This document shows, in pieces, positions 1-64,000 of a stretch of 64,000 nucleotides of DNA. Every line of letters starts with the position of its first letter. The first letter of the stretch is position 1. The DNA lies in the IMG/VR virus record IMGVR_UViG_3300029955_000001. The stretch is one strand, 5' to 3'. A model generated the notes under the pieces. The model saw nothing but the letters and a program-made list of their open reading frames with translations, was not told the DNA's origin and did not search any database. A program made the position numbers and the translations under genes. The DNA comes from a virus (lineage: Duplodnaviria > Caudoviricetes).

Positions 1-726
1 TTTCACCTGCACACTGCTGCAAATAGTCCATTCGTTTTCTGGGTAAACGTTCTTATTTACTTCAGGTCCGCCAATGACTAATTTACATTTTCCAAACTTT
101 AAAAAAGTATCATGTAAACCATACTTACATAACAAATAATGCATCATCGTTGTATTTGCTTTGATTGTCTGACGCATCCTTTTCATCTTTTGGTTTTTAT
201 GATAAATTAACGACCAAACAACCTGAACAGTCTCGCGTTTACCATCCACCATGTAGTGCTGACTAACACGTTTAAATGTTAATTTATCACGTAGCAGTCT
301 AACAAAGATATCCGTCATGCCAACTGAAATTACACGATCAATAAGCAATGGTGAAACATTAAATCTGCTACCGCCTAAAGTAATAGTGCCAGCTTCATTT
401 ACGAAAGGCAAGTACAAGAAACGATCTGGTAACAATTCTTCTTTAAATTTGAATATATACTTCATCATGTACAAATCACTTCTTGCTACATCAAACGTTC
501 GCTTACTTGTTTTTCTTTTTGTTGCTTCAGCAAATTCTTCTTGCGGCGTACAGCGTTTATAGCCGAGATACACTAAATCAGTAGGGAATCCATTTGCTGC
601 TGATTTAATAACCTCGTCAATATACTGTTCGCAATATTGCATGTGCTTACATGCTAACCCATTAGCGATGTTTTCATTAAATCGCGGGGTGTCAGAATCC
701 ACTAGGAGTGTTAACGCGGTATCTAT
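1..726 (-). CDS. Non-virion RNA polymerase beta-like subunit, N-terminal part (phiKZ gp123-like); runs off the window edge
   Basis: Open minus frame absent from the track: (I/M)DTALTLLVDSDTPRFNENIANGLACKHMQ...FLYLPFVNEAGTITLGGSRFNVSPLLIDRVISVG; GGGAGA SD precedes an ATA codon; syntenic with gp122/MCP/helicase. Confidence 0.8.
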   Translation of the reverse strand, partial: MDTALTLLVDSDTPRFNENIANGLACKHMQYCEQYIDEVIKSAANGFPTDLVYLGYKRCTPQEEFAEATKRKTSKRTFDVARSDLYMMKYIFKFKEELLPDRFLYLPFVNEAGTITLGGSRFNVSPLLIDRVISVGMTDIFVRLLRDKLTFKRVSQHYMVDGKRETVQVVWSLIYHKNQKMKRMRQTIKANTTMMHYLLCKYGLHDTFLKFGKCKLVIGGPEVNKNVYPENEWTICSSVQVK

Positions 727-751
727 GATGTTCTCCCTTTTGCAGTGTTTA

Positions 752-777
752 CGATGGGCGCACAACACGCCCATCGT
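752..777. terminator. GC-rich hairpin between the gp122-like and gp123-like genes
   Basis: CGATGGGCG-N-CGCCCATCG inverted repeat; no clear U-tract on the minus strand. Confidence 0.4.
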
Positions 778-780
778 TTA

Positions 781-1929
781 TTACTTTGCAGCTTTCTTTA
801 TAAAAGTAGAAGCAATAGCAGTACATATTGCTCCTGCACCAATAATCATCGCTGGAATCCATTTGATTATTTCGGTTTGCTCTTTTCGAGAATGAGATGT
901 ATCCTCGAAATGATCTTTTATTCTCTGTCGTTCTAAAGCAGACACTATGTCTACTCGTTCTTTCATTTCAAGCATTACTTGAGCGTGCCGAGATGCTTCC
1001 ATCTCGAGGCGTTTTAATTCTTTGTTCTTCTCGATTATTTCTAACTCATGCGATTGTTTTGCTATTTGTGTTTCATGTTTCATCGCTAGCAGTGTTTGTT
1101 CGAGAGCAGCCATTTCCATTTTCTTAGCCAGAGACACATCACCAAGATTCAATGCTTCTTCATGCGTCTTAAATAACCCAACCTTTTCTTGTGCTTCCTC
1201 AAACGTAAAGTAGTTTACTTTAACATCAGTAACATCGAACTTTCCAGTAACGGGATTATTCGATACGACATAAATGCCGTCTTTTCTACTACCATCAGTT
1301 TTTGTTGTCACGCGATAAACTTTATTACCAATATTCAAATATCGGTCACCATATCTTTTAGCGCTATCTATTAACTCCACTGAATATCCAAAACATTTAT
1401 TGTCTTGATGTACTAAGTTAGACTGAATAGAATTTGCTTCTTTAGCGGAATTACTAAATGGATGTTGAGGAGCGTATTCAATTGGTAAAATTGAAATGAC
1501 ACAATCTAGTTCGTGGTGATATATTGTACCACCGTTCGCTCTTAACTGATCATAACTAACTGGGTAATCTAATACTAACTTTGCACCGGAGTAATAGGTT
1601 TTCTTTTCGTGTTCATTAAAAGCATTGCGTAATGCTATTAATTCACTACTACTTGAATCATCTGTCACACCAGACAATATATGTTGCGTGTCTAATTTTA
1701 TCGCAGCATTCATAATCATCGTTGTTCTGATAATTAATTTCTTGTTAAACATGCTGCGTTCAGGCTTTAGTACAAATTTATATCCAGATCTCCGTACGAT
1801 AGTGACTGGCACAGGTAAATCGTTAATATACTTTGTGTCAAAATCAAACTGACTACTACCTATCTCACGAATATCTGTTGGTGCTGGATACACCTCACCA
1901 AAGTACGATGGAATTTCATTTTCTTTCAT
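781..1929 (-). CDS. Conserved phiKZ-like core protein (gp122-like by synteny)
   Basis: 382 aa ORF between MCP and RNAP subunit; call rests mainly on gene order. Confidence 0.6.
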   Translation of the reverse strand: MKENEIPSYFGEVYPAPTDIREIGSSQFDFDTKYINDLPVPVTIVRRSGYKFVLKPERSMFNKKLIIRTTMIMNAAIKLDTQHILSGVTDDSSSSELIALRNAFNEHEKKTYYSGAKLVLDYPVSYDQLRANGGTIYHHELDCVISILPIEYAPQHPFSNSAKEANSIQSNLVHQDNKCFGYSVELIDSAKRYGDRYLNIGNKVYRVTTKTDGSRKDGIYVVSNNPVTGKFDVTDVKVNYFTFEEAQEKVGLFKTHEEALNLGDVSLAKKMEMAALEQTLLAMKHETQIAKQSHELEIIEKNKELKRLEMEASRHAQVMLEMKERVDIVSALERQRIKDHFEDTSHSRKEQTEIIKWIPAMIIGAGAICTAIASTFIKKAAK

Positions 1930-2105
1930 TGCTTTAGCTTTCCAAACGATATCACGTTATGGCATTGAGTGGTGACTTGAGTCGTACTCGTATTAGGTGA
2001 ACGCAATACACGAACAGAATAACTAATCATTAGGAGATGTTGCTTAGAAATAAAAACAGCATAATTATTACCACTTCATAACAGTGACGGTATCTCTCAA
2101 TATCA

Positions 2106-2538
2106 GAGTTCTTGTTGCTGATCCTTTACATCAGGATTCACTTCACAAGCTATCCGGACTTACCAGCCCTTGTATTTCTATTCTAGCAATTCACGCAAGA
2201 AGTGCCGGTACTGTAAATATTCATACTAGCTACATCATCAGCGTTCTTTGTAAAACCACAATTCATACATTTAGCACAACAGCGGAACAGTCATTTAGCC
2301 AAATAAATTCTGGGTTTTGTTTTAGTAATACTAATTCATTAATTAAACCAAATACGGTAGGTTTATGCCCTAACTCATAAAGCTCTTTCCATCGTGCTAA
2401 GCCCCAGTTATAAATAAATCTGCTACATCCTGCAAATTGTTTAAATTGAGTTTCTTGTTGTTTAGTAGGAAATAAACGATACTTAAAAGCCTTATGAAAT
2501 GTTATTTATCCATTTAAGGAGATTTTGTTATTTGACAT
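2106..2538 (-). pseudogene. tnpB: Internally deleted TnpB (IS200/IS605) remnant with 3' omega/reRNA-like sequence
   Basis: AGGAG+ATG at 2538; MSNNKISLNG*ITFHKAFKYRLFPTKQQETQFKQFAGCSRFIYNWGL (OrfB HTH) joined in another frame to C-terminal CAKCMNCGFTKNADDVASMNI; followed by AGCTTGTGAAGTGAATCCTGATGTAAAGGATCAGCAACAAGAACTC. Confidence 0.8.
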
Positions 2539-2615
2539 TCTTAATCTCCTTATTTAGAAGAACATATAGTAATTCTCATAACAGTGATATATTACTCAAA
2601 TATTTTCGAATAGTA

Positions 2616-2660
2616 ACGGCATAAAACCTCTACCAGAACGATTAGGTTCTGATAGAGGAA
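2616..2660 (-). terminator. Intrinsic terminator downstream of MCP
   Basis: CCTCTACCAGAAC...GTTCTGATAGAGG hairpin followed by TTTT on minus strand. Confidence 0.65.
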
Positions 2661-2696
2661 TTACAGCCCCAAATGGCTAATCCAACTTAAGTAGGT

Positions 2697-4937
2697 TTAT
2701 ACCAAATCGCTAGTTACAGTTAAGAAATGAACTGGAACTTTTGCCGATACCACATCACTAATCCCCGTGATATCCAGAGCAGCCATGATCGGCAAGTTAA
2801 CAACGTGCAAGAACGACGGTTGGACCGTAAGTTCTTTGCTGTTAGCGCCGTTACGATGCAATGGCAACACCAGGGTCAGTTCTGGCTTCCAAGCCATGTT
2901 ACCGAAATGCATCGGATTAGGCACGCCGTCCATCGAATCACCAAAGGCACCGAACGTCATGATGATCTTACCAGCCATGGTCATGTTCAGAGTCGACACA
3001 ACCTTAACATTGAAGTCATTGCCCAATGTACGGAAGTCGCCAGTTACCGTCAGGTAACGAGAGATAACCGGATCAGTACCGATGATAACAGTCGGAACTT
3101 GGGAAATGCCGCCAGCCAGTGCATCAGCAGCTGCTTTGTAACCAGAGTCACGATACATGCGATAAGCCATGTCGCGCAGTTTATTAACGAGCAATGCTTG
3201 AATATCAGCAATACGATCAGACGACTTGATCGAATCAACCAACGAAGCAACGTCCAGCGTAGCATGTTCGTAGAATGGTTGCACCAAGAAGCGAGCTACA
3301 CCCAGAATGCCCGAGTTATCAGTCAACGAACCAAGAGTTCCAGGAACCAAGCCATCAGCCGTATTCACAAATTCAGCCAACAGATCTTGTGCTTTCAACA
3401 GTTCAGACACAGCAGCATTACTGGTGCGGATATGCGTTGCAGTAATCAGAGCAGCCAGGTCGCTCGAATCGTTTGCATCACCAATCGTCAATGGACGCGG
3501 TACAGTGATAGGCGAACGCAACGGCACTGCGTAAATCTGATTGTAGAACGTAGTATCCAACAGCTGACCACGCATACGACGGTTCAGGTTAGTACGACGC
3601 GCATCAAGATCGTAACCAACAGCCGAAGCATTTGCAAACAGATTTGCAATTGTCAAACCAGCACCAGTGGTCAAGTCCAAGCTAACGCCATTGCCATCGA
3701 TAACAGAAACAACACCCACGTTACCTGGGAACAGATTCGTATCACCCAATTCAAGATTGACACCGCCCGATACTTGCACAGACAAACGAACCGAATAACC
3801 ACCAGCGAGGATAGGTGCAAACGCAGCAGGAAGAACACCGTTTACGTTAGTAGTAGTGCCTGTTACTTGCAGAATATTCGTATCGAATATGCAAGTCATC
3901 ACACGATAGTTCTGTTGCACTGAGTATTGGAATGTGGCCAATGGCAACTTGCCAGTATTGAACTGGATCAAATCAGTTTCAGCATCATTTACAATCTTCA
4001 GATACACCGATTCCAAACGAATGGCAGTATCGATCGAGTCAGTCGAATCATTCAGACCGGTTTCAAGCATTGCGTCAGTTTGCGAAATAGCCAACAGTCC
4101 GAACTTATTGCCCATTTTCAGAGGAGCAGTAGTAATCGACTCACCATCCAACAGAATGGTCTTCGGTGCATACAGAGCTGGGTCAATGAAGTTCGATGCC
4201 GCTTGGGTACGATACACTGGGACAATACGTGTTTGATCATTCTTCAGGATCGTAGGATCGATTACAGCTTGAACGATGTTGCGTTTGTTGAAGTTGTCAA
4301 CAGCACCAGTGATTTGGCGACGAACTTCATTGTACACGGAGATCAGACGGATCGAAACGGTATAGCCAACTTGGTCAGGTGTAACTACAACGGTTGGGAA
4401 GAAAGTTTCGCCGAATTCATCTTGGCGAGCAGCTTGCATGTTATATGCAACAGAATACACAACGGCATTCTTGTTTTCTTTCTCATCATAAGCTTCCATT
4501 GCAGCCGAAATACGACCTTGCAATGAATCGCCAATGCCTTCAGTCCCGAAGAAGGTCATGTTTTCAGCAGCAACCATACTGCGTGCAACAGGAGCATTCA
4601 AGAAACCAGGAATGTCGCCTGCCATAATACCAGCAGCTACGGCAGCTTGTTTTTGCGCAGTGGTCAGAGGAGCACCGTCTGAACGCTTAATCACATGCGT
4701 GTCAACAATCTGTTCCAGTGCCAAATTAAGGCTATTTACACAGCGGTCAAGTTCATTAGCGGTAGTTGCATCAATCGATTCCATCGACATAGCAGCATGT
4801 GCGTATTCTTTGGATGCAAAAGTAGAACCATTTGAATTCAGTTGTTGACGAATGCCAGCAACCAGGTTGTCAAGTGGAGTCGCCGGAGTGTAAGAACCGA
4901 CGCGTTGTTGTTTATTGCGAAACAGTGATGTGCTCAT
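2697..4937 (-). CDS. Major capsid protein, phiKZ gp120-like
   Basis: ~746 aa from MSTSLF; motifs AYNMQAARQDEFGETFFPTVVVTPDQ, DLDARRTNLNRRMRGQLLD, PMHFGNMAWKPEL; AME|AYD candidate protease site. Confidence 0.9.
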   Translation of the reverse strand: MSTSLFRNKQQRVGSYTPATPLDNLVAGIRQQLNSNGSTFASKEYAHAAMSMESIDATTANELDRCVNSLNLALEQIVDTHVIKRSDGAPLTTAQKQAAVAAGIMAGDIPGFLNAPVARSMVAAENMTFFGTEGIGDSLQGRISAAMEAYDEKENKNAVVYSVAYNMQAARQDEFGETFFPTVVVTPDQVGYTVSIRLISVYNEVRRQITGAVDNFNKRNIVQAVIDPTILKNDQTRIVPVYRTQAASNFIDPALYAPKTILLDGESITTAPLKMGNKFGLLAISQTDAMLETGLNDSTDSIDTAIRLESVYLKIVNDAETDLIQFNTGKLPLATFQYSVQQNYRVMTCIFDTNILQVTGTTTNVNGVLPAAFAPILAGGYSVRLSVQVSGGVNLELGDTNLFPGNVGVVSVIDGNGVSLDLTTGAGLTIANLFANASAVGYDLDARRTNLNRRMRGQLLDTTFYNQIYAVPLRSPITVPRPLTIGDANDSSDLAALITATHIRTSNAAVSELLKAQDLLAEFVNTADGLVPGTLGSLTDNSGILGVARFLVQPFYEHATLDVASLVDSIKSSDRIADIQALLVNKLRDMAYRMYRDSGYKAAADALAGGISQVPTVIIGTDPVISRYLTVTGDFRTLGNDFNVKVVSTLNMTMAGKIIMTFGAFGDSMDGVPNPMHFGNMAWKPELTLVLPLHRNGANSKELTVQPSFLHVVNLPIMAALDITGISDVVSAKVPVHFLTVTSDLV

Positions 4938-5001
4938 TTTTTTAAAATCCTTGCAGTTGGAAAGAAAAGATGCTTTTGGGGCATTGTACCTCAAAGTATT
5001 A

Positions 5002-5565
5002 TTAATAATTAGTTGCTAATAAATCGAGATACCTTTTAAACAAAGAGGTTTTTGCTACCTCGTGATACGCGTCGTACACATACAATACTTTTAAAATAGA
5101 CTCAATTAGTGATATTTGTAGTCTTGGATCTACTGGTTCAGTAAAGAATCCGGGATTAATGACAATTCCTAACAATTCTGGTGTTAGGTCATGAACGGTA
5201 AATGGAACCTGTTTTTCATCATAAGAATTATGCTTAGAAGTAGGATCAAAGATTCTATCCCACACTTCTTTATGATTTACTGCATCCAAAGCAAACTTTG
5301 GCAAATCAAGATAACATTCGTTTCTTAACTTTGGTTTATCTTCAGGAACACTGTTTTTCCAAATAGCAGCAAGATCGATGTATATATCCGATCCTAACAC
5401 ATGATTTGTGTAAGTCTGAAAAACAAGAAATGAAATCAAATCATTAAGTGACATCAGTGGCTTTATTTTTTCAAATGATAAACACTGATTTAACGGTAGC
5501 TGATTTCTCTTCATAGTCTCAGCCACCCAAAACGGGATTAAAATAATATCCTTATTCCTCGGCAC
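5002..5565 (-). CDS. phiKZ gp119-like protein (putative virion protein)
   Basis: 187 aa ORF between helicase and MCP; synteny. Confidence 0.5.
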   Translation of the reverse strand: MPRNKDIILIPFWVAETMKRNQLPLNQCLSFEKIKPLMSLNDLISFLVFQTYTNHVLGSDIYIDLAAIWKNSVPEDKPKLRNECYLDLPKFALDAVNHKEVWDRIFDPTSKHNSYDEKQVPFTVHDLTPELLGIVINPGFFTEPVDPRLQISLIESILKVLYVYDAYHEVAKTSLFKRYLDLLATNY

Positions 5566-5684
5566 GATGATGACTCCTTATACAACACAACATAAGTAAT
5601 TAATGACTGGCGCGACCTCATCTATGAGGACTACTTTAAAAAAATTAATAATCGTCTAACTAAAAATAACACATTCATAACGAT

Positions 5685-7202
5685 ATGGACAATTTACAAC
5701 TATTAGTAACCAGTATTATACTTTTATATCGTGAAAGTCAGCTACCTGGCGCCAATGAAAATTCCGCAACAATCGTAAGAAGCGTTCTTGCAAATATTAA
5801 GGCTGCTGATTTAAACATCGGTATAGGTTCTGAACGTGACATGATCGATGGGTTAAAAGCAACAGCAATGTCAATGTGTGACTCACCTCCTGGATATAAA
5901 TTTGACCAAGGTAGTCTATTACAGCGTTTAAAAGTAAACACTATTGACAATGAAAAAGTATTTAATCTGCTATATGATGGAATAGCTTCTGATTTGCCTG
6001 ATAATCTAAACAAAAGTAAATGTTTGGAAGAAAGGCGTAATTTAAACGAATTCTTTAAACAAAGGAAGTTTGAAGAGATTATTAAAAAAGCGTCACACAC
6101 TATGAAATTTCATAGTGATAAGATGCCTCCCTTTAATAATTTTGTCGCAGACATCGCCACACAGCTTGAACAGTTTACAATTAGAACTGATACTAAAGAT
6201 CCAGCAATTATATCCGAGGTAGATTTTGACCACATTGATCAGATCACAAACGTCTTCACAGCGGTCTCAGAAGAGGCTGCTGGGACTGCTTTATTGAAAT
6301 CTGGCTACCAAGGTATTAACCTAATGCTGGACGGTGGTTTTAGACGTGGTGAGTCAGTTGTTATTGGTGCGTTACAACATCAGTTTAAAACAGGATTTAG
6401 TTTATCGGTGTTTAAACAATTAGCTCTCTATAATATTCCTCAGATGACTGATCCTACAAAGAAACCTTTGATGATCCGTATTTCATTTGAAGATCCGTTA
6501 TCTCTGAACTTCCAGTTTCTTTATCAGTCACTGAAATCAAACGAAGTTGGTGAAAGCTATACACCTATTGACAGCAGTGAAGGAGAGATGGCTGGGTATG
6601 TTAGAGAGCGTTTACAGTCGAATGGGTACTACGTAAAGTTCTTACATGTAAATCCTTCCGGATGGACATATAAAGATATTTGTAACTATATTATTCAGTG
6701 TGAGGCCGATGGTTATGAAGTTCATGTCTGTATGTTGGATTATTTATTAAAGTTACCAACGACTGGATGTGATCAAGGACCTATGGGTCACGATATTCGT
6801 AATCTCTACGAGAGATTAACAAACTTCATGAAAGCTAGAAGAATTTTGTTTATTACGCCTCACCAGCTTTCACCAGAAGCAAAAAAATTAGTTCGTTTAG
6901 GCTCAAGTGATTTAGTAAGAGAGTTACCTGGAAAAGGTTTTTACAGCGGCAGCTCACAAATCGATCAAGTCGTTGATCTTGAGATATATATACATATTGA
7001 ACAATTGAATGGTAAGTCGTATCTCACTATACAACGCGGTAAACATCGTAAGATTAAGCAAACGCCTTTTGAGCATCAATATTGTGTATTGGAGTTTAAC
7101 GATTACGGTATACCTGATGATATTAACGGAGCTGATACCACCAGAACACGTGTCGGTGGTGGTCCAAAAGGAACTAAGGATGAAATTCCGTTTTGGGAGT
7201 AA
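5685..7202 (+). CDS. dnaB: DnaB-like replicative helicase (phiKZ gp118-like)
   Basis: GGFRRGESVVIGALQHQFKTG Walker A region, MLDYL Walker B, FITPHQLS, IQRGKHR. Confidence 0.9.
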   Translation: MDNLQLLVTSIILLYRESQLPGANENSATIVRSVLANIKAADLNIGIGSERDMIDGLKATAMSMCDSPPGYKFDQGSLLQRLKVNTIDNEKVFNLLYDGIASDLPDNLNKSKCLEERRNLNEFFKQRKFEEIIKKASHTMKFHSDKMPPFNNFVADIATQLEQFTIRTDTKDPAIISEVDFDHIDQITNVFTAVSEEAAGTALLKSGYQGINLMLDGGFRRGESVVIGALQHQFKTGFSLSVFKQLALYNIPQMTDPTKKPLMIRISFEDPLSLNFQFLYQSLKSNEVGESYTPIDSSEGEMAGYVRERLQSNGYYVKFLHVNPSGWTYKDICNYIIQCEADGYEVHVCMLDYLLKLPTTGCDQGPMGHDIRNLYERLTNFMKARRILFITPHQLSPEAKKLVRLGSSDLVRELPGKGFYSGSSQIDQVVDLEIYIHIEQLNGKSYLTIQRGKHRKIKQTPFEHQYCVLEFNDYGIPDDINGADTTRTRVGGGPKGTKDEIPFWE

Positions 7203-7227
7203 TTAACGACATATAACAGGATTAAAC

Positions 7228-8238
7228 ATGCATACTACTCTTTCTGAAGAACTAATGAAGAAGCACGAAGAGTGTGAGAATCAAGATACAATGGCTATGG
7301 AAAATATTCTTTCTAGTATATCAGAAGGAATAGGCAATATTGTCAATGGCGTTAAGACTAGTATCGTTTTATCTAACGTAAGTGAAAATCAAAATTTAAG
7401 ACATGTAAAAAAACTAACGTCTAAAATTAAATATAAAAAAGCAGTAAAGAAAGATGTTCCTTTAATTGAGATACACCATTACTCAAAATGGCTAAAGTTA
7501 CATGGCCAAGTAATTAACGACGGACAAAAGATTATTCAAGAACTAGAGAGGGTGTCTGCTTTAGGACGCCTTCTGCATTCTGCTTATATTCCCGCATTAA
7601 ATAATCTGTTTGATTACATCGGTAATAAGTTTCTTAAAATAGCAAATGAAGATCAAAAAAAAGCAGTAAGTGATTTTGCCCCAACTGTAGCCATGTTCTA
7701 TCCAAAACACTTTGATAGTATTTTGAATAAGAAACGAAAAGGAGTAACAGTATTAGTTGGGGAAACAGATCGAGATGTTAAGTCAAGTGATGTCTATCTT
7801 GGCAATTGGATTGTCGTAAGTAACACGATGGATTATACAGGACATACACATGTGTTGCCCGCTATTACGGGACTAACGACGAATCCAATAAACGATATCG
7901 AACCTAGGATGTATGTAAATGCTTACACATATCCTCAGGTTTGTAAGATACTATCGTTACTGACCGAAATATTGTTAATGTTAGATACGCTAACTGACTG
8001 GCATCACTTTTCACAATCGGCTAGTAAAGTAAGTGATCTATCACGCGTATATGAACTATCTCATCGCGATTATGCTAACTATAGCGATGAAAAGAAAGCT
8101 GTTACTGTAGAAGCCGTAACGATTGCACAATCAGTATTTAGAGAACATAAAACATTAGAGATCTTTTCAAATGTAGTAAACAGATTAAGTTTTGTTATAC
8201 TCCAGGTTTGCGAAGGTTCTATTCACAGAATGGATTAA
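7228..8238 (+). CDS. Putative internal head protein, paralog A
   Basis: Shares AYIPALNNLFxYI and CExSIHRM with next ORF; AME candidate cleavage motif near N-terminus. Confidence 0.55.
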   Translation: MHTTLSEELMKKHEECENQDTMAMENILSSISEGIGNIVNGVKTSIVLSNVSENQNLRHVKKLTSKIKYKKAVKKDVPLIEIHHYSKWLKLHGQVINDGQKIIQELERVSALGRLLHSAYIPALNNLFDYIGNKFLKIANEDQKKAVSDFAPTVAMFYPKHFDSILNKKRKGVTVLVGETDRDVKSSDVYLGNWIVVSNTMDYTGHTHVLPAITGLTTNPINDIEPRMYVNAYTYPQVCKILSLLTEILLMLDTLTDWHHFSQSASKVSDLSRVYELSHRDYANYSDEKKAVTVEAVTIAQSVFREHKTLEIFSNVVNRLSFVILQVCEGSIHRMD

Positions 8239-8251
8239 ATAAGGAACCGCT

Positions 8252-9277
8252 ATGGATCTCAGGAAAGCTATTCAAAAACCAAAATACATTACTCTGTCGG
8301 AGCTTATCTTTTCACCACGTCCGACTGGTTTAGTAGCAGAGGTTTCAACCGAAGGTATTGTGGATAATGTTACACAGCGATTCCGTAATCTGTTTGAAAA
8401 AAGAGAAAAAGAAGTACATGAAGAAATAATTAACGGTGAACAAGTTCTTACGAAAGTAGATAACATTCGTGCAATGTTAGAAAATAAGAACGATTTACGA
8501 AATGACCCTTCTCAAGTAAGATTAGGAATATATGCTAAGTGGGTTTCTATTCACGGTGTAATTCTTGATGACGCAGATGCGGTATTAAAAGAACTGCTTA
8601 GATTAAAAGACTTAGTTGATCTTTACAATACCGCTTATATTCCCGCATTAAATAACTTATTCAATTACATCGCCGATAATGTTTTAAAACAAGCTCTAAA
8701 CAATCCAGTAGAAGCAATTGACACTTATGAACAATCCCCTGATTTCTTTCCTAAACAATTTAATCGCGTATTAAAAAGACGGCGTAAAGGCGTTGTGGGC
8801 GGAAACGTTACGGATGTAAAAGGAAGTGATAACTACATTGGAGATTGGTATATTGGGTCTATTTCAGATAGTTCGAATTTAGCAAAATGTACGTTAGATA
8901 TTTCACTTCACTATGATCTTACAGTTAAAAAGATTAAGGAAGCACATCTTCAACCATATTCAAAAGAAGAGATTGAAAGTATTCTTGCTGTGGTTAGTGA
9001 GATAGCAAAATCAACAATCAGTGTTTCGCAATATAGTAAATCAGACGATAGCTTCAAAAAGGTTTATCATGACATTGCCGAGTTAGAAAAGAAATATACT
9101 CGATGGGATAGTCAAGGTAAAAGGACAATAGAAGAGAAAGCAGTGCACGATTGCGTGATGATTGCGCATACAGCATTTTGGGAAGTAGAAGAATTTATAG
9201 CGGATACAGCTGTGTTTAACCACATCTGTCGTGTGGTATTGAAGATTTGTGAACACTCCATTCACCGCATGGTTTAA
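8252..9277 (+). CDS. Putative internal head protein, paralog B
   Basis: Tandem paralog; STE|GIVD candidate prohead-protease site. Confidence 0.55.
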   Translation: MDLRKAIQKPKYITLSELIFSPRPTGLVAEVSTEGIVDNVTQRFRNLFEKREKEVHEEIINGEQVLTKVDNIRAMLENKNDLRNDPSQVRLGIYAKWVSIHGVILDDADAVLKELLRLKDLVDLYNTAYIPALNNLFNYIADNVLKQALNNPVEAIDTYEQSPDFFPKQFNRVLKRRRKGVVGGNVTDVKGSDNYIGDWYIGSISDSSNLAKCTLDISLHYDLTVKKIKEAHLQPYSKEEIESILAVVSEIAKSTISVSQYSKSDDSFKKVYHDIAELEKKYTRWDSQGKRTIEEKAVHDCVMIAHTAFWEVEEFIADTAVFNHICRVVLKICEHSIHRMV

Positions 9278-9295
9278 ATAAATTAGGAGCACGTT

Positions 9296-11317
9296 ATGTT
9301 TGGCATAGGCGCAAAGTTGCGAAGAATGGTAGGTAGCATTAAGATACGGGCATCTGGCGATATTATAAAAATAGATGGTCTCCCAGCCGATGTTATTAAT
9401 AATAGTATTAAAGAATATTGGGAATCAAAACAGATCGGCACGTGGATGTTTAACACAATCACTAGCGATAGTTTAAGTTTCCATAGTTTCTTTCTACCTG
9501 ATTTCGCGTACGTCATTAACACGCTTATTTTAGAAAATAAAGGGCAGCGAAATATCCGTGCTTTAAGAAAACTGTATGCTGATCTATTTACGAATACTTG
9601 GTTAGGGGAAACCGTAAAAGACTATCCAAATATTTTAAATTTACATAATCTAAATAGATTGAATATAACTCTGCTTGATAAGCAGATGGAGTTTTTAAAA
9701 ACTTATAATGAGTTAGTGCCGAAGTGGAGACTGCAAGGTTTTGCTTTAGGTGCAAAACCTGGTGTGGGTAAGACCCTCTGTTGTGTTGCGTTGGGCGAAT
9801 GTTTAGATGCTGATGTTAAAATTTTCATTGTGCCTAAGAACGCAGTAAGAAGTGTGTGGGTAGATACTCTAAAAACACGTCTAGTGAAACCTCCTGAAGT
9901 ATGGGATTCCTTAATGGGAACACTCCCTCCAAAAGGTTTAAGCTATTATATTTTTCACTATGACGCTTTAGATAAAGCCATTGAATTTGCAAAGACTGCC
10001 CGTTGTAGTAAACCTTTTATTGCGTTAGATGAATCCCATAATTTTAATGAATGGACTTCTAATCGAACCCAAGCATTTATTAAGCTTTGCCAGATAACGA
10101 AATGTCAACATGTTGTTTGGTCATCCGGTACTTTAGTTAAAGCAATTGGTAAAGAAGTGATGCCTTTATTAACCACGATCGATGTAATGTTTACATCTGA
10201 TGTAGCAGAACGCTTTAAGAAAATTTATGGCATGAATGCTTCTCGCGCAGCAGATATTTTAAGACATCGTTTAGGACTTGTTACGTTTAAAGCTGAACGT
10301 GCTGACGACGTAGAAAAAGCAATTGAACGCGAAATAAAGATTAAGATTCCAAATGGAAACGATTATACATTAGAATCTATTCGCGTATTGATGTCAGATT
10401 ACATTAAGAAACAGTTAGCGTATTATCAGGCTAATATGGCTCAATTTACTAGGCATTATAATTATTGCTTGGATGTGTTTGAGAAAACACTAAAGACACC
10501 AGAACAACATCAAGAATTAAAGACTTATAAACGATATGTTAAACAGATTCAAAGAGAATATGATCCTGTCCTCATGAAAGAACAAGTGTTGTTTTGTAAT
10601 AAATACGAACTAACACAAATTGTTCCGGCTTTACAAAACGATTTAAAAAATGAGTTTAAGAATCTACGTTCTATTGTTAAATATTATTTCTTAAAAGTAC
10701 AAGGTGAAGCTTTAGGAAGAGTATTTGGTAAGATGCGGATGCAGTGTAATCTAGACATGGTAAAATATACCAAGATGGAAGACGTTATTGAAGCTGCTGT
10801 GAAGAAGACTTTAGTATTCACAAGTTATGTAGAAGTGGTGGATGAAACTTATAAATACCTTACTGATTTAGGTTTTAAACCACTACGTGTTTACGGTGCT
10901 ACAAATAACGATCTTACTAGCATTCTGAATGATTTCAAAAACGATCCAGATGCAAATCCTGTTATTGCAACGTTTCAATCATTATCTACCGCTGTGCCGA
11001 TGATTGAGGCTAATACAGAGATTTTTTTGAACAGTCCGTTTAGACCGCACGAACGCGAGCAAACCATAGCTCGCGTGGACCGGCGTGGGCAAGATACTCA
11101 ATGTAGAATTTTTGATTATTTTTTAGACACTGGAGATCAGCCAAATATTTCTACTCGTTCTAAAGATATCATGAAGATGGCTGAAGAAATGGTAGATGCA
11201 ATATTAGGTGGTCCAAATCCGCATCTATCTGATCATGTGGCTGCTGAAAGTTTAACGGACTATCTCGAAGGAGCAAATTCTGTTTCACTTGTTCCTCAAT
11301 ATGTAAACTGGACATAA
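9296..11317 (+). CDS. SF2 (SNF2/DEAD-like) helicase
   Basis: KPGVGKT motif I, LDESH motif II, QTIARVDRRGQ motif VI. Confidence 0.85.
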   Translation: MFGIGAKLRRMVGSIKIRASGDIIKIDGLPADVINNSIKEYWESKQIGTWMFNTITSDSLSFHSFFLPDFAYVINTLILENKGQRNIRALRKLYADLFTNTWLGETVKDYPNILNLHNLNRLNITLLDKQMEFLKTYNELVPKWRLQGFALGAKPGVGKTLCCVALGECLDADVKIFIVPKNAVRSVWVDTLKTRLVKPPEVWDSLMGTLPPKGLSYYIFHYDALDKAIEFAKTARCSKPFIALDESHNFNEWTSNRTQAFIKLCQITKCQHVVWSSGTLVKAIGKEVMPLLTTIDVMFTSDVAERFKKIYGMNASRAADILRHRLGLVTFKAERADDVEKAIEREIKIKIPNGNDYTLESIRVLMSDYIKKQLAYYQANMAQFTRHYNYCLDVFEKTLKTPEQHQELKTYKRYVKQIQREYDPVLMKEQVLFCNKYELTQIVPALQNDLKNEFKNLRSIVKYYFLKVQGEALGRVFGKMRMQCNLDMVKYTKMEDVIEAAVKKTLVFTSYVEVVDETYKYLTDLGFKPLRVYGATNNDLTSILNDFKNDPDANPVIATFQSLSTAVPMIEANTEIFLNSPFRPHEREQTIARVDRRGQDTQCRIFDYFLDTGDQPNISTRSKDIMKMAEEMVDAILGGPNPHLSDHVAAESLTDYLEGANSVSLVPQYVNWT

Positions 11318-11320
11318 ATC

Positions 11321-11626
11321 ATGCATAAGTTATTAGTTGATAATGCCGTAGAAGTATGTCGTAAACGAAAACAAGAAGGAGACTGTATAATTACTCCTTC
11401 TTTATCAATTGGTCTCTACGAAGAAGCAATAGTTACTATGGCGGCTGAACTAGAGGAACTACGTGATTCAAGCACTTTGCCAAAAGGATGGCGCTGGTTA
11501 GAACTAGGCGAAGAAACTAACTATGGAGATTTTTGTTGTGACCCACGTGCAGCGCCTGTTAGAATTACTGAAGGCACTTTGATTATGAATGAACGCAATC
11601 ACCCAGTTCGTAGAAGGAGTACATAA
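11321..11626 (+). CDS. Hypothetical protein
   Basis: Co-directional ORF, stop/start coupled to next gene. Confidence 0.6.
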   Translation: MHKLLVDNAVEVCRKRKQEGDCIITPSLSIGLYEEAIVTMAAELEELRDSSTLPKGWRWLELGEETNYGDFCCDPRAAPVRITEGTLIMNERNHPVRRRST

Positions 11627-11955
11627 TGAAAAAAGCAACAATAGCTCCAGCTTATGTTGCTTTATTTGCTGGATTGTCAGATGTGGCTCAGAAACACGGC
11701 TATGCTTTAGCTGCTCATGGAAGTTTAGTAACTGATTTTGATATTGTTGCTGTTCCATGGACACCAGGTGCTGTAAGTGCAGAAGAGTTAGTAACTGCTA
11801 TAGCAAAACATCTTACTGTCTGTTCTGAAAAAGTTCTACCAGGACTTTCAGAACCTGAAGTAAAGCCACATGGTCGTCTAGCATGGTTAATTCCTCTGAA
11901 GTGGGGCGCGATAGATATTAGTGTAATACCTAGAGTAATTGCGGAGTTGACATAA
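11626..11955 (+). CDS. Small phage protein with nucleotidyltransferase-like motif
   Basis: HGYALAAHGSLVTDFDIVAVPW (GS...DxD). Confidence 0.45.
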   Translation: MKKATIAPAYVALFAGLSDVAQKHGYALAAHGSLVTDFDIVAVPWTPGAVSAEELVTAIAKHLTVCSEKVLPGLSEPEVKPHGRLAWLIPLKWGAIDISVIPRVIAELT

Positions 11956-12309
11956 TGACTGACATTAAGTACTTTATACTTGTTAATATATTTCACAATA
12001 ACATAATAGACGCTATAAATAGTAGCATCGAATTAGGTAGTATTCTATTTATGTGTTTAAGTGTAAGAAGAATTCTTATTGATAAGCAAGTAAAAGGTGT
12101 TAGTATTTTTCAGCTACATGGGGATGGGTTATGGTGCGTGGTTTGCTTACTTTTGCGGTGCAGTAAACCAGCCAATATCTTACAGACTAAGTAGTTTTTA
12201 CGTACTAGTAAATCTAGTGTGGCTTGTGTTATTTTTCTGTTATAAGCCACAATCAAAATTTACTAAATACATATTGTCTTTGATAAAAATTAATCCTGCT
12301 AAGGAGTAA
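11955..12309 (+). pseudogene. PQ-loop-like small membrane protein split by a frameshift near 12105
   Basis: Frame 1 ends RILIDKQVKGVSIF; +1 frame continues hydrophobic FFSYMGMGYGAWFAYF...VNLVWLVL; T-run at the junction. Confidence 0.5.
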
Positions 12310-12315
12310 TAAAAA

Positions 12316-13257
12316 ATGAGTTTATTTAGGAAAGTTGTTAATGACGTGTGTACTGGCATAGATGGTGTTTCTGTAGACCCTGCCAGATTGATTGGTTATG
12401 GTTTTGTTCTTGTAGCTGCCAATGTTTGGTTAGGCGCTACTGTTTACGAGATTTGGAAAACTGGTCATTTTGATGGTACTAACTTTGCAATCAGCTTAGC
12501 GGGCGTTGCTACTGCGTTAATGGCCGCTGCTGGTGGAGTAGCCTTTAAGAGTTCTACGGAGCCTACAGCCGTTTCTACGCCATCTGTAACACCTCCAACT
12601 ACAGCTGCTACCACTCCTGCTAAACCTGATGCTGATTCGGACGATAATGTAGCGGCTGGTATTCCTGCGCCTAGTCCAGCCGCTACTACAACACCCTCAG
12701 GCGTACAAACAGGAATACTCAGTAATCCTTCAGGTATTGATAATACATTAATATCTAGTCCGACCGCTACTTCTCTTACAGCACAAACAGTTGACACTAG
12801 TCTTACTCTTCAAAATAGTGACGGTCAACAAAAAGCAGTATTAATCCCGCAATTTTCTTTTGCAAAAGATACAAATAAATCTGCTATTATTAATCCTTAT
12901 CCGCAAGACCTAAGAGAAGGAATAAGAGACACTAGCGAATCGTCAGATTCTGAACGTTTAATATACGCTAATCAAGTTCCGTTATTCTCTATTGTTTGGA
13001 CAACAGCCGGTAAACTAATAACAGCGGAAGATGTTGTTGAAACATCTACTCCTGTTCCATTGCCGGTTATCGGTGTAATTGATTTGGTGGATGATTCTGT
13101 TGCGTCGGTAATCACTAGTACTAGTTACCCTAAACCACGTCCCGTATTTCCACAAAGTAGATTAGTGACAGATAATAACGAAGTTACAGAAAAGCCACAT
13201 AAACGTCCTGTTATAAAAGGTGGTACTATTATACCAGATAAAGTTTTAAAGAAATAA
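12316..13257 (+). CDS. Holin-like two-TM N-terminus fused to a long Pro/Thr/Ser-rich tail
   Basis: TGIDGVSVDPARLIG...HFDGTNFAISLAGVATALMAAAGGVAFKSSTEP, then low-complexity region. Confidence 0.45.
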   Translation: MSLFRKVVNDVCTGIDGVSVDPARLIGYGFVLVAANVWLGATVYEIWKTGHFDGTNFAISLAGVATALMAAAGGVAFKSSTEPTAVSTPSVTPPTTAATTPAKPDADSDDNVAAGIPAPSPAATTTPSGVQTGILSNPSGIDNTLISSPTATSLTAQTVDTSLTLQNSDGQQKAVLIPQFSFAKDTNKSAIINPYPQDLREGIRDTSESSDSERLIYANQVPLFSIVWTTAGKLITAEDVVETSTPVPLPVIGVIDLVDDSVASVITSTSYPKPRPVFPQSRLVTDNNEVTEKPHKRPVIKGGTIIPDKVLKK

Positions 13258-13308
13258 CCCTAAATAATTTGATACGTTTATCAAACACTACAGTTATTGG
13301 AATATAAA

Positions 13309-14703
13309 ATGAGCGCACCTGACACCGCATTAGAAACTGAAAAAATCCCAATGGTAATTAAGATCGATAATTCGTTTAGCCCAGAACCACTGACAGAATT
13401 TGAAGGTGATGTTGCTTCTACTGGAGCAGAACAAGAAGAATTAACATACGACAAACAAGAAATATCTGTTGTTGCTGAATCGCTTTCAGTATACGCGGAT
13501 GAACTGGCACATTTGATTCAGTCGAAAACAGGTACTGCTGACACACTGAGTTTGATTCGTTTCGGTGCTCAGCAACAACTTAATCGTGTGGATTTCAGAT
13601 TACCATCTATTGGTTTGGAGAGCGCTGATCTTGATATATTTCAGCAACATCAAATAGTGTTAGAAGGTATTAAAGAGTTTCTTTCAAAACTAAGAGACTA
13701 CTCCAATAAAATCAGGAAACATTGGAAAGATATTCTGCAAGATACTTTCACAACAACGCAGGGTATGATTGGCAAGTACGAAAGTGTGTTGGCTACATCT
13801 AAACAGACTTTTGATTCCGCTAAAGATTCGTTTAAAGGACATGAACATACTGCTAGCTTAACAGAACTTTGGTATCACTTCTCTACTGGAAAAGGAGAAG
13901 TAAAAAATATCATTGAAGCAATCAAAAAAGATTTAGAATTATCTAAATATGTTCTTACTATCTATCCTGCGAAGATTATGCAAGTGCAAGATCGATTTAG
14001 TAATGCGTTTGCTGGTGCACAGGGTGTCGAGCCAACTACTGTAGCTGCAATTGCGAAAAAATTAGAAGCTGTTCCTGTGCCAGCTGATCTTTTTGATAAT
14101 CGTTTCTTAGAAGAAGGAAAGCCATATCTGAGTGTTACTGGTTTAGAAACAAAAACTGGGTCTGTACGTAATCCATTAAGTATCGGGGAAACTGGTAAAG
14201 CATTTGATAGGCTTGCTAGATTAGCATCAACAAAATATGTAATAGAAGCTGGTAGTCTGAAACATAGTGGAAAGAAAGTGTTACGGCAATTAGGCGGTGA
14301 ATTTGCTGGTGTTTCGATGGGTGCTGATGTTAAGTTAAGTACAAATGAAATTGGCATGGTGCTTAAGTTCGGTCAGCAATACATTAACAATGTCAAACAG
14401 TATCTGGGATTGATTTCAAACTTCAAGCCGTATGAAGGACATTTTTATACATGGTTAGATTCAATCATGTCTTCTGGTAATTATGAAAAATTATCTAATG
14501 AAGTTCAGGATCTGATCGATCAGTTTGAAATGGTAGATTTCAATATCTGGAGATGTTTCACTAGCCCAGCAAGATCTGAAATTGCTCGTTCGTTGAAAGG
14601 CGCTAAGTACTGTGCTTATCTTGCTCAACGAATGACTAAGCATGCGGGATCTACACCAACTCCAACGCCAGCTGTTGAACCAACTGAAACACCTACTGAA
14701 TAA
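13309..14703 (+). CDS. Putative internal head/virion protein
   Basis: Acidic N-terminal propeptide with ALE, VAE, GLE, VLE|GIKE candidate cleavage sites; PTPT tail. Confidence 0.55.
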   Translation: MSAPDTALETEKIPMVIKIDNSFSPEPLTEFEGDVASTGAEQEELTYDKQEISVVAESLSVYADELAHLIQSKTGTADTLSLIRFGAQQQLNRVDFRLPSIGLESADLDIFQQHQIVLEGIKEFLSKLRDYSNKIRKHWKDILQDTFTTTQGMIGKYESVLATSKQTFDSAKDSFKGHEHTASLTELWYHFSTGKGEVKNIIEAIKKDLELSKYVLTIYPAKIMQVQDRFSNAFAGAQGVEPTTVAAIAKKLEAVPVPADLFDNRFLEEGKPYLSVTGLETKTGSVRNPLSIGETGKAFDRLARLASTKYVIEAGSLKHSGKKVLRQLGGEFAGVSMGADVKLSTNEIGMVLKFGQQYINNVKQYLGLISNFKPYEGHFYTWLDSIMSSGNYEKLSNEVQDLIDQFEMVDFNIWRCFTSPARSEIARSLKGAKYCAYLAQRMTKHAGSTPTPTPAVEPTETPTE

Positions 14704-14716
14704 ACAAAAAAAATAG

Positions 14717-14752
14717 GTAAGTAGACGTGAGGGTTTTACCCTCACGTCTATA
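14717..14752. terminator. Bidirectional terminator at convergent junction
   Basis: TAGACGTGAGGG-TTTTA-CCCTCACGTCTA perfect stem. Confidence 0.8.
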
Positions 14753-14963
14753 TGCCGCTTACGATTAAGATTTGTTAGACGGCGTCTTAACCAAACCGGC
14801 GCGTTCAAGATTAACAATCTCTTGATATTCAGCATCCGCATTTATTTTGCGAGCAATAGATTGCAAAACTTCAAATGCAGCTACCGACAGGAACGTGGCC
14901 AAACATATTCCCGATACTTTTACCATTGCGTTCATGTTTTATTCCTATTTATGTTATTGGTTA

Positions 14964-15674
14964 TTAACGATATGCAACCGTGTGATATTGCGCTGGTGCG
15001 TACAACACGTGCGGCTGCGTATAAACAGTGCGTGCTGGTTGTGCTGCTCGATACCGATACATGACTCTCAGCGGCGTATAGCCAGGCCTATTGACATAAT
15101 AGACAGTAGGCTTTAGACCAAGTGGATCGCCGTCGCTGTATGTAGGAGCAGCAGGCTTTGCTTCCTGTTGTTCTTTCTGCTCCTGTGACGCTTCGTCAGG
15201 TGTTAGTTCTTCTTCACCCTTTGATAGAGATTCAGGGACAGTGACCGGCAACACTGTGTGATTATCAGACGCTGCTGGTTTTTCTTGTTGCGCTGGAACA
15301 GTTAGTTGTGGAGCTACGTTGTAAGGTTGGCCCCTGTAAGTATTCGGCGACACATACGCTTGCGGGGCAGGTAGGTATCGATAAACCGGCTGTTGTTGAG
15401 GTTGTTGAGCAACAGCCAATTGAGCTTTCAGGTGAGCAATCTTTTCCGCCTGAAAGGTTTCAATCGTGTGTGCCATTAGTTGCTGTTGTGCGGCTTGTTG
15501 GTGCGAAAGCATCTGTTGTTGCATTAGTGCTTTGTAGGCCGTCGCTTCATCGATTTCGTCAGCGCTAGCCCGCTGACAGAACGCAGCAATACCAACCACT
15601 ACGATCGCCACGGTAATGAATAGCTTCGCACAGGCTACATTCAGCGCGTGCAAGTCTTTAGAAATTACACTCAT
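14964..15674 (-). CDS. Secreted/membrane Gln/Pro-rich protein
   Basis: N-terminal hydrophobic segment, Q/P-rich linker. Confidence 0.6.
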   Translation of the reverse strand: MSVISKDLHALNVACAKLFITVAIVVVGIAAFCQRASADEIDEATAYKALMQQQMLSHQQAAQQQLMAHTIETFQAEKIAHLKAQLAVAQQPQQQPVYRYLPAPQAYVSPNTYRGQPYNVAPQLTVPAQQEKPAASDNHTVLPVTVPESLSKGEEELTPDEASQEQKEQQEAKPAAPTYSDGDPLGLKPTVYYVNRPGYTPLRVMYRYRAAQPARTVYTQPHVLYAPAQYHTVAYR

Positions 15675-15705
15675 GATATTTCTCCTGAATAATTAAAAAA
15701 TTGTA

Positions 15706-15990
15706 TTACGAATTTACCACTACACGATGAGCAGCCATCCATTCTTCTTTGCTGATGATTACTGTGCATTCGCAGCAACCAAAAGATAGCTTGGCAGCGA
15801 TTTCATCAGACCCAGCTACTGGCGAGACACCGATTAATTCAACGTAACCATCACGTTGCGTGTTCGTTGCCAACTGGAGTGCAATCTTTGTTAGCTTGTG
15901 TTCGACTTCTTGAAAATCCATCCACGTCAGGGTTTCATCAGCCAATGATTGCGTCCAACGCTGTGCCGCTACTTGATTCATCCTAAGCAT
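15706..15990 (-). CDS. Hypothetical protein
   Basis: AAGGAG SD upstream. Confidence 0.6.
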   Translation of the reverse strand: MLRMNQVAAQRWTQSLADETLTWMDFQEVEHKLTKIALQLATNTQRDGYVELIGVSPVAGSDEIAAKLSFGCCECTVIISKEEWMAAHRVVVNS

Positions 15991-16044
15991 TTAAATCTCC
16001 TTGAGTTGTCAATGTTCGAGATATATACTCAAACTCACCGAAGT

Positions 16045-16071
16045 TATATATGTCTGAAAAAATCTGGAATA
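16045..16071 (-). promoter_or_regulatory. Putative early (virion RNAP) promoter, copy 1
   Basis: TATTCCAGATTTTTTCAGACATATATA; same motif at 18531, 32729, 56262, 56336. Confidence 0.7.
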
Positions 16072-16083
16072 CAACTTTTATGT

Positions 16084-16902
16084 TTATAGACTATATTTGT
16101 AGCTTTTCGTTTGCGCCAAGGTAAATCCCATTTCCTTGGCTACTTCTAAACACATAGCTTGATTGCGAATATAACGTAGCGCGAAACTGTTTTCTGAAAC
16201 AGCAGCTAAACAAATTTCTTTTGTTTGAATTTTCGCATGTCTAAAAGTATGTACGTTAGCTTCAACAGCAATAGAACACATGTTTAATGTTTGCCTATCA
16301 ATGTATTCCAGTACGCTCGGTGCGTTTTCAATTGCTGTAAGACAAATCTCTTCAGTTTTATCCCTAACGTAACGGAATGAAGAGTAGTCCTTCGATAGAG
16401 CAAACATGATTAATTCTTTAGTCTGATCTTCGACATACTTCAAAGCATCTGGATTTTGATTTAAGGCTTCGTAACAAATCTTCTCAGTCTTATCCTTGAC
16501 ATGTTTTAGAAACAAACCATTTTGTCTAACTGCTTCCAGACATATTTCTTCTGTTTGGAATTCAGCATATAGGAAGGCGTGATAATCTGTCTGAACTGCT
16601 ATAAGACAAATCTTCTCCGTTTGTGTCTCTACAAATTCAATAGCGAGATAATTTTGTCTTATTGCTTTGATGCATTGTCTTTCAGTTTGGTCGACTACAA
16701 ACTCTAAAGCCAACCCATTTTGATGTAATGCCGTACTGATTATTTTTTTAGTTTTATGTTCAACAAATTCTAAAGCTAACCCGCATTCCTTAACAGCAAG
16801 CAAACATATATCTTCTGTTTGATTTTTAATACGCTGCAATATCATTCCGTTGTTAACAACAAGAAACATAGATTGTAAGTCGCTTACCATTTTTAAGAAC
16901 AT
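16084..16902 (-). CDS. DUF4116-like repeat protein
   Basis: Repeated QTEEICLEAVRQNGLxLxxV units. Confidence 0.8.
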   Translation of the reverse strand: MFLKMVSDLQSMFLVVNNGMILQRIKNQTEDICLLAVKECGLALEFVEHKTKKIISTALHQNGLALEFVVDQTERQCIKAIRQNYLAIEFVETQTEKICLIAVQTDYHAFLYAEFQTEEICLEAVRQNGLFLKHVKDKTEKICYEALNQNPDALKYVEDQTKELIMFALSKDYSSFRYVRDKTEEICLTAIENAPSVLEYIDRQTLNMCSIAVEANVHTFRHAKIQTKEICLAAVSENSFALRYIRNQAMCLEVAKEMGFTLAQTKSYKYSL

Positions 16903-17031
16903 TTAATTTCTCCTTTATGAAATTATAATTCAATATAAACAACATAAAACAATATTTATTTCACATACAAAACTAACATAGTCTGCATGTGAAATAAATA
17001 TCAGTACAGTGCAGATATCATAAATCGATAT

Positions 17032-17616
17032 CTACTCTTTTGGCGTGTCGATTACAATAGATTTACCTTTTACACCATAACGATACACATAAATGGTAAT
17101 TTTTTGTAATGTCACGACATAGTCAAATGTATAACCAGCAATGAGCTTTGAAAGTGCAACGTAAGCAGTGAGTTCGCTATTTAGTTTTTTATTACCACGT
17201 GCTAGTAAATTTGCATCAAAGTAACGCATGCTTTTTTGAAGCTGCTCAATGTTTAAACCTTCTCCACTAATTTGTGCGTTGTTAACAGAAGTAATTATGT
17301 TCGTAAGACTTAGTTCTAGATAACTATTAACATCCGTATAATCGAATATATCGAGGACTACTGTGCCAATGCAATTATTGTCAGTTAATGCATCCGATGT
17401 TTTAAATAATTGAATATCGACATGTTTTTCTCGCAATTGAAGCACGTAGGTAATAGACACACCTGATAAATAAGGGCGCGATGCTAGAACATCATCGATG
17501 AATTCCATAATTACACTTAACCGGTCAAGCGTTGTGTACTCAGTTAACACAGTACGTAGTAGCCACGTGCCTATTACACAAACATATGTAAGTGGTTTTA
17601 GTAAAGACATTTTCAT
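17032..17616 (-). CDS. Hypothetical protein
   Basis: AAGGAA SD before ATG at 17616. Confidence 0.6.
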   Translation of the reverse strand: MKMSLLKPLTYVCVIGTWLLRTVLTEYTTLDRLSVIMEFIDDVLASRPYLSGVSITYVLQLREKHVDIQLFKTSDALTDNNCIGTVVLDIFDYTDVNSYLELSLTNIITSVNNAQISGEGLNIEQLQKSMRYFDANLLARGNKKLNSELTAYVALSKLIAGYTFDYVVTLQKITIYVYRYGVKGKSIVIDTPKE

Positions 17617-17629
17617 CTGGTTTCCTTTT

Positions 17630-18034
17630 TTAATTAACAAGTTCAAAACGTTTAAATCTAATTAAAGAAATATCGTTATTGATATATTTTTTAAATGCAT
17701 ACCAACAGATACCATCTTTATCGTAAGCTTCGATATGTTTTAGTTTCGCTATAAATGCGTCGCCTAACGTGTGTATCGCATCCCCTAGTTTTTTTACTTC
17801 TTCTGATTGTTCAGTGTATGCGTATAATATTATTATTTCTGAAGCATACTCTTCGAGGCATGTATTAGCATCAGCCAAATCGGTGATGTAATCGAATATA
17901 GCTGGGACAAAGTCATGCCCAGCAAAATCATTACTAAACGATAGAGAGTTTAAAACATTGTCGAAATCCTTTATTAACTTCAATGTATCAAGAATGATTA
18001 AATCAGGATATTCGTTTATCTGGTCCATTTTCAA
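17630..18034 (-). CDS. Hypothetical protein, paralog family (with 32979 and 35091 ORFs)
   Basis: Shared LGxxxxxKxxxIxAYxxDGxxxY pattern. Confidence 0.6.
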   Translation of the reverse strand: MKMDQINEYPDLIILDTLKLIKDFDNVLNSLSFSNDFAGHDFVPAIFDYITDLADANTCLEEYASEIIILYAYTEQSEEVKKLGDAIHTLGDAFIAKLKHIEAYDKDGICWYAFKKYINNDISLIRFKRFELVN

Positions 18035-18047
18035 ATCTCTTATAAAA

Positions 18048-18482
18048 TTACACTTCGAATAATATTCTCCAAGCTTTTTTGTGACAAGCTAAACCTGCTG
18101 GCGTGAAACCGGGTTTATCTTGCTGCCAACAAGGAAAACATAAATACTGACGATAGTAGTTAGCCACTAAATCAACACCCAGCCCTCTTTGTCGATACGC
18201 TGGGTCAACTACTAAATCGCCGTAGAGGTATGCGCCTATAATCTTATTTTCTTTAAGCCGCATAATCGCGCCGGCGTTAACTGGTTCGGTGACAATATCG
18301 TATAATCCAAAAGCTTGTTTTTGTATAACGACATTAGAAATAACTGCAAGAGCTTCAGAGTCATCAGTAACTGCTTCAGCTAAAATTTGTTCTAATGTTT
18401 TTTCGAAACAAAGATCAATAGTAGGTACTCTTAAAACACTATCTGCGCCTGTCAAGAAATGAAGCAATGATATTTCTACCAT
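18048..18482 (-). CDS. GNAT-fold acetyltransferase-like protein
   Basis: LVVDPAYRQRGLGVDLV acetyl-CoA motif A. Confidence 0.65.
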   Translation of the reverse strand: MVEISLLHFLTGADSVLRVPTIDLCFEKTLEQILAEAVTDDSEALAVISNVVIQKQAFGLYDIVTEPVNAGAIMRLKENKIIGAYLYGDLVVDPAYRQRGLGVDLVANYYRQYLCFPCWQQDKPGFTPAGLACHKKAWRILFEV

Positions 18483-18530
18483 GATAGCTCTCCTTAATAA
18501 AGAAATGTAAATTACTATTATTTCAAAATT

Positions 18531-18556
18531 GTAATATATGTCTGAAATATTCTGTG
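18531..18556 (-). promoter_or_regulatory. Putative early promoter, copy 2
   Basis: CAGAATATTTCAGACATATATTAC contains the phiKZ early core TATATTAC. Confidence 0.7.
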
Positions 18557-18635
18557 ATAAAAAAAATAGTAACTATTAGGCTACTAATTTTTTTTATTTC
18601 AATTTAACGAGTATTCTCCGTGTTATGCTACTCAG

Positions 18636-19091
18636 TTAAATTGAAATAGGCAATTTACCGCTCAATATCCATGACACGATATCAACAGATAAGCAGTCTA
18701 TAATCTGTCGTGTAGCGCTCACAAAACGCTCGTTGTTAGCCGCTGATTTTGCTCGTAGATATTTCAGGTAATCTGGCGTGCTATAATGTCTGGTATGTGT
18801 TACTTGTTTACCACGATGTATTAACTCTATTAAAGATAATACATTAACTATCCCGTTAATAGTACGCGATATACAAAACCCCGTCGTAATACTACCTGGA
18901 TCTATTTTTACTTCTATTTCTTGTAATTGACAATCCTTTTGATCTAGATCAATTAATTGGATTACAAAAGGTTTTACCTTTATCACACGTGCTCTACCTC
19001 TTTCGAGTAATAAACGTGCTCTTTTACCAGTACACGGCATGAGTGGTAGTTTATTCTTATCGATTACAAATACAAATGGTTTACCTGACAT
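18636..19091 (-). pseudogene. iscB: Truncated IscB (PLMP/RRXRR + RuvC-I only) with unrelated C-terminal tail
   Basis: MSGKPFVFVIDKNKLPLMPCTGKRARLLLERGRA...KIDPGSITTG; breaks after LIELIHRGKQV, so no bridge helix or HNH. Confidence 0.85.
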
Positions 19092-19328
19092 AATAATCTT
19101 TCTGTGATTTACATCACTGGTTACATTCCCCTCGACAATGTTAAAATAGCTTTTTACGTTATACACATTATCCCTTACTCTTAGGATTGTTTAATGTATA
19201 ACGACAGAGCTACAGACTGAGGAAGCATCTGTAGGTATCATGACTAAAATAACGTAGTACAATTAAGTACTGAGTCTGGTCAACTTAATACCTTACGGTA
19301 TCATCCTTTTAGGGATGGAGTAATTGAC
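19092..19328 (-). ncRNA. IscB omegaRNA (HEARO-like) scaffold
   Basis: GTCAA..CCATCCCTAAAAGGATG..GTTGACCAGACTCAG..CTACGTT..GATGCTTCCTCAGTC..TTAAACA..AACATTGTCGAGGGGAATGTAACC directly upstream of iscB. Confidence 0.85.
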
Positions 19329-19495
19329 AGTTCTTGAGAATCTTCAGGTGCGTATGAAAATGCGCGTTTTTCAATAACGACTAATTTATAAATAAAATTT
19401 GTTACGTCGTCTTTATGTTTAAGTAAAAGTGCTTTTTCTTTTATTTGTTTAATAACATCTAGTATATTGCGCCCTATTATTTTTTCATCGCTCAC
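19301..19495 (-). CDS. Hypothetical protein whose 3' end and stop are supplied by the IscB element end
   Basis: AAGGAG SD; ends ...SITPSLKG* inside the omegaRNA hairpin. Confidence 0.55.
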   Translation of the reverse strand: MSDEKIIGRNILDVIKQIKEKALLLKHKDDVTNFIYKLVVIEKRAFSYAPEDSQELSITPSLKG

Positions 19496-19506
19496 AATTT
19501 TCTCCT

Positions 19507-20331
19507 TTATTTTAAGTCAAGTGGCACGCCTATTATTGGATCTTCTCCATGAAATATTACACCTACTCGGTTTACTACTTTATCGAAAATAGGCATCTCT
19601 AGTTCCAATATTCTTGATCTAGCCACTTGTAAATTTGAGTCTGTTCTTGCTTTATGTTTCTGTGGAAGTGAATCTAATTCTTCAGTAGAAAATAAACCAG
19701 CTATAACACGGCGCTGAATAAACGTGCCGCGTTTGAATGAAGATGGAAAATCATTCCAATTGACACCTTTTGCCATCAGCATATCTTGCATCTCTGCACC
19801 TGATTTTTTGTGCAATTGAGCTTGACTATAAAAAGCACTAGCTGCCATGCTAATACTATTTTTAGAAGCATCGCGTTCACGCCATAGGAAGTTATTTGTT
19901 GCTTCTTCTAACGTAGGGAAGTTACATGCTCTGGCGTCAAATGTAGGTAAGCGATCAGCAAAACCTGGCATTTGTTTTAACACTTCTCTGTAAAAGAAAA
20001 GTGTGGCTTGCGCAGCAAGATGAGAAGTCATTTTAGCTACTCTTCTATCAAACCAAATTTGATTCTTTAAACTATCAGAATACCACGTCAGAGTAATTTC
20101 ATCACTCTGCGTATACCCCATGATAGCATTGGTGTGGTCTACTAAATATTTAGTAGTATTAACCATAGCTCTAGTCATCCGTAAATCAAATGGGCGATCC
20201 ATTCCTTTTGTAAAACGACTGAAACCACGACCATCTAATCTTGCTACGATTGGTAGTAACGGGAAGAACCTACGATCAGATTCGTAGTCTTCATACATTT
20301 TCATACGATCGCCAAGTGCGTCTAAAGACAT
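19507..20331 (-). CDS. thg1: tRNA-His guanylyltransferase Thg1-like protein
   Basis: LGDRMKMYE, IVARLDGRGFSRFT, GYTQSDEITL, TFDARA, WRERDASKNSISM. Confidence 0.92.
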   Translation of the reverse strand: MSLDALGDRMKMYEDYESDRRFFPLLPIVARLDGRGFSRFTKGMDRPFDLRMTRAMVNTTKYLVDHTNAIMGYTQSDEITLTWYSDSLKNQIWFDRRVAKMTSHLAAQATLFFYREVLKQMPGFADRLPTFDARACNFPTLEEATNNFLWRERDASKNSISMAASAFYSQAQLHKKSGAEMQDMLMAKGVNWNDFPSSFKRGTFIQRRVIAGLFSTEELDSLPQKHKARTDSNLQVARSRILELEMPIFDKVVNRVGVIFHGEDPIIGVPLDLK

Positions 20332-20386
20332 TATTATTCTCCTTTTTTTACATTATAGCTAATTATACATCGAAATCGTTGCTGGT

Positions 20387-20677
20387 TTAGCTAAACAGAT
20401 ATCGATGTTTTTTTTCATTACGCACAGGTAAACAATATCGAATACCTTCTGTGTTATTTTTATTAAAGAAATGCAACGTATAACATGGCAGAACTTCGTC
20501 GCCCTGATATTTAGTTTCTGCTGTACCTGTTTGCATATCAAATTCATTTAGTTCTGTTACAACTGTATGTATAAAGCTATGAAATTTATTTTGAAGCTCT
20601 TTATTAATACAGCGTGTCGTAATGAATTCAAATACAGGAACTGGGTCACTTCCTAATGATGGTAAATGTTCTAACAT
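20387..20677 (-). CDS. Hypothetical protein (tandem paralog of 20692 ORF)
   Basis: Shared CYTxxFxNxxNxxGIRYCLxVxNEK. Confidence 0.65.
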   Translation of the reverse strand: MLEHLPSLGSDPVPVFEFITTRCINKELQNKFHSFIHTVVTELNEFDMQTGTAETKYQGDEVLPCYTLHFFNKNNTEGIRYCLPVRNEKKHRYLFS

Positions 20678-20691
20678 GTTACTCTCCTTTA

Positions 20692-21033
20692 TTAATGAAG
20701 CACAAGTCCTTTATTAACTTTACCATTTACTTCTGTATACATTAGTCCCACATCAGTGATTTTTTCATTTTCTACTAGAAGACAATAACGAATACCATTT
20801 TTATTAAATTCATTATAAAAACGCACCGTATAACACGATACTTTTACACCTGATGTATCAGTGCTTCGTGATATTCCCGTAACAATAATAGGTGCGTCTA
20901 TTTTTACTAATGCGTCTTTTAAAAAATCATAAAACTTTTTTTCAACTTCTTGACTAGCATAACGCTCTTTGAAAAAACGTAGTACCTGTGTAAAATCATG
21001 CGTTATAGGTAGCGGTTCTATTTCTTCACTCAT
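20692..21033 (-). CDS. Hypothetical protein (tandem paralog of 20387 ORF)
   Basis: See above; GAGG SD. Confidence 0.65.
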   Translation of the reverse strand: MSEEIEPLPITHDFTQVLRFFKERYASQEVEKKFYDFLKDALVKIDAPIIVTGISRSTDTSGVKVSCYTVRFYNEFNKNGIRYCLLVENEKITDVGLMYTEVNGKVNKGLVLH

Positions 21034-21168
21034 TATACATCCTCCTCTGTTTCTACTGAGAACGGCGCAAGTTCTGGTATAAATGGTAAGTCTACATCAG
21101 TATCTTCCAGTGTATCGCGCCAGTAGCCGATAACCTTTTTATCTTTAATCACAATACTCTCCTTTATT

Positions 21169-21579
21169 TCACCATACTGGTGAACTATCTTTCCATGTTC
21201 TTATTGTATCAAAGACCTTTTTATTATTTTCTATTTCAAAGATAGTCTGATGTAGATATGGTCTGCGTGTAGACTTAATTATAGACATGAAAATAACAAT
21301 AGCAACATCAGCTCTCCATACGACTTTAACAAAAGCGTCTTTAGCAAACGCGCTAATTGGCGCCTTATCTTTATCGTAGATAATCACTGACTCGTTCTCT
21401 ACATGAAGATCTTTTATCTTTAGTATAAATAACTCTAGCTTCGATTTAGGAATACCGACATGACAAGATTCCCAATTATCAAAATGCCTTGTAGTGATAT
21501 ATACTAACGCAGCAGCGTTTTTAACTGTAAGACCAGGAACACTAAGACGAAGAAGTCTCACTATATTGCTATCATTCAT
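21169..21579 (-). CDS. XRE-type HTH protein
   Basis: GLTVKNAAALVYITTRHFDNWESCHVGIP. Confidence 0.55.
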   Translation of the reverse strand: MNDSNIVRLLRLSVPGLTVKNAAALVYITTRHFDNWESCHVGIPKSKLELFILKIKDLHVENESVIIYDKDKAPISAFAKDAFVKVVWRADVAIVIFMSIIKSTRRPYLHQTIFEIENNKKVFDTIRTWKDSSPVW

Positions 21580-22255
21580 GTTCTCGTTCCTCAAATTCAG
21601 TAAATTTAAACGTATAGTTAACGTCTAATGTTACTGTATTCATTGCAGTAGCCGTTTCCTCAGAACTGATTGGACAGCAACCTGTAAATACTGTTCTAGG
21701 TCGTTTCTTCATTGCGATCTTTGCACGACGTTTAGACATCTGATTGATCTTAGAGTTACTTTTGACAACGACTATTGTGCTTTTATGTAAATCTTGTTCT
21801 TTATGTTCATAGCTTTTTATCCAATTTTTAAAGAATGAAAATACATCTTGGTCTTTAGAAAGTGGAGTTTCGCTTTTATCGACGCTTAATTCTTCTTTCC
21901 AGAAAAAATCTATCAATGGATCAATAACTTTCAATTTGCATGTTGTTAGCGGGATACCGCTAACAATAGATAGCCAAGCTGCTCGTTCAATGCCAATTTT
22001 TTCTGAATCAACACCATAAAGAAAGTAGTATCCATTATGCTCGGTAATAAGATAAATAGCCCAACGATATGTATCTTTATCTGGGCCATCGCATTGCGCT
22101 TCTATAAGCCCAGTGCGATCATCATGTTTTATAGGGAAGACAGCTATATGTGTTATTGGATGTTTGAAATTTTTAATACGTTCTAATAACTGTTCGTTAC
22201 TTTGCATGTGTTTCGATGATAAAATAGCTGATGAAGATTTTACTGGTAAGTCCAT
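21572..22255 (-). CDS. Hypothetical protein
   Basis: AAGGAG SD; overlaps next gene. Confidence 0.6.
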   Translation of the reverse strand: MDLPVKSSSAILSSKHMQSNEQLLERIKNFKHPITHIAVFPIKHDDRTGLIEAQCDGPDKDTYRWAIYLITEHNGYYFLYGVDSEKIGIERAAWLSIVSGIPLTTCKLKVIDPLIDFFWKEELSVDKSETPLSKDQDVFSFFKNWIKSYEHKEQDLHKSTIVVVKSNSKINQMSKRRAKIAMKKRPRTVFTGCCPISSEETATAMNTVTLDVNYTFKFTEFEEREHE

Positions 22256-22323
22256 TTAGTAACTCCTTATTAAACAATAGCAGTCAGTCCATGTTATATT
22301 ACATGCTTCTTTATCTCTAAAGT

Positions 22324-23226
22324 TCAAATGGAGATATCATCTCTTGAACGTCTACAAATATATCGCGCAAATCGTGGAGCGTCTTTTAACCCTGTGTCAA
22401 CACTACGATATTTAATAGGTTCATTAATTAATTCTGTCGGATTATCAAAATAATAGAGACGTTCAGCATGGGACATTTTACCTGGTCCAACGTTAATAAT
22501 TTGTCCAGATAAAATATCACGACAAATTAATAAACCTACCATGCCTTTTCCAATTTTATTTTCTCTATGGCTACTGCGTTCTGTATAACCGAGCATATTT
22601 TTCTTAGCTATATTCAAATTCTTTTGGGCTTCTATTATTTTTAATACAATTGCATCTTTGTCCGAGGATGGTTTTAAACGTAAAAACCATCCTTCATTCA
22701 CAGTACATCTGCCGTTTTTATGATGTCCTAATGGATCGCGTAATATAATTCCTTCATATCCTTTTTTGAGACATTCGTTATAGAACGATAATACTTCTAT
22801 TTCATTCTTTAATAAAACATGAGGGATAATTCTAACATCATTTGGTTTATATTTTCTAATATAACTCTCTAATGCTTTTATTCGATTAGCATAAATAAGA
22901 CTAATTGTATCTTCTCTTAAGAAATCAAATGCATTCCAAATAACATGTGGCTCGCCTTCTATTGTTGTTAAAACTGAATTTGTGTCTCTGCAAAGTGATT
23001 TTGATGTAATGTCTCCATAAGTTGCTTCGCCATCAATGCCTGTATAAATAGAATGGGAGAAACGAGTAGTGGTATATAAATTTGCATGGGGATTTAAACT
23101 ACGACCAGTGGCAGTCCCAATAAGGTGCATTAAACGCACACCGTCTATTTTTGGGAACCCCATCACCGGATAATTTATATTGTCTAAAACCGCATCGCAA
23201 GCTAAAGACGGTTTATGCTTATACAT
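22324..23226 (-). CDS. lig: ATP-dependent DNA ligase (small, Chlorella-virus/T7-like)
   Basis: PKIDGVR motif I, AFD, YEGIILR, LRLKP, KDAPRF. Confidence 0.9.
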   Translation of the reverse strand: MYKHKPSLACDAVLDNINYPVMGFPKIDGVRLMHLIGTATGRSLNPHANLYTTTRFSHSIYTGIDGEATYGDITSKSLCRDTNSVLTTIEGEPHVIWNAFDFLREDTISLIYANRIKALESYIRKYKPNDVRIIPHVLLKNEIEVLSFYNECLKKGYEGIILRDPLGHHKNGRCTVNEGWFLRLKPSSDKDAIVLKIIEAQKNLNIAKKNMLGYTERSSHRENKIGKGMVGLLICRDILSGQIINVGPGKMSHAERLYYFDNPTELINEPIKYRSVDTGLKDAPRFARYICRRSRDDISI

Positions 23227-23668
23227 AATTTTATTTATATTTTTGGTTTATTATCACACCGCTATTTAAAGCCATTTTAAAATACGATAAGATGCAAATT
23301 ATACAACCGATGGTTTTAATTCGGTGCTATTAGGCTCTGCTTTAACACCATCGACGAAATCAATGAGTTCCCGCTCAATAGAAGAACAGTCGTCATGTCC
23401 GCGACTAATACTATTTCTGTCAATAAAGCCTTCATATTCAGAACGACTAACAAACTTAATAGTAAGTAATTTATCCTTATAAGTCGTTTGCAATGTGTGT
23501 CTATCTTTAACTACCCATGTTAAAGATAGACGTGGTAATGTTATTTTTAAAAAACCACTTCAATCGACACTAGTTTCACTATCGTCAAAGTTACTCATGA
23601 TTATTCCTTTATTAAATTAATGCTGTTTGAATACCATTGCGATCACTGTACTATAGTCCATGCATTTT

Positions 23669-24580
23669 TTATACCCTTGGAGTAACCGGTTCGGCGATTT
23701 GAGATTGATATTTGCCGCCGCGATCTTTATACGAAACTTCGCACGGTCTTGTGCCACGAAAAAACTGAATTTGTGCACAACCTTCGTTAGCGTAAAGCAT
23801 TGCTGGTAATGGCGTTGCATTAGCAAATTCTAACGTCAGATAACCTTCCCATTCAGGTTCCAACGGTGTTACCATCACTGAAATACCGCATCTGGCATAG
23901 GTCGATTTACCTACACAGTTAGACACTATATCGCGAGGTATGATAAAACGCTCCAGGGTATGGGTAAGTACGAAGGAATTAGGAGGAATGATGCAAATAG
24001 GTCCTTTGAAATTAACGAAATTCTTATCGTCGAAGTTCTTTGGATCTACGACCGTTGAATTTATATTGGTAAATATTTTAAATTCATCAGAACAACGAAT
24101 ATCGTAACCAAAGCTTGATAAACCATAACTTACGATTTTCTCAGCAATTTCTAGACCCAAACTGAGATCTGTACTACGCCATTTTTCTTTGATATCAAAA
24201 TCAACACTACCGTCGAATGATGCTTGCCATTTACGTCGTTGTTCTTCATTTGGACGTATCCATCGCTCACGTACTTGTCCATCCACAAATGGACTGATCA
24301 TCGGATTGAAATTAGCTTTTTCTCTAACAGTCAATTCACGATAAGCCATCGTACCTAAGGCATGCGTGTTTCTTAATTTATTGAATTCGTAGAAACCTAT
24401 TTCTTTAAGCAGATCTTCTTCCGACTGATACGTAAAAGAATCTATTGGTTGAGGTACAAGAAAAACATCAAACTGTACTCCGCTATCATCAGGCGGCGGC
24501 GTCACTGATGTCATCCTTGTTACTACGTATTTTGGTGGACTGCACAACTCACGTATCTGGCGATCACAAAGTATGCTCAT
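23669..24580 (-). CDS. dcd: dCTP deaminase with N-terminal insertions
   Basis: [50 protein letters not shown]. Confidence 0.92.
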
Positions 24581-24656
24581 TGTTTAATTTCCTTTCGTAT
24601 TTAAGTCTTGTGTTATTCTCAGAACATCGCTTTCACTATCTATCAAAGCTACCATA

Positions 24657-24953
24657 TCAGTCACCTTTATTGAAAAACGTATCTACACCAACAGTTATTG
24701 ACGTAGCACCTGCTGCTAAGAGTTCGTCATGTTGTTCAATGGTTATTTTGCAGTTAGTTAATATCACGTAATACTCGGGACTCACTACGATATCCCAATC
24801 GTATTCAGTTTTTAGTAAAACGGATATGAATTTTTCAATAGCTTTCTTTAGTGACAGATTGTCAGATAAAAGACTACTTGAATATTCTTTATCGTCGTTA
24901 CGCTGAGATACGTTTGCTTCTTTTCTATACGCGTAAGTTACCCAGCCGCTCAT
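24657..24953 (-). CDS. Hypothetical protein
   Basis: AAGGAA SD, co-directional. Confidence 0.55.
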   Translation of the reverse strand: MSGWVTYAYRKEANVSQRNDDKEYSSSLLSDNLSLKKAIEKFISVLLKTEYDWDIVVSPEYYVILTNCKITIEQHDELLAAGATSITVGVDTFFNKGD

Positions 24954-25051
24954 AGTGTTTTCCTTTACGAATTATTAAATGTTATTGTTCGCAATGATGG
25001 TATTTGTATACCCTTTCATCTCTTCTAAAATAAGATATTCTTTAATACACA

Positions 25052-25133
25052 TACATAACGTAGTATCTTTCGATACTGAGTCTGGTCAACTTAATACCTT
25101 ACGGTATCATCCTTTTAGGGATGGAGTAGTTGA
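25052..25133 (-). mobile_element. Second copy of the IscB-element 5' end (omegaRNA 5' fragment), no ORF
   Basis: 25074-25128 identical over 55 bp to 19268-19322; continues to CTACGTT then diverges. Confidence 0.85.
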
Positions 25134-25351
25134 TTAAATAAATAAGTTTGAAGACTATCCAATTCTTCGAGCATAATGTCTTCATCAAAACAAATGGATG
25201 ACAGGCTTGTAATGATGTCACCACGGCGTTTGTTTTCAGTCACCCATTCACTACCTACCTTAGCTTTGTACCATCCTTTAAACAAAGCTAAAAGAGTCGT
25301 GATGTCGCGTTGTTCGTGACTGACATATGGAGTTATAAACGGTACGCTCAT
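25115..25351 (-). CDS. Hypothetical protein ending inside the IscB-end copy
   Basis: Ends ...NQLLHP* with stop from CCCTAA of the element. Confidence 0.55.
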   Translation of the reverse strand: MSVPFITPYVSHEQRDITTLLALFKGWYKAKVGSEWVTENKRRGDIITSLSSICFDEDIMLEELDSLQTYLFNQLLHP

Positions 25352-25361
25352 TTTATTTCCT

Positions 25362-25802
25362 TTATTTAGACTGCTGTTTAATAAGCTTATCTACTTTGAT
25401 ATAAACTTGCATTTGTTCTTTTCTTGTTGTTAGATCTTGCATTCCATCTGTTACTTCTAAACCTTGTCTGATGTACTGAATCTCCTCATCAGATATTCCC
25501 CACTTATTATCCGTTCGAGACCATCTATCTTTTACGTCACAGATAGCATTAACGGCTAACATCAATACTTCTTTTTCTTCTTCTTTAAAGAATATATCAG
25601 CAAACTCTAAACCTACACTTAATCTAAAGCTAATATCTCTCCATCCTTGCAATGATCCATTTCTTTCAATAAATTCTTCTAATCGTAAATATGGTTTTAT
25701 GTTAAGAAGACCAGCTTCGCTTTCTGTGGTTAGAGGCGTGCTCAATAATAATGTACGACGAACATTAGCTGATTTTCTAGAAGATTTTTTATTACCTGCC
25801 AT
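25362..25802 (-). CDS. Hypothetical protein
   Basis: GGAG SD, co-directional. Confidence 0.6.
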   Translation of the reverse strand: MAGNKKSSRKSANVRRTLLLSTPLTTESEAGLLNIKPYLRLEEFIERNGSLQGWRDISFRLSVGLEFADIFFKEEEKEVLMLAVNAICDVKDRWSRTDNKWGISDEEIQYIRQGLEVTDGMQDLTTRKEQMQVYIKVDKLIKQQSK

Positions 25803-25817
25803 TTGTTCTCCGTTTTA

Positions 25818-26348
25818 TTACGCGACATTCACAGCTTTTACAATACGTCTATTATGTTCTGCTTCTTCAACAAACGGTAATCCTATTTGTTCAGCAGCTT
25901 CTATTCGTCCAAATCCCTGATCACGTAAATCTTTATACATCGCGTAATCAGAAATAATACTAGGATACCAGCAATCAGGGCAATAATCATTTTTGTTACT
26001 TTTATTTAATATGTTCCCGCATGTTTTTCTTAAATGTGTTTTAGAAATAGCCTGGCAGCGTTTCTTAGGGGAGATTATTTGATCGATAATTTCTTTTTCT
26101 TGTTCTGGCGAGATCGCAATACGTTTAACGTATTTTCTAACTATGCGGTCATTATCAGTATCGTCAGGCACGATGAAACTAGACGGATCTTTATTTCTGT
26201 CCGCATTTATTTCATTGATAATATTTCCTGCTTCTTCTTTTCGAAATAGACGTTTTTTTCCAACATGTTTTTGAATCTCAGCAAACGTTAAAGTAAATGT
26301 AAAATTACGAAGAAGTTGATCAAGTGTTACTCTGCGTTCAAAAGTCAT
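25818..26348 (-). CDS. Hypothetical protein with possible C4 zinc finger
   Basis: RCQA...TCG...YCPDC. Confidence 0.55.
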   Translation of the reverse strand: MTFERRVTLDQLLRNFTFTLTFAEIQKHVGKKRLFRKEEAGNIINEINADRNKDPSSFIVPDDTDNDRIVRKYVKRIAISPEQEKEIIDQIISPKKRCQAISKTHLRKTCGNILNKSNKNDYCPDCWYPSIISDYAMYKDLRDQGFGRIEAAEQIGLPFVEEAEHNRRIVKAVNVA

Positions 26349-26377
26349 TTACACACCCCTATGCGAATAGAAAATAG

Positions 26378-26403
26378 CAGGAGAGCTATATAGCTCTCCT
26401 GCT
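26378..26403 (-). terminator. Terminator-like palindrome
   Basis: GCAGGAGAGCTATATAGCTCTCCTGC followed by T-rich tract on minus strand. Confidence 0.7.
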
Positions 26404-26411
26404 AAAGTAAG

Positions 26412-27347
26412 TTACTTCATAATGCCAAATGCTGTAATGTGATTATAAGAAACTAAATCGACTCCATGTGTTCTAGGTGTTTCTATTGGTTTAGCAGATT
26501 TTATTTTATCAGACAAACCAGTTAGAGCTTTTAATTTATTGTCTTTAGGTTTCCCATAAAAGGCAATATCACATAGTTCGAATGCTGGTTGAAGTGATTC
26601 TTTATGCATCTTACGCTGACGTTCTAAGAACACTGTTGCTTCCTCACCAGGCAGACGAATACCTCGCACATCTGTTAGTTTACGTTTAGTTCCATACTGA
26701 CCATCGTGCCTTAACGTCGAACTAAAACTACTGCTTCGGCAATAGTAATTATCGTCCTTTTCGCCTGGTAACTTAGGAAATTCGATGGAATCTACTCCAT
26801 AAACACTGAACACATAAGGACCACAGAAAATTCCTTTATCTATGTCAAAGCGATAACAATATGGAAATTTATTAGCACTTTCATTTATAGATTGTGTTTC
26901 AGCATCGACCGAAATCACAGCTTCGTCAGCTGTTAAATTACCGAACATGCTGTCAGTGGGGAAAGAATGCAACTCTATCATAGAACGCAAGGCGACGAGC
27001 ATGTGATTTTGATTAGACACGTCTTTAACCCCAACTGCAGCTTCTTTACCACTAGCTACCAGGGCAAATGGATTAAGATCCGACGCATTACCATTAACTG
27101 CCAAGCTGTTAACATTGTAAGCTTCGGCTTTACCACGAAAATAATCGCCAATAGCTTTTGTATCGTCAGTAGTAAAAGTAGCAAAGAAACTGACCTTTGC
27201 AACTTCGTTTTCAAGAATGCTATAAAAAGCTTTTAACTTATAGTTAGGCGATACGCCAGATTCGAAGAAATAAGTTTTAAAGTTTTCTTTATACCAGATG
27301 TTAAATTCATTTATAATTTCAGGATACATAATTTTATATTCTTTCAA
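26412..27347 (-). CDS. Hypothetical protein
   Basis: 311 aa ORF, no recognised motif. Confidence 0.6.
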   Translation of the reverse strand: MKEYKIMYPEIINEFNIWYKENFKTYFFESGVSPNYKLKAFYSILENEVAKVSFFATFTTDDTKAIGDYFRGKAEAYNVNSLAVNGNASDLNPFALVASGKEAAVGVKDVSNQNHMLVALRSMIELHSFPTDSMFGNLTADEAVISVDAETQSINESANKFPYCYRFDIDKGIFCGPYVFSVYGVDSIEFPKLPGEKDDNYYCRSSSFSSTLRHDGQYGTKRKLTDVRGIRLPGEEATVFLERQRKMHKESLQPAFELCDIAFYGKPKDNKLKALTGLSDKIKSAKPIETPRTHGVDLVSYNHITAFGIMK

Positions 27348-27395
27348 TGTTATATATTTTAGTTTCTAAAATATGTTATTGGGAAAGTTTCTATT

Positions 27396-27821
27396 TTAAG
27401 CCCTTTCACTAACAGCATCAATCGAAATTATTTGGCATTGATCTACGATCTTTGTTCCAGATTTGAATTTAACAAAACCTCGCATTGCAAACTGAACTTT
27501 ATTTTCAGTTATTAACCTATCCAAAATTACCCCTTTTTCATTAGCGAGGGTCTCAATGTCTCCTGTTAACACATTGTCTTCGAATTTGAAATTAGAAACC
27601 TTATGAGATACATTATCTGCACTAACGATTAAACATCTCATTTGCCTTTCTGCGTCACTGAGACTCTTATCTTCTAATGCAGCTGGTCCACCTAGTTCTC
27701 CGAACAACGCCTGTTCTTTAGGTATGTGTTCAAAAGTTAATCTTAATACTTCAGCTGGGTATATACGGCCTTTCTTATTTTCTTTATCAGCTTCTTGAAT
27801 AATCTGGTTTACAAGTAACAT
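27396..27821 (-). CDS. T4 gp21-like prohead protease homolog, catalytic residues apparently lost
   Basis: NKKGRIYPAEVL, FGELGGP (cf. GELxHP), NVSHKV, FAMRG (cf. SSRG). Confidence 0.6.
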   Translation of the reverse strand: MLLVNQIIQEADKENKKGRIYPAEVLRLTFEHIPKEQALFGELGGPAALEDKSLSDAERQMRCLIVSADNVSHKVSNFKFEDNVLTGDIETLANEKGVILDRLITENKVQFAMRGFVKFKSGTKIVDQCQIISIDAVSERA

Positions 27822-27823
27822 TG

Positions 27824-28300
27824 TTACACCTCTGTTGTTTTAAATAAACCATCAGCATATCCTAGCTGATAACCTTCCCACAAGAAATGTGTTCCAACGT
27901 TTTTATACTTACCGATTTTATCTCCGTTGGATTCACCAAAAGCATCTTTCTCACCATAACGCTCGATGAATCTAGTAATGAATAAAATATTAGAATCTTT
28001 CTTATAAACAATCTTTTGAATATGCTCTTCAAACTTCAGACGTAGTGGATCATCTTTTGGCAATTCTTGATTTGGCATTTCGATTCCTTTATTACAACTG
28101 TTACGATTATTAAAATGTTCACCGATGTTAATAGATTCTAAACCAAGAAATGACAAAGCAAATGCAATGAATGGCGCGTATATTAATAATTTTTTAAATC
28201 TAGGATTTTCAGAAGTAAATACTCCAAATGAAATAAGTATAAGAATCACCACTAACGTCAGTAAAGCAATTCCTACCCAGCGGTATACATCTCCTAACAT
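27824..28300 (-). CDS. Membrane protein
   Basis: Two N-terminal hydrophobic helices. Confidence 0.6.
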   Translation of the reverse strand: MLGDVYRWVGIALLTLVVILILISFGVFTSENPRFKKLLIYAPFIAFALSFLGLESINIGEHFNNRNSCNKGIEMPNQELPKDDPLRLKFEEHIQKIVYKKDSNILFITRFIERYGEKDAFGESNGDKIGKYKNVGTHFLWEGYQLGYADGLFKTTEV

Positions 28301-28447
28301 AGTTCTCTCCTATTAAAATACCTTGTTCAAACTAGTGATATATTGTTTAAATTATCTAGAATGCACGCGTCATAATGTTTACCATTTGTGTTAAAATAAA
28401 CAAAAAAATAAGGAAGAATCCCCCCCCCCTTATTTTTTACTTTAACA

Positions 28448-28630
28448 TTACGGCACAAGCGGCCAGTTGTTTTCCATCGGGGTAGTAGTTAAAACACGCG
28501 CTGCGATAATCACCCGGAACCAGAAGCCGGGATACCCACCACATGCATCCTTTACTTTGTCGCAGTTTTCATCCCATTCTTTACTGCTTTTTGATGACTT
28601 CATCAGTATTACAACTTCTTCTTCGTTCAT
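28448..28630 (-). CDS. Hypothetical protein
   Basis: AAGGAA SD. Confidence 0.55.
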   Translation of the reverse strand: MNEEEVVILMKSSKSSKEWDENCDKVKDACGGYPGFWFRVIIAARVLTTTPMENNWPLVP

Positions 28631-28707
28631 GATATTTTTCCTTTTATATTAAGACGGCATAGTAAGGAGAAGTTTTACCTCCTCCCTAGTTATTACTCGG
28701 TAGTGCC

Positions 28708-29298
28708 TCAAACATGTCGCTGCCCGAAAGCTTGCGGCACGTCAACTAGTCCAAAACCAGACAAAGCACTGGCTGTATTTTTATCAACTACATGAACTGT
28801 TTCCGGCTTAGCGTTTATGCGATCACGGCGATAGACATACTTTTCTGGTTTAGTTTGTTTTTCGGAATAAGCAGATGTGTCGAACGAGCCTGAGTATTCA
28901 GTATCAAAAACAACTTTTAGATTATTCGTACCTAAAAGTGAAAATACTGAAAGGTTATCGAAATCGTTGCTGACAGGCTTACGTGTTTTGATTGTCCGAA
29001 CTTCTGTTAAAGCTTCGCCGGTGCTGTGTTTTCCAAATATGAAATTTGGATTTGTAGGGAACGTCTTATTAAATAATAGTGAGTGGTGCTCATGTCTTAT
29101 ATCGTTGCATGAAGAACAACACGATTGACAAAATACGCCGAAATTAAAAGCACCTTTAACACTACCGCATTTGCATTGATACAACGTTTCATCTCCGACT
29201 AAATTTCGTATGGACTGCCATGTCTCGTTTAAGAGATTGCGACGGCGCGCAACTGCTTTTTCTAAGTAAGCTGCACGCGTCTCAATATTATCATTCAT
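28708..29298 (-). CDS. Protein with RNAP beta'-like N-terminal zinc-binding motif
   Basis: YQCKCGSVKGAFNFGVFCQSC. Confidence 0.5.
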   Translation of the reverse strand: MNDNIETRAAYLEKAVARRRNLLNETWQSIRNLVGDETLYQCKCGSVKGAFNFGVFCQSCCSSCNDIRHEHHSLLFNKTFPTNPNFIFGKHSTGEALTEVRTIKTRKPVSNDFDNLSVFSLLGTNNLKVVFDTEYSGSFDTSAYSEKQTKPEKYVYRRDRINAKPETVHVVDKNTASALSGFGLVDVPQAFGQRHV

Positions 29299-29308
29299 TT
29301 TTATTCCT

Positions 29309-29686
29309 TTAAAGAATTATAATCTTACGCATTTGTTGGTTTAAAGGCACATGTCCTTGCCAACACATTAACCAGTAACTTTCAGTTTGCGTATCAACTT
29401 GCGTTCTCCATACTTTTCCAACAGAGAGATCTTCTGGCACTGACTGACTATGTTCCAATAAAAGAAATGTTTCTCTATCCATAACAACATCAATGCCGTC
29501 CATTGCTACTTTATCTTTCAGTGGGTGGTGATGAAATACTCCACTATTATCTACAGTGTCCGGCAACGTATTAGTTTCATCTAGTAAGTGACTGACGATT
29601 AAATTATTGATACGCGAAGTCGTTTTTGAAATGGTTTCTTGTAGAGCTTTTTTACCTTCTACGCTAGAAAAATAGTCTTCATTCAT
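29309..29686 (-). CDS. Hypothetical protein (C-terminal domain related to 44461 ORF)
   Basis: VVMDRETFLLL...SVP...GKVWR vs AIMNQETFRQL...SLP...GKMWK. Confidence 0.6.
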   Translation of the reverse strand: MNEDYFSSVEGKKALQETISKTTSRINNLIVSHLLDETNTLPDTVDNSGVFHHHPLKDKVAMDGIDVVMDRETFLLLEHSQSVPEDLSVGKVWRTQVDTQTESYWLMCWQGHVPLNQQMRKIIIL

Positions 29687-29870
29687 ACTACTCTCCTTTA
29701 TTTATTTGTTTATTCTCCACCGCAGGCTTACAAACAAACTTCTTTCCGAACTGTTTAGATTCTGAAGAAATATTACTCTCACAACGCATGAGAGTAATAT
29801 GTTTGTTTAGTTCGTAACCGGTGTAGATACCAAGGACGATCAAAATCACTACGCGCCACATACTCGTTCC

Positions 29871-30098
29871 TTATAACGGATTGCCGTGACGATCAACGTG
29901 TGCTTCAGCTGCGGCTCTTACGAGTCGTTTCTCTGCATTAGCAAAATGTTTATCGCAATGTTCTTTTCCGAAGTAATGAATGTTTGATGGTGTATTTGAA
30001 TACGCTTGAGCATTGCACCACATCTTTATTTCACCAGGAAAAGCAGCACGATTACGATCGATTGCTTCTTGCTGCTTTTGTTGTTTTGACTTTGGCAT
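29871..30098 (-). CDS. Hypothetical protein
   Basis: GGAG SD. Confidence 0.55.
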   Translation of the reverse strand: MPKSKQQKQQEAIDRNRAAFPGEIKMWCNAQAYSNTPSNIHYFGKEHCDKHFANAEKRLVRAAAEAHVDRHGNPL

Positions 30099-30101
30099 AA
30101 A

Positions 30102-30311
30102 TTACTCCAGTTGGTGAATTTCCTTAAACCATTCTGCTGAGTTGAACTCAACAAACTTCTTCTTGAAGTCACGGATATGGTCATCTGCTCTGCTTTCCAG
30201 ATAACCTTCCATGTGGTCAATATTACTCTTATCTTCAGGCTCAGCAATGACTGCTGATACTACTTTTTGGTTACCTGGAAGATGACGTAGTACAACGATG
30301 CATTGTTTCAT
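30102..30311 (-). CDS. Hypothetical protein
   Basis: AGGAG SD. Confidence 0.55.
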   Translation of the reverse strand: MKQCIVVLRHLPGNQKVVSAVIAEPEDKSNIDHMEGYLESRADDHIRDFKKKFVEFNSAEWFKEIHQLE

Positions 30312-30550
30312 GATAAACTCCTTTTCCTTTATGCGTAATACATACTGTCATCAACGATCTGTTGTTGCAATTCACTCAGTTCAACGAGTGTGATTTTTGT
30401 ATCGAGCGGGCGTTGTTTAACCGCGTCCATGCATAGACTTTTGATGTGCTTCTCTCTTAGCACGTTTTCAGCTTGTTTCACAGCTTGACCGACTGTGTAC
30501 TTCTTCTCGGTCTTTTTCAGAATGTGTATAACGCATGATGCTTCCTTTCC

Positions 30551-31201
30551 TTAATTAAAAGCGATAGCGATATCGAAGTATCCTTTCGATTTAAGCCGTG
30601 TATTTGGTGTACATGTCACAACGCAGTTGAGTTCCTTTTGAATTTTCTTCACAAGGTATTCATAGTGTTGCTGTAACATGCTGGCGCGTTCCTTGTCTTC
30701 TTTCATTACTTCGTGAACACCTTTCAGTAATTCTTGCAGATAGCGTCTTGCCCCAAAATAGGTATAGATCACTTTACTGCTGAACTGGTATTCACTATCC
30801 AACAACTGCCTGTTAATAATGTTGTCAGAAGCGTCACTCAGTTGGCCATAAGAGGCCCGTGGAATTTGATTGGTGTAGATCTTACCGTCATCTGTTGTGA
30901 AGATAAAACCGTCGTATTGAATCACGTCGTCATAGTCACCGGGGACTTTGTGATGCCCTGTACACGTCAGCTTAATAACGTCGAGCATCAGCAGCTTATC
31001 CGACCACGGGATAAACTTCGAATAAGCGCCGCCTTCGGATTTATTGCCGTTAGGGTACTGTATACTGTACCCAATTGCTGCGACTACATCGCCGACGTTG
31101 AAACGCATTCTTGCTGGTGCTGGTGTGCTGTTCAGCCCGACTGGACCTGGATCTTTACTAATTTCTTTTTCCAAATCAGCTACTTGTTGTTGTGCGTTCA
31201 T
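30551..31201 (-). CDS. Hypothetical protein
   Basis: AAGGAA SD, 216 aa. Confidence 0.65.
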   Translation of the reverse strand: MNAQQQVADLEKEISKDPGPVGLNSTPAPARMRFNVGDVVAAIGYSIQYPNGNKSEGGAYSKFIPWSDKLLMLDVIKLTCTGHHKVPGDYDDVIQYDGFIFTTDDGKIYTNQIPRASYGQLSDASDNIINRQLLDSEYQFSSKVIYTYFGARRYLQELLKGVHEVMKEDKERASMLQQHYEYLVKKIQKELNCVVTCTPNTRLKSKGYFDIAIAFN

Positions 31202-31420
31202 GATTTTTCCTTTGTGTTTGATGTGTTGTTATTACAAATACGACAGTGAAAATTCTTTTATTTTGTACTTCAACTTCGATAATTCTCCTATTTAATCTAT
31301 ATTAACTATAGAAATAAAATACATTCCATAACTAACTACTCTGTGAATTTGAGTAATTAGTTACAGGATATAAATTACTCAGCAGATTTTTCAGTTGGTC
31401 AGTTCACCAAACTCGGTCTA

Positions 31421-32134
31421 TTAAGAAGCGAAATGATCGCCGCCGTATACTTTACGTACATAGTTACCGTCGCGCGGATCGTCCTGTCCTTCTGGTACGA
31501 TAAGTGCGTTTGATGCCGATTGTGGAAGTCCCCGACGAATTTTTTCGCCTAGGACGTAAGCATCTTTATCAACAAAACCATTATCCTTCAGCCAGTTTGC
31601 ACAGTCGGGATAGTTAGAAATCTTATCCCAGTCATTACTGCAAATGGCTTTAGCGCCCTCGACATTATTGCGCTCAAGTTCACTGCATACTTGGCGAAGA
31701 CAAGGTACGCCGCGATCATCGTTGTGCTTTGCTTGCATCATAAACAGATCACGCAAGTCGCCTTTGTAGTTATAACTGACCGGTTTAAAGATCTCAGCCG
31801 TATAGGACCGAGACGCAATACATTCACCAAGAGATACTTTCTTGACAAAGAACATCGCTGATCCCTTAGGTTTACTACGATTAAGCGCTAAGGCACTTTG
31901 TAGTAACGGTTGCGGGTAAACGGTGCCGTCGCTAAGCTTTGATGGTTCTTCAGCTAACTCTTTATTCATCGTAGCAATGGCTTCTTCTTGCGTAGAAAAA
32001 TGTTTCGCTGAAATCCATCGTTTGCCCCAGTACGGATAGCCTGACGCACTATCGATGTCATAGAACTTCTCAACGGTTTCACCGTCGTTCAAAACACTGA
32101 TGACATAAAAGTCTTTGTTAGTTCTAGTGTTCAT
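31421..32134 (-). CDS. Hypothetical protein (C-terminal domain shared with 43293 ORF)
   Basis: RQVCSELERNNVEGAKAI...ANWLKDNG vs RDLGILLQNNKIEEAKVL...AEWVTKHG. Confidence 0.6.
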   Translation of the reverse strand: MNTRTNKDFYVISVLNDGETVEKFYDIDSASGYPYWGKRWISAKHFSTQEEAIATMNKELAEEPSKLSDGTVYPQPLLQSALALNRSKPKGSAMFFVKKVSLGECIASRSYTAEIFKPVSYNYKGDLRDLFMMQAKHNDDRGVPCLRQVCSELERNNVEGAKAICSNDWDKISNYPDCANWLKDNGFVDKDAYVLGEKIRRGLPQSASNALIVPEGQDDPRDGNYVRKVYGGDHFAS

Positions 32135-32149
32135 TTCTTGCTCCTTTGT

Positions 32150-32464
32150 TTATTTAACTACTCTTTTACCAATCCGAACCATATCTGAGAACAGGTTACC
32201 CATTTCGTTTACTACTTCACCAGCATGAGTAACTTGTTCTGTCTTATTCGGACCCTCAATTTGTTTCTTTAGTTCCATTAGCTTCCGTTTCGATTTGACT
32301 ACTACATAAATCAAACCAATAACCAATAAAAACTCAGGAGCTACAATGGCAATAAATACCAACATCAGAATCTTTGCCATTCCAAAGAAGCTCGTAAGTT
32401 TACAACTGTGAATAAGATCAATAAAGAATCCTACACAGCAGAAAAACACAATTACTTGTAGCAT
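32150..32464 (-). CDS. Membrane protein
   Basis: Hydrophobic N-terminal half. Confidence 0.6.
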   Translation of the reverse strand: MLQVIVFFCCVGFFIDLIHSCKLTSFFGMAKILMLVFIAIVAPEFLLVIGLIYVVVKSKRKLMELKKQIEGPNKTEQVTHAGEVVNEMGNLFSDMVRIGKRVVK

Positions 32465-32478
32465 GATATTTCTCCTTT

Positions 32479-32667
32479 TTATTTCTGGGACTGAAAAGTA
32501 GCGATAGCTGTTTCCATATCCTCAGGCGAAAACTGTTTATGACTCTTAAGTCTTTCTTCAGTTCTTTTGTAGAAAGACTCAACTTTAGGTTGATTATCTT
32601 CGATACGTATTTTAGTCCTAGAATTAAATGTTAACCCATGTTTACGAGGCAGTGCTATTAGTGCCAT
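32479..32667 (-). CDS. Hypothetical protein
   Basis: Start moved to MALIALPRK because the upstream ATGs overlap the promoter motif. Confidence 0.5.
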   Translation of the reverse strand: MALIALPRKHGLTFNSRTKIRIEDNQPKVESFYKRTEERLKSHKQFSPEDMETAIATFQSQK

Positions 32668-32728
32668 TTTATTATACCCTGATAAAGAATTGGTTAAATG
32701 TTTTTGCATTACCCATATCGTAGACATC

Positions 32729-32754
32729 ATATATGTCTGAAATATTCTGGAATA
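32729..32754 (-). promoter_or_regulatory. Putative early promoter, copy 3
   Basis: TATTCCAGAATATTTCAGACATATAT. Confidence 0.7.
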
Positions 32755-32760
32755 AGTAAT

Positions 32761-32813
32761 AAATACCCGCTCATATTACCTCGTGTTTTCGACGGTAATA
32801 TGAGCGGGTATTT
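32761..32813. terminator. Long hairpin terminator
   Basis: AAATACCCGCTCATATTACC...GGTAATATGAGCGGGTATTT 20-bp stem. Confidence 0.75.
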
Positions 32814-32978
32814 ATTATGTTTATTTAGCATGTTCTGTTATCTTAAAATTAAACATGTTGTACAGATAGAATAGCACTACTGCAATAGTAGCAAGAAATA
32901 CAGCTACAAACAATAGTATATAAATTATAGCCATGAAAAAAAATATTACAATAGCAGCTATTAAGTCAAATAGTTTCA

Positions 32979-33509
32979 TTATTGTCCCCCAATGTCTTCG
33001 GATCTTACTAAATACGGACTGTTACTATCTAACCAGCCTTTAAGCTCATACGGCAACAGTCCTTCTGGCGTGTATGCCCTTATTGTTTTGAATTTGTCAT
33101 ATAACGCAATACCAAGTTGCATAGTGTGTTTTGCGAGTATATCCCCATCATTAGAATTACCTTCTCTAGTGTGAATTCTTTTTATATCACCGCACAACGC
33201 CGGTATACCATACGGAACAGCATCGTTAATATCTGCAATATATAATAGTATTTCGTTTATAGTCTCGGTTGCATCTAATTCAAAATCTTTTGCTTGCTCT
33301 ACACCATCCCAAAATTGTTTTAATTCTTTCTTTAAGTCCAAGACAACTACATCTGGGTATTTATCTAGATTAGCTATTCCTGCTGCCCTGTGACGATTAA
33401 TAATTGTTGAAACATGATGATTTACCGGAAGATAGTAATCATCAATATTAGTCTCGCAAAACGCATTTGGATCGTTCTCCATCATTGCTAATGTTTGTTC
33501 TAAGCTCAT
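32979..33509 (-). CDS. Hypothetical protein, paralog family
   Basis: LGIALYDKFKTIRAYTPEGLLPY. Confidence 0.6.
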   Translation of the reverse strand: MSLEQTLAMMENDPNAFCETNIDDYYLPVNHHVSTIINRHRAAGIANLDKYPDVVVLDLKKELKQFWDGVEQAKDFELDATETINEILLYIADINDAVPYGIPALCGDIKRIHTREGNSNDGDILAKHTMQLGIALYDKFKTIRAYTPEGLLPYELKGWLDSNSPYLVRSEDIGGQ

Positions 33510-33662
33510 TTTTCATTCCTCTTCAGAACATTACCCTACTCAATATTTTATTAAACTATTCTTATTGTGATATTAAGAAATAAATTAGAAAAGGTATAGT
33601 CGTGAAGAAAATGAATATTGCGATTAAAGTTATAAAAATAATTTTTCTCATTATATTTTCAT

Positions 33663-33848
33663 TTAACGTGGTTCACTAACCTGATGGATAATATCTAAAC
33701 TTTTGCGCCCATATAAATCTAAAGATACGATCTTTTTTGTTGATTGTATACTTTCTAATGCTCGTTGATCTTCTGATCTAAGCTTAGTTTTAGATTGTTT
33801 TAAAATAGCTTTACGTTTAGCAATAAATGCTGGTTGTAAGTGAGACAT
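33663..33848 (-). CDS. Hypothetical protein
   Basis: AGGAG SD. Confidence 0.5.
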   Translation of the reverse strand: MSHLQPAFIAKRKAILKQSKTKLRSEDQRALESIQSTKKIVSLDLYGRKSLDIIHQVSEPR

Positions 33849-33850
33849 CT

Positions 33851-34234
33851 TTATTCTCCTACAAGCTCACCAGTGTTCGCATTTACCTGCACAGCCTTAT
33901 CGTCATATAACTTGATCATGCCTTGGTCTTTTATATTGGTTATTTCGAACAATTGCCCGAAATGTTTACCACACCAATCTTGAATGAACTCTTCAGTTAA
34001 TTCTTTTTCATCGACATCATCAATTGCTACACGAGCAGTGAAGATCTTACAAATATCTCCTTTTGCTAAATGCTCTTTTAAAATCTTTACCATTTTTGGA
34101 ATAGGTTCGCCAATATGTTCGATACCTTTCCACACATCGTAGAAAGCTAGCGTTCCATCAAGGTCGAATCCTACCCATTGTTCTGGTATCTTTTTGTTAT
34201 CCTCTAATGCCCAACTCACATATGCTGGTTTCAT
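33851..34234 (-). CDS. HAD-superfamily phosphatase (PNKP phosphatase-like)
   Basis: GFDLDGTLA motif I, IFTAR motif II, KLYDDKAV motif IV. Confidence 0.8.
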   Translation of the reverse strand: MKPAYVSWALEDNKKIPEQWVGFDLDGTLAFYDVWKGIEHIGEPIPKMVKILKEHLAKGDICKIFTARVAIDDVDEKELTEEFIQDWCGKHFGQLFEITNIKDQGMIKLYDDKAVQVNANTGELVGE

Positions 34235-34243
34235 ATTGTTTCC

Positions 34244-34588
34244 CTAGTTTGTTATTTGCCCATTTCTGATAAACTGATGCCACATACATCCAGCTGTCAA
34301 TGCGATAGAATCCGACCCACCATCGCCAGTTAGCGTCAGGTCGTGATAACCAGTGCCGTGTAGTAGCCACCTACCAGGTCCTGGTTTAGCGTGGTCTGGG
34401 ACGCCTCTAGTCTTACTCCAACAAACAATCAGATGAGTTCCTACTTTACCTTTGTTTGCTTCAAAACACTTAGGGCAAAGAAATCGTATTCCATTGGCTT
34501 GTTCAATCGTATCTACACGGACACTATAAACACCATCTGGTCGTTCTTCGTATCGTAAAAACTGTGGTTCTAATTCTAGTAATAGCAT
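34244..34588 (-). CDS. Small Cys/His zinc-binding protein (DUF6527-like)
   Basis: FLCPKC...H...GCMWHQFIRNG. Confidence 0.55.
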   Translation of the reverse strand: MLLLELEPQFLRYEERPDGVYSVRVDTIEQANGIRFLCPKCFEANKGKVGTHLIVCWSKTRGVPDHAKPGPGRWLLHGTGYHDLTLTGDGGSDSIALTAGCMWHQFIRNGQITN

Positions 34589-34629
34589 GGGTTACTCTTT
34601 CGTTGGTTCACACATACTATTTTTAATAT

Positions 34630-35094
34630 CTAGAATAAGTAATCAGATTTTTTAGTTAATTTATAACGTAAAGCTAAAGCATCCCAGAAAGCAACATGTT
34701 GTATAGCATCTTTTAAATCATTTGGATAACTATCTACCCGTCTTACTTCAAACGTCATGCGTGGTATATTTATCATAGTGCCAGGACCTGTGATGAAGAA
34801 CTCGCATAGATATTTAATGTCATCAGGCCAGTCAGCAATGAAGTTTGGAAGTAGGTCTCCTGATAGAAACTCTTCTACTAATTTTTGTGCATGTTCTAGT
34901 ATTGATATATGGTACGTTGGGGCTTCTTTAATAAACGGAATAACATTTTTCTCTACCCAAGGGTCTAGATTTAAATCTCGGTATTTGCCTCTAATAATAA
35001 TGTAAATAGATTTTCCATCCTCACGTACTAAAGCTAAACTAATCAATTCTCCACCAAGACCGTTAAACTCGGTGTCAATATAATACGAACTCAT
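34630..35094 (-). CDS. DEDDh 3'-5' exonuclease (RNase AS-like)
   Basis: YIDTEFNG...ISLALV, ADWPDD, HVAFWDA. Confidence 0.75.
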   Translation of the reverse strand: MSSYYIDTEFNGLGGELISLALVREDGKSIYIIIRGKYRDLNLDPWVEKNVIPFIKEAPTYHISILEHAQKLVEEFLSGDLLPNFIADWPDDIKYLCEFFITGPGTMINIPRMTFEVRRVDSYPNDLKDAIQHVAFWDALALRYKLTKKSDYLF

Positions 35095-35519
35095 GCTATT
35101 TCCTTTAAAGTGTCAATTTTTAAATAAGTATCTAAAACGGGTTTTCCATCATCGTAGTGTTCTTCATATACTGAATAATTCAAACATCCATCTCCGTCAT
35201 AGATTTTTAATTCATCTATTTTTTTCTTAATCCTCATTCCTAATTCTAAAACACATTCTGCTTCTTTTAAACATTTATCCATGTATTGTTCAACATCAGC
35301 GTCCGTCGTAAAAACATCATCAGAACCATCAACATCGAATTCAAGTTGAGCAGCGTATTCACGTAATTCATAATCAGCCATATGTTTATACTGAATACAA
35401 TTTACAATAGCGTGCAATGTCTCTAATGTTAGGACGTCAATAGCACAATCAGCTGGCATTTGTCTTTTGAATTCTTTTACTATTTCTCGTGTATCCAGTA
35501 CAATTATATCTGGCAACAT
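35091..35519 (-). CDS. Hypothetical protein, paralog family
   Basis: LGMRIKKKIDELKIYDGDGCLNY. Confidence 0.6.
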   Translation of the reverse strand: MLPDIIVLDTREIVKEFKRQMPADCAIDVLTLETLHAIVNCIQYKHMADYELREYAAQLEFDVDGSDDVFTTDADVEQYMDKCLKEAECVLELGMRIKKKIDELKIYDGDGCLNYSVYEEHYDDGKPVLDTYLKIDTLKEIA

Positions 35520-35626
35520 GATCGTCCTTTAGTTGTAACGTACGTTCTAAAATATAGAGCGAATTGGTATTTTTTGTAGCTACGCGGCATAGAGTCATTG
35601 CTCTTTACTGAGCAATGACCCATTGT

Positions 35627-36238
35627 TTAAAGTGATGTTATTAAAGATAAAGATTTCTCAACAAACTCTATATCTTCCAATTGTTTCTGTTTATCTGTAA
35701 GTGTGCAACCAGTTGTATCTATTTCTTTCAAACGAACCATGTCTTTCGATAACTCTTGAAACTCACTCTTTGTGATATCGTTATCTCCATAGCTCTTTAA
35801 AAACATATCGTATCGAGTTTTAATCGAAGCGCTACACATGCTGTGCTGATCTGTTTCGCCTAATGTTCGTTCTATAATTCTTGCACTAGCCTGTATATTG
35901 CTGAGTTTATGAATACAGTAAATGGGAGTATACTTTCCTCTAATTAAAACATCATTAACCATTGCTTGCAAATTAAACGCCATTTGCTTTAACGCTAATG
36001 AATCACTCCTATTGCTTTCGTATTCTACAAACAACATCGTATCTAAATTAGCTTGTTGTACATAAGTACTGTAATTTATTTGTTTATCTACATCATTGCA
36101 TAAATGAATAGCACGAGTAGTAGAAACTGTTACTTTGTTAATAAGTTCGTATTCGACATTATCAAACTGCTTAGGACCGTTTAGATACGAACATCCACAG
36201 ATAAGAATACAAAATAAAAAACTTGTAAATATTCGCAT
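35627..36238 (-). CDS. Putative lipoprotein
   Basis: Hydrophobic signal ending ICGC lipobox. Confidence 0.6.
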   Translation of the reverse strand: MRIFTSFLFCILICGCSYLNGPKQFDNVEYELINKVTVSTTRAIHLCNDVDKQINYSTYVQQANLDTMLFVEYESNRSDSLALKQMAFNLQAMVNDVLIRGKYTPIYCIHKLSNIQASARIIERTLGETDQHSMCSASIKTRYDMFLKSYGDNDITKSEFQELSKDMVRLKEIDTTGCTLTDKQKQLEDIEFVEKSLSLITSL

Positions 36239-36250
36239 TGTTTTATTCCC

Positions 36251-37234
36251 TTATGATAATTCAACTTCATCGGTCATTATCAATTGATCGATGCCTTTAA
36301 TGAAGTTATCAGCAGTTAATGAATTGTAGACGCATTCCATTGTAGTCTTATGACATTCATTGAAATTTATATCGTAACGATGCCAGTCGGATGCGCAGAA
36401 ACGACAGTTATTTCTTGGCGGTGCAAATGCTTTGAAATTCCAACCTGTTCTATTGTGACGAACGGGGATACGTAGTTCCGGTGCAACAGTGGTGTACCCA
36501 CAAACTATCTTAACATCAGTACATGCTGCTAGATGAATGAGTCCTGTGTCAGCACCTACCACGACCTCTGCGCCAGCCATAATACAAGCGGCTTCCATCA
36601 GTGAAGTTTTCCCTACTAAATCAATAGTTCCACTACGTCCTTCTGGCGACACACCTTTACGATTCATGTTATTGTAAGTGTCGTGAATCTCCGTATTCTT
36701 ACCCAAGAACACTGGGTTAATCCCGCGACGCAATAGCATGTCTGCTATCTTATACGATTCATCAAATGGAATACTTCTATTTGGATTTAGATTAGTTACT
36801 AAAATACAAGCATAAGGTTCTGGTAATTCAAATTTATCAATGTTAATGTGATTCAAAACTGGAGTTGGATAATTCTTATCTTTCTCTTGTAATACCATCC
36901 CAAGGAACTTAATAGAATTATAATCTACTAACGACATTCTCATTGGAGAAATAATTGCAGATGGATGTAATGTGTTGGGTATCTTATCATACTGACGAAT
37001 GATAACTGTATCTGGTGTCACTATTTGATTTTCTACACCTATGTAGAAAAAACAATCTTCGGGAAGAAAATAAAAAAGATCTCGCAATTCTCGCGGTATC
37101 ATAACTTTCATCATATTACCAAAAATGTTTTCATACGCGTACTTCATTGCAGGGATAGCACTAATCGTATCACCTATTGCGCCTGCTCCAAGGACAAAAA
37201 GGTGTGGAGCATGCATTTTAGTATTATCGTTCAT
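36251..37234 (-). CDS. Glycosyltransferase family 9 (heptosyltransferase-like)
   Basis: GAIGDTI...P; IDLVGKTSLME...VVGADTGLIHLAA. Confidence 0.8.
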   Translation of the reverse strand: MNDNTKMHAPHLFVLGAGAIGDTISAIPAMKYAYENIFGNMMKVMIPRELRDLFYFLPEDCFFYIGVENQIVTPDTVIIRQYDKIPNTLHPSAIISPMRMSLVDYNSIKFLGMVLQEKDKNYPTPVLNHINIDKFELPEPYACILVTNLNPNRSIPFDESYKIADMLLRRGINPVFLGKNTEIHDTYNNMNRKGVSPEGRSGTIDLVGKTSLMEAACIMAGAEVVVGADTGLIHLAACTDVKIVCGYTTVAPELRIPVRHNRTGWNFKAFAPPRNNCRFCASDWHRYDINFNECHKTTMECVYNSLTADNFIKGIDQLIMTDEVELS

Positions 37235-37418
37235 TATAAAAACCTTTGTTATTTGATTAGTTTAGACACCATCTATTCACTTAGCTTTTGGGTGGCTGTG
37301 CTCTATACCTATAGAGTGAATATGTGCCCAACACATGTTAAAATATTCTGCATGGTACAATATAGTAACAAGGCTAAGGTAATGATGTCTAAACTAATCT
37401 TTAATTAAAATATTTCAG

Positions 37419-37625
37419 TTATCTTTTTCCTAGTTCAGCTAATTCTTCAGGAGTAAGTGGTGACTGAGGAACGTCAGCACAGATTTTACAAACTACACGA
37501 CGTTTATGCCCAATAAACAAACTCATGCAACGACAACAACGATTTTCGTAGTTACCATTTTCATAGCTAAAATCTTCTACCCAGTCTCGTTCAGAGCATT
37601 CAGAGGAATACACGCTCATAATCAC
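37419..37625 (-). CDS. Small zinc-finger protein
   Basis: ENGNYENRCCRC...FIGHKRRVVCKIC. Confidence 0.6.
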   Translation of the reverse strand: MIMSVYSSECSERDWVEDFSYENGNYENRCCRCMSLFIGHKRRVVCKICADVPQSPLTPEELAELGKR

Positions 37626-37629
37626 TCCT

Positions 37630-38448
37630 TTATTGTGTTTGCGCTGTAATATCGTAATGTGAGATTAATAATTCAACATTACCCGAACCGTATATCTCAG
37701 AGCCGACATACACACCAATAATCTGTAATGAGTCTGCAAGGGCAGGTGTCATGCCGGGAGATTCCAATAATCTTGCGCGTACATCAAACACTAACGGCGA
37801 GCTAATGCCAGTCGGTTTGAAATAAACGATATTGACTAAGCCATCCGATCGATCACTATAACAGCGATCAAAGATCGAACTGGCACATAAATTAAACCCG
37901 CCTTGTAATTCTTGTTCAACGAAAAACGGACTACCAGTAACTGATTGCATACTAACACCTGTTACTACGCGAGCGCGTGCTCCAGCGAAAGTCAGGATTG
38001 TGTAAGACAAATTAACAACTGGATGTTGACGTATAAATACTTGTCCAACCACACCACCATTAAGGAATGAACCGTTATATAGATTGTTAGCGGGCGGTGT
38101 AGTGATAATTAATAAACCATTTTGTGTATTGCTATCTGTCCACCATGGAACAGTATTCTGTAAACCATTCGCATCCTGATCCCATGAGTACGGGCCAAAT
38201 TGTGGCGTTTCTATTGTCCCGTGAACAACCCATTTTCCTACATTAGTCTGCCCTGTAGGAAGTAACCAATTTGCATCTGCATATACAAATTGATCGCCAA
38301 TATGCACAAGCGATACATCCGTAGTTGACGTGGTTGTGTTTATAGTCGTTGTTGTTATAGGGGCTATAGTTTGTGAGGTATTACCGCTACCGCATCCATA
38401 AAGAATAAAGCCTAAAAAAATAACTCTAATGCATCGTAAAATAAGCAT
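37630..38448 (-). CDS. Putative lipoprotein
   Basis: LYGC lipobox, Thr-rich linker, beta-rich domain. Confidence 0.6.
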   Translation of the reverse strand: MLILRCIRVIFLGFILYGCGSGNTSQTIAPITTTTINTTTSTTDVSLVHIGDQFVYADANWLLPTGQTNVGKWVVHGTIETPQFGPYSWDQDANGLQNTVPWWTDSNTQNGLLIITTPPANNLYNGSFLNGGVVGQVFIRQHPVVNLSYTILTFAGARARVVTGVSMQSVTGSPFFVEQELQGGFNLCASSIFDRCYSDRSDGLVNIVYFKPTGISSPLVFDVRARLLESPGMTPALADSLQIIGVYVGSEIYGSGNVELLISHYDITAQTQ

Positions 38449-38704
38449 GGTGCTTTTCCTTTAAACTACGCGGCTACTTTCCCCGCCGTTCTAGAATGTA
38501 TTAGTCATTCTCCCACTGCACGCTTGCCAATTGATAACACAGCCGCTTGTGGTCCATCGTGTGCTCATCTACGCTATAAACTTTCTTCTTGTTTACGCTC
38601 GGTGTGGCTACCGTTTGCAGGCTATACTTGCTGCAACTCAAGTTAAAACTTACGTCCAATACAACAATGGCATTTTAGCTTCAAGAATGACGACAAAATT
38701 CTCA

Positions 38705-39103
38705 TCACGCATGAAACAATGCAATTTCTTCAGGAGTTGGTGGTATCCCAAGGATATTATTATTGATTGTATATGTTGGTGCGCTCTTAACATTATTAGG
38801 AAGTAATGGATTTGTTTCTTCTTCAAGCAATGCAACGTTAGCTTTGATTATTTCTACAGAAGCGTTTTCCATTATCTTCCTAATTTTCTGTGCTTCACTG
38901 TTATCCACACTCACAACAATCGAAGTGCCGCCTATGGGGTGTGTTGTGCACTGTTCTTGAAAAGTATGTTCTTTCAGAGCTGATGTATAAAACTCTAACC
39001 GACGTTTCTTTTCGGCAAGTATATCTTCTTCTTTTGAATTTCGTTCTTTAGCGAAGGCAACACGTTCTTCAAATGTCTTGCCTTTTTGTTTAGCTGCACC
39101 CAT
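38705..39103 (-). CDS. Hypothetical protein
   Basis: AGGAG SD before MGAAKQKG. Confidence 0.6.
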   Translation of the reverse strand: MGAAKQKGKTFEERVAFAKERNSKEEDILAEKKRRLEFYTSALKEHTFQEQCTTHPIGGTSIVVSVDNSEAQKIRKIMENASVEIIKANVALLEEETNPLLPNNVKSAPTYTINNNILGIPPTPEEIALFHA

Positions 39104-39117
39104 TTTTATTTCTCCTT

Positions 39118-39378
39118 TTAATGAACAGAAGAAGAAGAAGACATTCCAAATTGTTCTTGACATTGAATATCTTGAGCGCACGCCCCAATATAATTATGGA
39201 GTTGTAATTCGGTTTCACCTGTAACTGCGCTAATTGCTTTATAGAGTTCTTCACGCTCTTGTGCTGTATCTGCGGTCCTAGTAACACGACCAACACAATT
39301 TTGATATACCAATCTAACTAAAACAGTCTTCGATGTTTTGATTAACTTTTCCACTAAAACTTCATTCATATTTAGCAT
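39118..39378 (-). CDS. Hypothetical protein (true start probably 39403, shifted at a G-run)
   Basis: AAGGAG+ATG at 39403 is out of frame by one G. Confidence 0.45.
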   Translation of the reverse strand: MLNMNEVLVEKLIKTSKTVLVRLVYQNCVGRVTRTADTAQEREELYKAISAVTGETELQLHNYIGACAQDIQCQEQFGMSSSSSVH

Positions 39379-39383
39379 TGGTG

Positions 39384-39695
39384 CTACTTTATTTGTCCCC
39401 CATGTTGTTTCTCCTTAGATTGGTTGTTATGCAGTTGCATCCACTCATTAACGTAATAGACACGTAAAGGTTCAATTAACTTTTCAAAATCAGCGCCTTG
39501 AGTTGTGTTCTTAGCTGTTGCCGATTTATGATGTTTCATAATTGGAGCTAAGGCTTCTTTTACGTAGTTTGATAGTTTCAGAACGTCACTAGCGGTTAGT
39601 GGTTTCGGTTTATGTGTTACGTTAGAATATGTTGGCAACATCATGACTCCATTTATTACTATAATCAGTAAACAAGTTATTTTCGACTGGGACAT
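39384..39695 (-). CDS. Hypothetical protein with signal-like N-terminus
   Basis: Co-directional ORF. Confidence 0.5.
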   Translation of the reverse strand: MSQSKITCLLIIVINGVMMLPTYSNVTHKPKPLTASDVLKLSNYVKEALAPIMKHHKSATAKNTTQGADFEKLIEPLRVYYVNEWMQLHNNQSKEKQHGGQIK

Positions 39696-39728
39696 TAATT
39701 ACATCCCAGTCCTTTAAGAAATGTTCTT

Positions 39729-40142
39729 CTATGCGTGATTAATCCCCACGCGACGTATTGTCGGGAGTATTAGCTTACGCCCAGATGTTTCAATGGAAAT
39801 AGTTTTCGATTTATTACGTATTGTAATAAGTCTGTGGTCATGATGTTCTGATGAACCAGCGTATGGGTAACCGATGGATGATGGATTTTGCTGTATGTAA
39901 TAACGACCAATGTCGTTTGTTTCAAGATCATAGACAGTGACTACATCGCCATCATAATCTCCGCCTAGATTACGAAAAGCGTTTCTAGCACTAGTGGCGT
40001 GCGTACCATCATTGCTAACAGCAAGGACTAAACCTTGTTTCGGTACAAACAACGGCATCAATGAGGATGCTCTAACGATAGCTGGCGCAGCCACAACCAA
40101 CCCCGCGCCAAACATACCTTTAAGAAATGAACGACGTTCCAT
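39729..40142 (-). CDS. Tat-signal protein carrying a GGDYDGD motif
   Basis: MERRSFLKGMFGAG twin-arginine signal; NLGGDYDGD. Confidence 0.6.
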   Translation of the reverse strand: MERRSFLKGMFGAGLVVAAPAIVRASSLMPLFVPKQGLVLAVSNDGTHATSARNAFRNLGGDYDGDVVTVYDLETNDIGRYYIQQNPSSIGYPYAGSSEHHDHRLITIRNKSKTISIETSGRKLILPTIRRVGINHA

Positions 40143-40345
40143 TATGTTTCCTTTTTAATCACGCGATATATACGATTAGCATATTTGCCTGCAAACGCCA
40201 CGAACATGTCTGTTGATTCAATGTGATCAGTAGGTAGCACTGGTTCGAAAAGAGTATCTCCAGTTATTCCTTCTGGTAACCCTTCGGGCAATGAAGTATT
40301 GTGCGCCAATAGCAGTTCATGATAGGTAATTACTTCGGTTGTCAT
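40142..40345 (-). CDS. Hypothetical protein
   Basis: GGAG SD, coupled. Confidence 0.5.
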   Translation of the reverse strand: MTTEVITYHELLLAHNTSLPEGLPEGITGDTLFEPVLPTDHIESTDMFVAFAGKYANRIYRVIKKET

Positions 40346-40357
40346 TTTATCTCCACA

Positions 40358-40645
40358 TTATTCTTTAACAAGAAATTTAGCTATTCCTAGTCCATCGGGA
40401 AGATTATCTCCTGTATCACTCATTAAAAAATCTACATAGAGTTCTACAGTGCGAACATTAACAACTAGATCTCTGTAATTCATTTTACTTCTGCTACTAA
40501 AGTATGCACGATCGGATTCGCTGTGCATAGCTTCATATCGCTTTGTGGTCTCTTTATAGATCTTCTCAGCTTCGCTATTAGACTTTGCTAGCGCACTCTC
40601 TAAGGCAGATCCATGACCCACTAGCGTGTCTTTAAATCGGCGCAT
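40358..40645 (-). CDS. Hypothetical protein
   Basis: AGGAG SD. Confidence 0.55.
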   Translation of the reverse strand: MRRFKDTLVGHGSALESALAKSNSEAEKIYKETTKRYEAMHSESDRAYFSSRSKMNYRDLVVNVRTVELYVDFLMSDTGDNLPDGLGIAKFLVKE

Positions 40646-40681
40646 GAGTTACTCCTGTTTGTTATTTTTTCTGAAAGAAAA

Positions 40682-41182
40682 CTAAAAATAAATTTCAGTT
40701 CCATCTTTCACTGATTGTGGCCAAGTTTTCACTTCTTGTTGCGCAGCTTTTACTTGATCGTACAAAGTTAAAGATTGTTTTGGTTTTTTATTTTCATCAC
40801 GTAGTCTTATTAATGTAGCGATATCATTTATACAACTACAAGTTTCAATATAAGTTTTATTCTCTACTTTAGCAATTAACTTAATTAGATTGTTTCGTTC
40901 TTCTTGCGCGTTATCTGAACTAATTACTTTTTGCGAAAGATCTTGTACGAATAGTCGCGCTACTGCTATTTTAGCAGCTTGTACTAAATCATTCACTTTC
41001 TGTGTTTCTTCAACAGAAATCAAATTAGGTGCCATGTACAAATGCATTAATATATTCATAGCGTTTGATGTACTTGGACTAACACTCTCTCTATCGTGAA
41101 GCATGCGAGATGCTCCTAGTATTTCTTGTTTTTCTTCTTCTGTATCTACTAGTATTTTAATCATGATGTTATTTTCCTTCAT
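40682..41182 (-). CDS. Hypothetical protein
   Basis: Co-directional ORF. Confidence 0.55.
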   Translation of the reverse strand: MKENNIMIKILVDTEEEKQEILGASRMLHDRESVSPSTSNAMNILMHLYMAPNLISVEETQKVNDLVQAAKIAVARLFVQDLSQKVISSDNAQEERNNLIKLIAKVENKTYIETCSCINDIATLIRLRDENKKPKQSLTLYDQVKAAQQEVKTWPQSVKDGTEIYF

Positions 41183-41368
41183 TGTTCTCTAACCATTTTT
41201 TAATATAATTATTTTTTATTTCAATTTTTTTCGATTCAGGTAATTCAGCACTACTAGAAAATAAAATAAATAATGAATCAAGCGTAGAGACATAATGATC
41301 AAATGCTTTCATTTTGGCTATAAAACTTATTTCAGCTGATATCATGCCCCCCCCCTATTATTTTTAAT

Positions 41369-41587
41369 TTACGGACATAAAAGACCATGATGATATACTC
41401 CTTTAGCATCAGGTCTGTCGCCAGGTTGCGTAGAAGATTTTCCAATATTACGCTTAATGATTAGACCAGTTATCTCGTTCATAGCTGCTACTATTTCCAA
41501 ACAATTCATAGTAGCAGCTAACTGATTACATAGATCGTAAATTCCATTCTTTAGTTGTGCTTCTGGGCTATCTCCAAATACACTCAT
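41369..41587 (-). CDS. Hypothetical protein
   Basis: AAGGAA SD. Confidence 0.5.
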   Translation of the reverse strand: MSVFGDSPEAQLKNGIYDLCNQLAATMNCLEIVAAMNEITGLIIKRNIGKSSTQPGDRPDAKGVYHHGLLCP

Positions 41588-41809
41588 TTATTTTCCTTCG
41601 TTATTTCAAAGCTGCGAAATTCATAGAACAAATATAAGAAATATGCGCGCACGCTGCTTTAGTACCTGGCGTAATGAATTTATTATGGCGAGGTGTTAAA
41701 CCTTCTAATCCTTTTACTGCCATGTTACTCTCCTTTATTTTTTATGACTTCAACAGAACAATTTTTTAAAGAAAAGCTTAATATCTCTATATCACTCATG
41801 ATCTATCCT

Positions 41810-42013
41810 TTAAGCTGTATGAAAAATGACGCAAACACCGATAATGATAGTAATAGTTGTTACTACCATCATCATCCAAAATGCAAAGAACTCTGGTTCA
41901 GAATTATTTTTCTGTTTACAAATTAAACCAAAATGTTCCACTACAACTCTAGCTGGAGGCGCCTCTGGAGGTGGAGTATGATAATGTAATTCTTTTTTAA
42001 ATTGTTTCTTCAT
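41810..42013 (-). CDS. Small C-terminally anchored membrane protein
   Basis: AGGAG SD; hydrophobic C-terminus. Confidence 0.55.
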   Translation of the reverse strand: MKKQFKKELHYHTPPPEAPPARVVVEHFGLICKQKNNSEPEFFAFWMMMVVTTITIIIGVCVIFHTA

Positions 42014-42093
42014 TACTATCTCCTGATGTAGGCTTATGTAACATACCGTTATAAGTAAGTTATTCTGCCAATAGTCTCAAAATTTTTTAATCT

Positions 42094-42342
42094 TTAATCA
42101 ATTGGATGTCTTGATATATTGTACTTCCGTCCATAATCTCGTTCTCTATCCACACATTTTTCGCATTTGTGACAAGTGAAATATAAAATACGTGGACATG
42201 CGCTATTATCACCTTTGAAAGAAACTCCTTCATCCCAATAGTGAAAACAAAATAGTTGCTTAAAGAATTTTCTTATTGATCGACGATAGTCAGATACAAG
42301 TATAATTACAAAGCAAAATACACAAAACGTAACCGACTCCAC
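42094..42342 (-). CDS. Small membrane protein with Cys/His motif
   Basis: FCFHYW...TCHKC. Confidence 0.45.
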   Translation of the reverse strand: MESVTFCVFCFVIILVSDYRRSIRKFFKQLFCFHYWDEGVSFKGDNSACPRILYFTCHKCEKCVDRERDYGRKYNISRHPID

Positions 42343-42365
42343 AATGCAGAAAGTGCTTGGCGTGA

Positions 42366-43265
42366 TTATCCTATTTTAGAATTACTTCCAGATTTATATT
42401 TAATCGTTATTGCGAAGTTACCAGTATCATTCAATCTTACACCCCAATTACTGTACATGTGCGGGCAGTAGACATTACGCTTGTTAATAATTGTTTCAAA
42501 ACCTCGTACGCCACGTATTTCCACTCTAGTAGTTACTGGATCATATTCAATTGTTCTATACAGCGTTGTTGGTGAAGTTCCTTCTGGACACGCATGACCG
42601 TGAGGTAAAATATGCTTTAACAAAAACATACCTGACGGTAGCGTAATTTTACTAGTAGCTAATGCAAGTTCAGAAATATCTAGTTTTGTTATATCTTCTT
42701 TAGATGGCTGTTTATGCATAGCCCAGGCCACTCCATCAAAATCGAAATCATTACTTTCTTTATTATCTTTACTGACACAAAGTGCAGATTTCTTAAGAAG
42801 TTCCAGTGTCATCTCTGGATTTTCATTAGCAGTCATTGGATCGATGGCGTGTGCTACCTTACAACGAGGCTTGAAGTTTCCATCCCCATCTGCGTAAAAC
42901 CCAACCATCCTACTAGATCCCCAACTAGCCAATTTATTCCAATGATCAAACATGGCTTCTAATGCGATTCCTTGCGCTGGGGTTACGTCAAAGTACGCAG
43001 TCATTTGGTAACGTTCTTTACTCTTTCTGATCGGAGTATGTGTTTCACTCAGCGATATTTGCGTAGTAAAGAATTTACTATCAAATGTCTTTACAATCTC
43101 AGCATAATTAGCAATCGTTTCTGGACGTTCTTCTGGATCGACTAATCGAATATCGTGAAAACCAGCTTCTTTCAGAGCTTTTTGAATAACTGCTAAAATA
43201 ACAGTTTTACCAGTGTTAGCTTTACCCGATATGTTAATCGAGATTTGATCTTTTTCAGTGTTCAT
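42366..43265 (-). CDS. Hypothetical multi-domain protein with P-loop-like N-terminus
   Basis: ISGKANTGKT. Confidence 0.55.
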   Translation of the reverse strand: MNTEKDQISINISGKANTGKTVILAVIQKALKEAGFHDIRLVDPEERPETIANYAEIVKTFDSKFFTTQISLSETHTPIRKSKERYQMTAYFDVTPAQGIALEAMFDHWNKLASWGSSRMVGFYADGDGNFKPRCKVAHAIDPMTANENPEMTLELLKKSALCVSKDNKESNDFDFDGVAWAMHKQPSKEDITKLDISELALATSKITLPSGMFLLKHILPHGHACPEGTSPTTLYRTIEYDPVTTRVEIRGVRGFETIINKRNVYCPHMYSNWGVRLNDTGNFAITIKYKSGSNSKIG

Positions 43266-43292
43266 TATAATTTCCTTTGTTCTAAGAATTTA

Positions 43293-43964
43293 TTATGCTA
43301 AGCCGTGTTTAGTAACCCACTCTGCTACAAGTGGGATGTTCGTAAAGCTTATTTCTTTGGCTAATACTTTCGCTTCTTCAATCTTGTTATTTTGCAAAAG
43401 TATACCAAGGTCACGTACTTCTGAAACACCTTGTCCATTATTATAGGACGCTTGTAACAAATACAATTCTTGCCACAGTGTTGAGAAATTATAAGTACCG
43501 GTGTGTTTAATTGAAAACCTAATAGGATACGCTCGCATAGCAGCCGATCCAATTGAGAGAGGCAGTATGTCGATATTCAAATCGAAATCTTCTCGCATCT
43601 TTTCAAAACTACCAAAAACAAAAAATTCTAACGACGCCATCAATGATGACAATACGAATCCATTACTTGGACGATAGCCGCGCGTTGTTAACTCCTGAAT
43701 AACACGCCCAGCCGATGCGTATGAATAAAATTTCTCAGCCATACTAGCATTCTCTGTCCAACATCCATTTGGTTCATCTGGGTTTTGGCGAATATGTATA
43801 TCTCGATAAAAATAACTCGGAACACGTAAATGTTTCGAATTAACTCGAATAATAACACCAGCAAAGTCAGATGTAATTTGTTGATCTGGAATTATGTCAA
43901 GACGATCTCTTGATTTTGTTATGACTTCCCAACCTGATATTTCTTTACCTCTATAATAGTACAT
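43293..43964 (-). CDS. Hypothetical protein
   Basis: AAGGA SD; C-terminal domain shared with 31421 ORF. Confidence 0.6.
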   Translation of the reverse strand: MYYYRGKEISGWEVITKSRDRLDIIPDQQITSDFAGVIIRVNSKHLRVPSYFYRDIHIRQNPDEPNGCWTENASMAEKFYSYASAGRVIQELTTRGYRPSNGFVLSSLMASLEFFVFGSFEKMREDFDLNIDILPLSIGSAAMRAYPIRFSIKHTGTYNFSTLWQELYLLQASYNNGQGVSEVRDLGILLQNNKIEEAKVLAKEISFTNIPLVAEWVTKHGLA

Positions 43965-44013
43965 TTCTTATCCTTTATCTACACAAACAATTAACGTGTT
44001 CTATATTTTTTTA

Positions 44014-44445
44014 TTATTCTGGCATAGTGTCTATTTTATACCCCATGAATTCTGCGTATTCACGTATCGTTGATACAAATAACTTAATGTCGATTTTATC
44101 TCCATTTATTGGCCATCTAGTGGCAGCGAAGAAGTTAGCCACGATAAAACTTACAGCTTCATCACTCCCCGTGTCATTTGCCCCCCCCCCCACATTCCTA
44201 TCCAAAGATAGTCTTGTGGGTAGAGCTGAAGTATCTTAGAAAGCTGTTGTTCGGTAAGAATGATACCACTAATCTCTTTGATCTTATCTTTGACCCAGTT
44301 GAACGTATCGTACGTTTGATGCATACCAACAATTTATAGTAATTTCATCATACGTTCTTTATGCATCTTCATGACCGTATTACAGTTGTCACTTGCAAAA
44401 CGCTTCGGATCACTTACAAGATATTTAGGTTCTATGATCAACATG
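44014..44445 (-). pseudogene. Disrupted ORF (in-frame TAA plus G-run frameshift)
   Basis: AAGGAA+ATG near 44445; reading continues through TAA near 44335, then shifts at the poly-C run near 44180-44190 into the 44014..44205 frame. Confidence 0.45.
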
Positions 44446-44460
44446 CTATTTTCCTTTATT

Positions 44461-44847
44461 TTATTTAATCACAATGAAACGAAAATTATTGGAACACTTC
44501 TTAGGATCTTCGGTTTCACCAAACCAACGTAGTACCCAATAATTGTTACTTGAGTCTTCAAACGTTATTTCAGCTTTCCACATCTTGCCAGGATAAACAC
44601 CACTTGGTAATGAAGTGGAATATGTTTTTAGTTGACGAAATGTTTCTTGATTCATGATAGCGTTCTTATCATCTATCACAATGTCTTTCGAATCAGGCTG
44701 TTCCCAATATTGCCCCATTGGATCTGTGACTGGCGGAATAATATTTGGATCTTTCTTACCAAATATCTTATCCCAGCCATCTCGATATTTATTCGATGGT
44801 TCTCTTGAAACAATCGTATCACCTGTGATATCATTTTTACTTGCCAT
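44461..44847 (-). CDS. Hypothetical protein
   Basis: MASKNDITGD...YRDGWDKIFGKK N-terminus; AAGGAG SD. Confidence 0.65.
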   Translation of the reverse strand: MASKNDITGDTIVSREPSNKYRDGWDKIFGKKDPNIIPPVTDPMGQYWEQPDSKDIVIDDKNAIMNQETFRQLKTYSTSLPSGVYPGKMWKAEITFEDSSNNYWVLRWFGETEDPKKCSNNFRFIVIK

Positions 44848-44915
44848 TATTACTCCTTAGGAAATAAACTGGAACTTACGAACAACCCTGATAGATTTAA
44901 AGCGTTGATATTAAT

Positions 44916-45212
44916 TCATGCCTCGTATATAAAAATACAAATTTGTAGTTTTACGTGAAAAATACACTGCCATAAATCACCGTCACTATTGCCGCTGTCA
45001 ATAATGATTAAGTTATTGAAATTTTCTTTAATCTCTTTATAAGAAATTAAACTAGGATCATTACCGTTTTCTATTTTTTCAATTCTTTGCTGATTAATTG
45101 GAATTCTTTGGTAAGCGTAAACTCCACCAAGTGCATCTTCATCAAACGCTCTAGTAAGGTAATTATAAAACATTGATATTGCTGCGTCGCCGTATTCAAT
45201 TGTTGTTGCCAT
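44916..45212 (-). CDS. Hypothetical protein
   Basis: AAGGAA SD. Confidence 0.55.
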   Translation of the reverse strand: MATTIEYGDAAISMFYNYLTRAFDEDALGGVYAYQRIPINQQRIEKIENGNDPSLISYKEIKENFNNLIIIDSGNSDGDLWQCIFHVKLQICIFIYEA

Positions 45213-45214
45213 TT

Positions 45215-45409
45215 CTATTTTCCTTTTTTCTCTTTGTAAATACCAAATGTTCGTAGATCTTGTTTAGCAATTTTTCGATCTTCTAGTATTACGTGTGTTG
45301 ATGTAGTTTCAATAAATTTACTGATAATAATTTCATCACTACTATAAAGCGTAACGCGTACGCGTTTTCCACGTTTACAACTAGTGTGGGAAGTTTTATG
45401 TTTTAACAT
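45215..45409 (-). CDS. Small basic hypothetical protein immediately downstream of the array
   Basis: AAGGAG SD; 64 aa, too short and unlike a Nop domain. Confidence 0.6.
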   Translation of the reverse strand: MLKHKTSHTSCKRGKRVRVTLYSSDEIIISKFIETTSTHVILEDRKIAKQDLRTFGIYKEKKGK

Positions 45410-45550
45410 TATTCTCCTTTATGATTATTAGTAAATTTATGGATGAGGAATGCTCTACCCTCACTCCTCTCCAATTGATACACTATGTTAAACTGTTGAG
45501 AGTCCGGTATCCTTAGGTCTCAACTTTTACTACTTGTCACTTCATATCGT

Positions 45551-47504
45551 TGGTTTACTATCTTTAACTGATTCACTTTTAACTCATGGTTTACTTTACC
45601 AGATTGATTCACTTCACTCCCTTGGTTTACTAAGACGAATTGATTCACTTATTGCTATTGGTTTTATTCGTGGTTCTGATACACTTAAACACATTGGTTT
45701 ACTAAACCTATTTGATTCACTACCCCGCTACGATACACTTGTTGGGTTTGGTTTACTATCTTGATTTGATGCACTAATTGGATCTGGTTTGCTTACGTTC
45801 ATTGACACGCTAATTAATTCTGGTTTACTAGTTCGTAATGACACACTTCGCCAGCTTGGTTTACTACACGTTAATGATACACTACGATGGCTTGGGTTTA
45901 TTTGCATTTCTGATACACTAGAGCACAACGGATTACTTTTATTGATTGATTCACTAACAACCATTGGTTTACTGTTAAGCTTTGATTCACTAATTAATAT
46001 TGGTTTACTGCCTTTCATTGATTCACTGCGGTGGGTTGGTTTACTGTCGAACGTTGATACACTATGCTTCCATGGTTTACTATACATTACTGATAAACTT
46101 ACAGGAGATGGTTTACTTATTTAGTTCGATACACTGGATACCAATGGTTTACTGTTGATTGGCGATACACTAATACCTGTTGGTTTACTTCTGTTTTATG
46201 ATTCAATCGTCGGGCTTGGTTTACTATCGTGTAATGATACACTTTTGACTAATGGTTTGCTAAATCAACTTGATACACTAACCCGCTATGGTTTACTGTT
46301 GATTGGTGACGCACTTCAGTATGTTGGTTTACTAACGGTCATTGATTCACTTTTAACTCATGGACTACTTGCGCATGCCGATACACTTCGTTACATTGAG
46401 TTACTAAAAATATGTGATACAATAAACTCCAATGGATTACTTCCCCATTTTGATACACTTTGCTGACTTGGTTTACTATGTTTCAACGATTAACTAGGTC
46501 TATCTGGTTTACTGTTTTTCACTGATGCGTTACGTAGCTTGGTTTACTTTCCTATTCTGACTCACTGTGCTCCTATGGATTACTTACACATGCTGATTCA
46601 CTACAGGTTAGTGGTTTACTTTGGCTGATTGATACACTAACGTATTATGGTTTACTTAACACCGCTGATACACTTAAACAGATTGGTTTACTTTGCCTTC
46701 TTGATTCAGTTGTTGAGTTTGGTTTACTAACGAATTTTGATTCACTTCAGTCGCATGGTTTACTGCCAGGCTTTGATACACTACGCTGCAATGGTTTACT
46801 TATGTCCCTTGACACACTGTTGCTTCTTGGATTACTTTATACCCGTTGATACACTGGTCTTAACTGGTTTACTCTGGTTCATTGATACACTTACTGTCTT
46901 CGGTTTACTATAACCTTCTGATACACTGTTATAAAACGAGTTAATTATCATCATTGATACTTTAGGTCATTTTGGTTTACTTTTGTTGTTTGATTCGCTA
47001 CTGTCTTCTGGTTTACTTTCTAGTTATGGCACACTAACTACCCATGAGTTACTGAAATTAATTGATACACTATTTCTTCTTGGTTTACTTCTTCGTTGTG
47101 ATACATTGACTTCCCGTGAGTTACTGACCGGAATTGATACACTAGTTCGACTTGGTTTACTGGATAACATTGATACACTTAAGAAGATTGGATTACTATT
47201 GGAATATGATTCACTAGAACTTTATGGTTTACTTGAACGCATTGATACACTACGATGCAGCGGTTTACATGTTTTTGTTGATACACTAATACCTGTTGGT
47301 TTACTACTTAATGTTGACACACTAACATCCCTTGAGTTACTCGTGCACGATGATACACTTAATATTCGTGGTTTACTGATTCATTCCGATTCACTATACA
47401 ACACTGGTTTACTTGTGCACCTTGATACACTACGCTCCTATGGTTTACTATCAAGTATTGATACACTAGTATCTTTTGGTTTACTAAGACACTACGACGT
47501 AAAA
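45551..47504 (-). repeat. TIGR-like tandem interspaced array: 54 x 36-bp units (AGTAAACCA-N9-AGTGWATCA-N9)
   Basis: Plus strand YGGTTTACT-N9-YGATWCACT-N9 read by hand from 45551 to ~47500; one extra half unit (~45723), one -1 (~46535) and one +1 (~46840) indel; stops in all frames. Confidence 0.85.
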
Positions 47505-47550
47505 AGGAGCATAACTCCTAAGTAGTATTTAAATTCATTAGCTACTCACT

Positions 47551-47570
47551 TAAGTGATATATGACTATAT
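47551..47570 (-). promoter_or_regulatory. Putative promoter facing the array
   Basis: ATATAGTCATATATCAC; same ATATATCAC core at 2581, 28334, 63870. Confidence 0.5.
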
Positions 47571-47602
47571 TTGTTTTGAATATAAAAAAAAAATAGGGCA
47601 TA

Positions 47603-47632
47603 AATAGATGGATTATTTCTAATCCATCTATT
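47603..47632 (-). terminator. Hairpin/terminator separating the array from the upstream RNA cluster
   Basis: AATAGATGGATT-N6-AATCCATCTATT, with a downstream T-run on minus strand. Confidence 0.6.
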
Positions 47633-48011
47633 CAATATTTCGATGAAACGAATGTTATTAAACTAGTGTATTAGTCACCAGCCGGAGATTCCAACATCCA
47701 ACAAACCTCCTCTTTTACTGCTTCGTTTTTAATGTATTCAATTCCGGCATTCTAATTGGAAACCAATCAGACAAAAGTGGAGTTGAAATTTCAGTAAACT
47801 AATGTCTACCTAGATTTTATTTAATCTCATCCCATGTAGCAGGAGTCTTGATCACAGTTAAAATCAGACTGTTTAAAACATAGTTGGGTCATGGAGACTG
47901 ACCAACATCACGCGTAATCCCCTGAGGCTTATTCCCCTCACAAGTAATCTCCCAGCCTATTTCTAAGCTTAGCGTCATCATTGGCTGACACAATTATCTA
48001 CTACCAATTAA

Positions 48012-48089
48012 TGGTGCTCACTGTCTGACTCGAACAGACGACCTCCGCATTACAAGTGCGGCGCTACTAGCCAACTGAGCTAAGCGAGC
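48012..48089 (-). tRNA. trnT: tRNA-Thr(UGU)
   Basis: GCTCGCT acceptor, CCGCA-CT-TGT-AA-TGCGG, TTCGAGT T-loop, CCA encoded. Confidence 0.9.
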
Positions 48090-48117
48090 AATACAACGAA
48101 TACAATTTGAACACAAT

Positions 48118-48259
48118 ACGACAAGATTGACAAGATAGCGAGATTGCTCCCAGCGCTCTATCCAGCTGAGCTACCTAAATCTCATTTCTGAAATATAGAG
48201 TAGGAATCGAACCTACGACCTCTTCATTAACAGTGTATGTAATCTTTATCTGCATTCGT
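48118..48259 (-). ncRNA. Y-RNA module Y1, YrlA-type (T arm, closed acceptor, D arm)
   Basis: GAATGC..TTACA, GGTTCGATTCC, AGCTCAGCTGGATAGAGC, CTTGTC. Confidence 0.85.
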
Positions 48260-48278
48260 AAAGCATTCAAAACTCTGA

Positions 48279-48399
48279 CCTGACAAAATTAATAAGATAT
48301 TTTATAAACTCTTTCGAGTCTATTCCTTGGATTTGAACCAAGTAACTACAGGATTATTCATCCCTCGTATTTGCCCATGTAATATTATTGGCATTCAGG
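48279..48399 (-). ncRNA. Y-RNA module Y2
   Basis: CCTGAATGC-N9-TACA...TTTGTCAGG; T arm CTTGGTTCAAATCCAAG. Confidence 0.75.
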
Positions 48400-48419
48400 T
48401 GTAAACTTTAAAAACTATT

Positions 48420-48512
48420 GGTGACAAGTGTTGTTAAGAAACGGTACTGCTGGGCGAAGAAAGGGAGTCGAAACTCCCGCATCTCTGCGATGTAATCTTA
48501 ACTGCATTCACC
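48420..48512 (-). ncRNA. Y-RNA module Y3
   Basis: GGTGAATGC-N9-TACA...CTTGTCACC; GGGAGTTTCGACTCCC. Confidence 0.78.
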
Positions 48513-48532
48513 GTAAACTCGATTGATCACTT

Positions 48533-48644
48533 CATGACAATTGTTGATGAAATTTCAGCAGTTTCCTGCTCCGCTGGTCATTGCTAGGAACTCTAACCTA
48601 ACTACCTCTCACGGCTTTTCAATGTAATTCCATCTGCATTCATG
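48533..48644 (-). ncRNA. Y-RNA module Y4
   Basis: CATGAATGC-N9-TACA...ATTGTCATG. Confidence 0.7.
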
Positions 48645-48660
48645 TTGTAATCAAAACCTT

Positions 48661-48735
48661 TGGCAGACCGTATGGGTTTCGATCCCATCTAACCACCTTG
48701 AAAGGGTGATGACCTCACCAGAAGTCGAACGGTCC
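48661..48735 (-). tRNA. trnE: tRNA-Glu(UUC)
   Basis: GGACCGT acceptor, TCACC-CT-TTC-AA-GGTGG, CCA encoded. Confidence 0.85.
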
Positions 48736-48746
48736 ATAAAACACTT

Positions 48747-48844
48747 TCCGACAAGTTAAGTAAAGATAGCCTTTCGGCATGGCGAAATATCAGATGTTTC
48801 CATCCAATAGCTTGGCTCGCAATGTAATCCTTACAGCATTCGGA
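48747..48844 (-). ncRNA. Y-RNA module Y5
   Basis: TCCGAATGC-N9-TACA...CTTGTCGGA. Confidence 0.75.
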
Positions 48845-48864
48845 ATAAAACTTTAGAGTACTGA

Positions 48865-48921
48865 ATGACAAAATCAATATTGACGTAAATATTCGTAATA
48901 TGTAATCAATACAGCATTCAG
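48865..48921 (-). ncRNA. Y-RNA module Y6 (minimal, ~57 nt)
   Basis: TGAATGC-N9-TACA, short hairpin, TTTGTCA. Confidence 0.65.
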
Positions 48922-48946
48922 TCAGCACTCGTAACTTGATTGAGTC

Positions 48947-49082
48947 GTAACGACAAGAATTAATAAATCAAGGGTTTCCCCTAGCTAGCGTTCTAACCAA
49001 CTGAACTACAACTCTTTTCAGAATTGACTGGAATCGAACCAGCGACCTCTTGCCTGACTGTAGATTTATCAGCATTCATTAC
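48947..49082 (-). ncRNA. Y-RNA module Y7, YrlA-type
   Basis: T arm GCTGGTTCGATTCCAG, AATTCT-GAAA-AGAGTT closed acceptor, D arm AGTTCAGTTGGTTAGAAC. Confidence 0.85.
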
Positions 49083-49147
49083 AACTCAAAACCGGTATCC
49101 GCACATTAGTGATATGTACAATTGAAACTTTAATTAAATCAGATGTT

Positions 49148-49284
49148 TCGTAACAAGTAATAAGTAAAACATGATTGTAGACCTGAGGGAGTGAGCCTCA
49201 GTGCGTTGCCGTCACGCTGTCCCTCACTTACGAGAGGTATGGGGTCGAACCATATCACTTATGTAGTTTTACTCGCATTTACAA
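49148..49284 (-). ncRNA. Y-RNA module Y8
   Basis: GTAAATGC-N9-TACA...CTTGTTAC; ATGGTTCGACCCCAT. Confidence 0.75.
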
Positions 49285-49323
49285 ACCATCCAAATCTTTG
49301 CATGAAACAATTACCAAGCAGAC

Positions 49324-57338: not shown

Positions 57339-57389
57339 CACTTCTTCTTTTGACCTTGTTCTTTACAAGGTGTTCTCTCTAACATGTCT

Positions 57390-58130
57390 TTAAACTGCTG
57401 TTAAGATGTGTTCAGCCTTTACTAGGTCGAATTCGTTATCGGTACGAATACCTGACTCCATATCAATCCACCAACGAAAATCAATATCGTCATCTTTATC
57501 GCCAATCATTGTTTCTATATTCTGCATAACAGTAACGATATTGTCTGGATTTATTCCGCCAGCAAAACCACATGAAACATCTTTATACTCAGATAATAAA
57601 CTTTTAACTTTCTCTGGGATACTCCATATTTCTGGTACAGTGCCACGACCTCTTGATTCATCTAACAGAATACCGACTCTCATCATGTCGTATTTATCTA
57701 AACAACTAATGAAGTGTAGTATATTCTCTGCTGTATTTTCATTATATTGCAAGATAATATCTGGACCTAAATCTAGTGATCTTTCATATACTTCTAATAC
57801 TTCTTTATCTGTAAATTCAATCTTACGGGCATTGATATTTAATTGAATTCTATCAGCCAAACTAATAAATTTAGGTAGCGTATTGTCTAACAATTCATTA
57901 AATGCTAAACTACCACAAAGATGTATTGCTGAAAATTTCCATTTAATACGATTTGATTCAAAGAAAGAACTATACCACGCTTTCGATGGATTACGTGGTG
58001 ACCCTAATTTATGTGGAACATAGAGAATTCCCCATTCTACAAATAGGAATTCTCTAGAAAGTTCTGATAATACAGAAACATCTATCCTATCGTCTACACC
58101 AGTTAATGAAACACGATTAATAATGCTCAT
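57390..58130 (-). CDS. TrpF/PRA-isomerase-like TIM-barrel protein
   Basis: LTGVDD, VEWGIL, HLCG, LLDESRGRG, GFAGGINPDNI, WIDMESGIRTDNEFDL. Confidence 0.7.
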   Translation of the reverse strand: MSIINRVSLTGVDDRIDVSVLSELSREFLFVEWGILYVPHKLGSPRNPSKAWYSSFFESNRIKWKFSAIHLCGSLAFNELLDNTLPKFISLADRIQLNINARKIEFTDKEVLEVYERSLDLGPDIILQYNENTAENILHFISCLDKYDMMRVGILLDESRGRGTVPEIWSIPEKVKSLLSEYKDVSCGFAGGINPDNIVTVMQNIETMIGDKDDDIDFRWWIDMESGIRTDNEFDLVKAEHILTAV

Positions 58131-58150
58131 GATATTTCTCCATTGATTAA

Positions 58151-58573
58151 CTAAATGTTTGCAGGTGGAATTACGTATTGATTTTGTTTTAATGAGCCAT
58201 TTGCTATTTCAGAGAATTTCATAATAACAAACATACGACATTCTTCTTGTGTTTCTATAACAAGGTCTATTATTTGATCATCAAATTTCATTATTTCGTC
58301 GTTACTTAAACATAATGATCGTTGTAGTGCATTTAATTGTCTATTAAAAACTGTGTTAGCTTTCTCCCATTCTTCAGATTGCTGGGCATCTTCATCGTCT
58401 TTTTGTAAACGAAGCATTGAGAGCGCTTGTGCGGCAATATTTCTTACTTCTATTTCATTTGGTTTTTTATCAGAGCCTAATAAAATAGCTATTAGTCCTT
58501 TTGTTAAAAAATCAATAAAGTGTTTAAATACTTCTTCTTGATCTTGTTTATATATAGCATCTTCATTGCTCAT
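58151..58573 (-). CDS. Hypothetical protein
   Basis: AGGAG SD. Confidence 0.6.
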   Translation of the reverse strand: MSNEDAIYKQDQEEVFKHFIDFLTKGLIAILLGSDKKPNEIEVRNIAAQALSMLRLQKDDEDAQQSEEWEKANTVFNRQLNALQRSLCLSNDEIMKFDDQIIDLVIETQEECRMFVIMKFSEIANGSLKQNQYVIPPANI

Positions 58574-58615
58574 GATACTCTCCTTTATAAATTAATTAGA
58601 AACTCATCTGCTTTC

Positions 58616-59038
58616 TCAATAGCGTTCCATGCGACTATCTAATCCGAATATTTTAATATTGTACGTGTGTCGTTCGTGGTTAAAGATACGATGGACATGA
58701 ATCATGAAGTATCCGATGGTGGGGTGTAGGTCTATAGATAGCCCAGATAGCTCGCTAGGCTCGATATGTTGTATATGGAGTAGACGTGCTAGGTCTGGTG
58801 CTAAGGCGGCATAGGCAGGCTCTAATACCGCTCTTAAGTCAGATGGTGTAGGTGGTGTTGAAGAAGAACTTGTATAAATTAACAATAATGTCAAATCAGA
58901 TATATATTTTAAAATGATTTTACAAAGTTCTGGTGCAACTGTGACCCTAAATGACTTAGCTCGATGAATTTTTAGTTTAGTGTATTCCATCATTTTTCCT
59001 ATATTAATCAAAAAAGTTTGTTTCACCTGAGAAGGCAA
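58616..59038 (-). CDS. Hypothetical protein (start uncertain)
   Basis: Co-directional ORF. Confidence 0.5.
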   Translation of the reverse strand: MPSQVKQTFLINIGKMMEYTKLKIHRAKSFRVTVAPELCKIILKYISDLTLLLIYTSSSSTPPTPSDLRAVLEPAYAALAPDLARLLHIQHIEPSELSGLSIDLHPTIGYFMIHVHRIFNHERHTYNIKIFGLDSRMERY

Positions 59039-59276
59039 TCATTTCATCTTTAGTAATTTTGAATTCATCAAAGTCATAGATAGTAGCAGGGTTACATAAG
59101 TCAGGATGTTTAGCGTTGATTAAGGCAGCAGCTTCTTCTAGTGAGTTGGCAAATAATAGAACGCCTCCTTCAAAGCCAGCATCGTACCTGTATGCTTTTA
59201 ATTCAGCCGCTTCTAATTCAGATCTTAAGATTGCGTCTGTGTCTGGATGGTCACCTGCTTTATTTGGAAACGTCAT
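59004..59276 (-). CDS. Hypothetical protein
   Basis: AGGAG SD; FPxxAxDHxDTDxxxxxEL start like 56783 ORF. Confidence 0.55.
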   Translation of the reverse strand: MTFPNKAGDHPDTDAILRSELEAAELKAYRYDAGFEGGVLLFANSLEEAAALINAKHPDLCNPATIYDFDEFKITKDEMIAFSGETNFFD

Positions 59277-59329
59277 TTTACTTCTCCTTTTTCATTTTAT
59301 CGCAAACAAATAATGTTCACTTACCTTTA

Positions 59330-59590
59330 TTATTTTAACCAAGTTAAATTCATTGGAAGACAGGATATGTTCTCTCGACTTGTAATATAGCATACGACTC
59401 CAGCCTGATGATCTATGAGCCGTACTATTTCACCATTTGCTTGTCTTACCGTAATAATAAGACGTGCGCTATCAGTGGCTTCAGCACGTTCAGTATCAGG
59501 AGATGGAGATTTATTTGTATCTTGACTATTAGATGATTGAGTACATCCTAGTAAAAATACACAGATAATTATTAGTTTTATAAATTTCAT
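59330..59590 (-). CDS. Small lipoprotein
   Basis: LLGC lipobox. Confidence 0.65.
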   Translation of the reverse strand: MKFIKLIIICVFLLGCTQSSNSQDTNKSPSPDTERAEATDSARLIITVRQANGEIVRLIDHQAGVVCYITSRENISCLPMNLTWLK

Positions 59591-59602
59591 TTTACTTTTC
59601 CT

Positions 59603-60574
59603 TTATATTGCGATTTGCACATTACTAGGCACAGTAACCAACCCGTTACATGGGACATAGATATTATTGCGGTTAGCTTCCCATTCATCTGGTGTGCATT
59701 GTCGTGGGTTATATTCGTGCGACGGTGCCTGTATTTCATTTACTCGTAACTTCTTTTCCAAATACGGATTAGCTAATGCAAGATTCTTCCTTAATTCAAT
59801 ATCGCTCGTAAGTAAATTGAAATTAGCTTTACTCAGTATCATTTCTTCGTCACCTGTTTTAACGAATAACGCTAACGCAAAGACTTGGTCCAAAAGTGGG
59901 GTATCCTCTAGATAAACACAAAGATTAGCCACATGTATATCTGTCTTTGTATACAGTTCCAGTTTATAAGGTGTGCTAAAACCAGTACTTTCTGTAGCTC
60001 GTAAAAGATTACCGTTATATTTAGTTAAGACGAACTTAAACAATGAATCTGGATGACTCACTTCAATCTCATTGCCACCTAGGAATATTTTAATATCGTC
60101 TTCCATTCCAAAGTTAGAAATCAACTTCATCGCTCTCTTTATGGAGCTTCGTATAGATTTCTTAATGAGAGGGCCTCGTTTTACTTTAGGAGGAACCCAC
60201 TCAGGTGTGACAATATAACACGATACATTTGTATTTATTACAGTTTGACGCAAACCATTTGTGTTAAATATTAAACCGTATCGTTCAGAACCAGGGCAAT
60301 TTATATAAAGCGTAGGCATAGAACCAGTAAGATTTAAACTAGTTCCGCTATACAACATTCCAGTTGATGCAATAGCGGTAGATGTAAACGCAACCACATT
60401 ACTCTGAGTTTGCAAATTGGTATTCGCAAAAGTACTATAGTCAGAATACTGAATCACCTGAATGTTTTGGTCATTCGATAACACGGTGATCCAGCCTGTA
60501 TCAGCAGGAAGAATATTTTCACCTGGTACAGAAACATCAACGTTATTGTTGTGTAAAACTAAACCAGTAGTCAT
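59603..60574 (-). CDS. Hypothetical protein
   Basis: AGGAG SD, 323 aa. Confidence 0.65.
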   Translation of the reverse strand: MTTGLVLHNNNVDVSVPGENILPADTGWITVLSNDQNIQVIQYSDYSTFANTNLQTQSNVVAFTSTAIASTGMLYSGTSLNLTGSMPTLYINCPGSERYGLIFNTNGLRQTVINTNVSCYIVTPEWVPPKVKRGPLIKKSIRSSIKRAMKLISNFGMEDDIKIFLGGNEIEVSHPDSLFKFVLTKYNGNLLRATESTGFSTPYKLELYTKTDIHVANLCVYLEDTPLLDQVFALALFVKTGDEEMILSKANFNLLTSDIELRKNLALANPYLEKKLRVNEIQAPSHEYNPRQCTPDEWEANRNNIYVPCNGLVTVPSNVQIAI

Positions 60575-60589
60575 ATCGCTCTCCTTTTA

Positions 60590-61144
60590 TTAACCACCGT
60601 GTATGCGACGAACACCTAATGAGTGGTTATCGACTACTTCTTCGGCGGTCTTTGCTGTTCTGCTAGATTCGAAACTTCGTTTCTCTTTATGCTTTCTTAC
60701 GTCGACAACTTTATCACGCGCAAGAGTAGCAATGTCAATATCGTCCATGTCTGTACATATTTTCTCGAACTGCTCGTCTTTGATGATAATCTCTTTAGCA
60801 GATTCAATATTCTTTTCAGTTAACTTTACTCTACGAGAAAAACTAGCTGAACCTAATGACATTTTCTTCATAATAAAGAAAGTATAACCATCTGCCATCT
60901 TCTTACGAATAAGAGCAAGAACTTTTTCACGATTGCGTTCATGCCATGCAATTGTGATATCCCCCAGTTTACAGAGCATTGTGAGTGATCCTAGATATTC
61001 TTCTTCCTCTCCTTCTAATTTAGTCATTGGATATAGTGCAGTTGTAACCGCGCACCATTCTTCACCTGTCTTTTCTAGTATGTCGGTATATACAGGACTA
61101 ATTGTGTTTTTCATAATGTTTTCCTTTTTGTTCAGTAAAACCAA
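60590..61144 (-). CDS. Hypothetical protein (likely start ~61114)
   Basis: LCKLGDITIAW...GYTFFI...RRIHGG. Confidence 0.6.
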   Translation of the reverse strand: MVLLNKKENIMKNTISPVYTDILEKTGEEWCAVTTALYPMTKLEGEEEEYLGSLTMLCKLGDITIAWHERNREKVLALIRKKMADGYTFFIMKKMSLGSASFSRRVKLTEKNIESAKEIIIKDEQFEKICTDMDDIDIATLARDKVVDVRKHKEKRSFESSRTAKTAEEVVDNHSLGVRRIHGG

Positions 61145-61358
61145 AACGAGACATTTCAGCTTTTGTTACTGTGGCAGTCTCAATACTCACTACGTTGTTC
61201 GTGCCAACATTACCTTTAAAGAACCCGCGACAACGAACACATTGTAGTGAGCCGAATTCTCTATAGCCAATATTAAATAATTGACTGACAGTATGTCCAG
61301 ATTCACCTGAGCAATCTGGACATTTTACATAGGTTTTTGTATAGAGTTCAGCAAGCAT
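61098..61358 (-). CDS. Small zinc-finger protein
   Basis: CPDC...CVRC. Confidence 0.55.
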   Translation of the reverse strand: MLAELYTKTYVKCPDCSGESGHTVSQLFNIGYREFGSLQCVRCRGFFKGNVGTNNVVSIETATVTKAEMSRFGFTEQKGKHYEKHN

Positions 61359-61371
61359 TTCATTTCCTTTA

Positions 61372-61800
61372 TTACAACCAACGAATAGCTGAATAGTTGA
61401 TGATTAAGTGAATGATATTGTCGCAGATAATTAACAACCATACAGCTAACCAATCAGGGGTACAGTTCGGATATCCTGTCTTAGAACAATCTTTCCATTT
61501 AAGTGTTGGCTCGTTAATCCAGTTCTTTGCAAATACAAGATATTTAGCTAAACTATAATGGTCAATAATTGCGTGTGAAATACAAATGACAATAATTGCA
61601 TTGCGTGATATACCAAGAAACATAAAAGGGATTGCGTAAACAATAGCGTGAAAATAAGCAGCAAACACGCCTCTAATAGAGCCTTCTACTTTCTTATTTG
61701 CCATCCAACTGGTTTGTGTTATGTAATCGCCAATCAGATGCAATAATAGTTGTTCATACATTATGTTTCCTTTACTTAATACGTGTAACGAGTTCAGCAT
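61372..61800 (-). CDS. DUF3307-like membrane protein
   Basis: LLHLIGDYITQTSWMA...HAIIDH...DNIIH. Confidence 0.75.
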   Translation of the reverse strand: MLNSLHVLSKGNIMYEQLLLHLIGDYITQTSWMANKKVEGSIRGVFAAYFHAIVYAIPFMFLGISRNAIIVICISHAIIDHYSLAKYLVFAKNWINEPTLKWKDCSKTGYPNCTPDWLAVWLLIICDNIIHLIINYSAIRWL

Positions 61801-62083
61801 CGAATAAATAAGCTAGCCATGTAGTCAACGCTGTAACGTAATCGTGTTGGTTACTACCGTTATGGCTAATATGAAATACTAGAGGGCTACATTCATCAAA
61901 TGTTAACCACCAGCTACTATCTCTGGTAAGTATATAAGTGTTACCGTCGCCTACATCAAGTTCGAGTTTAGGTAAACCCTCAATAACGCCAACATTGATA
62001 GTGCGCGAAACAGTCTGTGCGATTATCAGTCTATCTATAGCACCAATAGCATCTGTTATTCTAATGCAAACTAAAGATGACAT
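61772..62083 (-). CDS. Hypothetical protein
   Basis: AGGAG SD. Confidence 0.55.
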   Translation of the reverse strand: MSSLVCIRITDAIGAIDRLIIAQTVSRTINVGVIEGLPKLELDVGDGNTYILTRDSSWWLTFDECSPLVFHISHNGSNQHDYVTALTTWLAYLFDAELVTRIK

Positions 62084-62098
62084 TTTTATTCTCCTGAG

Positions 62099-62797
62099 TT
62101 AACTGCATGTAGTTTCTTTATCTTCTACAAGAAGTAATTGTTTCAAATTTTTCAGTGGTCGTTTTATCTGAGCTTTAGCGTTATAGAGAATAAGACATGC
62201 CGGACACGCACCACACGGTTTAGTAATGTTGTTATCTTTCACTGGTAATTCACACACCCATGTTTTCAAAAGAAGATTTTTCGGTAAAGCTCTTAGAACA
62301 TCAGTTTTCCTAAAACCCTTTTCAATTAATGGGAAACGTAAAGGAATTACAGGTTTATTACCATTAACCAATTTCCATATTTGTTTCCAAAGCTTTTTAA
62401 TTGTATCGAGTTTTATCGTAATGTCATCTCCAAGAATATACCCAATCTGCACTTCTGATACACGGTATGGATCAGCTATGTATACCGCTCCGATGATCCA
62501 CGGTAAAGTTTGTCTGAACTCCATGAAACTACCATAAGTTCCATTGAGTTCACGTAACTCTTTTATACCGTGATCGGTTAGTACTAAATGTTCCCCTTGT
62601 TTTAACAATATCTTAAATATCTCAGAACGTGCTTTTAATTCCATCTGAACTTTTTCTTCATGCTGACAACAATCTACATAGAGCGTATATACATCTGACT
62701 TTTGTAAAGCATTCATCAACATAAGAGTGGAATCATTTCCGCCAGAGAATAACAATAGCGGTAGTTTTCCATCAGAGGATATTTTATTCTTTTTCAC
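62099..62797 (-). CDS. QueC-like PP-loop ATP pyrophosphatase
   Basis: LLFSGGNDST PP-loop; TWVCE...PCGACPAC zinc motif. Confidence 0.75.
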   Translation of the reverse strand: MKKNKISSDGKLPLLLFSGGNDSTLMLMNALQKSDVYTLYVDCCQHEEKVQMELKARSEIFKILLKQGEHLVLTDHGIKELRELNGTYGSFMEFRQTLPWIIGAVYIADPYRVSEVQIGYILGDDITIKLDTIKKLWKQIWKLVNGNKPVIPLRFPLIEKGFRKTDVLRALPKNLLLKTWVCELPVKDNNITKPCGACPACLILYNAKAQIKRPLKNLKQLLLVEDKETTCS

Positions 62798-63104
62798 TGA
62801 AACTCCTTATTTTCAATTGGTATTTTATACCATGATTTTCAATTTTGCGGCATAAGCGCCACGTTAAATTAAGATCTATTACGTTTCTTAGAACGTCTAG
62901 CAATCTTTGCTAAACTCTTACGAGTTTCTTGCGAACGATGTGTTTTGTTATTGCCGTAGCGAATACGTCTATCACTATCGCTTTAACAACCTGTATCTTG
63001 ACACGGTTCTGCCTCGCGACGCGTGTCTTCATCAACCATTTCTTGAGTCATGACAGGCACCTCTCGTATTAAAGGAATCGTAGTTTGGTTTTCCATTATA
63101 CATT

Positions 63105-63480
63105 ATCCGTATTCTTTACTTCGCGAACAATACGATCTTCTGTACGTTGTTTAAGCCAACTTAAAGCATCTTCTATACACGACATTGCTTTCATGTTTTC
63201 CGTACAATTAAATGGACCAGTTTGAAAACCATATAGACGATAGTAAACAACAGCTAATAGACTTTCTAACGTTACGCCGGTATACCCACAATCTAATGGG
63301 TTACCATTTTGAAACGAAATGCTTAATAGCTGTTCCGTTGCGTTTATGCCGTTGACACAATTATCTAGTACTATGCTATAAACATTATTTGCATTTGTTT
63401 TACTTTTTCGTCACAAGCATAAACTCTTAAGTTTGTGGTTTCGCCTTCTGCTATATGAATATCAATTTCTCGTAACGGCA
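63105..63480 (-). pseudogene. Frameshifted conserved small phage protein
   Basis: ISFQNGNP..GYTGVTLESLL..YRLYGFQTGPFNCTEN..A..IEDALSWLKQRT in a frame different from the SD-preceded ATG. Confidence 0.5.
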
Positions 63481-63510
63481 TGATTTTATCCTTAGTAAAT
63501 TAAAATGAGA

Positions 63511-63590
63511 TGGCCTGTCAGGAGGGACTCGAACCCCCATTGATCCGCTTACTCGGCTGCAGTTTAGAAGACTGTTGAGATACTGACAGG
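63511..63590 (-). tRNA. Aberrant tRNA-Arg(UCU)-like RNA lacking a D arm
   Basis: CCTGTCAG/CTGACAGG-CCA, CAGT-CT-TCT-AA-ACTG, GGGGGTTCGAGTCCCTC; only TATCTCA where the D arm should be. Confidence 0.6.
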
Positions 63591-63597
63591 TTGAAAC

Positions 63598-63849
63598 TTA
63601 AACTTGTGCTTCTAACAATTGGCTAGATGCCGCGTCAATTGTGGACTGAGTTGTATCAGCTAGAACAACATATGGGACTACGCCATTAATACGCGCAATG
63701 GCTATGTTTGCATCAGCTTGGGTTGCGTAATTAATAACAAATACATCTGAACTAACCCCAATCTCGTACAGTGTCATATTTTCTTTTGAATTGAGATAAA
63801 CCATATTCCAATTCAACGAATTCATCAAAAACAGTAAATAGACATTCAT
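63598..63849 (-). CDS. Hypothetical protein
   Basis: First ORF downstream of AATATATCAC promoter-like motif at 63870. Confidence 0.55.
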   Translation of the reverse strand: MNVYLLFLMNSLNWNMVYLNSKENMTLYEIGVSSDVFVINYATQADANIAIARINGVVPYVVLADTTQSTIDAASSQLLEAQV

Positions 63850-64000
63850 GGCAAAGCCCTTCTCGTAACAGTGATATATTAGTGAAAAATTTTAAGATAG
63901 ACAATATGTCTCTGTACTATAGAGCCGTCTTGTTTATTTTAACTGAGCAAATAAAAAAAAATTAGATTTCTTTATCTATAAAATTAAAGCATACAGTACT

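Follow-up and report, generated by a model that had tools for sequence, protein, structure and literature searches.

The window analysed here, a stretch of 64,000 nucleotides, belongs to a phiKZ-like jumbo phage whose major capsid protein matches phrog_3231 and PF25620 and shares 58.6% identity with that of Burkholderia phage FLC9. The same genome has been assembled from peat metagenomes as contigs of 287,585 and 287,594 bp, while a DNA-level search of the INPHARED phage collection showed the phage to be absent from it. On the minus strand, the region 45533..47503 is occupied by a dual-repeat TIGR array of about 54 tigRNA units of 36 nt, which was delimited from the sequence and with a repeat parser. 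The parser stepped along the minus strand every 18 nt, and the region 45300-47800 was also laid out in rows of 36 nt.

From 47503 to 45533, 108 repeats were parsed on the minus strand, AGTAAACCA (54 copies) alternating with AGTG[T/A]ATCA (54 copies). In the minus-strand RNA, the edge repeat reads AGUGWAUCA and the loop repeat AGUAAACCA, each followed by a spacer (A or B) of 9 nt; viewed from the plus strand, the unit is TGGTTTACT-N9-TGATWCACT-N9. The length of 9 nt is kept exactly by 105 of the 107 spacers, with one spacer of 8 nt near 46540 and one of 10 nt near 46846. These two spacers and an edge-edge doublet at 45739/45721, which is the sole break in the alternation and leaves one unit without a loop repeat, are the register slips visible in the 36-nt rows. 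The spacers are diverse (104 distinct among 107) and carry at most 0.47 bit of information per column. The original prediction, made from the letters of the DNA, had described a strict 36-bp period on the minus strand with about 108 mostly different 9-nt spacers in a jumbo phage, and it is borne out on each of these points.

Both repeats begin with AG at the box D position and finish with the YCA of box C, which is CCA in the loop repeat and UCA in the edge repeat. Positions A1, G2, C8, and R9 are each conserved to at least 90% in edge and loop repeats alike, and the box C/D positions are near-invariant, with C8 and R9 kept in 110 and A1 in 108 of the 111 parsed repeats. The array starts with a 5'-truncated edge-type repeat (47503-47495) and ends with a 3'-truncated one (45541-45533). 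At least one mismatch is found in about 40% of the repeats, and part of the array may be inactive because of these mismatched repeats, the loop-less unit, and the two off-length spacers. Tandem Repeats Finder (TRF) alone recovers only fragments of the array, because half of each unit is variable. The array is identical base for base in four independent samples, so these samples offer no population-level view of the gain and loss of units.

Upstream of the array, a promoter-like element ending in CATATATCAC is located on the minus strand (47554..47582), the 10-mer itself (47563-47554) lying 50 nt before the array. A hairpin with a U-run (47585..47632, minus strand), which by its sequence marks the end of the upstream tRNA/Y-RNA transcription unit, stands between this unit and the array promoter. 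A scan for terminator-like structures found a small GC hairpin followed by UUUUU (47505..47519, minus strand) in the leader that connects the promoter element with the first repeat; this hairpin may attenuate transcription. The trailer on the same strand, from the last repeat to the next gene (45409..45532), contains a 7-bp hairpin and an isolated edge-type 9-mer (45494-45486). It has no canonical terminator, its fold z-score of -1.5 is not significant, and transcription may read through it into an ORF of 64 aa starting at 45409. This first downstream gene (45215..45409, minus strand) is co-oriented with the array and does not encode Tas. It belongs to a group of downstream ORFs of 64, 98, 128, 223, and 299 aa, none of which received a Pfam assignment.

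A tandem repeat with a period of 36 nt can also be read as protein; on the plus strand, this would be a coding repeat, intact or decayed to a pseudogene, with the 12-residue unit xxxGLLxxxD(T/S)L. Over 651 codons, the plus-strand frame GLLxxxD(T/S)Lxxx is interrupted by only 9 stops compared to 33-109 in the other five frames, and gene callers place ORFs of 103-180 aa in it. However, two frameshifts interrupt the frame as well, and its longest ORF (180 aa) has no Pfam match. The stops are confined to two codons per half-unit, and in these spacer codons 5 are seen compared to 9.0 +/- 2.5 expected when the spacer columns are shuffled (P 0.08). The openness of the frame is thus mostly a property of the repeats, which are stop-free and are preceded by a codon ending in a pyrimidine. 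A reading with recoded stops was dropped; the stops are a mixture of TAA, TGA, and TAG, and the other genes of the window fit translation table 11.

Codon usage provides a further means of distinguishing between the two readings, with 15 long genes of the same phage serving as the reference. TTA accounts for about 91% of the first leucine codons in the GLL/DTL frame, compared to 35% of the leucine codons in phage genes, and WCA likewise reaches about 91%, compared to 34% (ACA among threonine codons) and 16% (TCA among serine codons). In about 99% of the units, the last base of the codon before the repeat is a pyrimidine, compared to 54% in phage genes; correspondingly, 110 of the 111 parsed repeats have A or G at position 9 on the minus strand. 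Since the seemingly conserved codons are fixed even at their synonymous sites and the codons between them are random, the constraint acts at the nucleotide level. The broken frame, the pyrimidine before the first G of the repeat, and the nucleotide-level constraint had all been anticipated in the original prediction. In place of the intact long ORF under purifying selection that it had named as the opposing case, the related arrays are likewise ORF-free. Moreover, the same DNA repeats adjoin tas genes in dozens of phages, in the sense opposite to that of the supposed coding frame. The coding reading is thus extremely improbable and close to refuted already; the stretch is a dual-repeat TIGR array and not a gene.

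Related arrays were identified by an exact-pattern scan of IMG/VR and JGI contigs for the repeat pair, the contigs of the phage itself not being among the matches. In one of the matches, G1 (IMGVR_UViG_3300036715_000363; L001), a 406-aa gene is directly preceded by a co-oriented array of 11 units with these repeats, and a CATATATAAC version of the promoter motif is found upstream of this array. The 406-aa protein matches the Tas proteins TaTasR (9mty, E 5e-9) and SpTasH (E 2e-5). When genome contigs were scanned for the two repeats, the matches were chiefly isolated ones attributable to chance, together with one Bacillales MAG with short arrays, and they provided no clue to the host. The Tas protein family itself has 2563 database matches, many of them on contigs of 200-285 kb. 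With a hidden Markov model (HMM) for Tas, tas genes were found adjoining arrays in three further loci, of which L039 has the same repeats as the window and L027 and L028 have arrays of the same type; a tas gene was also found in another related record, G2. Pfam Nop (PF01798) gave no matches on related viral records and is therefore too insensitive for Tas.

In a sample of 80 IMG/VR tas loci, 60 contain arrays with a period of 36 nt, 64 arrays in total, all of them in the sense of tas. Both repeats of these tas-adjacent arrays have the form A.......CA, and a start with AG is near-universal among the arrays of this Tas family. Edge positions 2 and 7 are G-C in 21, G-U in 16, and A-U in 25 arrays, and edge positions 3 and 6 are C-G in 52 and U-A in 6, the array of the window having U-A. 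The loop repeat is A-rich with positions 3 and 6 unpaired (A-A or A-C in 51 of the 64 arrays). Published dual-repeat tigRNAs have a box C/D pair, to which the edge repeat adds a second, covarying pair, and a loop repeat that is A-rich and resembles a tetraloop (Faure et al. 2025, PMC12045711). As the pairing pattern across the arrays agrees with this description, AGUGWAUCA is assigned as the edge repeat and AGUAAACCA as the loop repeat. The repeat sequence co-varies with the Tas lineage across the 60 loci, and the tas-adjacent arrays of relatives are as imperfect as the array of the window. The latter stands apart in size. Among the 64 tas-adjacent arrays of the 60 loci, the number of units ranges from 4 to 30 (median 10), and a size of "most often 5 to 15" has been reported (Faure et al. 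2025, PMC12045711), so that 54 units are almost twice the largest of the 64 sampled arrays. The original prediction of a very large TIGR array is upheld by this size, by the published dual-repeat anatomy, and by the same repeats standing beside tas in relatives.

A six-frame search of the 64-kb window with the Tas HMM, which was built from 122 sequences and for which the best E-value outside true Tas loci was 0.08, gave no Tas match. The genome was followed beyond the window by a walk from the genes at its right end, using public contigs that encode exactly the same proteins. The pieces were joined by exact 60-mer overlaps into a 150-kb path of the approximately 288-kb genome. This path contains a tas gene for a protein of 452 aa (L064:3164-4522; path 136,487-137,845), identified by homology and structure, on the minus strand as the array and at a distance of 89 kb from it in the same genome. 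The exact 452-aa protein is encoded on 17 contigs; among these are four blocks that comprise contigs of 0.2-1 Mb, a distribution also seen for genes of the window. The absence of a Nop-like ORF from the 64 kb and the need for an effector encoded elsewhere, both part of the original prediction, have thus stood, while its alternatives of a host protein, a protein of another virus, or a non-Tas effector have become unnecessary.

As a single query, the 452-aa protein matches TaTasR with an E-value of 3e-6 and SpTasH with 7e-5, and a profile of 40 sequences of its family searched against the PDB improves these values to 2e-19 and 2e-10, respectively. In the structure-based search, which the original prediction had suggested alongside the HMM search, an AF2 model (pLDDT 84) retrieved TasH and TasR structures as the top 11 Foldseek matches in the PDB, all with a probability of 1.00, followed by IS621 recombinase and Nop5. 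The N-terminus of the family aligns to about residue 123 of TaTasR, past the RuvC domain, and a Pfam search of the 452-aa protein found nothing at E<0.1 and no nuclease domain. For these reasons, the protein is of the TasA type, consisting of a coiled coil and a Nop domain. Compared to TaTasR, its Nop region is extended by an insertion of about 125 aa, which may harbor a cryptic activity. The tigRNA processing residues of SpTasH are Y289 and H296 (PMC13421893). Y438 of the phage protein aligns exactly with Y289, the alignment ends at G444/G295, and H447 lies outside it, two residues past the position that would follow on from H296. Both Y438 and H447 are conserved in at least 90% of 40 family members.

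Directly upstream of the tas gene lies a small array of 4 units (L064:2900-3130) with two repeats identical to those of the large array, flanked by a truncated edge repeat and then a clear hairpin with a U-run. The promoter-like element of the large array and the one upstream of this mini-array agree in about 28 of approximately 31 positions. The 10-mer CATATATCAC occurs once in the window and only twice in the 150 kb of genome examined. Each of the two minus-strand copies precedes a TIGR array, the second one lying 20 nt ahead of the small array. The mini-array promoter is likewise preceded by a terminator hairpin with a U-run. From these sequence features, the element is predicted to be a dedicated array promoter present in two copies.

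The two arrays also have a spacer in common, AGGGAGTGA, which occupies a spacer-B position in each of them. Within the large array, three 9-mers occur twice, while only about 0.02 duplicates would be expected among 107 random 9-mers. All four reused spacers keep their A or B position, i.e., they follow the same type of repeat, edge or loop, whereas the partner spacer differs. Recombination between the 9-nt repeats would give such position-keeping reuse with new partners, and the four half-guides are thereby a clue to a recombination-driven evolution of TIGR arrays.

Taken as a whole, the array of the window is probably a TIGR array served by the distal Tas of the phage itself. Service by a different effector, such as a Tas of the host or of a co-infecting element, or a so far unrecognized protein encoded beside the array, for example by the 64-, 98-, 128-, 223-, or 299-aa ORFs, would fit the lack of Pfam assignments for the downstream ORFs and the fact that the window, which reaches 45 kb to one side of the array and 16 kb to the other, contains no Tas. 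It is nevertheless very unlikely, because the array adjoining the phage's own Tas agrees with the large one in both repeats and in the promoter element and has one spacer in common with it, because the repeat sequence tracks the Tas lineage across 60 loci, and because the arrays of G1 and G2 do not have homologs of the array-flanking ORFs of the window alongside.

If the array is served by the phage's own Tas, it would be transcribed from its own promoter on the minus strand into a precursor of about 2 kb. Tas dimers would bind edge and loop repeats at their box C/D ends and would cut within each edge repeat by means of the conserved Tyr/His pair, a candidate counterpart of the SpTasH dyad. 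The products would be about 54 tigRNAs of 36 nt with the order (3' part of edge)-spacer A-AGUAAACCA-spacer B-(5' part of edge). Since the Tas of the phage has no RuvC or HNH domain, it is not expected to cleave its target, and the likely outcome would rather be DNA binding with a blockade of transcription or replication. Repression by a nuclease-less Tas has been shown for TasA and for dead TasR (bioRxiv 10.64898/2026.09.09.750476). RNA-guided repression of the DNA of the host or of rival elements as the output of the array is the weakest step of this scheme, and its chances may be put at about even.

Some observations were counted against service by the distal Tas, namely the terminator-like hairpin between promoter and first repeat, the AG at the box D position, the distance of 89 kb, the restriction of arrays to the vicinity of tas in five relatives, and the lack of a convincing target. 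Several of these would also fit an array that is a relic or does not act as a guide source, either because it was duplicated from the tas-proximal array and is now decaying or because it serves as a sponge or decoy that titrates the phage's own Tas or that of a competitor. The degenerate repeats, the edge-edge doublet, the two off-length spacers, and the hairpin in the leader would be expected of such an array, and so would the empty target searches and the fact that five complete relatives manage with tas-adjacent arrays only. Still, a relic or decoy is unlikely. The box C/D positions are almost invariant and the spacing is exact in 105 of 107 cases, the promoter element is nearly identical to that of the tas-proximal array, the array is identical in four independent samples, and imperfections of the same extent are found in the tas-adjacent arrays of relatives.

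Targets were searched for with all adjacent spacer pairs of the array in both registers, as had been proposed in the original prediction for 18-bp sites on opposite strands. The search covered 150 kb of the phage genome with the arrays masked, allowed up to 2 mismatches, and included the two geometries that are compatible with A and B on opposite strands as well as two control geometries. In these 150 kb, there are two matches of 17/18 positions, compared to about 0.23 expected in total. One of them has the expected geometry and register and is located inside a small ORF of the window (20508-20525), with about 0.05 matches expected for that geometry; the other one has a control geometry and coincides with the beginning of a thymidylate kinase gene (path position 79,768). 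The number of matches with 2 mismatches is that expected by chance, and about 1 Mb of other phage loci yielded no match with up to 1 mismatch and no excess of shared spacers. Within these 150 kb and the other phage loci, no convincing target emerged.

The array conforms to the dual-repeat TIGR-TasA systems of phages (PMC12045711; Xu et al., bioRxiv 10.64898/2026.09.09.750476) in its alternating 9-nt edge and loop repeats, its two 9-nt spacers, and its 36-nt unit. Further common features are the box C-like YCA ends, the covarying extra edge pair, the A-rich loop, the truncated terminal edge repeats, the location on a phage, and a partner Tas with a coiled coil and a Nop domain but without a nuclease domain. 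It differs from published TIGR-TasA systems in that the array has 54 units and, preceded by a promoter-like element of its own, is separated from tas by 89 kb. In contrast to TasR arrays (UG...CCA), the box D position is AG, in edge and loop repeats alike. The Tas of the phage resembles SpTasH of Salicola phage CGphi29 (PDB 9w03/21kl) and TaTasR, whose structure is 9mty (bioRxiv 10.64898/2026.09.09.750476), in having a Nop domain and a coiled coil by profile and fold, but it has neither the HNH nor the RuvC domain of these proteins, and its Nop region differs from that of TaTasR by the insertion of about 125 aa. Orphan or remote CRISPR arrays offer a parallel in that their guides are encoded far from the effector genes, have their own promoter, and are served in trans. 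Unlike CRISPR arrays, however, the array of the phage has spacers split into 9+9 nt, box C/D repeats, and a Nop effector, and no adaptation genes are known.

Published TIGR arrays are situated upstream of, downstream of, or inside tas (PMC12045711), and TIGRFinder searches around tas loci. Since the published arrays are described at tas, a large array at a distance of 89 kb is, as far as can be checked, a layout that has not been reported. What is new here is the remote and very long array with a predicted promoter of its own together with the evidence for a reshuffling of half-guides, while the kind of system and its mechanism are known. In five related jumbo-phage records, which are 81-100% complete, strict edge-N9-loop matches are found only beside tas. 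G2 has a second, degenerate array of about 55 units, 7.7 kb beyond its tas-proximal array. It is conceivable, though less likely than not, that distant, separately promoted mega-arrays are a regular layout of TIGR-Tas systems, in which case the array of the window would provide the phage with more than 50 RNA-guided repressors against its host or rival elements, and the position-keeping reuse of half-guides would reflect a diversification of TIGR arrays by short-repeat recombination rather than by an adaptation of the Cas1/2 type. If they are regular, such arrays would have been overlooked because the search of present array finders is confined to the surroundings of tas genes.

The natural targets of TIGR-Tas systems and the origin and growth of their arrays are acknowledged gaps (PMC12045711; bioRxiv 10.64898/2026.09.09.750476). 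The near-complete genome of 288 kb encodes a nuclease-less Tas and, distributed over two arrays, 58 guides, which would make the phage a good test bed for target hunting once its host is known. As an effector is probably served here by an array 89 kb away, catalogs that search only around tas would undercount guides, and some Tas lineages regarded as arrayless may simply keep their arrays elsewhere.

Parts of the stretch are present in 20 metatranscriptome runs from 17 peat and permafrost studies. In contigs of four runs placed on the region 41000-53000, the array is partly covered at a depth of 3-7, similar to neighboring genes; this coverage derives from assembled contigs, which are blind to strand, transcript ends, and 36-nt products, and at such a low depth it may include carry-over of DNA. 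The depth is far higher in the tRNA and Y-RNA-like region at 47.7-48.45 kb (44-80) and at 52.0-53.0+ kb (164-547), which indicates that the phage is transcriptionally active in peat and permafrost samples.

An array that does not adjoin tas occurs in a second case, the related phage G2 (IMGVR_UViG_3300010167_000031), in whose genome fragment L008/L009 two arrays lie at about 11.4-12.9 kb and 19.0-21.0 kb. The first is degenerate and located directly downstream of tas. At a distance of 7.7 kb beyond it, with unrelated genes on either side, is the second, which has about 55 units. In the phage studied here, the sequence directly downstream of its own tas contains a 92-aa ORF on the plus strand (L064:4602-4880, a public contig locus beyond the right end of the window). 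Weak matches to helix-turn-helix and sigma-70 region 4 domains (E ~1e-3) suggest that this ORF may encode a small DNA-binding regulator.

Two sites match guide pairs of the large array at 17 of 18 positions, the respective units being those at 46126 and 45802. One of these sites, at window 20508-20525, has the expected opposite-strand geometry and lies within an ORF of about 95 aa. The other is found 15.8 kb past the window's right end (L050:2919-2936, same phage genome), where it lies at a thymidylate kinase start codon and has same-strand geometry. Taken together, the two matches are slightly above chance and no more than that.

A Ro60 gene and a gene-poor stretch together occupy window 47700-51931 on the minus strand. 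The gene, encoding a protein with Ro60/TROVE and vWA domains (50258-51931), is located upstream of the gene-poor stretch, which contains tRNA-Thr and tRNA-Glu as well as three sub-threshold matches to the Y RNA-like YrlA (48944-49082, 48152-48223, and 49807-49926). Metatranscriptome contigs reach a depth of 44-80 at 47.7-48.45 kb. In the 2.4 kb at window 52000-54400, all ORFs are 75 aa or shorter. Contigs of 1.36-1.65 kb each from four metatranscriptomes cover window 52.0-53.0+ kb at a depth of 164-547, compared to less than 10 over adjacent genes; the RNA from this region is an abundant phage RNA. At 53846-54303 on the minus strand, permuted tmRNA is matched below the gathering score (40.4 vs 47 bits; E 1.5e-5), and tRNA-Ser and tRNA-Met adjoin this match (54425-54649).

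The same phage carries another RNA-guided element, which is probably truncated, at window 18636-19328 (minus strand), identified by Rfam and Pfam matches. It comprises a full-length match to HEARO, the IscB-type omega RNA (19120-19328, 149.7 bits), followed by a 176-aa ORF with an RRXRR domain (E 4.9e-23). A normal IscB is much longer than this ORF, which argues for a truncation. A Thg1-like tRNA-His guanylyltransferase gene (19507-20331, minus strand, Pfam E 7.6e-28) is one more in the window's concentration of RNA-related genes.

To the right of the window, an HNH endonuclease gene encodes 202 or 219 aa depending on the sample (L017:2705-3313 and L018:1262-1921, both public contig loci). Its neighbours also vary by sample and the remaining region is identical, a pattern that probably reflects polymorphism of a mobile homing endonuclease.
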